A stretch of 64,000 bases of DNA from Octopus sinensis (taxonomy: Eukaryota), in NCBI RefSeq assembly GCF_006345805.1, contig NC_043009.1, positions 57,040,001 through 57,104,000 of the forward strand, written 5' to 3'. A program made the translations under genes and the position numbers. Below are positions 1-64,000 of this stretch, piece by piece (position 1 is the first letter of the stretch; each line of letters starts with the position of its first letter). Under the pieces are notes generated by a model. That model ran no database searches, was not told where the DNA came from, and worked only from the letters and a program-made list of their open reading frames with translations.

Positions 1-439
1 AAAGGCACAAGGCCTAAAGTTTTGGGGAACGGGACTAGTTGATTACATTGATTGCAGTGTTTCACAAGTACTTAATTTATGGGCCCCGAAAGGATGACAG
101 GCAAAGTCGATCTCGGTGGAATTTGAACTCAGAATGTTAAGCTGGATGAAATAATGCTGCTAAGCATTTTGCCTGGTCTGCTAACAATTCTGCCAACTTG
201 CTGCCTTAATAATAATAATAATAATATAATAATAATAATAATGGTTTCAAATTTTTCCACAAGGGCAGCAATTTTGGGGGAGGGGATGAGTCAATTACAT
301 CGACTCCAGTGTTCAACTGGTACTTATTTTATCGACCCCAAAAGGATGAAAGGAAAAGTCAACCTTGGCGGAATCTGAACTCAGAACATACCACTAGGCA
401 TTTTGTCCAGCATGCTAACGATGCTGCCAGCTCGCCACC

Positions 440-475
<36 letters not shown>

Positions 476-1200
476 GTTTTGGAGATGAACTTGCCAGGCA
501 AGCAATTTTGAGCACAGACCACATGTTAAAAATAGACTGCAGTATGGAAGACATGTTAGTCATTCGAAAACACACAAGACTGAAACTGCTAACTTCACTT
601 AAGCATTTATTATTTATTATATGGTGTCAAAAGTTAAAATTTTTATTGCATGAATTGCGACCCTGATCCCTGACAAGGATACAATGCATCTCTTAAGGAT
701 AATGGTTTCAAATTTCACCACAAGACAGCAATTTTAGAGAGAGGAGAGTTAGTCAATATCATCAATGCCAGTACTTGACTGGTACTCTAGTTAACCCTGG
801 AGGGATGAAAGGCAAAGTTGGCATCATCAGGATTTGAACTCAGAACAAAAAAAAAGAATCAGATCAAAAGCCACAAAGCGTTTTTTCTGTTCCACGTAAA
901 AAGGCACTGTTGCTGGTGCCACATAAAAAGCACCCAGTACACACTGTAAAGTGGTTGCTGTTAGGAAGGGCATACAGCTGTAGAAACCATGCCAGAACAG
1001 ACAATGGAGCCTGGTGCAGCCCCCAGCTTTACGAGCTCCTGTCAAACATCTAACCCATGCCAGCATGGAAAAATGGACATAAATGATGATGATGACTAAT
1101 GGCTCTGCCAATCCTCTGCCCTCTATTGTTTCTGATTTAGAGACAAGGCCTGCAATTTCAAAGGGTAAGGGTTACTTGACAACATCAACCAGAGAGAACT

Positions 1201-1429
1201 AGGTGAGCTGGCAGAAATGTCAGCACGCCAGGCAAAATGCTTAGCAGTATTTCGTCTATCTTTATATTCTGAGTTCAAATTCCGCCGAGGTCAACTTTGC
1301 TTTTCATCCTTTTGGGGTCGATAAATTAAGTACCAGTTATGCACTGGGGTCGATGTAATCAACTTAATCCCTTTGTCTGTCCTTGTTTGTCCCCTCTATG
1401 TTTAGCCCCTTGTGGGCAATAAAAAAATA
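1201..1429 (+). mobile_element. SINE family A1
   Basis: Same head, body and tail on the plus strand; short flanking duplication agaacta(gg). Confidence 0.8.
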
Positions 1430-1641
1430 AGAACTAGGCTGGCACTTCATTGACATGAAAAGGAAAAAAGACAAAAGCTGGCTTCAGCAGGATTTGGACG
1501 AAGAATATAAAGAACCAGAACAAACATTGCAAGACATTTTGCCTGGCGCCTTAATTGAATCTGCCTATTTACCACAATTCATGTAATAATGATAATAATA
1601 TGCTTCATTAGCAAAACACGAGCAGAATAAAACATACATAC

Positions 1642-1838
1642 CCTTTTCATCGCTCCCAATTGAAGTATCTTTTGTGTCAACTATCTCTGGCTTCAACTCA
1701 CAGGTGGTAGTTTGTTCAGAGGAGCCCAAACCATTCGAAAAGGTTTCATCTGGCAAAAATGCAGGATTGTCTTCCTCCAAGAAACTGAAGTTCTTTAAAT
1801 ATACAGTTGTCTCTTCGGTACTCGTCCCGTCTGAGACG
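1642..1838 (-). CDS. Internal coding exon of an unidentified host gene (N-terminal acidic, Ser/Thr-rich region)
   Basis: Minus strand: acceptor ttgtttctttctttgtAG before 1838 and donor G|GTATGT after 1642; 197 nt, open frame (C)-VSDGTSTEETTVYLKNFSFLEEDNPAFLPDETFSNGLGSSEQTTTCELKPEIVDTKDTSIGSDEK-(G). Non-repetitive; phase matches the exon ending at 8772 (AG+C = Ser). Confidence 0.8.
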
Positions 1839-3498
1839 CTACAAAGAAAGAAACAAACAAAACAAACAACACATATCAGAATGCAGACATTCAGACATTT
1901 TGGTCAGCACCACCAAAACCAGCATCATTAAAACCATCATCATCAAAATCATCATTTAGTTTGTCTTCTATTTTGGGATCAATTGTACAGGTCGGAAATA
2001 CAAACACTGCTTTCTACTATAGACACAAGGCCTGAAATTCTGGGTGGGGATGGAGTGGGGCTAATCAATTAAATCAACCTCAGTGCTTGACGGGTACTTA
2101 TCTTATTGACCTTAGAAGGATGAAAGCCAAAGCTGACCTCAGTGGAATTTGAACTCAGAATGTAAAGACGGACAAAATGCCACTAAGCATTCTGCCTGGT
2201 GTGCTAACAATTCTGCCAGCTCGCCATCTTTTGACATACAAACATAGTACCAATTGTTTTCATGTTCTACCATCTTTGTGATGCCAAACATCCTGAGATG
2301 TAACCCTACTTATTCTTACAGCTATTTCATCTGTCTTTATGTTCTGAGTTCAAATTCTGCCTAGGTCGATTTTGCTTTCATCCTTTCAGGGTCGATAAAT
2401 TAAGTACCATTTGTGTACTTAATTTCAGGCCTTGTACCTAGAGTAGAAAAGATTATAGAAGTAGAGGCAGCTTTATGTGGATTGGTATGGAAAAGTTTAA
2501 GATAGTAATATTTGTCATGGTCAGTCATCTATGGACATTTGAACAATGTTTCACATTAAAATGCTTAAAGGAAAATATTTTTTTGCTGCACCTCCCCCTT
2601 TTTTTTTTTTTTTTCTTGGTTCAGTCCAGTAGACTTGCCATGCAGGGGCACTGTCTTGAAGAATTTTTAGTCAAACAAATTGGCCTCTGCACTTTTTTTA
2701 AAACCTGGTACTTATTTAATCAGTTTCTTTTGTAAAACTGCTAAATTACAAGGATGTAACCACACCAACACCAGAGTCAAACAGTGGTGGTGGTGGACAA
2801 ACAGACACAAAGAAATACACGTGTGTGTGTGTGTGTGTGTATTTATACACACACACAGAGGCTTCTTTCAGTTTCCATCTACCAAATCCACTCACAATGC
2901 TTTGGTCAGCCCAAGGTTATAGTAGAAGACACTTGCCTAAAGTGCCATGCAGTAGGACTGAACCTAGAACCATGTGGTTAAGGAAGCAAGCTCCTTACCA
3001 CACAGCCAAGGCGAAAAAAGGGGACAGGAAGCAGCAATAACTGAAAAAAAAATTTTGAAGAAATATCTTCTCTTAAATGTTTTAATGTGTAACAATGTTC
3101 AAACATACCTGTCTATGCCCCAGCACTCAATCTGTCCCTGTTGAGTCTCTCCTCTATAAACTCATTTTCATAACACTCAACCCTCCATCATTCTTCTGAC
3201 TACAACACTATTTGCTCAGATGCTGTAATCATAAATGCTCAACTGCACATATTTCATCCATCTCCCTATATTGTGCTACCAATTACCTCTTTCCAGTTAT
3301 GCCCTAGGTCAGCCCCGATACAGAAAGCCTACAATTAAGCATTCCAGCAATGACCATCCCAATTTATATTTATAAATAGTTGTCCCGCCTTTCAGTGTAT
3401 ATACACGCAAGATATTTGCATCCCAGAGTCACTTAGGATCAGTAAGTATGGTAAGATTAGGCTTTGCTGATGACATTTAATAAGACTGAAACATACCT

Positions 3499-3730
3499 AT
3501 TTCTTTACTACCCACAAGGGGCTAAATACAGAGAGGACAAACAAGGACAGACAAATGGATTAAGTCGATTATATCGACCCCAGTGCGTAACTGGTACTTA
3601 GTTAATCAACCCCGAAAGGATGAAAGGCAAAGTCAACCTCGGTGGAATTTGAACTCAGAACGTAGCAGCAGACGAAATACCGCTAGGCCTTTCGTCCAGC
3701 GTGCTAGCAATTCTGCCAGCTCGCCGCCTT
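3499..3730 (-). mobile_element. tRNA-derived SINE family A, Tx1-like tail (A1), full length with TSD
   Basis: Head ggcggcgagctggcagaa...gagttcaaattcc (pol III A/B-box like); tail tttagccccttgtgggtagtaaagaaata; 13-bp TSD ctgaaacatacct at 3486-3498 and 3731-3743. Confidence 0.85.
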
Positions 3731-4485
3731 CTGAAACATACCTTCAGTTATTTTACTTATCATATGTGTGTTCCACCTGTGTGTGGTAGTGTTTTAAACA
3801 TTGTATACATTTATTATTATTTAAACTTAATATTTATTAACATCATTAGTTTTGTTTAATCAGATTTTGTATTTTGCTTGGAAACACTCATGTACACATA
3901 CACATACGCACACAAAGTTTGGGTAAAGAAGAATCTCTTCTACAAGAGATTCAAGTAAAAGGATCCTGCAGAAGAAAATCAGTGAAGACAACGTGAACAG
4001 AAGCAGTGAAAGCTAATCTCAAGATGCTGAGCTGTGCAAAAGAAATGATAAGTTTAATGTGGCACATAGAGAGAGACTGTGCTGGAGAAAACCCATCCAG
4101 CCAGCCAGCACAAACATAGGAAAACAAACACAAAATAATGACAAAGATACACACACAAAACTCATTAAAAAGTTTCGTACAATGAAAGCACTGTTCATTT
4201 CTGTAATCAGTAACATTCACCTTCTTTTTTTTATATATAGTTATGCTTGACATTGAAACTGAAGTTTATATGTAAAAGTATTTTAATGAAGTCAGTCAAG
4301 CTGCTGGTCAAATCTAAATTTACCAACCAGCCATCATAATCATTATTAACATCTGTTTTCCATAATGACATGATGTGGACAAGGAAAAAAAAAATTTGTG
4401 CTTATTGAGCGATCATTCAATAACACATGAGGAAACCATGACTATCTCCGGTGGCATTTGAACTCTGAGTGCTGAACCAAATACC

Positions 4486-4717
4486 TATTTCTTTACTGCC
4501 CACAAGGGGCTAAACACAGAGGGGACAAACAAGGGCAGACAAATGGATTAAGTCGATTATATCGACCCCAGTGCGTAACTGGTACTTATTTAATCGACCC
4601 CGAAAGGATGAAAGGCAAAGTCGACCTCGACGGAATTTGAACTCAGAACTTAGCGGCAGACAAAATACCGTTAAGCATTTCGCCTAGCGTGCTAACGTTT
4701 CTGCCAGCTCACCGTCA
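4486..4717 (-). mobile_element. SINE family A1, full length with TSD
   Basis: Same sequence as 3499-3730; 16-bp TSD tgctgaaccaaatacc at 4470-4485 and 4718-4733. Confidence 0.85.
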
Positions 4718-6464
4718 TGCTGAACCAAATACCACAGAGAACTTTATCCTACGCAGTAACAACTCCACCAATTCGCCATTTCTCATTCTATTTGTAATAG
4801 TGTAATCCCTTTCCTCTCTGATTCTGCATTTTATTATTTCAGCTAAATTTATATTCTTTATGTGGAGGTGTGTGTGGCTTAGGGTGTCAGCATCATGATC
4901 GTAAGATTGTGGTTTCAATTCCTGGACCGGGAGACGCATTGTGTTCTTGAGCAAAACACTTCATTTTACATTGTTCCAGTCCACTCAGCTGGCAAAAATG
5001 AGCAACGCTGCGATGGACTGGCGTCCCATCCAGCTGAGGAACACATACGCCATTGAAACCGGGAAAACCGGGCCCATGAGCCTGGCTAGGCTTTAAAAGG
5101 GCACATTTATTTAAAAAATTTTTTATATTCTTCATATATTAATGTTCTGGAGCGTTTTGGATGCTGTTGTAGTAATATTCTGGAGTGTTTTAATTGTGTC
5201 TGATGGGGGTAACCGTTCAAGTGGTAATGAAAATTAGAGTTTGCTGTGGTATCAAACAGCACATTTGCATGTTTAGATGGTCCTTCATTATAAGTGATTT
5301 TGGTCTGCTGTGTAGCTGGTCTGTGGGCATGATCTGTCATAACCTGTATTGATGTGATGTATGTTACTTGTGCAGAGGTCAGGCGCCAAAACATGAGTGG
5401 CAGGTTCAATAATGTATCTTATCTATATTGTTTGTATGAGACTGTTGATGCTTTGTTGTGGTTGTCAAGTGTGGTATTCCAAAATATTCTAAATAAGTAC
5501 ATATATTTATATTTTTTTCTCTATTGTGTATTTTGAATGTGTCTTGAAGTATATGAAGATGATGTATGTAACTTGTAGTATTTTTTTGTTCTATATTTAA
5601 AGGTATATTTGTCTTTCAGCATAATGGCAGGTTGTAGTTGTGGTGGGAAGTGGTTGGCCTGTGGTGTCATTAAGTCTATGGTTGTGCAACCACATTTATA
5701 AGTGTGTGGTTGGAGAAATTGGGCAGGTGTGGCTGTGTGGTAAGAAGTTTGCTTTCCAACCATATGGTTCCAGGTTCAGTCTCACTACAAGGCACCTTGG
5801 GCGAGTGTCCTCTACTACAGCCGCAAGGCAACCAAAACCTTGTGAGTGGAATGCACGTGTTTGTGCATCTGTGCATGCATCTGTGCGTGCATGTCTGTGT
5901 CTGTCTGTGTGTGTGCATGTCTGTGTCTGTGTGCGTGTCTGTCTGCTTGTGTGTGCATGTCTGTCTGTCTGCGTGCGTGCGTGTGTGTGCATGCATGTCT
6001 GCATGCATGCCTGTGCACGCATGCGTGTCTGTGTGTGCTTGCCTGTACGCGGGTGCGTGTACATGCGTGCATACATGTGTGTCTGTGCACATACGTGCTT
6101 GTGCACCTGCGTGCATGTCTGTGTGCGCTTGTGCGTCTGTGCATGCATCACTGTGCACGTATGTGTGTCTCTCTGTGTCCATGTGTTTCTGTGTGTATGT
6201 GTGTCTGACTGTCTGTCCACACCATCACTTGACAGCTGTTGCTGGTGTGTTTACACCCCCGTAACTTAGCAGTTCAGCAAAAGAAACTGATAGAATAAGT
6301 AACAGGCTTAAAAAAAATTTTTTTTTAAATACTGGGGTTGATTCATTTGACTAAAACTACATCAAGGTGGTGCCCCAAGATGGCCACAATCTACTTACCG
6401 AAAACAAGTACAAGAGAGAAGAAAAAATTGTGCCTAGAGAATCAAGGGAGGAAATAACTGTAAT

Positions 6465-6600
6465 GAATATCATTTGCATATCAAGCCTGTGAATGTTTGA
6501 AGAAGTATGGGAAGGTCCAGTTGGTAGAGTTTAAAGAGAGTGAGAAGACAGATCCTTGCAGTACACCATTTGATAAATTACTTATTCTAGAGTTATTGTT
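6465..6600 (-). pseudogene. Short decayed non-LTR reverse transcriptase fragment
   Basis: NGVLQGSVFS resembles the RT motif (N)GVPQGSxLSP and is followed by TATGCAAATGATATT = YANDI (YADD-like). Confidence 0.45.
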
Positions 6601-8771
6601 ACTTGCGTGCCAGTGGCACGTGAAAAAACATTCAAGCGAGGTCATTGCCAGTACTGCCTGACTGGCCCTCGTGCCAGTGGCACATAAAAGCATTCACTAC
6701 ACTCTTGGAGTGGTTGGCATTAGGAAGGGCATCCAGCTGTAGAAACTCTGCCAGATCAGATTGGAGCCTGGTGCAGCCATCTGCTTTGCCAGTCCTCAGT
6801 CAAATCGTCTCACCCATGCTAGCATGGAAAGCGGACATTAAAGGATGATGATGATGATAAGCCTGGTGATCGGAGAGATGTGGTTGGCATTGCTAGATAA
6901 AGCAAAAAGCAATATGTTTAATCAAGACCACTGAGGTCGACTTTGTCTTTCATCCTTTTGGGGTTGATAAATTAACCACCAGTTGTCTACTAGGGTTGAT
7001 CTAATCAACAGGTTCCCTCCCAGAAAATTTCGGGCCCTGTGCCTAGAGTAGAAAAGAGTATGATTAATCAAGGATTTCTTACAGAGCAAGAGATTTATAT
7101 TATCAACTTTTCTGTTCCCATATTTCTGTTGAAATACACTGGCCTTTGTTTCAATCAATTTTGGAAATATTCTTTAATTCATTTTTCTTTTAGCTGTTTC
7201 AGTCATTTGACTGTGGTCATGCTGGAGCACCACCTTGAAGGGGGTTTAGTCAAACAAACCAACACCCAGTACTTATTTTTTGACCAACATAAACACACAA
7301 GAACCAGTTGTCAAGCAGTGATGGGGGGTACAAACACAAAGACACAAACACAAATTTGGAGTAGACAAAACAAGGGACAACTGATGAAGGGGAACGTTCT
7401 TTATGTTGCATGTTTCATTTCTGTTTGCTTTTTTCATTGTTCAAAAAAAAAGTTTGTTTTCTTTGTTTCTGTTTTTTATGTTTTCATTTCTCATTTTGTC
7501 TACATTTTTATGATGTCCTGTACCCATATATACATGTATATATACATAAATATGTAGGTATGTACGTATATGTATGTATATATGCATATATTTATATATT
7601 ATTTATATTATTATACGATCGAATGCCACTTATCCTTTTCCAAGAAAGTTTTATCATAATAATTAAGATGCACACTCTTATTCTATCTCTTTTCTTTCTA
7701 TCTTACTCTCTTGTTGTTCTTCCTTTCTGTTTTTCTCTCCTACCCTTTCCCTATTCTTCTCCTCTCCCCTTCACCATTCCTTCTCTCTCACTCTTCCTCC
7801 TTGACTCTCTCATTGCTCACACATGACCAACAGCCATCCACCTTCCTTTCTTCCACTTCCTTCCTAAAGACAAGACATGCTTTTATCCGTCTCTTCTCAA
7901 AGCTCATTTTTCCAGCGTTCACCACTTCTCATCGTCTTGGCTTAACAGCTGTCATCGTTTGTTTTTACTGTTTTGTTCTCACTGTCCTGTTTTTGTTACC
8001 ACTTTAACCCTCTGCAAAAAAATCCAAAATTTTATTTAATTTGCTTTACGGGTAGGACTGTTTTAACAAAGTCATGTCTTGTCCTTACCTTCAAAATGTG
8101 GAGTAGATAAAACAGGGGACAACTGATGAAGGGATTGTTTTTTATGTTGCATGTCTCATTTCTCTGTTTGTTTTTTCATTGTTCAAAAAAAGTTTGTTTT
8201 CCAAGTTTTGTGTCTTTGTTCTCTTTTCTCATTTTGTCAACGTTTTTTGATGTCCTGTACCCATATATGCATGTATATATACATATATATGTAACTATGT
8301 ACATATATGTATGTATATATGCATATATTTATATATTATTTATATCATTATATGATCGAATGCCACACATCCTTTTCCAAGTAAGTTTTACATACATACA
8401 TACATACATACTTACATACATACACACACACTTCTTTCAGTTTCCCTCAACCAAATCCACTCACAAGGTTTTGGTTAGCCCAAGGTTATAGTAGAAGACA
8501 CTTGCCCAAGGTGCCATGCAGTGGGACTGAACCAAGAACAATGTGGTTAGGAAGCAAACTTCTTACCACACAGCCACGCCTGCATTAGTAAAAATAATTA
8601 TGTCATTATTAAACTTATGCTTTGAGCATAAATTAACATGAAATTTTAATGAAAAGTTTTAATTTGGATCACATTAAACAGGAAGTTTGTATCATAGAAC
8701 CAAGGGCAGCCTCAGGTGGGTAGGTATCAAAAGGATTAAGGATAAGAATAAAGATTAAAAGATAAGCTTAC

Positions 8772-8806
8772 CTTGGCTTCCAGCCATTTTTGTCTTTCCC
8801 ACTCAT
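8772..8806 (-). CDS. Start-codon part of exon 8772-8924 of the same host gene (MSGKDKNGWKP-S)
   Basis: Exon bounded by acceptor tttatttatttttcAG (before 8924) and donor AAG|GTAAGC (after 8772). All three frames from the acceptor hit stops, so the 5' part is UTR. ATG at 8806 in AAAATG context opens 11 codons + 2 nt that splice in frame to 1838. Confidence 0.7.
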
Positions 8807-8950
8807 TTTTACAGAAACAAATGATGCAAACAGTCGAGATCTTTATTCAGATAAACTAAAGAAAAAGGTTGTAGTTGCCAAAACTATATCTGATGAAAGA
8901 CAGGTCAAAATTTTCTGTACACTTCTGAAAAATAAATAAAATTTTATATT

Positions 8951-9352
8951 ATACTAGCAGTATCGCCCGGCGTTGCTCGGGTTTGTAAGGGAAATAACTA
9001 TATAAGCATTTTTAGAGACGTAAAGTATAATAGCCATCTCAATATGGCTAACCACAAAGGGGGGGGGGTTACCGTAGCTTTTTACGTTCTGAGATTTAAT
9101 AATAAATTTTTAGAGAGTTACTTCCCTTATATATGCCAAAAATGCATTAAAAAATGGGAAAAATTGATGGTAAATTTTTTTTTAAATCGTAGACTCATCG
9201 TAGACGCGCGCTAATACCCAGAAGGGCTCGATATGAATCACGACTATAAGATACCCGGTTTTGGTTAAACTGCACCGCAAAATGTGGGAGTAGTTAGGAA
9301 TCTAAATCGTAGGAGACAGACAGCACACAACCTCTCTTTTATATATAAAGAT
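8951..9352 (+). mobile_element. Non-autonomous Helitron/Helentron-type element (Lep1/HINE-like)
   Basis: Begins atactagcagtatcgCCCGGcgttgCTCGGG (subterminal hairpin) and ends gacagacagcacacaacctctcttttatatataaagat; no coding capacity and no TSD seen. Confidence 0.6.
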
Positions 9353-9445
9353 ATGTATGGAGTCACCATTACCATTATTAGTATTATTATTATCTCCCTT
9401 TCATTCAACCTCTTTTTCCAGTCACCAATGGATACAGTTTAATAC

Positions 9446-9478
<33 letters not shown>

Positions 9479-11014
9479 ACACCATAGTCATCTCATAAAA
9501 TTTAGAATGACTTGGTAGCCTATACCATAATTTCATTGATTGTTTAATCTGTTAGCATTTAAACTGGCCGTATCAGGCCCAAATATTCTGTTTTAGGTTC
9601 AAGCTGGATACATCTGGTCATTCACTCCTACTCTCCAATGTCATTCTAAAAATATAGTCACATCACTGAAATCTCAAAGCTACAAGATAATGTATGAGGA
9701 ATTCAAAACAATGCGAATAAAATAAGGATTACATTTGACACAGAATAATATCAATGCTAAAAGGTTTATAACTGACCATATTTGGCCCATATATTCTACC
9801 TGCTTAATTTTCAAAATGGCTACATCCAGCCTTTCACACTTACCCAACAATGTCATTCTAAGCATAAATGATCATATCAATATCTCAATGCTACAAGATA
9901 ATGCATGGTTAATTCAGAAATGATGTGAATAAATAAGTATTACATTTGACAAAGTAATGTAAATGCTAAAAGGTTAAGGTGCCTGTGTAACCAAAAGCAG
10001 GCATAAGCATCCTCTCGGTCATCCCATACCTGATCCAGCTGGACATTCAACACGATCAAACACAAAGATCACATATCTTAGGTAAACAGAGAAGTGAATT
10101 GATGTGATATTCATATCGTTTCCAAGGACATTAGTGATGCAAATTTTGAAAAGAAAATAGCTCCATTCAGAGATTGAAACCTCTTCTCATGATCAGCTTA
10201 CCACTTGATCTATAAATAACACAGCAAATGGTAAGTGATACATCCAATACAAGTGTATCAATGACACTAAAAATTAAAATTAAATTCCATCTCATCTGGA
10301 GGTCAGAGAGGACTACAATGGTCGTTGTTGTCTTGTTGCTTCAAACTATAATCAACAACATATCACCTATGCAAACAACAATCAATGTATTGTAGAAATT
10401 GAATATCAGAGTGACAGAATGAACAACTCACATCATTTTCAGTGGGTAACTATAATGAAGATCTTCATGAAGAAACTAAACAATACACCAGGATAGTAGT
10501 TGTGATACCTGTGCCGGTGGTATGTAAAATACACCATCTGTACGTGGCCGATGCCAGCACCGCCTTGACTGGCTTCCGTACCAGTGGCACATAAAAAGCA
10601 CCATCTGTACGTGGCCGATGCCAGCGCTGCCTTGACTGGCTTCCGTGCCGGTGGCACATAAAAAGCACCAACCAATTGTGGCCATTGCCAGCCTTCCCTG
10701 GCACCTGTGCCAGTGGCACGTAAAAAGCACCTACTACACTCACGGAGTGGTTGGCGTTAGGAAGGACATCGAGCTGTAGAAACACTGCCAGATCAGACTG
10801 GAGCCTAATGCAGCCTCCTGGCTTTCCAGTCTCCGGTCGAACCGTCTAACCCATGCTAGCATGGAAAACGGACGTATGATGATGATGATGATTGAGGAAG
10901 TTGAGCACAAGACCAATAATGACAATGGTGACTCTTTACAGATTTCAACAACAAATGGTCTATCTGTCTCTTTGATCAATGGAACTATCAATAGAGTAAG
11001 TGGCTGAGTATTCC

Positions 11015-11234
11015 TTAAAATTTTTAGCATTCAGATTTCTCTGCCAAATGCAATGCTTATGCATTCACATTGCTTTGAATTAATCATGCATTTTCTCATA
11101 GCTTTGGGATTGCAATGGTGTGACTGTTTATTTTAAGGATTACATTGTAAGGCAGGTGTGAGAGGCAATACCTTGCCACAAAATGGGTAGAATATTTGAG
11201 ATGGATATGGTTGGTTTAAATGCTAAAGGGTTAA
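11015..11234. mobile_element. TTAA-flanked MITE (piggyBac-like) family 1
   Basis: Ends ...tttagcattcag / aaatgctaaagggTTAA. Related copies at ~9547-9768 and 9770-9976 (tandem pair), 45850-46070 and 50730-50925. Confidence 0.6.
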
Positions 11235-12890
11235 ATCAGTGGTTCTTGACCATTTTCTTGTACCCCCCACCTCTTACCTTAAGTAGTTGCTGTGCCTTGC
11301 ACCCACCTAAGTGACGAATGAGGTATCACAACTTAACTAACTTAACATGGATGATAATTTATAAACTTTACTCTAGAAATGGATTCTATAAACTTTTAAC
11401 AGTGAAATGATAAAAAAAATTTATTCTTTTATTTATTTCAGTCATTTGACTGCGGCCATGCTGGAGCACTGCCTTTAGTCGAACAAATCAATCCTAGGAC
11501 TTATTCTATCGATCTCTTTTGCCAAACCACCAAGTTAGAGGGACGCGGACACACCAACATTGGTTATCAAGCAATGGTGGGCAGGGGGAAGACACACACA
11601 CACACATGATGGGCTTCTTTCAATTTCCGTCTACCAAATCCACTCACAAGGCTTTGGTCAACCTGAGGCTATAGTAGAAGACACTTGCCAAAGGTGCCAT
11701 GCAGTGGGACTGAACCTGAAACCATGTGGTTAGCAAGCAAGCTACTTTATTTCAAAAATTTTGCCATAAAGGCATGACACAGAGTAGCTTGCGGGCTGGA
11801 CAAATACATTGATGAGGTGAATGATGAAAAGGACGATATTAATGGGAGAAGACAAAAACACCCGCCAGTCCTTTGCTTCTCTAAAACATTATTCTCTTCT
11901 TTTTTTCAAAGAAAAAGACAAAACGAGGTAATGAACCTCTTACTTCAGTTTTACAATTATTGGACAGTGAAGATGTCATTGTGACATCTGTGGTTTTACA
12001 GCAAGGGTGTCACTGTGACAGTTGTAACATCATAGCAAGTGTCTCATTGTGACAGCTGTGACATAATGAATATGTCATCGTGACTGCTGTGGTGTCACAG
12101 TAAGGGTGTCATGACAGTCAGTGTGTCATTGAGACAGTTATGACATCACAGAGAGAGAGAGAGAGAGAGAGATAATATTGCAGCTGGGATGCATTAATGA
12201 GGGTGTCAACAGTGACGCCAGTATGTCACTATTTGGGCTTTGTCAGTAGTGTGCACCCATGCCAATCACATGCTAAGACAAAATCTATGACTACTGGTAT
12301 AGAAAAACAGTGACTGAGAAATCACTAGTGTTGCAATTTGCCACCGAAATACACAAAAATGTGCATCTGTCATTCTCTCCAATGCTGCTGGACAATTTTT
12401 GTCAGTTGCTGATGTATTTGTGTTTTAAATAAAGCGACATCCATAAGAAATATTATCTTCAGATGAATACCACATTTAATTTGTCTTCAGCAATGTATTT
12501 GCATTCTGTATGATGCACAGATAGTTATTTTAATCTAATACCAGTTTTGTTGCACATAAAGGATTTTATTCAGCCAGACAGCTAATTTCAAAATCAGTGA
12601 TTGAAAAATCATTGTTTTCCTATATCAGTAGTAATGGATTTTTTTCTTGGCATGTAGTTGACAGTGTGCACATGTTACAGAAAAATACCTAAAGAGGCAG
12701 AAATGTGCATCTAACATTCTCACACTGTTGTTGGATGATTTTTGTCAACTACTGATATGTTTGTTTTTAACCACAGTAAGTTTATAAGGGATATTATTTT
12801 CAGGTGAACAGCACAAGTACTTCGCTTTTTGTAATGTGTGAAGACACATAGGCTAGTGGTTAGGGTATTCAGCTCTCAATCGTATGGTCA

Positions 12891-13098
12891 GCCGTTCAAG
12901 AATTTGGACCTGGAGATCTCCATTTCCAGCAACATCGAGGGCCACCTTCCAGTGGTGTCGGGCGTCAACGTAGAGCCCTCGACTACAACAAGAAGACCAA
13001 AGTTGTTTTTTTTGTTTCCAAAGTCTGTGGTCTCCTGCCCCTAAGCCCTAGACCATCACCTAATCACCCTTACCCGTCTTGTTGCTTAACAACAACAA
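12891..13098 (+). mobile_element. 5'-truncated retroposon 3' end with (AAC)n tail, inserted into a tRNA-like SINE head
   Basis: 14-bp TSD caatcgtatggtca at 12877-12890 and 13099-13112; host reads ggctagtggttagggtattc...[insert]...tgagttcaattcctggc. Confidence 0.75.
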
Positions 13099-14682
13099 CA
13101 ATCGTATGGTCATGAGTTCAATTCCTGGCAGTGCATTGTATCCTTAAGACACTTTACTTCACATTGCTCCAGTCCATTCAGCTGGCAAAAATGAGCTGCA
13201 CCAGTAATTCAAAAGGGACAGCCTTGTCACTTTCTGTGTCTCACTGAATTTCCCTGAGAACTCTGCTAAGGGTATGCGTCTGTGGAGTGCTCAGCCACTT
13301 GCATGTTAATTTTGCAAGGGGGCAGTTCTGTTGATCAAATGAACTAGAACACTTGTTGTCATGAATAAGCCAGAACACTTGTCAAAGAGCCAGGCTGAAA
13401 CATATTTCCATTTTGTATCATACACAGGTGGCTATTTAAATCTATTTCTATTGCACATAATGGATTTTATTCAGCTAGACAGCTAATTTTAACATCAGTG
13501 ATTGTTCAGTCTCTACTTTTCTACACCAGTCATGAAGGATTCTGCATAGCATGCAGCTCACTTGGGTACATACTACTAACCAAGCCCAAAGACAGAGAGA
13601 AATCTACATCTAGCAATCTCACTACTGCTGCTGGTATATTTACAGTTTTAAATACAGCATGTCCATAACAGATGTTATCGCTGGACAAATACCACAGTTA
13701 ATGTATTATACATCAAGTATAATACACAGATGCTATTTTAGTCTAATACAGCTTCTGTTATACATAATGGATTTTTATTCTGACCAAATCCCTGTAGCTG
13801 TATCCAACTGAACTCACTTTTGTCTAATACATGGTTATTTACGCTACATCACACAAGCATTTGTGACCAATATCATTTAATGTCCACTATAGCTTAGCAT
13901 TAGGAAGGGCATCCAGCAGCAGACTCCATGTCACAACAGACAGTTGGAGTTTGGACAGCTCCAATGCTAGCCAGTTCCATGTCAAACTGTCCAACCCATG
14001 CCAGCACAGAAAGCAGACATTAAGTAATGCTGATGCTGCTGCTGATGATGATGATGATATTCCAAGCCTGCAGGAGTCAGGTTTTCTATGGCTGGATGTC
14101 CTTCCTGTTGCCAACCCTCACTCATTTCCAGACAAAGCAAAGTAATATTTCTCCATGGCCAGACATGCTTTACACAGAAGACTGGAAATGAACAACACCA
14201 CTTGTACCCCATCTGGTGCTCATTTACAATCATCATATGATGTCAAGACAAGCATATACAGTAACACCCACACACACACGATGGGCTTCTGTTTACCAAA
14301 TCTGCTCACAAGACAAAGTAATAACACCCCCACCACATCACCGTCATTATAGATTAACTAATAACACACACACACAAACAAACACCAGCTGCTCATAGTC
14401 TTCTCGGCTCATTAAATGTGTTGTCACCTCTTCTCAACAGCTGCTTCTGTTGATTTTAAAATTAAAAGTTGGTAAATAAATCGACATTGTTTGGTCATTG
14501 GTTTAACTGGCCAAACAAAACAGAATAGCTTTACTGAGCTTGGCCTTTTATACCAGTAGTTCTCAACCACAGCTACCAGGGATGGATGCAGTCCCTGAGC
14601 ATCCTTCTAGCAGCTCCTAACAGTTTTCCCTCCATAGTGGCATGTAAAAAAAAAAAAAAAAAAAAAAAAATCAACCTTTGAA

Positions 14683-15650
14683 TGTTGGGCCTCACGGAGG
14701 CAAAGTGGCCGAGTTCATTTCAAAGCATTGGGCCACATGGAGGCAAAGTGGCTGAGTTCATTTCAAGTGTTGGGCCTCACGGAGGCAAAGTGGCTGAGTT
14801 CATTTCAAGCAATGGGCCTCACGGAGGCAAAGTGGCTGAGTTCATTTCAAGCATTGGGCCTCACGGAGGCAAAGTGGCTGAGTTCATTTCAAGCAATGGG
14901 CCTCACGGAGGCAAAGTGGCTGAGTTCATTTCAAGCATTGGGCCTCACGGAGGCAAAGTGGCTGAGTTCATTTCAAGCATTGGGCCTCACGGAGGCAAAG
15001 TGGCTGAGTTCATTTCAAGCATTGGCCTCACGGAGGCAAAGTGGCTGAGTTCATTTCAAGCATTGGGCTCACGGAGGCAAAGTGGCTGAGTTCATTTCAA
15101 GCGTGGGCCTCACGGAGGCAAAGTGGCTGAGTTCATTTCAAGCATTGGGCCTCACGGAGGCAAAGTGGCTGAGTTCATTTCAAGCGTTGGGCCTCACGGA
15201 GGCAAAGTGGCTGAGTTCATTTCAAGCATTGGGCCTCACGGAGGCAAAGTGGCTGAGTTCATTTCAAGCATTGGGCCTCACGGAGGCAAAGTGGCTGAGT
15301 TCATTTCAAGCGTTGGGCCTCACGGAGGCAAAGTGGCTGAGTTCATTTCAAGCGTTGGGCTCACGGAGGCAAAGTGGCTGAGTTCATTTCAAGCATTGGG
15401 CCTCATGGAAGCAAAGTGGCTGAGTTCATTTCAAGCGTTGGGCCTCACGGAGGCAAAGTGGCTGAGTTCATTTCAAGCATTGGGCCTCACGGAGGCAAAG
15501 TGGCTGAGTTCATTTCAAGCATCAGGTCTCATGAAGGCATAGTGGATGAGTTCCTTTTGAGCGTTGGGTCCGACAGAGGCAAAGTGGCTGACTTTTTTTT
15601 GAGTGTTGGGCCTCATGGAGGAAAAGTGGCAGAGTTCCTTTCGAGTGGAG
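14683..15650 (+). repeat. 42-bp minisatellite, about 20 near-identical units plus about 3 degenerate units
   Basis: Unit gc(a/g)ttgggcctcacggaggcaaagtggctgagttcatttcaa; occasional 41-bp units shift the frame; runs directly into the family C/RTE 3' fragment. Confidence 0.95.
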
Positions 15651-16133
15651 GCAATGACCAAGACCTTTGGCATTATGTCATGCTGAAGAAGAAGACCCAT
15701 TAAGCCAAGCAAAATCGCAGTCGTGGCAGATACCGGTGTCACACAAATGGCACCCATGCCGGTGGCATGTAAAAGCACCCATTACTCTCTTGGAGTGATT
15801 GGTGCCAGGAAGGGTATGCAGCTGGAGAAAACCATGTCAAATCAGACTGGAGCCCGGCACAGCCTTCCAGTGTGCCAGCCCAATCAAACTGTCCAACCCA
15901 TACCAGCATAAGCAATGGACGGTAAATGATACTCTTACTCTTTACTTGTTTGTCATTTCACTGCGGCCATGCTGGAGCACTGCCTTTAGTCAAGCAAATC
16001 GATCCCAGGACTTATTCTTTGGAAGCCTAGTACTTATTCTATCGGTCTCTTTTGCCAAACTGCTAAGTTACAGGGATGTAAACACACCAGCATCAGTTGC
16101 CAAGCGATATTGGGAAGACAAATACAGACACAA

Positions 16134-16176
<43 letters not shown>

Positions 16177-17100
16177 CAATAGGCTCCTTTCAGTTTCCAT
16201 CTACTAAATCCACTCACACAGCTTTGGTCGGCCCGAAGCTATAGAAGACACTTGCCCAAGGAGCCATGCAGTAGGACTGAACCTACTGAAACCGTGTGGT
16301 TGGTAAGCAAGCTACTTACCACACAGCCACTCCTGCGCCTATGTGATTTATGATGAAATATAGATTCCTCTTCAACTGATTTGTATTTTACTTGTTTTGG
16401 TGTGCCCCCACCCCTTAAAAATTCCAGGTTTGGATCTGATTCGGATACACACCCTCGTGTGTGTATTAGGAGTTTCATAGTCACCATTGCAGCTGTCCAT
16501 GTCATGTCTTACAGCTGTTACAGTGTTCACAAAGCATTGAGCAGTAGTTATGATGTTAGTATTTTGATCACCATGATACAGGTAGCTCTTCTCCAATATT
16601 CAGATGGCTTCCAGTCTCCCATGTCCACTAGCTTTCTCTCAACTACATCTTTATGCTCCCCGATGCTATAGATTCATCGCAAATATATCAAGCTGTTCCC
16701 AGGAAAAAAGGAGACCTAAAAAAGAAGTCATCAAATTTAGCCCAACCACCCTATACATCTCTATGTAGCTGTCCTAACTATATATAGCCTGGATGTGTAT
16801 GTTCTTATATATGACCTCTGTGTATGTCAGTATGTATACATACAGACCAGTGTGAGCACACATGCTCATGCATCAGTGCCCATACATACACACACGTGTG
16901 TGTAGTGTACTTACATCCATACACAGGTACACCCTATGTACATCTATACGTGCATATAGTGTATATTTAAACACATAGAGAATCCACTTATAGGGATTCT
17001 ACGCATTATAAAGAACAGCTAAGTTCTATTACCACAAACAATCTGGGACAAAATTCGACAGGAATAAATTTGGAAATGAAAAACATTTACCATCTAGTTT

Positions 17101-17174
17101 CCTGGACCAATTGGTTTCTGATCATCTTTTAGCGAGTCATGGAGAACTCACAAGGTTTGATTTTCTTCAGCAGG
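17101..17174 (-). ncRNA. Type I hammerhead ribozyme, CUGAAGA core, extended stem II
   Basis: Minus strand: CCUG-CUGAAGA-[aaAUCA..GUGAGU/ACUCGC..UGAUca]-GAAA-CCAAUUG-GUC-CAGG. Stem I CCUG/CAGG; stem III palindrome ACCAAUUGGU; GUC cleavage triplet. Confidence 0.7.
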
Positions 17175-17488
17175 TCCAACCTAGTGCTAAACATATCCAC
17201 ACGAGACAGAACAAGGCTACCTGTCTCGTGTTTATACGAGCTAACTTTTCAAATTTACTATGCAGACGCAGTCCTTCGCTGGCTACAATAAAACCGCCAA
17301 ACTTATTAACCGAAAATTATCCAAAAACTATGACATATATCACTGTATGTGTGTGTTATGTCTATGTCCTTATATACACCTCTGTAAGAGAGAGAGTGTA
17401 TGTGTGCACAAGTGTGTATGTTTATGGCTCCATACATACACACCTCTATACATTTGTGTGTATGTATCTGTTTGTATGTACAAGTTGG

Positions 17489-17693
17489 TAAGAGGGTTGA
17501 AAAGTTCCTGGCTCAGAGTAAAAGAAAATACAGAAGGGCCAGTTAATTATGATTTTATTCAACATATTCCCCTCTCAGATTCACACACTTACTGCAGCAG
17601 ATCCTTCAGTCTTTCTAAGCTCAGTAAAGGAACTCAGAAGGTTGGGCCTTCATAATAACCTTAAACGCAGGAACTTTTCAGCAACCCCTCATA
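17489..17693. mobile_element. Mariner-type MITE
   Basis: TIRs gagggttgaaaagttcctg / caggaacttttcagcaacccctcaTA. Confidence 0.65.
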
Positions 17694-17699
17694 TATATA

Positions 17700-17961
17700 C
17701 AGTAATCCCTCGACTATCGCAGGTGTTACGTTCCAAAACCCCCACGACAGGTGAAAATCTGATGTAGAAACAGTACTAAACTGTATATTTTGTTTTATTA
17801 TTTTTATAATTTCTATATATTTATTGTATTATAAATGCAAAACAACACCATGGAGGAGTCGATATAAACTTAAATAATAAACCGCGATAAGGGAACCATG
17901 ATAGGGGAACCGCAATAGGGGAACCACAATAAGGGAACCGTGATAGGGGAAGGGATTACTG
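17700..17961. mobile_element. Tigger/pogo-type MITE with five tandem ~16-bp subterminal repeats
   Basis: TA|cagtaatccctcgactatcgc ... gatagggggaagggattactg|TA; aaccgcgataggg(g)-like unit repeated at ~17880-17950. Confidence 0.75.
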
Positions 17962-19542
17962 TATATGCAAGCACATACGTCTGTGCATTCTTGAAGTGGT
18001 ACTTGTAGCATTGGTAGGGATAACAGTGGTGGTTGCAGTTGTAGTAGTGACTGTGATGATTGCTGAGGTGGTGGTTGTGGTAGTAGCTGTACCAGTTGCA
18101 GTGGTGGTCATTGCCATTATAGTAGAAACAGTGATAGTATGAGTGCATCTTTGTGGATATCTACTCACGTATATACACACACCTATATTAATATATGTGA
18201 GTAGATATCTACAAATGCAGCTGCATGTGTATTCATGCATACCACATGTTTGTTTGTTTGTTTCATGTGTGTAAACAAGTTTCTATAACTTCTTACATAC
18301 AAGTGAAGGCTATTCAGTGTCAGTGTCATTGACGTCATTGCCACCATCATCATCATTGTTGTCATTGTCTTCATTTTATGTCTGCTTTCCAAGCTGACTT
18401 GGGCTGAAAAGGCCATCACACTCTAAGTCGGTTGTTTATCAGTGTTACTACCCTTCTTGATAGTTCAGAGGAGCATAGAGAACCATGCCTCCCTCGTTCA
18501 TTCCATTTTCATTATACCCCTCCACTCTACCTCACATGCTCCATGCCTTCTCAAATCTACCATACCCTCCCCCGGCCACTCCAATTTCCCTCACCATAAC
18601 TGCTAAAATGACCTCTTCTCTGTCCCTAATCATCATCATCATTGTTCGACTGTGGTCGAGACAATGGAATTTACCATGCTACGCCAGACTTCACGGTCCA
18701 TCATGGCATTATGGAGGTCCTGTTGCTAAACATTTCCCCACACAGTCTTATGAAACATACCCCACAATCCCCTTCTGTATCACTTATATTCTCCTACTCC
18801 CAATGTTCCCTGTGGGTCCTGATGCATCTCCCACAATATCTATTTCTCCACTCTCTATCTCTCCTCTTTTCCTACTGCGGTAGCCAAGTATCTCTTCTAC
18901 TGTAAGACTCCTACCTCCATCCTTCTATTATTTGTGCCTCTCACCTGGCACAAAACCTCCTCCCTCAGTACCACACCCCCTCCCTCACGAGTCCCTTGGC
19001 AACTGTGCTAGTGTTGGTGCTGCATAAAAAGCACCCTGTACATTCTGTAAAGTGGTTGGCATTGGGAAGGGCATCCAGCTGTAGAAACCATACCAGACCA
19101 GACAATGGAGCATGATGCAGCTCTCCAGCTTGCCGACTCCTATCAAGCCGTCCAACCATTGCCAGCATGGAGGATGGACATATTATGCTGACTGACATCC
19201 TCCAGGTCAACTTCTCTCCTACAGACTACATTGGTTTCCTCCTATATCCAGTTTTACCCTCAACTAATTTGTACTCCATCATTCATGCACAATTTCTCAA
19301 CCATTTTACTCTTGTGTAAGACATAAAATAAATTACATGTCTCAAGGAACCCCTGCACAAAAAAAGAATTATATGCCATATCTTTCTCATATTTTTTCAT
19401 TGTAGTTCACAATATATAAATATATATATGTATGTATATAATTAATAATATCAAGGGTAATAAGAAATATTAGAAATTTCTACTACCAGTGGCCTAATGT
19501 GTAAAAATTTAGTCAATAGACTATATATTATTCATATAAATA

Positions 19543-19700
19543 CAGTGTACATTTAAACACTTAAGAGGCATCCATCACAGGACTCCTTGCACGCTAGAAA
19601 GAACAGTTAAGTTCCAAACCACTATTAGGGATAAAACTGTTCTTTATAGCATGCAAGGAGTCCTATGATGGATGCCTCTTATGTGTCTAAATGTACACTA
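19543..19700. repeat. Long inverted repeat (about 66-bp arms, 26-bp spacer)
   Basis: Left arm 19543-19608 cagtgtacatttaaacacttaagaggcatccatc...gaacagtt; right arm 19635-19700 is its near-perfect reverse complement; the arm is homologous to ~16960-17025. Confidence 0.9.
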
Positions 19701-20687
19701 TATATATATATATATATATATATACATACATACATACACACACACACAAACTCACTCACACATATATACACACTCTTTTACGCGTTTCAGTTATTTGAAT
19801 GCAGCCATGCTGGAGCACTACCTTTAGTCGAGCAAATCAACCCCAGGACTTATTCTTTGTAAGCCTAGTACTTAGTCTATCAGTCTCTTTTGCCAAACCG
19901 CTAAGTTATGGGGACGTAAACACACCAGCATCAGTTTGCAAGTGATGTTGGGGGGACAAACACAGACACACAAACATATATATATATATATATACGATGG
20001 GCTTCTTTCAGTTTCTGTCTACCAAATCTACTCATATGTATAAATATATTACGATCATTAAAATTAGCATTAGTTTATCTCACTCTTTCTCGTGGAACCC
20101 TAGGGTTCCGGGGAAACCCTTGAGTTCTGAGGAACCCCGGTTGAGAAAAGCTGATGTACACTAATGATACATATCAGCAAAACAGGCTTACTTCAATATT
20201 TCAAGTTTCCTGCAATGCTCTGAATATTAGGGGGCAGTCTCAAAAATTTTTAGTGGTGATATATAATTAGAGCCCTGCGCATGTCTATGTTTCGATTCCT
20301 ACTTTGCCCCCTCTCTATTCCTCATCCCCTAACATAAAGTTGTTCCCTCGGCACTTGTAAACTTGCAAACCGCATGGCACCCAAACTAGTGCCAGTGGCA
20401 CACAAAAAATTAAAAGCACTCAATACACATTGTAAAGTGGTTGGCATTGGGAAGGGCATCCAGCCATAGAAACCATGCCAAAGCAGACGATAGAGCATGA
20501 TGCCATCCTTAGGCCCATTGAATCTTGTCATACCATCCAACCCATGCTAACACAGAACATGGATGTTAAATGATGATGATGATGATTTTCTGTTTTCCTC
20601 TTCATTTTCTTACTCCTTCTTTTTGTAAGTTGCTGGTTTTTACTTTGCTGAATTATTTCAAATAAATTTTCCTTCTCATCCAATATA

Positions 20688-21238
20688 TTGGGTTGTCTAG
20701 AAAGTTTGTGCTGATTTATAGTAGCTTACCTTTCGATTTATTTTAGAACATGTTTGAATCCATAAAATAGGATTTGACTACACCTCCATTTAGAGCACAG
20801 TTTAAGCTGTCTTTTCGTGGAAGAAGGTTTATGTTCCTATAACCTGTGTTAATTCTGTAACCCTTTAAAATGGAAGATAAGAAAGTTCATTTTCGGCACT
20901 TGATACTTTGGGAACTAGACAAACATTGCTGCAGTTCGGCTGGGATGTGTTACCCCATCCTCCATATTCACCAGATATTGCTCCTTCGGACTTCCACTTA
21001 TTCAGGTCTCTGCAGAATTGTTTTAATGGTAAAAATTTCAATTCCTTGGATGATGTAAAAAGATACCTTGATGAATTCTTTGCCATGAAACCATGGAAGA
21101 GGGTATTTTCAAGTTAAAGGAAAGATGGAGACACATTGTGCAACAAAATGGTTCATATTTGGTTGATTAAAACTGTAATGGCAAGTTTGACCATTTTCTT
21201 TCCTTTAAAAATCGGCACAAACTTTCCGGACAACCCAA
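20688..21238 (+). mobile_element. Internally deleted mariner element
   Basis: TIRs ttgggttgtc(ta/cg)gaaagtttgtgc(t/c)gattt with TA on both sides; N-terminal MEDKKVHFRHL fused to C-terminal GWDVLPHPPYSPDIAPSDFHLFRSL (mariner YSPDxAPxD motif). Confidence 0.92.
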
Positions 21239-22073
21239 TATATAAATGTGTGTGTGTGTGTGTGTGGTATATTTTAATTGTGCATTAAACCATAAAAGAA
21301 CGAAAAAAGTTCCCAGCTGCTTTTCTTTTATATTATCCTTTTCTTATACTTTACAGGTTTACCTGCAACAAGCAGCACATCAAACTTTATTAAACTAGGC
21401 CAGCAGAAAATATCAGAGATCAGATCTTTATACATATCAATAGTCATTGAACACCTGAGTTTTACTATATCCAAACAAAGATCGCTGGTCGGTGCGAGGT
21501 GACATGATGAGATACTGTTAGTGTCCACAATGCTCTTTTACTTGTTTCTGTCATTTGACTGCAGCCATGCTGGAGCACTGCCCTTCAGTCAAACAAATCG
21601 ATCCCACATGCCTACATTTTCACTAACTGATCTTTAAACATTAAACTTTCATGAGACTGACATCCCTTCTTGACTAATCTATGTGAAGAATGGAGTTTTT
21701 CTTGAAAGAATTACTGGGCCCTTCTCAAATACTTTATATGACTACATGCAAGCACGTGTGTGTGTGTGTGTATATACATATCATCCGAACGTGGCTGTTG
21801 CCAGTGCCGCCCCGACTGGCTTCCGTGCTGGTGGCACGTTAAAAGCACCATCCGATTGTGGTCGTTGCCAGCCTCGCCTGGCCTCCGTGCCGGTGGCACG
21901 TAAAGAGCACCATCCGATCGTTAGGAAGGGCATCCAGCCGTAGAAACATTGCCAGATCAGACTGGGCCTGGTGCAGCCATCTGGCTTCCCAGACCTCAGT
22001 TGCACTGTCCAACCCATGCCAGCATGGAAAGCGGACGCTAAACGATGATGATTCATATATATAGAGAGAGATA

Positions 22074-22074
<1 letters not shown>

Positions 22075-22127
<53 letters not shown>

Positions 22128-22145
22128 CATTCATATATATAGAGA

Positions 22146-22191
<46 letters not shown>

Positions 22192-22217
22192 TCATATATA
22201 TAGAGAGATATATGTGT

Positions 22218-22253
<36 letters not shown>

Positions 22254-22273
22254 CATTCATATATATAGAGAGA

Positions 22274-22323
<50 letters not shown>

Positions 22324-22343
22324 CATTCATATATATAGAGAGA

Positions 22344-22392
<49 letters not shown>

Positions 22393-22411
22393 CATTCATA
22401 TATATAGAGAG

Positions 22412-22459
<48 letters not shown>

Positions 22460-22476
22460 TCATATATATAGAGAGA

Positions 22477-22541
<65 letters not shown>

Positions 22542-22641
22542 TCATATACAGAGATGTGGATATATATATATACATATTTATACATTCATATACAGAGATG
22601 TGGATATATATATATATATATTTATACATTCATATACAGAG

Positions 22642-22680
<39 letters not shown>
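22075..22680. repeat. (TA)n compound microsatellite with higher-order units
   Basis: Recurring tatacattcatatatatagagagatatatgtg blocks separated by variable (TA)n. Confidence 0.9.
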
Positions 22681-22682
<2 letters not shown>

Positions 22683-23399
22683 TATGGGGGAGGGCAAAAT
22701 TAGTGACCGGGGTAAAATGAGTAATTCCTGATTTCTTGTTATTTTGTCCCTGTCTGTTTGAAATCATTACACTGCAAGCATTGTATCATCTTTAGAGGCA
22801 AAAACTGGTCAGCATAGTTGTTGTTGTTGAAGTTAAGGGAGTCGAAAGCATAGTGAGGTAACAAGTACTTTTCAAGAATTTTCCTTAAACTTTGACCCAA
22901 TTATAAGTGAGGTTACTAATAAAATATATGGATAATTTTTGGTGTTTAACAATCGATATTCTCTCTTCTGTTCGATTCCAAGTCAATTTTTACCCACGCC
23001 AATGTCAAATTTGATCATTTTCAAGTTTCAGAAAATGATGTCTAAAATGGGGTAAAATGAGTAATGACTAATTTCAATAAATTCTCTTTAATTTCATGGT
23101 GTGAAAAATATATCACTAATGGAGACACTCCAGCAGATCGTGAAAATGCTATAGAAAATATTTTATGTTGATTCTTTTTATTTATTTAGTCAAGTTTCGT
23201 TAATTTCATATGTGCCATTTTACCCCCGACCCTCTTTCATTAGATCTTGATATTTAAGTTTTTATTTGTATTTCCGATCTTTTTGATGTCTACGGATGGA
23301 TACTGATGTGTACGAATCCGTTTTCAAGTGTAATTCTGGAAAACTGAAGCAGCGAATTTACTCATTTTGCCCCAGCCAAATTTGTCTTTTATGTGCTCA

Positions 23400-23964
23400 A
23401 AGGAGAACGGCGATAATTTTCTGAAATAGTGTTTAGATTATAATATTTTTAATGCATTTAGGGAAGGCCACTTGCTTAGCTGATAGATTTTGTAAAGTAG
23501 GGGTCATTTGTAAAAACTATGTTTTGTCGTAAAAGTTTAAAAAAAAAATAAAAAGGCAGTAAAAACTCCATCTCCTTATATAATGATATACTTGAAGCCG
23601 AAACCCCAACTAATATAAACGGGAATCTTATTACATACTTAACACACACACACACACATACACGAGAGGTGACAGTGCGACCAGTCCATAGGTTCAGACC
23701 TGGGAAATCCAAAGAGGTGACCCGTGAATTTTTTGTTTTTGTTTTTTTGAGGGGGGGGGGAGCAAGGAGGACCCCCCCCGGAGTCTCTTTCCAGTTGGGG
23801 AGGAGATAAAGCAAACACGTTCGCCTCTGCAAAAGTTCTTTCGTGTTAATATTAGTAAAATTAAGCATACACGTATACTGGAAAACGGAAATAATATAAA
23901 AAAATAAAGCAATGGACCGTGCGGTAGTGTTAAACTCTTCACAGAATACACAGGATTGTTTGTT

Positions 23965-24025
<61 letters not shown>

Positions 24026-24796
24026 GGTAATTACACACATCTTTTTAAAGTATTTAAATGTTAAAACAAATATATTTAATGAACATGTGGTCTGTAAACA
24101 TATGCATGGGTTTAGAAGTATATACCCATATATATATATATATATACTAAGCAATAAAGGGTTTAGCAACGAATTGCCTTACCACATACCGAATTTAGAA
24201 ATAGCAGTCAAAGGGTTTTAGCTATTTCTTCTACTAAAAAGGAGATCTCAGTAAAAACAGCAATTTTTATATATATATATATAGGCGGAGGTAAAGGACG
24301 TGGACCACGCGCCCTTTCGGTTTTTCTTTTTGTTTTTTCTTCTACAAAAAACCCACTTTTTCGTTGCAGAGATTCCGAATCTGAAAAAAAAAATCGGCTT
24401 TTCAAAATTTTAATTTCTTCCTCCACCCCCACCCCCAATTTATCACTTTTTTTTTTTAGAAATTGCATTTTGGCGAAATACGTAGAAAAATACGGAGACT
24501 ATGATTCTGAAAACAAATTTCGTAAAATTTCAAATTTTTCAAAAATAAATAACCTCCCCTCCACTCTGCCAGCGCATCTGTGACAGAAAGTGAACATGTT
24601 GTTGAGGGTCTTTTGGAATTAAGAGAGATATGCAAAAATTATTTTGCACACACACGACAACTAAATCACATTTAAATTTTTTTTTCTTTTTCGGTAATTC
24701 GTATTTAGAAAGTGGATCTTCGGTTTGGCTATTGTTTCTAGCTTGTCGGACTTATCCGGTTGGAGCGTGGGTGTATGTACATGTGTGTGTGTATGT

Positions 24797-24850
<54 letters not shown>

Positions 24851-25950
24851 TACTTCTTAGTGGGGAATTTTTTTTTAGCTAGTTTATAAACAAGTGTTTA
24901 GCCACGTGGTTCTGGGATCGATCCCGCAGAACGGCAACTTGGCTATGTTTCGTGTGCAGTAATTAGTTCAAAGAGGGAAGTGATTTTTATGTCGTACCTA
25001 AGAGAAACTTTGACATTCCGAGTAGAGCCCTTTGTCGGAGAGATGAGTGAATTTTCTACGACAGGCAGCGGAATTAAAGAGACAGAAACCTTATGAAAGT
25101 CTTGTTATTTATATATGTGTGTGTGTGCGCGAAGAAATTTAAGAACCCCGAAAGTTTTTTTTTTTTTTTTCAATTATAGATATTATTCAATTATAGATAT
25201 TATTTTAAGCTTCTAAAAGCTTCACGTTATTGATTATTCAACCGATTTAAATAATTACTAGAGAGAGAGGTTTGCATAAATGGAAAAAAAAAATCGTTGT
25301 TGCTTTTTAAACACTGCATATCCGTCCGAAGGGTCGGCCGCAACGAACCCAGGGAAGAGGCGATGCAGAAACCAAATGCTGCTTAATGCATGCTGTGACA
25401 CGCTGTCATTAAATAAATCCAATTAGGCCCCCAAAATATTGCTTTGCTCCAAGGCGTGTGTAGGTGGCTGCAAAACATCGATAAGACAGTCCCCTCGCCT
25501 TTAAGCGCCGCAATGAAGCGATTCAACCGGCAGGTAACGAGGAAAATATAGCTGGAGAAGATACACCATTGAAAGCTATAGACACAGCTCGGCTGCAGTC
25601 CAATTAATTGCTGGAACCACTTAATAAAAAATGATAATAAGGAAATTAAGTGAATATCATGTAGGCATGTGGTTTACTTACCGGTTTGGTTCCTGTTCCA
25701 GGATATGTGAGTTCGCCGTTGTTGCAGAGGTACAAGATGAATGTAAAAATGTAAAAAACTCCCACACAGAGGGCAGACAAAAAAAACACAACAATAACCA
25801 ACATAAGAGAAGACTCCAATGCGTGCGACGACGACGGTGGCGAAGGAGTCACACAAAGACTGTGACGAGAAATTGCAACTTGTGATGGTGTTGATGGTGG
25901 TGGTGGTAGTTGTAGTAAGATAGCGAGGGGGAGTGGATAGAGAGTTCACA
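23400..25950. promoter_or_regulatory. CpG-retaining, SINE-free island; likely promoter/5' regulatory region
   Basis: No copies of the three dominant retroposon families between ~22.1 and 26.8 kb, unlike the rest of the window; visibly more CpG (e.g. 24285-24320, 25320-25560); contains the candidate first exon donor. Confidence 0.45.
25682..25930 (-). other. Putative first (5') exon of the minus-strand host gene
   Basis: Consensus donor CCG|GTAAGTAAA at 25682/25681 on the minus strand, in unique CpG-containing sequence next to long (TA)n. The 5' boundary is a guess; linkage to the 8924 acceptor is inferred from strand and order. Confidence 0.5.
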
Positions 25951-25963
25951 TATATATATATGA

Positions 25964-26050
<87 letters not shown>

Positions 26051-27060
26051 TTACACGCACGCACATAAATACTCTCTATACTATTACTACAACACCACCT
26101 AAGTTTATATATATATACAAACACACATTAGAGAGCGAATGTATGTGTATACATATATATATATATGTGTGTGTGTATTATATATAATATATATTGTATA
26201 TATATATATATATTGTGTGTGTATTATATATAAATATATATTGTATATATAAATATATATATATGTTATATATATAAATAAATATATATATTATATATAT
26301 ATAAATACATATATTATATATATATATATATAATATATATATTATATATATTATATATATATATAGATATATATATATATAAATATATATGTAAATATAT
26401 ATATATTATATATATACATATTTATATATATAAACAATATATACCACACACACACACACACACAGATATATATGTGTATATATATACATAGTAAACTTTG
26501 GTTGCAGAACAAACAAACATAAGGTCATCCACATAACATATCACATCTTGAACATTTAATCACATAATGCTTTTTCTTTCACATAGAATATAGGTGCATA
26601 AAATCACAGAAGATGAAACGTAATTCATCAATACAAGCATATAAGGCAAATGTGGGAGTACAGTCTATTGCAATTAAAAATTAATATTTTAGCGACTAAA
26701 AAGATATATTTTAACATTATAACATCTAGAATAATAAATATATAAAAATATAAAGAAATATATAAATATATAAATCAATAAATATATAAAGATATAAAAA
26801 TACAAAAATACATATCCTTAAATCCTTAAAAATCCATATATATATATATAGGAAACATAAATATATAATCCAGCTGTAGAAACATTGCCAGATAAGACTG
26901 GAGCCTGGTGCAGCCTTCTGGCTTCCCAGATCCCCAGTCGAACCATCCAACCCATGCTAGCATGGAGAACGGACGTTAAACGATGATGATGATGATGATG
27001 ATGATGATAAGGTAACATAAAAGTTCATCATTTAGAAATTTTTCGATTAAAAATTATTTT

Positions 27061-27134
27061 TTAAGATAGGGGAAAATCCATTATGAAAAGCCAGTGTCCA
27101 CTGGCTTTTCATAATGGGTTTCCCCTTATCTTAA
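27061..27134. repeat. Near-perfect 74-nt fold-back
   Basis: ttaagataggggaaaatccattatgaaaagccagtg-tc-cactggcttttcataatgggtttccccttatcttaa. Confidence 0.92.
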
Positions 27135-27170
27135 CTTTTATCTTACCCTTATACACCAAATGGGCCAAAA

Positions 27171-27404
27171 GATGTGACTGGCAAGTGTTGTGGATTTACT
27201 GTGTTTCTCGTATCTAAAAGAATTGAGATGAGCGGCATATTGCTGTTTAAAATTTATGGTTGACCCTCCATATATAGCTGTAGAATTGTGTAATGTGTTG
27301 AGGACAGTGCATTTATAAGTTACATTAGATCTTTTACAATGGGTTTGTAGAGGGCAGCTGGACCCAGGACAGCAGTTACAAGTGGGTGTATTTAGGGGAT
27401 TATT
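27171..27404 (-). pseudogene. Penelope-like GIY-YIG endonuclease fragment (78 codons, not in the supplied ORF track)
   Basis: Hand translation NNPLNTPTCNCCPGSSCPLQTHCKRSNVTYKCTVLNTLHNSTAIYGGSTINFKQQYAAHLNSFRYEKHSKSTTLASHI aligns motif by motif with the 51563-52021 ORF (CxC..C..C, V.YKCT, Y(I/G)G.T.NF, H..SF, TTL..(K/H)I). No ATG; the catalytic Arg position reads Gln. Confidence 0.8.
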
Positions 27405-28042
27405 TTCAGGATATCAAATACATCTATTTATAGAAATTTGACAGCCTTGTATTCTTCCCTCCACTTTAAATCTTACTACTAAAACTACTTCTCACTTTGG
27501 TATCACTCCATCCATACTTTTTCTCTACCCATCCCTTAATACAGCCCTATCATATCAACCCACTCACATATCTCAAACTTATTCACTCCTTACTTTCTTA
27601 TCTCTTCCTATCCACCTTTTTCCCACTCCTCTCCCATCCTCCCCCCAAATTCTCTTGACCACTAACTAACACTCCTTTTCTCAATTCTTTCACCCTTCAC
27701 TTATTCTTTCTTTTCCACTCTTTTCACTTTTTCTCTCCCTTTTTTCCCTCTTCCTGTTTTCATTTTGACCTATCTCCTCATTCTAATCATACACATCTCC
27801 CCCTCCCATCTATCCATAAATACTACCAATACATAAACAAATTTTCATTCACATCACAAGACCCTTTCAAATGAGCAACACAAAATCCACTGCTCCATTC
27901 TTTGAAATGACCAAACATGAACTACTATTATATTTTATATTTTATTTCTACTTTCATTCTTTTATTTCCCTCTATATTCCTTTTCCATAATAATTCCTTA
28001 TTTCAAACTCAAATATTTACCTCTGTTTAACCATTTCAAATC

Positions 28043-28090
28043 GTCTCTGATGAAGGTATATCCATAATATCCCAGAAATAGCTGTAAGAC
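28043..28090 (+). ncRNA. Minimal type I hammerhead ribozyme (Penelope-type)
   Basis: GUCU-CUGAUGA-a-GGuAUAU-ccaua-AUAUcCC-a-GAAA-UAGCU-GUA-AGAC. Stem I GUCU/AGAC; palindromic AGCU in stem III; GUA triplet. Confidence 0.8.
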
Positions 28091-28322
28091 TATATCTATA
28101 TCTTTTTGCTTATAAATGTCCTGAAAACTACTCACAGTCTTGGGTTTGTTATCACATTTTGCCTAATATATATATATATGCATGTATATATATATATATA
28201 TATATATATATGGAACGAGGGCATTTGAATATAACTGCGAATATAATAGGCCGAACTACTCGTATCTTTGACTTCGTGTTAATATCTGGCGTGCAGTTCG
28301 ACAAATTATATTTTATGACGAA

Positions 28323-28397
28323 TCTCACTGATGATCTGTGGATTTATTGTGTAAGTAATATTGCATAATTTATTAACAGTGAAACAATTGTCTGGGG
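28323..28397 (+). ncRNA. Type I hammerhead ribozyme with extended stem II
   Basis: UCUCA-CUGAUGA-u-CUGU..AUUGUGUAA-guaaua-UUGCAUAAU..ACAG-u-GAAA-CAAUU-GUC-UGGGG. Stem I with two G-U pairs; stem III palindrome ACAAUUGU. Confidence 0.7.
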
Positions 28398-28699
28398 TTA
28401 ATCTATATTTTTGTTATTTTTCATTTGTCCTGCTCGCTTACATTCATAGTGCTAAATTTTTCTCGAGAACAATTCTTAGTGGTTGAGATCATTGCGGATC
28501 TATTTTTAGCGTAAGAGCGTCCACATAGTGGATTCTCTCTCATATTTGTGTATATATATATATATATGTAAAATTGAAAAAATTGGAGTCAACAAGGAGT
28601 ACAGTTGGACATTTATTTTCAATCACTTCAAGTGTTTCTATGTAATGTAGTTCCCCAGACTACAATATTTATGTATCGCCTGAAGAAACACAACTAGAT

Positions 28700-29658
28700 C
28701 TTATAATGCAGGGAAAGGTCAAGTACCTACACACCTGGAGAACTACATTGCATAGAAACAATTGTATACAAGTTGTATACAAGCGGGCTGAAAAGAATAG
28801 CATGCAGTTCAATACTGAAAAGTTTCAAGCTTTATGCTATCAGCATGCAAAACTAAATACACTGGACCTGGAGGCATTGCAATCCCAGAGGCACAACCAG
28901 TGCGAGACCTGCAACCTTTCATGTGCATGTTGCTAAATTGACAATGAAATGTAGGCAGCTGACCGGATGGATTCTTAAAGCTTTTAGAACAAGAGACCAG
29001 GAAACCATGATGGTCCTCTGGAGGACACTTGTCCTAAGCCACTTTGACTATTGCTCTCGGCTATGGTCACCAACCAGTGTCAAATTAATCACAGAACTTA
29101 AGGCACTCCAATGAAGCTACATGAAGAAGATAGCCTCTGTGCAGCATATAAGCTATTGGGAAAAACTCAAGAGATTAAAACTCTATTCCTTAGAGCGTAG
29201 GTAAGAAAGATATGCCATAATATACATCTGGAAGATCCTGGAAGGACTTGTCCCAAACTTTGGCATCGAGAGTTACACAAATACTAGAACTGGGCGCCAC
29301 TGCATAGTGCCAAGGACTCCAAATTTGCCATCAAGATGTAGGACAAGATACTGTGATAGCCTGGGCTTCAGAGGTCCACAGCTCTTCAATATCCCCCTGA
29401 AGGACCTGAGAGACCTGCATGGAGTGGATGCAGATGTCTTTAAGATAAAGCTGGACCTCTTCCTGTCAGGTAACCCGGATGAACCAACTTTATGGCAGGA
29501 GGTGCAGATGAGGGCAGCTGCATCAAACTCTCTCATGCACCAAATGTCAATTGCTAAAAAGCATTCATGAAGTAAAATCATGTAGCAACACCGAATGGCG
29601 GTGCCCCAGCATGGCCACAACTTGTGAGCTGAAACTAGATAAAATAAAAATAAAATAA
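28700..29658 (+). mobile_element. CR1/L2-group LINE, 3' fragment (decayed ORF2 C-terminus plus 3' UTR)
   Basis: Pieces MQFNTEKFQAL, GWILKAFRTRD, LVLSHFDYCSRLWSP, YWEKLKRLKLYSLERR, IYIWKIL match the CR1-group post-RT region; stops and frameshifts present; ends in an (A/T)-rich tail. Confidence 0.85.
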
Positions 29659-30943
29659 TTAAAACACCCACCCACACACACACACACAAACCTTCTCCAA
29701 ATGCTACTCCTAATTTCACACTTTCAATTCTCAATTCAAAGATCGTCAACATGAAACTCGGAGTAAATAAATATCATTGAAGATTTCAGCTTCCAATAAA
29801 TTTTCTATCGAATATGCTCTTTTCCTCCTTGTAGAATTTTTCAACAAAGGTCCAAGCATGGATGTGCAGTTAAGAAGCTTACTTTACAACTATGCATTTC
29901 GGGTTCAATCCCTCAGCTCAGCACCTTGGGTATGAGTCTTCTGCTATAGTCCTGAGCTGACTAATACTTGTGAGTGTATTTGGTAGCCAGAAACTGTGTG
30001 GAAGCCCGCTGTATATATATATTTGCCAGGGGTGTAACCAGCCCACTTATGCATACCTTTTCCGTCTTTGGACACTAAACTCTGCTTGCGAAGACCTGTT
30101 GAGACAAGTGAAATCACAATCAAAAATTTGATGACTAGCATCTGTGCTATCAGGGTGCAAAGAGCACCATACGAGTATGATCATTGACAGAGTGGCTAAC
30201 TGGCTTCCGTGCCAGTGGCACATAAAAGGCACCATTCGAGTGTGATTGTTACCAGCGCCGCCTTACTGGCACTTGTGCCCCATGCTAGTAGGGTGCTAAG
30301 AGCACCATCCAAGCGTGATTGTTGCCAGAGCGGCTAACTGCCTTCCATGCCGGTGGCACATGAAAGGCACCATTCAAGCGTGATCATTACCAGCATCGCC
30401 TTACTGGCACCTGTGCCGGTGGCATGTGTAAAAAGATTCGAGCGATGTCATTGCCAGTATCGCCTGACTGGCCCCCGTGCCGGTGGCAAGTAAAAGCACC
30501 CACTACACTCTCGGAGTGGTTGGCGTTAGGAAGGGCATCCAGCTGTAGAAACTCTGCCAGATCAAGATTAGAGTCTAGTGCAGCCATCTGGTTCGTCAGC
30601 CCTCAGTCAAAATCGTCCAACCCATGCTAGCATGGAAAGTGGACGTTAAACGATGATGATGATTATATATATATACATATATATATATGTGTGTGAATGT
30701 GTGTGTGTACGTATCTACATGTGTGTGTTTGTGTCTATGTTTGTTTCCCCATCATCACTTGACAACCAGTGTTGGTTTGGTTGTGTCCTGGTAACTTAGC
30801 AGTTCAGCACAAGAGATCGATAGAATAAGTACCAGACTTAACGAAAATATAGTGAGGTCGATTTGTTCAAATAAACCTTAAGCCTTTCAAAGCGTTGCCC
30901 CAGCATGTCCGCAGTCCAATCACTGAAACAAGTAAAATATGAT

Positions 30944-31013
<70 letters not shown>

Positions 31014-31186
31014 CGTGTGTGTGTGTGTACGTATACCCACAGCTAATTTGTGACTGTACTTGCGGAGTGGGAGTAACAGTGAATGTGGTGGTTATGGTAA
31101 GAGGTGATGGCTGAATAGAGAGGGTGTATGTGTGAAGTTTGTAACTGTTGTATATAATGATATGGCTCCTGATAGCTTCCAATGAG

Positions 31187-31217
<31 letters not shown>

Positions 31218-31458
31218 CAGTGGGGGGAGATGATCACGGATAATCAACCGACCACGGGTACAACCTCTAACAACCTTCACATGGGCACTGTAGACAGGTA
31301 GACCTACAAACGGCACACATAAACATCCAGACTTCATACAACCAAGGCTTCATGTAACACAAGACTGAAAACGGCTGAATAGTGTGTGTGCGTATGTGTG
31401 TGTATGTATGTTTGTGTGTGTGTCACATATACTCATGTCATATATATATACACGCATA

Positions 31459-31491
<33 letters not shown>

Positions 31492-32254
31492 TCCATCTAC
31501 CAAATCGACTATATATATATATATATACATATGTGTGTGTATGTTTGTGTGTCTGTGTTTGTCCCCTCAACATCACTTGACAACCGATGCTGGTGTGTTT
31601 ACGTCACCGTAACTTAGCGGTTCGGCAAAAGAGACCGATAGAATAAATACTAGGCTTACAAAGAATAAGTCCTGGGGTCAATTTGCTAGACTAAAAGCGG
31701 TACTCCAGCATGGCCACAGTCAAATGACTGAAACAAGTAAAAGAATAAAGAATATATATATGTTGTATGTATGTATGTATGTATGTATGTATGTATGTAT
31801 GTATGTATGTATTGACGTTTGTTTTGTGCTTATGTCTATATATGAGTGTGCGTGTATGTGTATGTAAACAAATATATATACCAAACATATATACACACAT
31901 ACTATGCGTGTGTATAATGCACTTATACGCAGACATGTTTGTGTGTATGTTCGCGTAAATGTGTCTTAATATTCAATGCACAGTTCACATGGGCCCAGAT
32001 GACACGTTTGACTGAGACTTGTGTGCATTGAGGTGGAAAGGCAAGATAAAGGAGGACGCCAATAGAGAGAGAGTGTGTGTGAGTGTGTGTGTGTGTGTGT
32101 GAAAGAGAGAGAGGGAGAGAGAATAACAGAGAAGGAGAAAGTAAAAGGGAAACAGAGAGAGGGGTGGTAAATGAGAGAGAGACGAGCGGAGGAAAAAAGC
32201 TATGGTGGATATAAGAAAGATTACAAAAAGAAAGATAGACAGACAGATAGATAG

Positions 32255-33843
32255 CTATGTTTCTTTATTAGCCACACAGGGCTGAACACAGACGGGACAA
32301 ATTACAAAGCAGAGCTTTTCTTTTTGGGGAAGAAAAAAGAAAAAAAAGTGGGGTAGGTTTTCGATCAAAAGAGATCGTAAAAAGGAAAGAAAGGAAAGAA
32401 AAACGATCAATAGGGATCGTGTATCACAGAAATGTCATGATGTAAAGTGTAAAGGGGGAAACAGATAAGGTTTATCCGTGGAAAGAAAAGCCTACGGAAA
32501 AGACCACGGTAACCTCGGTCAATAATGTCACATGTTAACACATTTATTTGTAAGTAAGTAACTCTGTTTTAAATTTTTCCGGGTTCATAGGATCAGGCTC
32601 AAGGTGGCTTCGTCATTCATGCGTACCATCCTTGCTACATTCACCCATCTTTTTCTGAAACACTCGCTAGACAAAACTTGCCTCTCTACTCTCACTTTCC
32701 TTTTCAAGTGATACTTGAAGAAGTTGGTGAGAGATTGACCAGAGAGGAAAGTGTTTGTCTCTAATCTTTTCAGACGCGTCCACCAGATACATTCTTTTGC
32801 CATAGCCACAAGTATGATGAAAATAGCTCTTCCTTCCCTCACTTCGGCCGCCGTGATGGCATATTCGCAGCACTCTGCCTCTCTTGCCGAGAGTCGTTGC
32901 ATGCTGTGCAGGTAGGCACTGAAGTCCACCCGGCGTTCACGCTCACCACTCGTCCTGTACAGTCGGGCAAAATGCCGCTGAAATACCTCGCACATCTTGC
33001 GGGGCTTGGGCAATTGGCGCCCTTGTTCGTCTACCAGAGACCGAATGTGGCTTTGTTGCCCCGCTACACCTCCGACACCCGGGCCTCTCTCGCGGATCCA
33101 ACACCTTCCATCCTTAGAGCACGCATCCTAGCCCTGACAGCACACCCTTCGTGTTTGGCGTTGAAGTGTTGGTCAAGGGCCAACCACGCCGCCAAAACGT
33201 CGGATGCTATGCCGCTTCTTATTGCCTCTTCTAACTTCTTAACTAACTCACCCTCTACTCTGTTTCTATCTACGGCTAGTGCCTTGCTATATCTAATTGC
33301 TTCCGCTTTTTCTGCTCTCTTGAGGGCGAACCACCATTTGTTGTTGACGATGGCTCCCGTCAAAGCCCTCTTTACTAACGTGTTGATTCGGTCTCTGAAA
33401 ACCTGTCTGGACGGGAAATATGCGTTTAGTTTCCAGTAACCGGGACCCTGCCTATGTGCCTTATCTAAGTCTAGCGTACACGTCAGGAATTTGTGGTCCG
33501 TGTAGCTGACTGTGTGGAATTATGGACATCCTAAACTATCCCTATCTACTGTCCTACACAGTATCCTATCTAGATACGATCTAGACGACCCAATGCGGTT
33601 GCTCCATGTCTACGTTGGTGCATTTAGGTGGTCGAGTTGGTACCTGTCAGACAGTTGGAATCGTCTGAGCAGGTCTCTGAGGCATTTGCATCCCCGTCTG
33701 TTTTTGTCTCTCCCCACATAGTCTAGATGTGTGTCCAAGGTAGCATTCCAATCCCCAACTAAAAGTAAAGGACGAGACGTTCCCAGGAATACTTCTAGAC
33801 GTCGAAAGAAATCCGGCCGACCTGTTAAAGGTAGTGCATAGTA
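32255..33843 (-). mobile_element. Tx1/L1-clade LINE, 5'-truncated, RT domain deleted in frame
   Basis: AP-endonuclease motifs LVGDWNA, SYLDRIL, YTDH, GYWKLNA (33840-33420, two stops); linker; junction at ~32835 joins AITAAEVRE to GRAIFIILVAMAKECIWW (C-terminus homologous to 46620-46901); 3' UTR ends aataaagaaacatag. Confidence 0.88.
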
Positions 33844-33845
33844 GG

Positions 33846-33886
<41 letters not shown>

Positions 33887-33890
33887 GGAT

Positions 33891-33963
<73 letters not shown>
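33844..33963. repeat. (GATA)n/(GACA)n microsatellite
   Basis: Directly visible; a short matching tract lies at 32234-32254 on the other side of the Tx1 copy. Confidence 0.95.
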
Positions 33964-34079
33964 AGCGGAAGGAATACGAAAGAGTGAGAGGGTTAGCGTG
34001 TAGATGAGTAAAATTAAGAGACTGGCAATGAAGAAAGAACGATGTATCTGTATGTGCGTGCGTGTGTGTGTGTGTGTGT

Positions 34080-34125
<46 letters not shown>

Positions 34126-35514
34126 ACATTATTCAGTTTATTTCAAGATTTCTTGCCAATAGAAAAAGAACCAGTTTCTAATCTCGATCCAGGGGTCCTT
34201 CATTGGAATTTCAACATCAACAACAGGGTATTTTTGTATGTATGTACGTACATATTTATGTATGTATGTGTATATATGCATACGTGTGGAGGGAGGGTAA
34301 GAGGAAAATGATGTGGGGGAAAGAAACAAAGAGAGATAGAAGACAAATAGAGAGATAGAGGTGGCAGCCGAATAAAGAAAAGAAGAGGAATTTATAGTCA
34401 CTGATTAAAAAGATTTTGTTAAAGTAGTTAATGTCGTTGTTGTTGTTGTTGCTTGTGGTGGTGGAAGAGAGCCGAGTGAGCGGAGATAAAGTGTAAAAAT
34501 TGCGATAAGGAGGCGAAGCTTAACACAATCTATAGAAAATAGTGGTAAAGTGGACGTGGTTAAGAAAATGAAAGAGAAAGTTAAAAGTGAGACGGAGGTG
34601 GGGGAAATATGGCGTGTGATGTTTAGAGATAAATTGCAACGGTAAGAGGGTAAGGTAAGAGAGATAGTGAAACTGACGGTGATAAAGGGAAAGAGTGTAG
34701 AATAGAACAAACGGGGAACTGAGAGTGTGAGAAGGGTCGGATAGAAGCGGGGGTGGGGGTGAATGAAAGAGAAAGAGAAGGAACTAAGAAAGAAAACAAA
34801 CGGACTGATATAATAAGATGAGAAGACAGGAGAGCGAGGAGACGGCAATGTGAAGGAAGAGGAAGGGGGGCTCTTAAGAATGTTGGGGGTCAACATATTG
34901 AATCGAACATTGTTTGCGACCTGTTGTATTCAGAGCCGTAGTTAATGACACGGCCCACTGCACCACCAACAATTGAAGGTAGAAGCCAACGAGACGACAT
35001 ACATGGCCGCCACCTGACCTGCAAGTAATAGCAGCCAAATCTCCCTCAATTCAATTTGTACTCTCTTAAAACAGGACACATTGGACAGTGTAAAGCCCTC
35101 GGGATGGTCCTACTTGAAAAGCGTTTGATTGTTGGTTGGTTTGCTTGAAAAGGGCTGACTCGGAGTTAAACAACATAGTAGGGATTTCAGAGTTGTCTCA
35201 AGTGAAAACAGTGATCATTATTAATGTTAATGAGTCATCTTTGCATTTCGGATTTGATTTTAATGAACATGCAGCAGGTGGGCGTTTCATTACATTAAAA
35301 GCCTACACTTAGTTATGTATTCCTCATGCAGAAGGTATCCATGGCATTTCCCTCTGTCGCATTGACAGAGAACGGTGTGTTGTAGTGATAGCGATAAGGA
35401 AGAGGGTGATTGGAGAAAATGGTGAGTGAGTGAGTGAGCATGTGAAAGTGAGAGCTCGTCAGAGAGAGGAGTAAAAAAGTAAGAGAAAGATGTGGAAGAG
35501 ATAGAAGAGAATGG

Positions 35515-35937
35515 GGATCTTTTCGGTTTGAACGGCAGTTTTTTCTAGCGGTGTTATATGAAATTGTCACCCATAATTATGACCCTAGTATCGATCTATT
35601 GCATTTCAATCTGTTTTAGGGTTAGGGTTAGGGTTAGGGGTTGGGGGAAGGGTATCTTTTTTTCTTCACAAATGTAAATAAATCCAATCTGTTTCTTAAA
35701 CGAGGGACATATTCATACGGCACAGAATGTTTGTTACCTCAATGGACGTCATTGATTGGTTGAAATTGCAGAAATTGAAGAAAAAAAACTACAAATATCT
35801 TACAAACTATAGAATTTTCTCAATAAAGCCAAGAGAAAAAGATGTTTTATAAACACATTCTACCAGTATACGAAGTTTAAAAGTTTTTAGTTACCTAGAA
35901 ATTATGTTAAAAACTGCGGTTCAAACCGAAAAGATCC
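35515..35937. mobile_element. Non-autonomous DNA transposon with 8-bp TSD, containing (TTAGGG)3-4
   Basis: TIRs ggatcttttcggtttgaac.gcagtttt / aaaactgcggttcaaaccgaaaagatcc; flanks gagaatgg / gagaatag (7/8). An inverted copy of the left ~120 bp lies at 36265-36384. Confidence 0.75.
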
Positions 35938-37039
35938 GAGAATAGAAAAAGAAGTGATACAAAAGTGAAAGGGAAAAAGAAAAGGTGACAGAAAACGAGG
36001 GAGAGCAAAACGAACAAAAGTAGGAAGAAAAAAATGAAGATAAAATAAAGATAGGGTAAGAAACAGTGTCGAGGAAAGAGAAGACGTGAAGAGAGAAGAG
36101 AATGTGGAGACGATGCCAGAGAGGGAGAGAGAGAGAGAGAGAGAGAGACACAAATGATAAGGGTAAGATACAGAGAGAATAGTGGAGAAACAGAAAGACA
36201 GAGAAGCAATACAAATAGAGTGGCGGCGGGGAGGAAGGTTAGATTGATAAGAGGAAGATAACCCTAACTAATCCTAACCCTAAAACAGATTGAAATGCAA
36301 TAGATCGATACTAGGGTCATAATTATGGGTGACAATTTCATATGACACCGCTAGAAAAAACAGCCATTCAAACCGAAAAGATCCGAGTTATGAAGTGACA
36401 CTCTCTTCATAACTCTTTCTCCTTTTGGGCAAGTGTCTTATACTCTGGCCTCGGGCTGACCAAAGCCCTGTGATAGGAGGAGAAAGGAAAGATATCTTTT
36501 ATTTGTGGCCATGCTGGGGCACCACTTTCAAGAATTTTTAGCCAAATGAATCAACGTTATTATTTTTTAAGCCTGGTACTTATTCTATCATTCTCATTTG
36601 TAATCGCTAAGTTACAGAGAAGTAAACACACCAACACCTGATTACAAGTCTGCTTGATCTAAGTGGCTAACCTAGAGTAAGCTGCCACAACAATGGGGAA
36701 AAAAAGGCTTCAGAGGGGCAATCTATACCCTGCACACACATAAATTTTTTCACAAATTATATGCTTTGCTTACCCATGCTTTTTAATTGAACTAAATTAA
36801 GCATTGTAACCGTTTGACTAAACTTGCTTATCAGGAAATTTGTAAATTCGATTAAAATTTTTTTTTTTTAAAGAATCACCATTATAGGTATTTATACTCC
36901 AGTGTAATTAAGAAATCAACTCGTAAATAAACGAAACCCTTGAAGCCATCACTGTACACACACACACACAACACACACACACACACACACACACACACGC
37001 GCAAAATCACATACCTATGTATGTATGTATTTAGGTATG

Positions 37040-37212
37040 TTTGAAGATAATCAAAACAAATTTTCATCATTTCGAGCCACTCACCCAATGAGTATTTCTG
37101 CCAAATTTGGTGAAAATCCATTCAGCCGTTTTCCAGTAATTTTGCAAACACACAGACAAACAGACGAAGACGAGTGATTACAATATCCAGCTTTCGCTTA
37201 TGCATGCAGGGA
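37040..37212 (+). mobile_element. Helentron/HINE-like element, 3' part
   Basis: gccaaatttggtgaaaatccattcagccg...aaacacacagacaaacagac...gagtgattacaata followed by a terminal hairpin-like tract. Confidence 0.5.
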
Positions 37213-37415
37213 AACAACAACATCAAATAATACTCCCTGCCCTAAACAAATCATTACTGCATGTTGGAGTGTACAGAGTGGTCATCAGTTAATTGGAAGT
37301 GTGGTTATAACTGAAAAAGCAGATTTGTTGTGGTTCACACCCACTCTCATCTGGTCACCTACCATGCTGGATCAAAACTGACCCAGGACTATACACAACA
37401 ACAAAATCAATATGA

Positions 37416-37785
37416 AACAAAAGCACTCAGAGAGCGCAAACCTTTGCCAAGGTAACACCAACGTCCTCTCAACGATTAGCTGGAGATGATTTTTAAAATT
37501 AGAATATCTAAAATAAACTCCCCTGCTCTCACAAACAAGAATACTAAAAATGAACCAGACCACTCTCTCAAAAATTAAGTGAAAAACAGGAAAGCTAATC
37601 CAGAATCCTTGTCTGGTGCTAGATCGATCCCAAAATATAATCAATTCGTGCCAGTTATGAGGCCAAACATCCCTGAAAGTTTCATCTGAATCCATCCAGT
37701 GGTTCTTGAGTTATCTTGTCCACCAAAAACAAACAAACAAACACGACTGAAAACAATACCTCTGCCTTAGTGAAGGCAGAGGTAA
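37416..37785 (+). mobile_element. Helentron/HINE-like element
   Basis: Starts aacaaaagcactcagagagcgcaaacc; contains aaagtttcatctgaatccatccagtgg...aaacaaacaaac; ends with the 10-bp hairpin ACCTCTGCCT-tagtga-AGGCAGAGGT. Confidence 0.6.
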
Positions 37786-37793
37786 TGATGATG

Positions 37794-37857
<64 letters not shown>

Positions 37858-39583
37858 TAATAATAATAATAACAATAATATTAATAATAATAATCGTTTC
37901 TACTAAAAGCACAAGGCCTGACATTTATGGGGAGAGAGTAAGTGAATCACATCAACTCCAGCACTTGACTCGTACTTAATTTATTGATCCTGAAGAGATG
38001 AAAGGCAAAGTCAACCTCAACAAAATTTCAACTCAGAACGTAAAGACAGATGAAATGCTGCTAAACATTTTGCCTGGTGTGCTAATGATTCTTTTCTACT
38101 CTAGGCACAAGGCTCAAAATTTTTTAGGGAGGGAGCCAGTCAATTAGATCGACTCCAGTACACAACTGGTATTTAATTTACTTGTCTGGTGTGCTAACGA
38201 TTCTGCCAGCTCACCGGCTTAAACAGCATGAAATAATAGCAACTTAATTGTAATATAATTATAATGGATGGTGACACATACTTAAGTAATATTTGAGTCA
38301 ATATTAACAAAAACGTTAGCAAATAAAAACAAAGGGATGTTTCTCACCAACAGCAGTTGTGATGTAATTTTCAAGTGACTGCATAGCTTAAAGCAGTCCA
38401 CAGATTGTCTCTATTCAGAATATGAATTACTATGAAAGTTTGGAAAATATTAAGACTCTACTCCCTGGAGTGGAGAACAGAAAATTATACAGTAAATACA
38501 TACATTAATATGATGGACGTCAACTCAGTATTTGTTTGGTATGACCGTTGCTTGAAACAAAACTGCAAAGGGGGAATGATGTTTTGAGCCAGGCTTTTAG
38601 TGCAACTTTTGTTTAATTGTTTCTTCTTATTTAGATGTTGTGCAAAACTATGAAAATAAGTACAGTGTACGGACATGTGTCGTTGAATGCCACCCCACCA
38701 CCCCACCATCTCATCCAACCAATGGCAACAATTTTTATTGCATAATTGGTAAACATTCTTTCAAGTGGCAAAGAATTTAACAGGGGCATGTTTATTTACC
38801 CATGCATACATAACACCCACACCCACACACACATATTTAAGTGTGCATCTTTGTGTATATATGTGTGTGTATACACACACACATTTATATATAAATTGAA
38901 GGCACATGGCATAGTAGTTAGATCATTACACTCACAATTGCTAGATCATGGGTTAGATTCCCAGGTGTTGCATTCTTGAGCAAAACTCTTCGTTTCCCAT
39001 TGCTCCAGTCTCTACTTTCGATTGTGGGGCAGGAGGTGACCTACCAGGTAATTTTCGGGCAGGAGCTGACCAACCCGGTAATTCCCAGGAAAGTGGGACT
39101 TATCCCTTGGTTCCATTCTCATAATTGTTTTGCTAATCATAATTATGCAACATACCCTCACTTGAATTAGAGATAAATTTCAAATGGATGGACCTGTTCA
39201 GAATGCCCACAAGAAACATTTCAGAAGAACGTAGACATCAATACATTGCCAGAGGTCATAAAAATTTGTGCGGCAAATTTGAGACAGGAATTTCAAAGTT
39301 AAGAATAATTGTTTTGCTAATAACAACAATACAAAGTATGAAGCCCTTAAAACGGTTTTTGTGCATTTACAGAGAATACCAAACTGTCTTACACAGGATC
39401 TTGTTTTTAGGAATTCCCAAATTGTGAAGTCAGTTATGTAATAACATGATCTTAGTTACCTGATAGTAAGAATTCAAATAAAGTAGCCCTGCATGCATGC
39501 ATGCATGCATGTATGTATGTACGTATGTATGTATGTATTTATGTATGTATGTCAATAATTGAAACAAGTAAAAGAATAAAAGA

Positions 39584-39664
<81 letters not shown>

Positions 39665-39807
39665 CACAATAACGTGTTTTTTTTAAATTCTAAACAGTGT
39701 TCTATATAACAATAACAGTTGTACTGCATAATAAATCACACTACACCATGCTCAACTTCCAATGTAGGCAGGTATGTATGTATGTAGGTAGGTAGGTAAG
39801 TAGGTAA

Positions 39808-39881
<74 letters not shown>

Positions 39882-39940
39882 GGATAGATAAACAGATAGA
39901 TAAGACAAGTTATAAATAATGGTCATTACATATTTTTCCC

Positions 39941-40017
39941 TTATTAGAGTAAATTTGGCTTACAGCTGTTTTAGAATAACCACTGGAAACAATTGTAAGC
40001 CAGATTTGCTCTAATAA
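39941..40017. repeat. Inverted pair of hammerhead 3' halves
   Basis: 32-bp arms (27/32 match). Each arm read outward gives (G/A)AAA-CAAUU/CAGCU-GUA-AGCC, i.e. the stem III/cleavage/stem I' half of the ribozymes at 28043 and 53321. Confidence 0.7.
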
Positions 40018-40568
40018 CACAAAAATATGTAATGATCGTTAGCTATACCTTGTCTTGTATATTCCTCTGTGTAAAACCCAGTTTGTCTGGAGCCCAGCCA
40101 CGGATTTACAATATAAAATTGCGATGAACCATAACTTTGGACCCTGCCATAAGAATACTTGGAGTTCTTCACTAATCTAAACAATTTTGGAAGAAACAAT
40201 ATAAGTAATGAGTGGAAATTGAACCAGTGAGTGTGTTAGGCAACAAAGCATCAAGACAATATGACTATCCCCAGACACAACTAAACACTATTGTTAGCAT
40301 GGTGTACAAACAGAGAGCACATGTGTTTGTACATATGTGTGTACTCTTCATTCTCTTTTACTCTTTTATTCATTTCAGTCATTTGACTGTGGCCATGCTG
40401 GAGCACCGCCTTTAGTCAAACAAATCGAACCCAGGAATCATTCTTTGTAAGAACAGTACTTATTCTATCAGTTCTCTTTTGCCAAACCACTAAGCTACAG
40501 GGACTTAAACACACCTGCATCAGTTGTCAAGCGATGGTGGGGGGACAAACACACACACACACACACAC

Positions 40569-40619
<51 letters not shown>

Positions 40620-40794
40620 ATGGGCTTCTTTCAGTTTCCATTTATGAAATCCACTCACAAGGCTTTGGTTAGCCTGAGGCTATAGTAGAAACACTTGCCT
40701 AAAGTGCCATGCAGTGGGACTGAACCTGGAACCATGTGGTTGGTAAGCAACTTACTTACCACACAGCCACTCCTGCACCTGTATGTATATATAG

Positions 40795-41735
40795 AGTCAT
40801 CCGAAAATTAAGTTCTTTTTTAATCTAAAATATACTCTCCATCATTTTCCACAATGCTCTTCCATTTATCTGGTAGACTTGCAAGGCCCCTCTTCCAAAA
40901 TTCACTTCTCCATGATGAAAAATACTCCTCCAGCACTGTTCTGACTTTGTCTACAGAATTTATATTTTTTCCATCCAAATGATTTTGAAGACTGTGGAAT
41001 AAATGATTATCAAATGGGACAATGTCCGGCAAATATGGTGGGTGGGGCATTATTTCCCATTCAAACTGCTCCAGCCTTTAGAGTGTCATCCTTGCTGTAT
41101 GTGGCTGAGCATTATCCTGATGGAAGAACACCTTTCATCTTGAAACCCAAAATGATCATTTTTCTTCTAGTACTGACTTAAGTAGCTCAAGCTTCTCACA
41201 GTAGATCTCCTTTGTTATTGTTTGGTTTTGAATTAAAAGTTCAAAGTGGACTAAACCTTTCATATCCCACCAAACAGGTAACACCTTACATGGATGAAGA
41301 CCTTCTTTAGCTTGGGGTGCCAGTGTTTCTCCTTTCCCTACCCACTGTCTTTAGCACTTGACATTTTTATAGAGAACCCATTTCTCATCACTAGTCACTA
41401 TTTGGTCCAAAAAAGGTTCATTCATGAGAGGTAACAGCAAAGAAGAGCACACATTCACTCTCTGCATGCAATTAGAATTGGGAAGTTTGTGAAGAACTCA
41501 CTGACCCAAATTACTGACTTTTCTGATGGCACACAGGTGTTGATGAATGGTTGAATGACCAAATCCAAGCTTCTCTGCAAGTTCCTCAACTGTTATGATG
41601 GTATTTTGTTCCAGCAGGGTTTGAAGGACATACTTGTCATTTGCAGGTGATACTCTACAGGTCTTCTAGGATGAGGCTCATCTTCTAGGCTGAAGTTTCC
41701 GGCTCAGAATTTCTGGAACCACCATTGACACTAGC
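40795..41735 (-). pseudogene. Decayed mariner transposase
   Basis: IVTSDEKWVLY (first catalytic Asp), later PHPPYLPDIVPFDNHLFHSLQNHL...LPDKWKSIVENDGEY; many stops and frameshifts. Confidence 0.85.
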
Positions 41736-41787
41736 TTATACTTATTGTCTGATCCTCATATACTACATCAATATTCCTAACACTTTC

Positions 41788-42016
41788 TTATTTCTTTACT
41801 GCCCACAAGGGGCTAAACACAGAGAGGACAAACAAGGACAGACAAACGGATTAAGTCGATTATATAGATCCCAGTGCATAACTGGTACTTATTTAATCGA
41901 CCCCGAAAGGATGAAAGGTAAAATCGACCTCGGTGGAATTTGAACTCAGAACGTAGCAGCAGGCAAAATACCGCTAAGCATTTCGCCCAGCGTGCTAACC
42001 TTTCTACCAGCTCGCC
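41788..42016 (-). mobile_element. SINE family A1
   Basis: Near-identical to 4486-4717. Confidence 0.8.
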
Positions 42017-42793
42017 ACTTTTCTGTTGTATTGTTGCCTTTATTGAACTCATAAAGCAAAATATGTTGAATATGCTCCTTTGCCACTTCCATTATAGCTT
42101 TGAAAAAATAAGTGTTAAAATCGAACTGCACTCTTCAAAACTTGCACTAAGAATAAGCACAAGGTGAACTTACTACCTGCTTTTATAGCAAATTGATGCA
42201 GGTAGTTTATCCTATCCCCCTTTGACTTTTAATTCATGCAATTGAAAATCTGCACTATTTATGAGACGACCCAATACATATACATGCATACACATACATA
42301 CAGCTCCTGTGAACCGTCCTAACCATGCATGCATGGTAGATGGATGTTAAACAGCATGTGGGTGTCAGTGTATGATTGAATGTTATCTGCATGTCTAATT
42401 GTGTATGGTTTTGTTGGCCACTCGAAGATATATGAACCAAAACAAGTTTAGTTCTTTGTCACTTGAAAGAATGATTGTTTGCCAGTCATGCAATAAATGC
42501 TGTCTCTGTTGGTGGCGGTGGGTGAAAAGACACATGTCTGTACACAGGAGCTACTGTCATAATTTTGCATGTTTGGATAAGGAAGAAATATTTCAGCAAT
42601 GGCTGTAATAAAAAGCTGTTGGTCATTAACCCGGTTAAAAAGTCATCTTCACTAATTTACAGTTTGTTTCAAGAAATGAAAGCAACGGTTGTACTCAATA
42701 CTGACTTCTACAATCAGTCTGAAATTACATTGTAAGTAACTGTTGTTGAAGAAAAAATATATTTGTTTTTATTGGCTAGCATATACATATATA

Positions 42794-42851
<58 letters not shown>

Positions 42852-42853
42852 TA

Positions 42854-42905
<52 letters not shown>

Positions 42906-42907
42906 TA

Positions 42908-42957
<50 letters not shown>

Positions 42958-43120
42958 TGGAAATGTGAAACTCTGAGTAACAGCTTTTGTTATATTTCTG
43001 CTGCTTTTAAATAAAGCATATTACTCTACCTCTGGTATTTGAGTACTCTTTTTTTCCACCTTATTCGCATTTATGTGCTTACTCCGGTATGTGTATATAT
43101 ATATATATTTGTATATATAT

Positions 43121-43166
<46 letters not shown>

Positions 43167-43191
43167 ATATATATTATATATATATATATAT

Positions 43192-43596
43192 GGCCGTTTG
43201 CCAGCTCTGTCTGGCAACCGTGTCGGTGGCACGTAAAAGCACCATCCGTTCGCGTCCGTTGCCAGCCTCGGCTGGCCCCCGTGCCGGTGACACGTAAAAG
43301 CACCGTCCGTTCGTGGCCGGTTGCCAGCATCGCCTGGCCCCGTGCCGGTGACACGTAAAAGCACCATCCGTTCGTGGCCGTTCGCCAGCTCTGTCTGGCA
43401 CCTGTGCAGGTGGCACGTAAAAAACACCCACTACACTCGCGGAGTGGTTGGCGTTAGGAAGGGCATCCAGCCGTAGAAACACTGCCAGATCTGACTGGGC
43501 CTGACGAAGCCTTCCAGCTTCACAGACCCCAGTTGACCGTCCAACCCATGCTAGCATGGAAAGCGGACGCTAAACGATGATGATGATGATGATGAT
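43192..43596 (+). mobile_element. RTE-type LINE 3' tail (family C) with tandem ~60-70 bp units and a (GAT)n end
   Basis: Units gtggcacgtaaaagcaccatccg...gtgccg, then gagtggttggcgttaggaagggcatccagc...catggaaagcggacgctaaac(gat)n. Other copies at ~900-1095, 6605-6858, 10505-10892, 13890-14150, 15650-15930, 19000-19190, 20385-20585, 21783-22052, 26870-27008, 30015-30663, 46110-46300, 51197-51500, 53865-54140 and 57830-58375. The RTE assignment is inferred from the ORF-end remnant at ~15655-15705 (DQDLWHYVMLKKKTH*). Confidence 0.7.
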
Positions 43597-43819
43597 TTGT
43601 GTGTGTGTGCATTTGTATTCCCACCATTGCTTGACAACTGATGTTAGTATGTTCACGTCCCCGATACTTAGCAGTTTGGTAAAGGAGATCAATAGAATAA
43701 TACTAGGCTTACAAACCCTAACCCTAATAAGTCCTGGGTTTGATTTATTTGACTAAAGGTGGTACTCCAGAATGGCCACAGACAAATGACTGAAACAAGT
43801 AAAAGAAAAGAATAAAAGA

Positions 43820-44085
43820 CTTGCACTAAACGAGGCTGCAAAGAGAGAAGTTTGGAGACGCCACTATGAAAGGTTGTTCAATAAAGAGAATGCATGGGAG
43901 AAAGAGAGTCTGCTGAATGTTGACCCAACAGAGGGACCAGCTATCCAAACTGACAGTCCCTTGATAAATAAAGCAATTAAGGGTATGAAGACAGGGAAAG
44001 CCCCCGGCCCATCAGGAATCACCGCAGAGATGCTCAAAATATCTGGCGGTGTCGGCTATAGCCTAGTCACCCATATAGTTAACAC
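43820..44085 (+). pseudogene. RTE-clade LINE ORF2 fragment
   Basis: INKAIKGMKTGKAPGPSGITAEMLK is the K.GKA.G.DGI..E.LK motif at the start of the RT. Confidence 0.8.
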
Positions 44086-44584
44086 GAAGGAGTTATACTC
44101 TAAGTTTGTTTCTCTGGTATAGAGAGTATATATCTAAGGCATTAAAATAAGGATGAAGAAGTGTACAGCCACAAAGCTTGTTTATTACAGTCTTAAATAC
44201 AATATAATCCCTTTAAATCATGGCAGGACACATGTCCTTCCTGAGTGAGCTTTCAGTATTTCACTGTAGCAAGGAATGATTCTAACTCACCAGCATAGTT
44301 ATTAACTTGCTGCCTCACAAAGCTGTCTGTTTTTTTTTATTTAAGATGCATACATAGCAGATTTCTGAAGACCTTTTATACAAAAGCCTAGATTCTTAAG
44401 TCTAGGGTAGCAGTAAACGTCCAGTACTTAAAACATGGAGGAAAACGAAAGTTGTCAAGGAATTGTATAGTTTTAGGATGAACCTCAAGGTAAAACTTAC
44501 AGAAGTGCATGAAGTTCAGCTTCATGGCAGAAGAAACCAGACAAGGTTTTGCTTGTATCTCTGTTATTGAGCTACCATCCTTGC

Positions 44585-44804
44585 TTAACCCTTTTGTTAC
44601 CATATTTCTACTGAGATGCTCTGTGTTTCTTTCAATTAATTTTAAATATAACAAAGAAAAAAGTAAAGTATCTTAATTGTCATTAAGCTAGTGTTAGGAA
44701 CATTAATTGTGACTAAGGTTTAGTGGAAGATTTTAATTTAAAACTTATGAAAACAAGATATTTGTATTACAGAGCCAGAGCCGGGTTGGTAACGAAAGGG
44801 TTAA
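44585..44804. mobile_element. TTAA-flanked MITE family 2
   Basis: TTAAcccttttgttacc ... ggtaacgaaagggTTAA; reverse-oriented copy at 50348-50577; partial copy at ~8580-8740. Confidence 0.75.
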
Positions 44805-44967
44805 AATGGATCTGAGGCATTAAAAGTTGTCCACTTCTTTAACATTTTGTCTGCTCAGCATGATTTCGGTTGCAGTGTTCTGGTTGTGGCTATAAAACAA
44901 AAGCCATTGGCACTCTGCCAGTTATGACAACATGTGTTTCCAGTTGATTCGATCAACGGAACAGTCT

Positions 44968-45207
44968 TATTTTTTATTTTTTTATTGCCCACAAGTGGCT
45001 AAACACAGAGGGGACAAACAAAGACAGACAAAGGGATTGAGTCAATTACATTGACCCCCAGTGCGTAACTGGTACTTAATTTATCGACCCCGAAAGGATG
45101 AAAGGCAAAGTCGACCTCGGCAGAATTTGAACTTAGAACGTAAAAGCAGACGAAATACCACTAAGTATTTCGCCCCAATGTGCTAACGTTTCTGCCAGCT
45201 CGCCGCC
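44968..45207 (-). mobile_element. SINE family A1
   Basis: Near-identical to 4486-4717. Confidence 0.8.
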
Positions 45208-46314
45208 TTTGGTCAGATATGGAACAGTCTGCTCGTGAAATTAATGTGCAAGTGGATAAGCACTCTACAAACGCACATACTCTTGACGTAGTTCTCGTAG
45301 AGATTCAGCATGATACAGAATGTGATAGGCCTGGTCCCTTTAAATTACATGTACACACTAGCATAGCTAGAGCGTACTGCCCAGGACAGCCCTTCCGTTT
45401 GCCACCCCTGGACCCCTCTAAAAGCACATACTACCTACAGCAATAGCCTGCAACAACATGAAAAGTACCACCCCTTTAAAAGTACTGCAGCTACCCCCCC
45501 CTCCTGCTATGCTAGTGCTTGTATGACTTATTTTTGTCAGCTGAGTAGACAGGAGCAATGTGAAATAAAGTGTCTTGCAGAAGGAGAGAATGCACCACAG
45601 GGAATGGAATCCATGACCTGAATACACCAGCCACTGTAGCCATTCACACTTTCACACTATAGCCATTAACCACAAGTTAAACCTCCCGTGCCAGTATGGA
45701 AGACAGACGTTAAATGATGATGATGATCACAGTTTCCAATAGTACTCTGTTGATTTCAACAATGGCTATTCAGTTGTTTAATCAACTAAATTTCCTGCTC
45801 ATTTAATTAGTGTAGAAGTGGCTGAGCATTCCACAGACATATGTGCCCTTAACCATTTAGTGTTTAAACCAACCGTGTCTGACCAAAATATCCTACCATC
45901 TTTATGTTCAAACTGGCCAGATCCTACCTCTCACACCTATCCTACAATGTCATTCTGAAAATAAACACTCAGATCAATGACATCTCAAAGCTGCAAGACA
46001 ATGCATGATTAATTCAAAACAAAGTGAATGAATAAGCCTTACATTTGACAGAGACATCTGAATGCTAAGCAGAATCAGTAAGACAGGGCTTAGGACAAGA
46101 TGTACATCATCACCATCATCATCATCATCATCATCATCGTTTAACGTCCGCTTTCCATGCTAGCATGGGTTGGATGATTTGACTGAGGTCTGGTGAAACA
46201 GGCTCCAATCTCATCTGGCAGAGTTTCTACAGCTAGATGCCCTTCCTAACACCAACCACTCCGAGAGTGTAGTGGATGCTTTTACGTGCCACCAGCATGA
46301 CGATAATAATAATA

Positions 46315-46345
<31 letters not shown>

Positions 46346-46350
46346 TAATT

Positions 46351-49170
46351 AATTCTTTTTTATTGGCCACAAGGGCTGACACGCATGATTACATAAAGGG
46401 AAAAGACAGGACGAAAGGTTACAAAGGGTTTTGCCGTTTTTGAAAAACATTGAGTAAAAACTTTATAACAATAATTATAAAACAATGAAAAACTCCCAAA
46501 AGGGGGAGACGTTTCGAAAGGTTCCTGGTGGAAAAAACCCTACAAAAGCCAACGGGAGCCTGGTCAAAAAAGGGGTGTAGAGAGTCCCTTTTTTCTCCTT
46601 TTGTATTACTTTTTTGAAATCACAGGCGAAACCTGAGAACTGGTCCATTTATACTGGCCAGTCTCGCACAATTCACCCACCTTTCATAAAACTTGCTATC
46701 GGACAGCACTTTCCTCTCTAACCTCATCTTCCTTTTCAAGTGAAACTTGAAAAAGTTGATGAGGCCTTGACCAAAGAGGAAAGTGTCTGACTTTAGCCCT
46801 TTCAAATGAGTCCACCACACCACCTCTTTCGCCACAGCCACTAGGCACAAGAAAACGGCCTCGCCCTCCTTGTTAAAGGAGGTCGGCGGGGCAATCTTCA
46901 CTATGGATTCGGCCGATAGTCGGATCTGTCCTACACGTGACAGTAGCTGTTCGACATAAACCTATATTTCAGCAATACTCGGGCACTGGACGAGTGCGTG
47001 CAGAACGGTTTCGTCGTCCTGGTAACACCTCGGGCAGGCCCGGCTGACGGCACTTCCGTGCCGATACAGTTTATCTCGAACAGGCAGAGCCCCTCGGTAG
47101 CGCTGCCAGGCGAGCGACCTCTGGAAATTATCCATCGGCCCCGGCCCGAAAGTCCTCCCGAACAGACCGCTCAGTTCGTCGTCTTCAACGCCTATAGTTT
47201 CCCCGAGAACGTCGTCGCATTTTTCCTCCACTAACCCTCTATAGAACGCTAGAGTGCAGCTGTAACCGATCGCATTGCCCGCCTGACGGAGGGCGGAGAG
47301 GGCTTGACGGCACTCGAGGTGCCAAGCGCCCTTTCTCGGTCTACGTTTGATCCAGGTCTGCAGCTCCGTCAAAGAGACGAGCTGCGGAAAATTGCGTCTG
47401 ACAAAAGACGACCACACCTGTTCACCGTCTAGGAAGCGCTTGAGATGCCGCAGCCTGAGCGCATGTCTGCGCAACAGCAACCACGGCATTCCAAGGCCTC
47501 CATTCAGCGGTCGTTGACAGCAGATGGATCGCCTGACCAGTGGCACCTGACCCTTCCACAAAAAGTCGAAGACCAGGCGTACCAGCCTGGCCAACCAGCG
47601 GTCGGGACAAGGGACGACGGTCAAGCGGTAATAGATGACGGATGCGATGTACGCATTCGCCACCTCCGCTCGACCTTTCAGAGACAGCTTCCTCTCGGCA
47701 CATTTCTGGGTGAGACGTGCAACCCTGCTCGTCACCTCTTCCCAGTTCTTATCCACCTGGAGGTCCGGACCGAACCAGACCCCGAGCAATTTAACGGGTC
47801 CGTCTGTCCAGCGCCCTACGACACTGTTGGACGGCATGGGCTTGCCTCTCCAGGTGCCCAGTTGCAAGCCCACAGACTTTTCCGCATTAATCTTTGCCCC
47901 TGTCACAGCTTCGTACTGGTTTAGTGTCTCGCCAATCAGGCCAATGTGCCTGTGGCTCGACACCACCACGGTGACGTCGTCGGCATAGGCAGACACGCTG
48001 TTTCCGCCTCCTAGATTGCGCAGGATACCCCTCAAAGCCTCCAACTTGCGCAGTAATGGCTCGAGAGTCAAAATGTACAAGAGGGAGGAGAGAGGGCATC
48101 CTTGGCGGACCGAACGCGAGATGTCGAACGGTTCCAAAAGGTGACTGTTCACCCGTATCACCGAGCAGATGTTGCTGTATAAAGCAGCTATCCACCCGCG
48201 GAACACTGGACCGAAGCCGGCTGCCTTGAGGACAGCTGCCAGGTACCGATGGTCGACCCTATCGAAGGCTTTACTCTGATCCAAATTGATCAAAGCCCTA
48301 CCCGCGCCAGCGTCATTACCCACCCTCTCTATGATGTAGCGCATGAGATGGAGGTTGTCGTGTATCGACCTGGTCGGCACGGCGCATATCTGCGTCTTGC
48401 CAACCAGCTTGTCCATGACAAGCGCCAATCTCTTGGCTAGCACCTTGGCCAAAATCTTCAACTCTGCATTGAGCAGTGTGATGGGCCGGAAATTCCCTAT
48501 AACGTCCCCCTTGTTTGGGTCCTTCTTCAGCAAAGCCACCACCCCTCGACAGACAAAAGCAGGAATTCTCCCTTTTTACTGCCAGTTGCAGTAGACGTTT
48601 GCCAACAGGCCCGCAAACAAGTCTGGCATTGAAAAGTAAAGCTCGTAGGGCAGACCATCCAAACCCGGCGATCTACCTCTCGTGCAACTCTTCATCACTT
48701 CCTGTACTTCCCAGGCAGATATCGGTCCTTCGCAGCACTCTGCCTCGCTGTCCGAGACTTGTGGTAGGCCGTCCAGGTACACACCGAAGTCTGCACCGTT
48801 GTCCATTCCACCGCTCATCCCAAACAGTTGAGCAAAGTGCCGCTGAAGCACCGTATACATCTGCTTCGGTTCGGTAACCTCGCGCCCGTTCTGGTCCACC
48901 AAAGACCGAATGGTTGCTTTGTTGCCTCGCTTCACCTCCGCCACGCGGGCCCATCGAGCGGCTCTAGTCCCCTCCCCGCTTAGCGAACGTGCCTTAGCTC
49001 TGACAACGCAGCCTTCGTGTTTGGCGTTGAAGTGTTGGTCGAGGGCCAACCTTGCCGCCAACACGTCGGTCGCGATGCCAGTGTCAAGAGCCTCGTCTAG
49101 TTTCTTAACTAAATCCCGCTCTCTCTTCCTACGTTCAATAGCTAGAGTCTTACTATACCTAATCAACTTA
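46351..49170 (-). mobile_element. Tx1/L1-clade LINE, 5'-truncated, ORF2 interrupted only by two in-frame stops
   Basis: ORFs 48576-49259, 46962-48542 and 46620-46901 share one frame. Motifs GRSPGLDGLP.E.Y, NFRPITLLN, LDQSKAFDRVDH, VRQGCPLSSLLY, YADD, and C-terminal CPRC...ETVLHALVQC zinc knuckle; no endonuclease domain left; (AAT)n on both sides. Confidence 0.93.
46962..48542 (-). CDS. Tx1-like reverse transcriptase (largest open segment, 526 aa; pseudogenic in context)
   Basis: Complete RT motif set as above; bounded by premature TAA (48576) and TAG (46962). Confidence 0.85.
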   Translation of the reverse strand: MVALLKKDPNKGDVIGNFRPITLLNAELKILAKVLAKRLALVMDKLVGKTQICAVPTRSIHDNLHLMRYIIERVGNDAGAGRALINLDQSKAFDRVDHRYLAAVLKAAGFGPVFRGWIAALYSNICSVIRVNSHLLEPFDISRSVRQGCPLSSLLYILTLEPLLRKLEALRGILRNLGGGNSVSAYADDVTVVVSSHRHIGLIGETLNQYEAVTGAKINAEKSVGLQLGTWRGKPMPSNSVVGRWTDGPVKLLGVWFGPDLQVDKNWEEVTSRVARLTQKCAERKLSLKGRAEVANAYIASVIYYRLTVVPCPDRWLARLVRLVFDFLWKGQVPLVRRSICCQRPLNGGLGMPWLLLRRHALRLRHLKRFLDGEQVWSSFVRRNFPQLVSLTELQTWIKRRPRKGAWHLECRQALSALRQAGNAIGYSCTLAFYRGLVEEKCDDVLGETIGVEDDELSGLFGRTFGPGPMDNFQRSLAWQRYRGALPVRDKLYRHGSAVSRACPRCYQDDETVLHALVQCPSIAEI

Positions 49171-49209
49171 ATAATAATAATAACAACAACAATAATAATA
49201 ATAACAATG

Positions 49210-49243
<34 letters not shown>

Positions 49244-50004
49244 GTGTTATCATGTACATTGTTTTGTCTGTGTTATCATGTACATTGTTTTGTCTGTGTT
49301 ATCATGTACATTGTTTTGTCTGTGTTATCATGTACATTGTTTTGTCTAGGTATAAAAGATGGGCTACAGCAAATATTCTGCTCAATACCACAGATTTGCT
49401 TGTCAGTTGTTTGACTTTAACCAGTTGAACATGTCCCATCTGCAAGGTCATGATGACATTTATCTTGATATAAGATCACCATGTCGCGCACATATGGTTG
49501 TGATGCATGTGCCTGGTGTACCTTTATCAGACGGGTAGTCATGATGGGTATATTGGACTTTGTATATTTTACCCCAGTGTCACTTTGATGGCATGAACTG
49601 CTCTCTCACTCAATAATAATATAATAATAATAATAAGTGTTATCATGTACATTGTTTTGTCTGTGTTATCATGTACATTGTTTTGTCTGTGTTATCATGT
49701 ACATTGTTTTGTCTGTGTTATCATGTACATTGTTTTGTCTAGGTATAAAAGATGGGCTACAGCAAATATTCTGCTCAATACCACAGATTTGCTTGTCAGT
49801 TGTTTGACTTTAACCAGTTGAACATGTCCCATCTGCAAGGTCATGATGACATTTATCTTGATATAAGATCACCATGTCGCGCACATATGGTTGTGATGCA
49901 TGTGCCTGGTGTACCTTTATCAGACGGGTAGTCATGATGGGTATATTGGACTTTGTATATTTTACCCCAGTGTCACTTTGATGGCATGAACTGCTCTCTC
50001 ACTC

Positions 50005-50005
<1 letters not shown>
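49244..50005 (+). repeat. Apparently identical 393-bp tandem duplication of a retroposon-like 3' end with (AAT)n tail
   Basis: Units start at 49244 and 49637; each opens with 4 copies of the 26-mer gtgttatcatgtacattgttttgtct and ends ctctctcactc(aat)n. Confidence 0.92.
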
Positions 50006-50048
<43 letters not shown>

Positions 50049-51562
50049 TAATAATAATGATAACGAGGGGAAGAAGAAGAATCTACAATCCATGAAAAAA
50101 ACTTTTACATGGTTTCTGTCTCTCTATCTTCTCAGTTTCGATCATAAAGCTTGCATCAACCTGGAAGCTATAAAAAAAAAAGACGCCCAATGGGATTGAA
50201 CTCTGAAACTCAGTTTTTAGAAACAAACTTCTTAACCAGTTCGTCATACTGCATTGACATACCCACCATCGGCTGTTGACACTCACATTATTATAGTCAC
50301 CAATCCAACTATTATAAGCATATAACAATCATCACTTTACACCAGATTTAACCCTTGCGATACCAACCCAGCTGAAACCACCCCTGGCTCTGTAGTATAA
50401 ATGTCTTGTTTTCATAAGTTTTGAATAAAAATCTTCCATGAAAACTTAGTCACAATTTATGATCCTTACACCAGCTTAATGATAACTAAGTTATTTTACT
50501 AAATTCTTTGTTATATTTAAAATTAATTGAAAGAAACACAAAGCATCTCAAAATAAATACAGTAATGAAAGGGTTAATATCACCAATGGGCCTTTGGTAG
50601 CTTTTATTGAATCTACTCTGCTGTAGACATCTGAAGGAGCACTCTAGTGAATGCATAACTCTATCTTTTCTTCGTATCACTTTCAGAGTCCCTGAAAAGC
50701 CCATCAGTATTGCATTTTTTCCTCTGTTTAAACCTTCAGCATTTAAACCAGCCATATCCAGCCCAAATATTCTGTCTGTTTCATGTCCAATCCAGCCAGA
50801 CAAGGCTTTGCACACCTACCTTATAATGTCGCTTTGGAGATGAACAATTACATCATTGAACTCTCAAGTCAACGTCAATAAATCTGCATTACATTTGACC
50901 GAGTAATCCTGAATGCTAAAGGGGTAAACCAGGAGTGCCCACCCAGTTGACTACAATCAATTTGATTGTGAAGCAACATTTGGTTAGTCATGGAGCAATG
51001 ATCTATACATTTTGTATAATAAGTAAGAGAAAATATGTGAAGCATATTTCCCATTCACAAATCCCATTAAATTTAAATACAAAATAATTATGAATGATAA
51101 GAATCAACTTCAATGCCTGCATGTGTTTAGCTACCAGTAATTATGAATGTAGTTTTGTCACCATTACAGGAGATATACATACAATATATATATATCATCA
51201 TCATCATCATCATCATCGTCATCGTTTAATGTCCGCTTTCCATGCTGGCATAGGTTGGACAATTTGACTGAGGGCTGGTGAACCAGAAGGCTGCACCAGG
51301 CTCCAATCTGATCTGGCAAAGTTTCTACACCTGAGTGCCCTTCCTAATGCCAACCACTTCGAGAATGTAGTGGGTGCTTTAATGTGCCACCGGCACGAGG
51401 GCTAGTCAGGTGGTACTGGGATCGACCATACTCAAATGGTGCTTTTTACGTGCCACCGGCACAGGAGCCAGTCATGCGACACTGGCAACGATCACACTGG
51501 TGCTTATATATATATATGATAATCATGATAATCAAAATAACAGGAACATAAGACACCTATCC

Positions 51563-52021
51563 ATGAATAATCCAACATCTGAAGTTGTTCCTACTGCATG
51601 TAAGTGTAGAATTAAGTCAAAATGCCCGGCACCTGGTCTATGCGGGGTAAATAACGTAATCTATAAATGTACCATATCTACTGAGAATAACAAATTTTTT
51701 TACATTGGTTGTACGATAAATTTTAGAGATAGAGTTAGAAATCACGTCTCATCTTTTAAATTACGTCATAAAGCTGGTACCACCACACTTTCAAATAAGA
51801 TCTGGGAACTCAAAAATAATAATAGGAATTATAACCTTAATTGGGAAATAGTTAGAAGAGCAATGCCGTATAAAAATAACAGGGTTGGTTGCCAACTCTG
51901 CTCCATGGAGACGTATGAAATTCTAAAGCATAGAAAAAATAAGGGTTTGTTAAATAACCATATTGAATTAGGTCAAGTTTGTGTCCACGCTAAATTGAAG
52001 ACTCTAAAATATTTTAAATGA
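51563..52021 (+). CDS. Intact Penelope-like GIY-YIG endonuclease, 152 aa, with no adjacent RT
   Basis: MNNPTSEVVPTACKCRIKSKCPAPGLC..NVIYKCT..FYIGCTINFRDRVRNH..SF..TTLSNKIWELK..WEI..AMPY..CQLCSMETYEI..LLN..EL..CVH..LK*. GIY (VIY) and YIG motifs, conserved Arg/Glu/Asn and Cys/His Zn ligands. The ORF-track start at 51410 lies inside a family C repeat; the first own ATG is 51563. Confidence 0.85.
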   Translation: MNNPTSEVVPTACKCRIKSKCPAPGLCGVNNVIYKCTISTENNKFFYIGCTINFRDRVRNHVSSFKLRHKAGTTTLSNKIWELKNNNRNYNLNWEIVRRAMPYKNNRVGCQLCSMETYEILKHRKNKGLLNNHIELGQVCVHAKLKTLKYFK

Positions 52022-53320
52022 ATATCCGTATAGAATAATTCATAACAAGATAGATAGATAGATATAACTGGTTTTTACTAGTATAGCATAACTTTAATTT
52101 TTTAAGTAGATAACTGCGAACTCTCACACTACAGTTATTTTTTTCTTTATAACTGCACCTGATTTTGAGCACAAGGAAACAAATAGTACTTGTACGTTGC
52201 TTAAATGAGGTTTTATTTAATTTTAAAATTAAATTTTAATTTTTAATTTAATTTAATCTAATTTAGGTAACACAACTTTAATAAAATAAGTTACTAAGGC
52301 TTCATAATTCTATTACAAAATTAAATAAGTAATGCTACTCCCTTGAAAGTAGTATGAGAAATTTCAGTATAATAGACAATTCCCTCACACCTTGTAAACT
52401 ATTGACCTGTAGTCTGTCAATGTATAGATAGTAACGGCAACAATTTAAGACAGTAACAGTAATAAATAAATAAATAAATTTAAATGACCTCTTGTTAGGA
52501 TTGCACTTATTTTTTTCTCTTAATGTATTTCCTTTTGATGATAGCCTTTGACCCCTCTATCCCTGACTTTATTATCTTTTTAGATTCTCATATCTGCTTT
52601 CAGCTACGCCAGGTTGACAATAAATAGCTGTTTATTGATCAAAAATAATATTCTCCTTATAGTTCTTAGATTCCTGCAAATTTCGAAGCCAGCCAGGCCG
52701 TCTACAAATTCTTCTGTGTAGTTGGTCACCTGCGACCCCTTTTCCCTCTCAGTTGTCACAGTATACTCTATGTGGGCGTTTTTTCTTTCTCCCTTCTTTC
52801 TTTTTTCTTTTTCTTTTTTCTTTTCTTCTCCCCTTTTTTCTTCTCCCCTTTTTTCTTTTTTTTCCTTTTTCTTTTTTCTTTTTTCTTTTTCTTTTTTTCC
52901 TTTTCCTTGTCTCTTTTCTTCTCTTTCCTTTCTTTTCTTTTCTTTGCTCCACAAAAATTCCTTCAGCCTTTAGAAGTCATAACATAGCAATCTTGTGAAG
53001 AGAACAGTAATGTGACAAATACCTTATCATATAGCATGAAATTATACCCACCTCATTGTGGATTAACCATGGATAAATTATTCGTCTGTGAGTATGAAAT
53101 TCCTCCTCATATCTCTGGAAATTTACATCTACACTACGGATTAATTCACCTTCTCTGTGAAGCTAATAAGCTTTTTTTAAAAACCTGTGATAAGACTGTG
53201 CATCATCATTAAAGAACTTTGGAAGTCTGTTTACAACCTAAATCTGCTTTTAATGAAATTATCTCCAATACTTCATGAGTATAGCCTCACCCACTAAGAT
53301 GTTTGGAGAACTCATATGTG

Positions 53321-53411
53321 TTTTAGCTGATGAGTACGGGACACTTTTATCTGCTGCAATATTTGCAACTTTTAATAAAGCCTGTCTTTGTATGAAACAA
53401 TTGTACTAAAA
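53321..53411 (+). ncRNA. Type I hammerhead ribozyme with long multi-segment stem II
   Basis: UUUUAG-CUGAUGA-GUAC-GGGACA-CUUUUAU..UGCAA-uau-UUGCA..AUAAAG-cc-UGUCUU-u-GUAU-GAAA-CAAUU-GUA-CUAAAA. Perfect 6-bp stem I, palindromic stem III, GUA triplet. Confidence 0.85.
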
Positions 53412-53451
53412 ACTAATCCATTCTTGTTGCTTCTTTCTCGTGTATATATAT

Positions 53452-53505
<54 letters not shown>

Positions 53506-53507
<2 letters not shown>

Positions 53508-53805
53508 GGGGTTGGACAAAAGAATGGAAACACCTAGCATCATAATTTTGAAATATCTATAAAACCATCAAAAGCTTGTCTATTTTTATTTTTAGTGTTG
53601 CTTAATATGTTTTGCTAAAATTGCTGTTTCTTTTCAGATATCATCAGAAAAAGGTAATTAAAATTACTTAGCAACACTAATAATAAATCAAAAAAACATA
53701 AAAATCAAAAAACATAAAAATAAACAAGCTTTTGACAGTTTTATAGATATTTCAAAATTATGATGCTATGTTACTAGGTGTTTCCATTATTTTTCCCAAC
53801 CTCTG
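53506..53805. mobile_element. Tc1-like MITE with long (~95 bp) TIRs
   Basis: caggggttggacaaaagaatggaaacacctagcatcataattttgaaatatctataaaac... is mirrored by ...gttttatagatatttcaaaattatgatgct..ctaggtgtttccattatttttcccaacctctg. Confidence 0.8.
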
Positions 53806-54240
53806 TGTGTATTATACACACACACACACACACATATTGAATATATTTTATATATACATATATCATCATCATCATCATCATCATCATCGTTTAGCATCCT
53901 TCTTTCATGCTGGCATGGGTTGGATGGTTTGACAGGAGCTGGCCAGGCTAGAGCCTGTGCCATGCTTCTAAATGTGTTTTGGTATGGTTTTTTTATGGTT
54001 GGATGCTCTTCCTGTCACCAACCACTCCGTAGAGTGGGGTGAGTGCTTTTTACGTGGCATTCACACAGGTGAGGTTAACTTTGGCTTGTTTTTTTTTCTA
54101 CAGCTGGATGTCCCTTCAAATGCTAACCACTTTACATTGTGGACTGGGTGATTTTTACGTGGTACCTGCACTGGCAGGGTCACCAAGTGAGTTTGCAAGG
54201 CAAAGGGGCTTTGAGAGGAGAGGAAGCATTGGAGGAAGTG

Positions 54241-54275
<35 letters not shown>

Positions 54276-54330
54276 TGGATGGATATCATGCCAGCATGGA
54301 AAGTAGATGTTAAATGATGATGATGGCATA

Positions 54331-54801
54331 CAGGGTTTGCCAAAAGTCACCTGACAGTAAATCGAAATTCCATAAATACTTAATATTCAGTTTTATTAAG
54401 GCGGCAAGCTGGCAGAAACGTTAGCATGCTGGACAAAATGCTTAGCAGTATTTTGTCTGTCTTTACATTCTGAGTTCAAATTCCGCTGAGGTCGACTTTG
54501 CCTTTCATCCTTTCAGGGTCGAGAAATTAAGCACCAGTTGCATACTGCGGGTTGATCTAATCAACTGGCCCCCCTCCCCAAAAAAGTTTGGGCCTTGTGC
54601 CTAGAGTAGAAAAGGATATTCAATTTCAGTTATTCATTCCAATTATGAATATTTAATAATTGAATGCTGTGAGTTAAAATCACCATTTTCTCTCAACATT
54701 TGTCTATTTATTAGCAAAGTCGCATATAAAACAATTTTTTTGTTTTAATCTTGGAATTAAATGGTTTTGATTTACTCTCAGGTGACTTTTGGCGAACCCT
54801 G
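54331..54801. mobile_element. Tc1/mariner-like MITE interrupted by SINE A2
   Basis: TA|cagggtttgccaaaagtcacctga ... tcaggtgacttttggcgaaccctg. Confidence 0.8.
54397..54615 (+). mobile_element. SINE family A with alternative tail (A2)
   Basis: Same head and body as A1 but ends in ...ccccaaaa..ggccttgtgcctagagtagaaaag. Other A2 copies at ~1-205, 243-440, 2005-2230, 2320-2455, 6925-7056, 37897-38220 and 55860-56065. Confidence 0.8.
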
Positions 54802-55040
54802 TGTAAATGTGTGTCTGGATGAATGCATGTGTGTGTGCATATGTGTGCGTGCGCACGCACATGTGACTGCAGCTGATGGTTGCCACACATTATAATGAAA
54901 TATAACGCCCAAATTACAGAGAGTTGGCCATGTTTGAGTTAATCCATGTAAAATCAGAATATAATAGTCATTCACACAATGAATCAAACACATTTAACAT
55001 AAACAGAACTAATTTATTCACGCTTGGATGTACTGAATCA

Positions 55041-55293
55041 TTGCTGCAAGAGGTGGTGGTGGTGGTTGTAGTGGTGGTGGTGGTGGTAGTGGTGGTGGTA
55101 GTGGCGGTAGTGATGGTAGTGGTGGTGATGGTTTTGGTGGTGGTGGTGGTAGTGGTGGTTGTAGTGGTGGTGGTGGTGGTGGTGGTTGTAGTGGTGGTGG
55201 TGGTAGTGGTGGTGGTGGTTTTGGTGGTGGTGGTGGTAGTGGTGGTAGTGGTGGTGGTGGTTTTGATGGTGGTAGTGGTAATGGCAGTGGTGG

Positions 55294-55324
<31 letters not shown>

Positions 55325-55345
55325 GCAGCTGTTGCTGTTGTTGAA
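55041..55345. repeat. (GGT)n/(GTA)/(GTT) trinucleotide tract
   Basis: Directly visible; produces the poly-Val and poly-His ORFs. Confidence 0.95.
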
Positions 55346-55691
55346 GTCTTCTATTAGTTTGCTCGATTTTGCTTGACTTAGTCAAGCAGGCAAACCAAGG
55401 TTTTTCAGACTGATGGCCATGTCCTTTTAGGAGTGTCTAAGAATTACTAAAGCAATCCATTTGCCGTGTCCAATCAAATACTATAAAATATTTGAACTAG
55501 CTATAATAATAATAATAATAATAACAATAATAATAATAATAATAATAATAATGAAATTATTGTATACAGTGCTCAGGTGCACCACAACTTGTCAAAAGTG
55601 CACATAGTTGTAAACTCTGTCCATTGGGGACTACCTGACACTTACAGTACCCCCCTTTTTTTTTTGTCATCCACCCTTATTCCTTGCATTA

Positions 55692-56824
55692 CTGCATTTA
55701 CCAGTGTATAAGAAGTGCACTTTTCTATTTTTTAAGTATCAAAAAATTTGCCCTACATCTAATGCAGCAGGAATATGGATGGGAGACCAAGTGTCGTTGG
55801 CTAGGGAACTGGATAAGCATAAGTCTGCTCGGCACAATAACTGTTACCAATGATCCTTTATAATGAAGGCACAAAACCTGAAATTTGAGGGGAGAGGATT
55901 AGCTAATTACATCACCCTTAATGCCCAACTGGTACTTGTTTATCAATTCCGAAAAGATGAAAGACAAAGTCAATGACGCTGGAATTTCAAGTCAGAATGT
56001 AAAACCAGAGGAAATGCCATTGAGCATTCTGTCCAGCATGCTAGTGATTCTGCCAGATTCCCACCTTATAATTGTTACTTATTATAAAACAAGCAAAACG
56101 CCCCACCACCACCACCACCATCCAATGGACGGTGCTGAGTTGTCAAACATTTAAACCAAATTTTCTCAAAACAACTTGTCTGACTGTCCCATAGGCCTCC
56201 CCTTTGAGAAACACTGATTTAACTATGCCTGTACTCTTTTACTTGTTTCAGTCATTTGACTGCAGCCATGCTGGAGCACCGCATTTAGTTGAGAAAATCG
56301 ACCCCAGGACTTATTCTTTGTAAGCCTAGCACTTATTCTATCAGTCTTTTTTGCCGAACCGCTAAGTAACAGGGACGTAAACACACCAGCATCAGTTATC
56401 AAGCGATGTTGGGCAGTGGGACAAACACAGACACACAAACACACGCACATATATATATATACATGCATATACATATATACGACGAGCTTCTTTCAGTTTC
56501 GGTCTACCAAATCCACTCACAAGGCTTTGGTCGGCTCGAGGCTATAGTAAAAGACACTTGCCCAAGGTGCCACGCAGTGGGACTGAACCCGGAACCATGT
56601 GGTTGGTAAGCAAGCTACTTACCACACAGCCACTCATGCACTGTATGATGAAGCCTACTAAATTTGTTTTCATCCACAAATTATATACTTGTAAAATAGG
56701 GTGCATCTTATGCAGGTGTGCATCTTATGCAAGAGTGCATGTGCATCTTATGCAGAGTGCATTGTGCATCTTATGCAGGAGTGCATCTTATGCAGGAGTG
56801 TATCTTATACACCAGTAAATGTGG
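55692..56824. mobile_element. pogo/Tc2-like MITE split by SINE insertions, with tandem ~17-bp subterminal repeats
   Basis: Left TA|ctgcatttaccagtgtataag; right cttatacaccagtaaatgtgg; gtgcatcttatgcag repeated about 6 times at 56700-56810. Confidence 0.6.
56235..56635 (-). mobile_element. tRNA-derived SINE family B (central microsatellite, CR1-like tail)
   Basis: Head gtggctgtgtggtaag...ggttccgggttcagtccc, then accttgggcaagtgtcttc, a (TA/TG)n middle and tail ggtgctccagcatggc..gtcaaatgactgaaacaag. Other copies at ~2605-3010, 5725-6400, 7190-7350, 8430-8585, 11435-11745, 15935-16340, 19770-20035, 31540-31750, 40360-40780, 43600-43815, 57325-57775, 58820-59195 and 60710-61110. Confidence 0.85.
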
Positions 56825-57489
56825 CACCTCATTATATCCAGTTCTCCTCCATAGAATGTCAAGAAAACCAATCTCAACAATTTGGGGGTGGGACTGCTAA
56901 GGTTATAGGCATAGCTACTTAACCCTCATAACACAAGTTCTTGTCAACCTGTCCAGTAGCCAGTTTGGTTCCCCAGCCCCCTTGCTTAAACATAATATAC
57001 CATTGTCCACAGTAAATACATGTACAGGAAGTGGTCACCCTGTGTGGTCTACACACTACACACAACATCACTGCTTTACTCAAATTAAACTATTGAAATA
57101 AAAAAAATAATAATAAACATTATCAATGTAGTGTTTATTAAACAGGGTGAGGGCTTCCCCTTGAAGAAGAAGGACACTGTGACTTCACGAAGGGGAGGGC
57201 TACAGGAAGTGCTGTGTGTTCAGAGAGGGTTTTGACTTATCTTGGGCTTAAAACATTTAAAGTAGACACAACATTTGCACTTCAACCAGATATGATACAT
57301 GAATACACATTTCTTATCTTTTACCTCTTACTTGTTTCAGAGGCCATGCTGGGGCAATACTTTGAAGAGTTTTTAATTGAATGAATCAACTCCAGTATTT
57401 TTTTAAAATCTTGGTACTTATTCTATCAGTTTCTTTTGCTGGATTGCTAAATTATGGGGATATAAACAAACCAACACGGGTTGTCAAGT

Positions 57490-57541
<52 letters not shown>

Positions 57542-58723
57542 ACACACACACACATGCACACAAACACAGATAGATACCCACGCCAATATGGACAATGGAT
57601 GTTAAATGAGAGGATGATGACAACAAGCTTCTTTCAGTTTCAGTCTACCAAATCCACTCACAAGGCTTTGGTCAACCTGAAGATAAAGTAGAAGACACTT
57701 GCCCAATGTGTTACACAGTGGGACTGAACCAGGAACCATGTGATTGGGAAGTAAACTTCTTAGCGCACAGCCATGCCTAAGTATATATATACATATATAT
57801 TGTGTTTGTGCGTGTGTGTGTATATATGTGCTGGTGGCATGTAAAAAGCACCATCTGGACATAGATGATGCCAGGTCTGCCTGACTGGCTCCCATGCCAG
57901 TGGTGCGCAAAAAGCACCATCCAAACATGACTGATGCCAGTACCTCCTGACTGGCTCCCATGCTGGTAGCACATAAAAAGCACTATCCAAACATGATCAA
58001 TGCCAGGACTGCCTGAGTGGGCCCTGTGCTGGTGGCATGTAAAAAGCACCATCCGAACGTGGCCAATGTCAGTACCCCGTGACTGGCTCCCATGCTGGTG
58101 ACACGTAAAAACATCATCCGAACGTGGCCGATGCCAGTCCTTCCTGACTGGCTCCTGTGCCATTGGCATGTAAAAAGCACTATCTGAACGTGATCGATGC
58201 AAGTGACAGTGACATGTAAAAAGCACCCACTGCATTCTCGGAGTGGTTAGCGTTAGGAAGGGCATCCAGCTGTAGAAACATTGTTAGATCAGATTGGAGC
58301 CTGGTGTAGCCGCTGGCTTTTCAGGCCTCAGTCAAATCGTCCACACCAGCATGGAAAACGGACATTAAACAATGATAATATATATACATACATATACACA
58401 AACAACAGGTTTCCACACAGTTTTCCTCTATTATATTCACTCATTGGGCATCAGTCCGCCTGGGGTTTGCATAGAAGACACTTTCCAGGACATGTTTCTA
58501 CACAGTGGAAGAAATCCAGAAACCATATGGTTGCAAAATGAGCTTCTTAACCACGCAGCAATTTCCAGCACTAGTTTTTTTCACTTTTTTTTTCAAATTT
58601 TGTAGGGTTTTTTTGTTTTCCAAAACATAGGAAGGGGACATTTGTAAAACACCATTACATATAAAATAGCAGAACAAGGAAAGGTTGATAACTACTGATC
58701 AAATGTATTCTTTCCTTTCAGAC

Positions 58724-58950
58724 CAGTGGTTTTCAACCAGGGCCCATATGGCCCTTGGGGGTCCATATAAGATTTTGTTGATAAAATATATATCCAATAA
58801 ATTGTATATACTTCTACTTGCTTCTCAACCACATGGTTCTGGGTTCAATCCCACTGCATGGTACCTTAGGCAAGTATCTTCTACTGTAGTCTCGGGCAGA
58901 CCGAAACCTTTTGAGTGAATTTGGTAGACTGAAACTGAAAACAGCCTGTC

Positions 58951-58984
<34 letters not shown>

Positions 58985-59340
58985 GTTTGGGTGTCTGTGT
59001 TTGTCCCCCCAACATCGCTTGGCAAATGATGCTGGTGTGTTTATGTCCCTGTAACTTAGTGGTTCAGCAAAAGAGACTGATAGAATAAGTACTAGGCTTA
59101 CAAAGAATAAGTCCTGGGGTTGATTTGCTCGACTAAAGGCGGTGCTCCAGCATGGCCACAGTCAAATGACTGAAACAAGTAAAAGAGAGTAAAGAATAAT
59201 TCCTTGTATTGAAATATTGAATTATAAAAATACAGTAGGAGTTCTTAGTCATTGGCTTGCTATGAGGGTCCCTCTCTATCCCTACTGAATAAGATAAGAA
59301 TCAAAGGGGTCCATAGGAAAAACATTGTTAAGGACCACTG
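58724..59340. mobile_element. hAT MITE with nested SINE B
   Basis: Ends cagtggttttcaacc / ttaaggaccactg; perfect 8-bp TSD tttcagac at 58716-58723 and 59341-59348. Confidence 0.88.
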
Positions 59341-60782
59341 TTTCAGACAGTATGAAGTATAATCTGTGGGAGAATTGCCTGCTATTTCTAGACTGTCAAG
59401 TGACTGTGCAGTGGCTCCCTGGTGCACTCACTGAAGGGTGAAGAATGATGATAATGGTGTGTAATTATTACAGACACACCAGTCATAACCTACTCTTTCA
59501 CGTTCATTCAGACACAGGGCAAATACAATGACTGATTTATGATCTAAGACTTTCCAATCATGACCTATTGGCTTTTTTTTTTACAAGACACAGTGCATCC
59601 AGGATTACATTATCCAGTGTCTACTTCTTTTTAAAAGGCAATACACTATGATTTGAAGGAGTTTTGGCTGCTATTTCAAATGACCACATAGTGATTTCCT
59701 CTACCAGGCTTGTACTTAGAAAAATTATCTTTCTCATTAATCCTCCTTAAGTTTTGTCTTCTTTATTTCGTTCTCCTCACCACTCCCTCCTTCCCTCCTC
59801 TCTCTCCCTCCCTTCCTCTCTCTCTACGTCTCTCATTTTATTTCCCTTTTCTTTAAGACATCTCCCTCCATTTCTTTCCATCTCTTATTTCTGGATTGTT
59901 CTCTGTCTCCTCCTTCAGTTGTCCCTATACTATTCCATACATGCAAATGTGTATGCGTGCTTACACAGATACACACATAAACATACACACACATATACAT
60001 ACACACATATATATATAAATACACACACATATATATATGTATATTATATGTATATGTGTATATATATACACACACACATATATATATATACGTATATATA
60101 TATATATATACACACACATATACATACACACATACATATATATACACACACACATATACATATACACATACCTATATACATACATATACATACCTACATA
60201 TATATATATGTGTGTGTGTGTGTGTGTAGGTATATATATATATATATGATATATATATGTGTGTGTAGGTATATATATACACATACACACACGCACACAC
60301 ATGTATATACAGACATAGACACGTCTGTGCGTCAGTGTGCATGTGTGTGTCGTCGTGTATGTAACAATGTACGAGGCACGTGCCATGAGTAAAGACACCC
60401 AGAATATGCTGTTGGCATTTCCATAGTAAATTGTCCAGTAGAAAGAACTTATTAGCATAAGGACAATATACATCAGATTTCTCAGGTTCTTGTTTGTATT
60501 ATTTAAATAACAATATCAGGCTCTCACCTGATCTGTTGTGAATCACAGAAAATAAGAATGGGAAACAAAAGGGTTTACTTTTTTGCAATACATTCACACA
60601 GCTTTTCTTGCTCCTGTTCGTGTGCTGCTTTACACTCTGCATTACTTTATTAAACAGCTTTAGTCAATTTCTTAAGAAACCTATTATTGTGTGTTCTTTT
60701 ATTCTTTTATTCTTTTGCTTGTTTCAGTCATTTGACTGCAGTCAAGCTCGAGCACCACCTTAAATGGTATTTGAGCACTTTT

Positions 60783-61014
60783 AGGCGGCGAGCTGGCAGA
60801 GACGTTAGCACGTCGGACGAATTGCGTAGCCGTATTTCCTCTGCCGTTACGTTCTGAGTTCAAATTCCGCCGAGGTCGACTTTTCCTTTCATCCTTTCGG
60901 GGTCGATTAATTAAGTACCAGTTACGCACTGGGGTCGATGTAATCGACTTAATACCTATGTCTGTCCTTGTTTGTCCCCTCTGTGTTTAGCCCCTTGTGG
61001 GTAATAAAGAAATA
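60783..61014 (+). mobile_element. SINE family A1 nested in a family B SINE
   Basis: 17-bp TSD ggtatttgag(c/t)actttt at 60766-60782 and 61015-61031; interrupts a family B copy (~60710-61110). Confidence 0.85.
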
Positions 61015-61314
61015 GGTATTTGAGTACTTTTTCTATCAGTCTGTTTTGCTGAACTGCTAAGTTGCAGAGGCTTAAACACACCTACATCAACTGTCAAGCA
61101 ATGGCAGAGGTACAAACACAGACACACACACATAAATGTGTGTGTTTGTATGTGTGTGAGTTTGTACCTTCGTCATCACCTGACAACCAATGTTCGTGTG
61201 TTTAAGTTCCTGTAACTTAGTGGGTCAGCAAAAAAGACTGATAGAATAAGTATAGAATAAGTATTAGGCTTACAAAGAATAAGTCCTAGGGTCAATATAT
61301 ATATATATATATAT

Positions 61315-63435
61315 TCTCATAGCTACACTCTCAGAGCATCCACCTCCACTCCTAACTTGGTCACCTAGATAACTGAAGCTATCTACTTACGTCTAGCCGG
61401 CACCCCTGGCAATTGATTGAGTTTATTTTCAGTGCATTTTCAGTATCTATTGTACCTTTGCACCTTCCACATACAAAAGTTAGTTTCCCTGTTAACCTTC
61501 CTCTGATATTGCTGCACCTTTTATGTGTCCAAAGTTTAACTTTAGTGCATCTTATGGAGTTTCTACTTACACCTTTTCTACAGATTGAGCAGGGCCATCT
61601 ACCTGAAGGGATTTGGAATTTGTTTGCCTTCCTACTTATTATGACTTTGCTTTTGCTAGGTTAACTCTAAAGCCCTTTGCTTCCATACCTATAATCCTTG
61701 CTTCCATACCTAGAACTTCTCTAGTTCAGGTAGTGATTCAGCTTATAAGAGCAAGGTCATCAGCATAGAGGAGCTCCCAGGAGCAGCCTGCCTTGAATTC
61801 CTCCATTATTGCCTGGAGGACTATGATGAACAAGAGGGGGCTGAGCACTGATCCTTGGTGAACCCCTATTTGTACCCTGAATTCTTCCCTGTACTCATTG
61901 TTCACCCTCACCTTACTGGTAGCGTCCCTGTACAAAGCTTGTACGGCTCTCACCAGCCACTCATCTATCCCTAGTTTCTGCATTGACCACCAGATAAGGG
62001 ATTGGGGACTCTGTTAAAACCTTTCTCTAAGTCAACAAAAGTCAAATACAGAGGTTTATCTTAGGCTAAGTATTTCTTCTGTAGCTACCTTACCAGAAAT
62101 ATAACATCAGTGGTGCTTCTACCTGGCACAAAACCAAACTGCATCTCATCTAGACTAACCATCTCCCTAATTAGATGGATTATGACAATCTCTGCAACTT
62201 TCATCGCCTGATCCAACAATTTGGTACCTCTGTAATTATTTCTATCTAAGGTATGACCTTTACCTTTGGTAGCAGTTGACTACGGTGCTGCTACACCAGT
62301 CATTGGGTATGACTCCTTCATGAATCACCTGATTTACAATACAGATGACTAGACCATAACCCACACTGTCAGATATTTTAAGCATCTCAGTGGTGATTTC
62401 TGATGGGCTGGGGGCTTTCTGTTTTCATATCCTTAATTGCTTTATCTACCAGAGTACTGTCAATTTGGGTGGCTGGTCCCTCAATTGGGTCAACATTTGG
62501 CAGACTCTCCTACCATTCATTCTCCATGTTGAGCAGTCTTTCATAATGCATCTCCAAGCCTCTTTGTTTGCAAACCCATTAAAAGCAAGTGCACCATCAT
62601 CCATGTGCACACATTTCTCTCCTATGACATCACAATCTTCTCTTACACACTGTCTTGCAATTTGAAATACTTCAGTTCTTTGGTCTTCACTGTGCAGAAC
62701 ATAGGTAAACTTCTTTTCTGCTTCTCCCTTGGCTAGATATACATGTCTCCTAGCATCCCTTCTGACTATTTGATACAGTTCCCTGCTGCCCCGACTCTTC
62801 CAGGTCTGTTTCTTTCCTCTAATTGCCCTGTGTACAGTAATGTTCCACCACCACATTACCCTAGGTCTGGAAGGGACTTTGCACCAACCACAGATTTGAT
62901 CTGTGGCACTCAGCAAGCTATCTCACAGGAATTCCTAGTTGCCCTCTGCCACAAGTTTGTAGCTCTTCTGCTCTCTCATCAAATTTCTCAATTAAAATGT
63001 CCCTAAATCTCGGACCATATGAAGGGTCCATAACCTTCTTTTCCAGATTGGTCTGCTTCTTGGCCTGGAGTTTAAAGTCACTAATAACTAGTGTCTATGC
63101 TGGGGGGGGGGGTACATCCTTCACCAGGGAGGGTCTTTGTATTTAAGAGCAACCATGCATCCCAATGTCTGGTGAGAATGAAATCAATCTGGCTAGCAGA
63201 GTCGTCTGATTGATAGATTATCAGGTGGCTGGCTGGCTTCCTGAAGTCGGTGTTGCAGATCAAAAGGTTATTTGCATCACAGAATTCCAGTAGCCTTGTT
63301 CCCTCTTCGTTTCAGGAACCACTTCCATGGCCCCCATGAACACCATGGAAGATATCAGGCTGTTGTCCAACATGCCCATTGGAATCCCCAGCCACAAAGA
63401 TGAGATCATTGTCACTTATCTTTGAGGTAGCCTGC
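61315..63435 (-). mobile_element. Decayed RTE (BovB-like) LINE: endonuclease end, linker, RT and Cys-rich insert
   Basis: FVAGDSNGHVG, SQIDFIL, WWWN, DLEKGFN-like tract, GVHQGSVLSPLLF, LLYADDLAL, RVNLAK, WPCSICRKGV..C..WTHKRCS..FVCGRC; multiple stops and frameshifts. Confidence 0.88.
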
Positions 63436-63455
63436 AGAAGAAAGATATCATTAAG

Positions 63456-63520
<65 letters not shown>

Positions 63521-63844
63521 ACACAGAAAGTATTCTGCCAGTGAAAAATGAAATTGAAATTAAAGAAAATTTTTTCGGTATCATAATAATCGTATGTTTA
63601 AACGTAGAATCCCCACCAAAAAATCATCCGAATGGAAGTAGATTTGTAAAAATAGCTCAAGAAAGTTTTACTTTGGTCTTCTTTCTTTTTGTAAATTGCA
63701 ATCTCCATATAGGTGAGGGACCAGTTCAGCACATCCGCTTGAACTTTGCTGGTATTAATTTTTTTACTTTCATTTTGTGATCGCAAACTGAAAATAATCA
63801 CACACACACACACACATACATATACATATATATAATTTTTTTTT

Positions 63845-63946
63845 TTTTCAGAATGAGATAAAAAACCAAGGCTGTGAAGATTTTAGGACATTTATAAATA
63901 GAAGGTCTTACAGCTGTTTCCCGGATATTTTTTTTATATCCCTTCT
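63845..63946 (-). mobile_element. Truncated homolog of the 28043 hammerhead element
   Basis: Minus strand GAAGGGAUAU-a7-AUAUCCgg-GAAA-CAGCU-GUA-AGAC followed by ..ttataaatgtcct.aaa..cacag.cttgg.ttt.ttatc, as at 28075-28155; the CUGAU part is replaced by (GA)n. Confidence 0.7.
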
Positions 63947-63947
63947 T

Positions 63948-64000
<53 letters not shown>

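What the first reader, a model, noticed from the sequence alone, without database searches (positions are those of the whole stretch)
51505..53445. RT-less Penelope-type unit: intact GIY-YIG nuclease ORF plus a downstream self-cleaving hammerhead
Seen: a ~1.9-kb plus-strand unit carries an uninterrupted 152-aa GIY-YIG ORF with its own ATG and all catalytic-type residues (VIY/YIG, R, E, N, Cys/His ligands). It is followed by AT-rich and pyrimidine-rich tracts and a well-formed hammerhead at 53321-53411, then (TA)n. No RT lies next to it. Known: Penelope-like elements (PLEs) pair an RT with a GIY-YIG domain and carry hammerheads in their terminal repeats. Inference: this is either a plain 5'-truncated PLE, or a distinct non-autonomous class that keeps its own nuclease and ribozyme and borrows an RT. 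An intact ORF among heavily decayed neighbours fits either recent insertion or selection.
Basis: partly seen in the sequence, partly recalled or inferred. Interest (0 to 1): 0.8.

Follow-up and report, generated by a model that had tools for sequence, protein, structure and literature searches.

The report
Truncated octopus Penelope-like retrotransposon copy
This is an ordinary, dead-on-arrival fragment of a known kind of jumping gene (a Hydra-clade Penelope-like retrotransposon) in an octopus genome: it kept only the nuclease end and the ribozyme-bearing tail because copying stopped early, not because it is a new kind of element.

Summary
The sequence features are real. There is a 152-codon open frame at 51563-52021 that models as a GIY-YIG nuclease, a long 3' UTR, a hammerhead-type motif at 53321-53411, and (TA)n on both sides.

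The unit is the 3' third of a Penelope-like element (PLE) of the Hydra clade (Craig et al. 2021). Two Octopus sinensis relatives (L001, L002) continue upstream into one long ORF. That ORF carries RWK, DKT and YRDD motifs. A 34%-identical full-length relative folds like telomerase reverse transcriptase (RT).

In the window, homology starts at 51518, inside the Asn-rich linker and directly after a (TA) run. No Hydra-type RT is found anywhere in the 64 kb. The 'own ATG' is a Leu codon in both relatives.

The nuclease has the Hydra signature: CxCX5C, then CxxC...E...N...CxH.

The hammerhead is below Rfam's threshold (19.4 bits; gathering score 34). It is still far beyond chance under a descriptor search. 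It is conserved in four octopus copies with three compensatory pairs, and it sits where related Hydra elements carry compact hammerheads.

The idea of a separate nuclease-keeping non-autonomous class is not supported. Verdict: ordinary 5'-truncated PLE copy, low interest.

The parts
51505..51517 (.). (TA)n run at the 5' junction. It is what remains of the target microsatellite. A SINE (51187-51504) sits in the same microsatellite just upstream.
   Evidence: Sequence read directly. A short (AT) run also lies at about 51174-51186, before the SINE.
51518..53442 (+). 5'-truncated copy (1.9 kb) of a roughly 4.3-kb Hydra-clade Penelope-like element.
   Evidence: blastn: 51516-52679 matches L001 10212-11318 (71%) and 53175-53446 matches L001 11654-11910 (79%). 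tblastn: only aa 647-809 of the 809-aa L001 ORF are present.
51518..52021 (+). Remnant of the single RT-EN ORF: the end of the Asn-rich linker plus the complete C-terminal GIY-YIG endonuclease and the stop codon. The first ATG in the remnant is at 51563.
51599..51643 (+). Linker Zn-finger-like motif CxCX5C(X5C): residues C13, C15, C21, C27 (CKCRIKSKCPAPGLC).
   Evidence: Invariant or nearly invariant columns. This motif is named as the Hydra signature in PMC8557442.
51656..51745 (+). GIY-YIG catalytic core, first half: VIY (Y34), FYIG (Y47, G49), R57, H61.
51890..51988 (+). Second half of the nuclease: CxxC (C110, C113), E116, N131, CxH (C140, H142).
   Evidence: The motif order is as described for Hydra EN.
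52022..53174 (+). 3' UTR. It includes a pyrimidine-rich low-complexity stretch (52793-52945) that the L001 copy does not share.
53175..53442 (+). Terminal repeat region (pLTR equivalent). L001 has this segment in inverted orientation upstream of the ORF. L002 has it in direct orientation upstream.
53321..53411 (+). Type-I hammerhead motif. Helix I: 53321-53326 with 53406-53411. CUGAUGA: 53327-53333. Helix II: 53334-53340 with 53387-53393, enclosing a 46-nt insert that holds a hairpin at 53353-53369. GAAA: 53394-53397. Helix III: 53397-53398 (A15.1, the last A of GAAA, plus C15.2) pairs with 53403-53404, closing the loop AAUU (53399-53402); the whole 53397-53404 stretch is the palindrome ACAAUUGU. 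Predicted cleavage lies between 53405 and 53406.
53443..53504 (.). (TA)31 at the 3' junction: the target microsatellite.

Best explanation
The unit is a solo, 5'-truncated insertion of a Hydra-clade Penelope-like retrotransposon in an octopus genome.

What is shown: the family relationship, the truncation point and the motifs.

What is inferred, from published PLE biology, is the mechanism. A full-length element of about 4.3 kb encodes one protein: a telomerase-like RT, then a linker, then a C-terminal GIY-YIG nuclease. The nuclease cuts AT-rich DNA, here a (TA)n microsatellite. The RT copies the element RNA from near its 3' end by target-primed reverse transcription. In this insertion, synthesis stopped or switched template after about 1.9 kb. 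Only the nuclease-coding end, the 3' UTR and the terminal repeat with its hammerhead were therefore copied.

The fragment has no RT, no upstream promoter region of the element and no conserved start codon, so it is most likely inert. Its ORF is still open because the insertion is not old enough to have been disrupted.

The hammerhead is the family's normal cis element. It is of the minimal type, with a palindromic helix III that is thought to act as a dimer on multimeric transcripts. Its role in transposition is unknown. In the one PLE tested in vitro (PAc, a Poseidon-group PLE) it was not needed for insertion.
For: 1. Relatives extend into an RT. L001 has an 809-aa ORF (8255-10684) that stays open upstream to about 7916. 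It carries RIRWKTYH, ADKTGN and GLYRDDAL. L002 has MKKVNIEF...RIRW...ADKTGN...GLYRDDAL plus a terminal EN ORF.

2. The L001 ORF hits 18 full-length relatives at E=1e-65 to 1e-105. The AlphaFold model of one of them, P0003 (pLDDT 87.7), matches TERT best (3du5, E=6e-9), followed by other RTs.

3. The window holds only aa 647-809 of that ORF. Homology starts directly after a (TA) run.

4. The Hydra-clade signatures published in PMC8557442 are present: DKT, RWK, CxCX5C, CxxC/CxH flanking E and N, (TA)n target and a hammerhead.

5. The PLE hallmark of an inverted, 5'-truncated partner copy is present in L001, L006, L007 and L008. It is described as typical in PMC8557442.

6. Hammerhead. Four octopus copies give 92% paired cells, against 35-53% for slid controls. 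Three pairs show compensatory changes, including the palindromic loop AAUU to GAUC. Related elements L006 and L007 carry compact hammerheads 90-165 nt after the EN stop codon, with the same GAAAC-palindrome-GUA layout.

7. The mechanism statements rest on PMC11167929 and PMC4209133.
Against: The RT assignment by sequence profile is weak. Pfam RVT_1 matches only 2 of 20 family members, best E=0.0044, and the L001 ORF itself gets no RT hit. The assignment therefore rests on motifs and on the fold of a 34%-identical relative.

Clade placement was judged from motifs, not from an RT phylogeny with reference Hydra sequences.

Only three octopus loci could be examined, so the distribution of 5' ends in this genome is unknown.

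The octopus element is longer (about 4.3 kb) than the '<3 kb' given for Hydra elements.

The hammerhead is below Rfam's threshold. Its activity is untested. The L002 copy has G at the cleavage position, which is normally inactive.
Confidence: 0.93

Rival explanations
1. A distinct non-autonomous element class. It would keep its own GIY-YIG nuclease and hammerhead, start at a defined 5' end, and borrow RT in trans from full-length PLEs.
For: The ORF is intact and keeps every conserved nuclease residue, whereas the two RT-bearing octopus copies carry small deletions in EN.

Public protein sets contain many nuclease-only ORFs of about 170 aa from this clade. Of 50 that contain the motif, 19 start at the same conserved Met (MxN[IM]..II..HN).

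Two of four such ORFs examined (L005, L006) have 5' ends only 18-36 nt upstream of that Met.
Against: The window copy does not start at that Met. It lacks the whole xN[IM]..II..HN motif and begins in the low-complexity linker. Its ATG is Leu in relatives.

In longer proteins the conserved Met is internal, and the previous Met lies typically about 80-120 aa upstream in the longer proteins. ORF callers therefore start at the conserved Met for any break within that stretch.

The four contexts examined differ from one another. One is a frameshifted full-length copy. One is truncated about 125 nt upstream. Two are truncated close to the Met and are fused to inverted partner fragments of different lengths.

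No second copy with the window's 5' end was seen.
Confidence: 0.04
2. A domesticated or host GIY-YIG gene: the ORF is kept by selection for a cellular function.
For: The ORF is uninterrupted. dN/dS against L001 is 0.37. NCBI annotates the L001 copy as a gene ('myelin gene regulatory factor-like A').
Against: That annotation is a gene model laid over a PLE copy.

The window ORF is embedded in contiguous TE sequence: 3' UTR, terminal repeat and (TA)n flanks.

The closest relatives are 71-73% identical TE copies at other loci, not orthologues.

Low dN/dS between TE copies is expected from selection on active elements.
Confidence: 0.02
3. The hammerhead-like motif is a decayed or chance motif with no ribozyme activity in this family. 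The conserved 3' end would then serve only RT recognition.
For: The Rfam score is 19.4 bits, well below the gathering score of 34, and the motif is invisible in whole-window scans.

Helix II is G-U rich and carries a 46-nt insert. One L001 copy has a 13-nt deletion in helix II. L002 has G at position 17.

The hammerhead fold is not the monomer minimum-energy fold.

PAc, the Poseidon-group PLE tested in vitro, inserts without hammerhead activity (PMC11167929).
Against: The descriptor match is absent from 150 random windows.

The core nucleotides are invariant in four copies that are otherwise 70-92% identical. Three pairs show compensatory changes, one of which keeps the helix III palindrome.

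The position and layout match the compact hammerheads in related Hydra elements.

Craig et al. 2021 report hammerheads throughout the clade and note cases where the two core halves lie 35-50 nt apart.
Confidence: 0.3

Closest known systems
Hydra clade of Penelope-like elements (Craig, Yushenova, Rodriguez & Arkhipova 2021, PMC8557442)
   Same: A single ORF with RT followed by a C-terminal GIY-YIG EN. RWK and DKT motifs. A CxCX5C linker. CxxC and CxH around the conserved E and N. No conserved CCHH. Insertion into (TA)n. A hammerhead in the terminal repeat. Hosts are aquatic invertebrates, including molluscs.
   Different: The octopus family is about 4.3 kb rather than under 3 kb. The extra length comes from an Asn-rich low-complexity linker of about 150-200 aa between RT and EN and a 3' UTR of about 1.2 kb. 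Its hammerhead has a helix II insert of about 33-46 nt. The window copy is only the 3' 1.9 kb.
Canonical EN+ PLEs (Penelope/Poseidon, Neptune, Nematis), e.g. PAc from Anolis (PMC11167929)
   Same: A telomerase-like RT plus a GIY-YIG EN. Frequent 5' truncation. Pseudo-LTRs that can be direct or inverted. Inverted partner copies. A preference for AT-rich targets. A hammerhead in the repeat.
   Different: Those clades have a CCHH motif in EN, DKG rather than DKT, and a different linker or none.
Minimal dimeric hammerheads of metazoan PLEs (Cervera & de la Pena 2014, PMC4209133)
   Same: Type I topology. Helix II of 7-8 bp. A short helix I. Helix III reduced to 1-2 bp with a small palindromic loop, which implies action as a dimer. 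Located in the PLE terminal repeats. Mostly found as single motifs in truncated copies.
   Different: Here helix II carries a long insert with its own hairpin, and the score against Rfam Hammerhead_1 is below threshold.
Animal non-LTR retrozymes (PMC7229834; bioRxiv 10.64898/2026.07.22.740005)
   Same: These are the known non-autonomous derivatives of PLE terminal repeats that carry hammerheads.
   Different: Retrozymes are short, non-coding and tandemly arranged. They keep neither RT nor EN. The window unit is a single coding remnant, not a tandem array.

Membership tests
Penelope-like elements (EN+) | RT of the PLE/telomerase-related type in the same ORF as the nuclease | tested here: met
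   Met for the family, not for the window copy, which lacks the RT. L001 and L002 ORFs carry RT-like motifs (FD..FY.SI, YRDD) upstream of EN. The model of relative P0003 matches TERT best (E=6e-9). The Pfam RVT_1 signal is only weak.
Penelope-like elements (EN+) | GIY-YIG endonuclease domain | tested here: met
   Pfam match just below the cut-off. Confident model whose best PDB matches are GIY-YIG nucleases, though with weak E-values. Y, Y, G, R, H, E and N are conserved.
Penelope-like elements (EN+) | Terminal repeats (pLTR), direct or inverted, with frequent 5' truncation and inverted partner copies | tested here: met
   L001 has an inverted 257-bp repeat. L002 has a direct upstream repeat. 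L006-L008 are head-to-head pairs. The window copy is a solo truncated copy.
Penelope-like elements (EN+) | Hammerhead ribozyme motif in the repeat | tested here: inconclusive
   The core and the three helices are present and conserved, with three compensatory pairs. The Rfam score is below threshold and cleavage is untested.
Hydra clade | DKG motif changed to DKT, and an RWK motif near the N-terminus | tested here: met
   L001 has RIRWKTYH and PADKTGN. L002 has RIRWITYH and PADKTGN. The family consensus shows RWK and ADKT. This cannot be tested in the window copy itself.
Hydra clade | Linker motif CxCX5C upstream of GIY-YIG | tested here: met
   The window has C13-K-C15-RIKSK-C21. These columns are invariant or nearly invariant.
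Hydra clade | [quoted passage not shown] | tested here: met
   C110-QL-C113, E116, N131, C140-V-H142.
Hydra clade | Absence of the CCHH motif of other PLE nucleases | tested here: met
   In the 59-sequence alignment no conserved Cys, and only one conserved His (H61), lies between Y34 and C110. I did not align against a canonical PLE EN, so the expected position of CCHH is taken from the paper's description.
Hydra clade | Insertion into (TA)n | tested here: met
   (TA) runs abut both ends in the window. The same holds at L001's 5' end, in L002 and in L006.
Hydra clade | RT groups with reference Hydra families in a phylogeny or clustering | not tested
   No reference Hydra or Repbase sequences were available. 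The paper's supplements are not held.
Hydra clade | Short elements (generally under 3 kb) | tested here: not met
   The L001 copy spans about 4.3 kb including the inverted repeat, or about 4.0 kb without it. The paper words this as 'generally', so it is not a strict criterion.
Non-LTR retrozymes | Short non-coding units in tandem, each with a hammerhead | tested here: not met
   Single copy, coding remnant, no tandem array.

The most novel reading that the evidence does not exclude
Truncated copies like this one, with an intact nuclease ORF and the RT-recognition/hammerhead 3' end, could be transcribed and mobilised in trans. They would supply their own nuclease, forming a semi-autonomous tier of Hydra-clade PLEs. 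The conserved Met before the xN[IM]..II..HN motif in the wider clade could then be a real internal start for a stand-alone nuclease.
Probability: 0.04. Interest if true: 0.55.

Novelty: new member of a known kind. Interest (0 to 1): 0.12.

Why it matters
It matters little on its own. It is a correct and useful annotation: a Hydra-clade PLE family in octopus, a clade described only in 2021 and poorly recognised by Pfam and Rfam.

Three practical points follow:
- NCBI gene models such as 'myelin gene regulatory factor-like A' in O. sinensis are PLE fragments.
- Rfam's hammerhead models miss the hammerheads of this clade, even the compact ones.
- Nuclease-only ORFs of about 170 aa in metagenome protein sets are mostly truncation and ORF-calling products.

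The enlarged helix II of the octopus hammerhead is a small structural variant that could be tested.

Tried and rejected
- **DNA transposon with terminal inverted repeats.** I considered this when L001 showed 257-bp inverted repeats 4.3 kb apart. I rejected it because the internal ORF is RT plus EN, the repeat is direct in L002, and inverted partner copies are a known PLE feature.
- **Rfam at the gathering threshold, and at E<=10 on 3 kb and on loci L001-L004.** No hammerhead was found. Only a 191-nt search gave a sub-threshold hit. Rfam also missed the compact hammerhead of L006, so its negatives carry little weight for this clade.
- **Sequence searches of PDB.** Neither the ORF, the EN profile nor the RT profile gave a useful hit.
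- **Pfam on the L001 ORF and on relatives.** No significant RT hit. Fold comparison was needed instead.
- **Exact look-up of the window protein in public assemblies.** It is not on record.
- **Looking for a continuation of the element upstream of the SINE, or an inverted partner, in the window.** None was found.
- **Supplementary tables of Craig et al. 2021, for octopus Hydra families.** They are not held.
- **First descriptor-shuffle script.** It timed out and was rerun.
Full report
**What is in the window**

An open frame ends at 52021. Its longest form starts at GTG 51410. The first ATG, at 51563, gives 152 aa.

Downstream lie an AT-rich stretch, a pyrimidine-rich low-complexity block at 52793-52945, a hammerhead-like motif at 53321-53411, and (TA)31 at 53443-53504.

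A short (TA) run at 51505-51517 lies directly upstream of the unit. Before that run sits a SINE (51187-51504), itself preceded by another (AT) run.

The host is an octopus. The only close protein in the 5.8-billion-protein index is an Octopus sinensis model.

**The nuclease**

Sequence evidence alone is thin. Pfam GIY-YIG gives E=5.4e-4, just under the curated cut-off. PDB gives nothing by sequence.

An exhaustive HMMER search found 3773 homologues at E<=1e-3 and 1027 at E<=1e-10.

In alignments of 31 and 59 homologues the window protein keeps every invariant and nearly invariant position. These are:
- C13-x-C15-x5-C21-x5-C27
- Y34
- Y47-I-G49
- R57
- H61
- C110-xx-C113
- E116
- N131
- C140-x-H142

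An AlphaFold model built on the 59-sequence alignment is confident, with pLDDT 88.6. Nine of its twelve best PDB matches are GIY-YIG nucleases: T4 EndoII, I-TevI, UvrC and Hpy188I. Their E-values are weak (>=0.1), with probability up to 0.91. I accept the GIY-YIG call.

**What the unit belongs to**

I fetched the locus of the O. sinensis protein (L001) and compared it with the window by blastn:
- Window 51516-52679 aligns to L001 10212-11318 (71%).
- Window 53175-53446 aligns to L001 11654-11910 (79%).
- The same terminal segment also occurs inverted at L001 7569-7839.

In L001 the nuclease is the C-terminus of an 809-aa ORF (8255-10684). The ORF stays open upstream to about 7916. It contains RIRWKTYH, PADKTGN and GGLYRDDAL.

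A second O. sinensis copy (L002) has the same layout. It starts MKKVNIEFSPKDIP and carries RIRW, ADKTGN and GLYRDDAL. A LINE fragment is inserted in its linker, and a terminal EN ORF lies at 13784-14350.

tblastn of the L001 ORF against the window finds only aa 647-809 (51503-52003). No RT part is present anywhere in the 64 kb.

The window's ATG aligns with Leu in both relatives: LSMNN in the window against LSLNN.

**Is the upstream part a reverse transcriptase?**

Pfam sees RVT_1 in only 2 of 20 family members, best E=0.0044. A PDB sequence-profile search finds nothing.

I therefore modelled a full-length relative, P0003. It has 718 aa, is 34% identical to the L001 ORF and matches it at E=9e-91. 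The model has pLDDT 87.7.

Its best PDB match is the telomerase catalytic subunit (3du5, E=6e-9). Further telomerases, DRT9, retron RTs, LINE-1 ORF2p and group II intron RT follow, with 115 matches at E<=1e-3. A telomerase-like RT fused to a C-terminal GIY-YIG nuclease is the definition of an EN+ Penelope-like element.

**Which clade**

Craig et al. 2021 describe the Hydra clade (PMC8557442, section 11). Its features are:
- a C-terminal EN;
- an RWK motif;
- DKG changed to DKT;
- no CCHH in EN;
- a linker changed to CxCX5C;
- insertion into (TA)n in almost all families;
- readily detected hammerheads;
- hosts in Cnidaria, Mollusca, Echinodermata and Arthropoda.

Every one of these that can be read from sequence is met (see the membership table).

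Two differences remain. The octopus element is about 4.3 kb, whereas Hydra elements are described as generally under 3 kb. The extra length comes from an Asn-rich linker of about 150-200 aa and a 1.2-kb 3' UTR. I also could not run an RT phylogeny against reference Hydra sequences.

**The truncation**

Homology begins at 51516-51518, inside the Asn-rich linker and directly after the (TA) run. Nothing upstream of the SINE resembles the element. The copy ends at 53442, against (TA)31.

The simplest history has three steps:
1. A (TA)n microsatellite existed at this site.
2. A 5'-truncated copy was inserted by target-primed reverse transcription.
3. A SINE landed later in the same microsatellite.

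High rates of 5' truncation, and inverted 5'-truncated partner copies, are described as typical of PLEs. I saw such inverted partners in L001 (257 bp), L006 (292 bp, 99%), L007 (1.8 kb, 95%) and L008 (850 bp, 97%). The window copy has none.

**The alternative: a nuclease-keeping non-autonomous class**

The exhaustive search returned many ORFs of about 165-175 aa. Of 50 that contain the motif MxN[IM]..II..HN, 19 start exactly at its Met. That pattern needed an explanation.

In longer proteins the same motif is internal. The position is Met in 17 of 31 cases. The previous Met is typically about 80-120 aa further upstream in the longer proteins. Any break within that stretch therefore makes an ORF caller start at the conserved Met.

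I looked at four such ORFs on long contigs:
- L007 is a full-length copy with frameshifts.
- L008 is truncated about 125 nt upstream of the Met.
- L005 is truncated 36 nt upstream of the Met and is joined to an inverted partner fragment.
- L006 is truncated 18 nt upstream of the Met and is joined to an inverted partner fragment of a different length.

The window copy does not even contain this motif. I find no support for a separate class, but three octopus loci cannot exclude one.

**Selection**

Nei-Gojobori dN/dS is 0.37 between the window and L001, and 0.13 between L001 and L002. This is what divergence between active lineages of a coding transposon gives. It says nothing about selection on the fragment itself.

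The window's EN is the best preserved of the three octopus copies. L001 lacks 6 residues and L002 lacks 7, including the conserved Arg. That fits a relatively recent insertion.

**The hammerhead**

The motif has the full type-I core:
- helix I: UUUUAG with CUAAAA
- CUGAUGA
- helix II: GUACGGG with UUUGUAU
- GAAA
- helix III: A-C...G-U closing the loop AAUU
- A17

Scores and controls:
- Rfam does not report it in window-scale searches.
- In a 191-nt search Hammerhead_1 aligns end to end at exactly 53321-53411, with 19.4 bits against a gathering score of 34 and E=0.023. My own rescaling of that E-value to the whole window gives roughly 8, so on Rfam alone it would not be called.
- A descriptor with the observed helix lengths matched 0 of 150 first-order Markov windows. 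A looser 5/5/2 descriptor matched 0.7% of them.

Conservation in four octopus copies (window, both L001 repeats and the direct upstream repeat of L002 at 9732-9846):
- The core is invariant.
- 92% of pair cells are standard pairs, against 35-53% for slid controls.
- Three pairs changed on both sides. One is the loop AAUU to GAUC, which keeps the 8-nt palindrome (ACAAUUGU to ACGAUCGU).

The shuffle controls are only moderately convincing: 15-57 of 500 shuffles reach the observed values, and there are only four sequences.

Related Hydra-type elements carry compact hammerheads in the same place and with the same layout:
- L006: CUGAUGA-GUGGGCCAAC...GUUGGCCUAC-GAAAC-AAAUUU-GUA
- L007: the corresponding compact motif

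These lie 90-165 nt after the EN stop codon and again in the inverted partners. For L006 the hammerhead is the minimum-energy fold. For the window it is not (-10.4 against -12.8 kcal/mol).

This matches the published minimal PLE hammerheads. Those have a long helix II, a short helix I, and a helix III of 1-2 bp with a palindromic loop. They have a presumed dimeric mode of action and low activity in vitro (PMC4209133). Craig et al. also note cases where the two core halves lie 35-50 nt apart.

Weaknesses:
- One L001 repeat has a 13-nt deletion in helix II.
- L002 has G at position 17.
- No cleavage data exist.
- In the only PLE studied in vitro, the hammerhead needed the element's protein and was dispensable for insertion (PMC11167929).

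**Verdict**

The unit is a solo 5'-truncated copy of a Hydra-clade PLE inserted in a (TA)n microsatellite, and it is most likely inert.

It is a new member (an octopus family, and here only a fragment of it) of a kind described in 2021. PLEs are already catalogued as a repeat class in Octopus vulgaris (PMC13282606). Interest is low.

Noticed in passing
window 51187-51504 and 53862-54000+: Two copies of an octopus SINE that starts with (ATC)n followed by 'GTTTAATGTCCGCTTTCCATGCTGGCATAGGTTGG'. The first sits in the same (TA)n microsatellite as the PLE fragment, directly at its 5' junction.
   Followed up: partly
window 53505-53806: A palindromic, MITE-like element of about 300 bp. Its 46-nt terminal inverted repeats begin CAGGGGTTGGACAAAAG, and it is complementary along almost its whole length. 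It lies immediately after the (TA)31 tract.
   Followed up: partly
window 27168-27386 (- strand): A second, much more diverged fragment of a Hydra-type PLE nuclease. It is 44% identical to aa 679-749 of the L001 ORF and is interrupted by stop codons.
   Followed up: partly
window 8890-8949, 28047-28145, 44365-44479 (+): Three weak hammerhead-descriptor matches (helix I 4 bp, helix II 3-4 bp), against 0.1 expected per random window. The one at 28047 lies about 650 nt from the decayed EN fragment at 27168-27386. They may be decayed PLE hammerheads or chance.
   Followed up: no
window 46962-48542 and 48576-49259 (- strand): An unrelated non-LTR (LINE) retrotransposon with a 526-aa RT-bearing ORF that is still open. 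The neighbourhood is therefore not uniformly decayed.
   Followed up: no
L001 10001-11308; L002 10001-67542: NCBI gene models in O. sinensis ('myelin gene regulatory factor-like A'; 'putative ankyrin repeat protein RBE_0319') include pieces of these PLE copies as exons. The first name most likely comes from the Asn-rich low-complexity linker.
   Followed up: partly
L001 about 9800-10270; L002 about 11990-13900: The octopus family has an Asn-rich low-complexity linker of about 150-200 aa between the xN[IM]..II..HN motif and the CxCX5C motif. Other clade members have only about 15-30 residues there. In L002 the linker also holds an inserted LINE fragment (12103-13314).
   Followed up: partly
L006 5684-5730 (+) and 4794-4748 (-): A compact, textbook-looking Hydra-clade hammerhead that is its own minimum-energy fold. 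Rfam did not report it even in a 381-nt search at E<=10. Rfam negatives therefore say little about hammerheads of this clade.
   Followed up: yes
L005 4918-4970 against 5185-5237: A 53-nt, 100%-identical inverted copy of an internal piece of the EN ORF sits exactly at the 5' end of a truncated copy. It looks like a snap-back or template-switch product rather than a normal inverted partner.
   Followed up: no
L002 27574-27492 (-) and 15379-16590 (+): Other PLE material in the same O. sinensis locus. One item is a hammerhead-like motif with the palindrome ACGGCCGU and a 59-nt helix II region. The other is an ORF with a different, canonical-looking PLE GIY-YIG (IIYCISY...FIGQTGRRL..R..EH) inserted downstream of the Hydra-type copy.
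   Followed up: no
proteins P0021-P0169: In public protein sets, 19 of 50 nuclease ORFs of this clade that contain the motif begin at the same conserved Met of MxN[IM]..II..HN. ORF calling on truncated copies explains this, but a real internal start was not excluded.
   Followed up: partly
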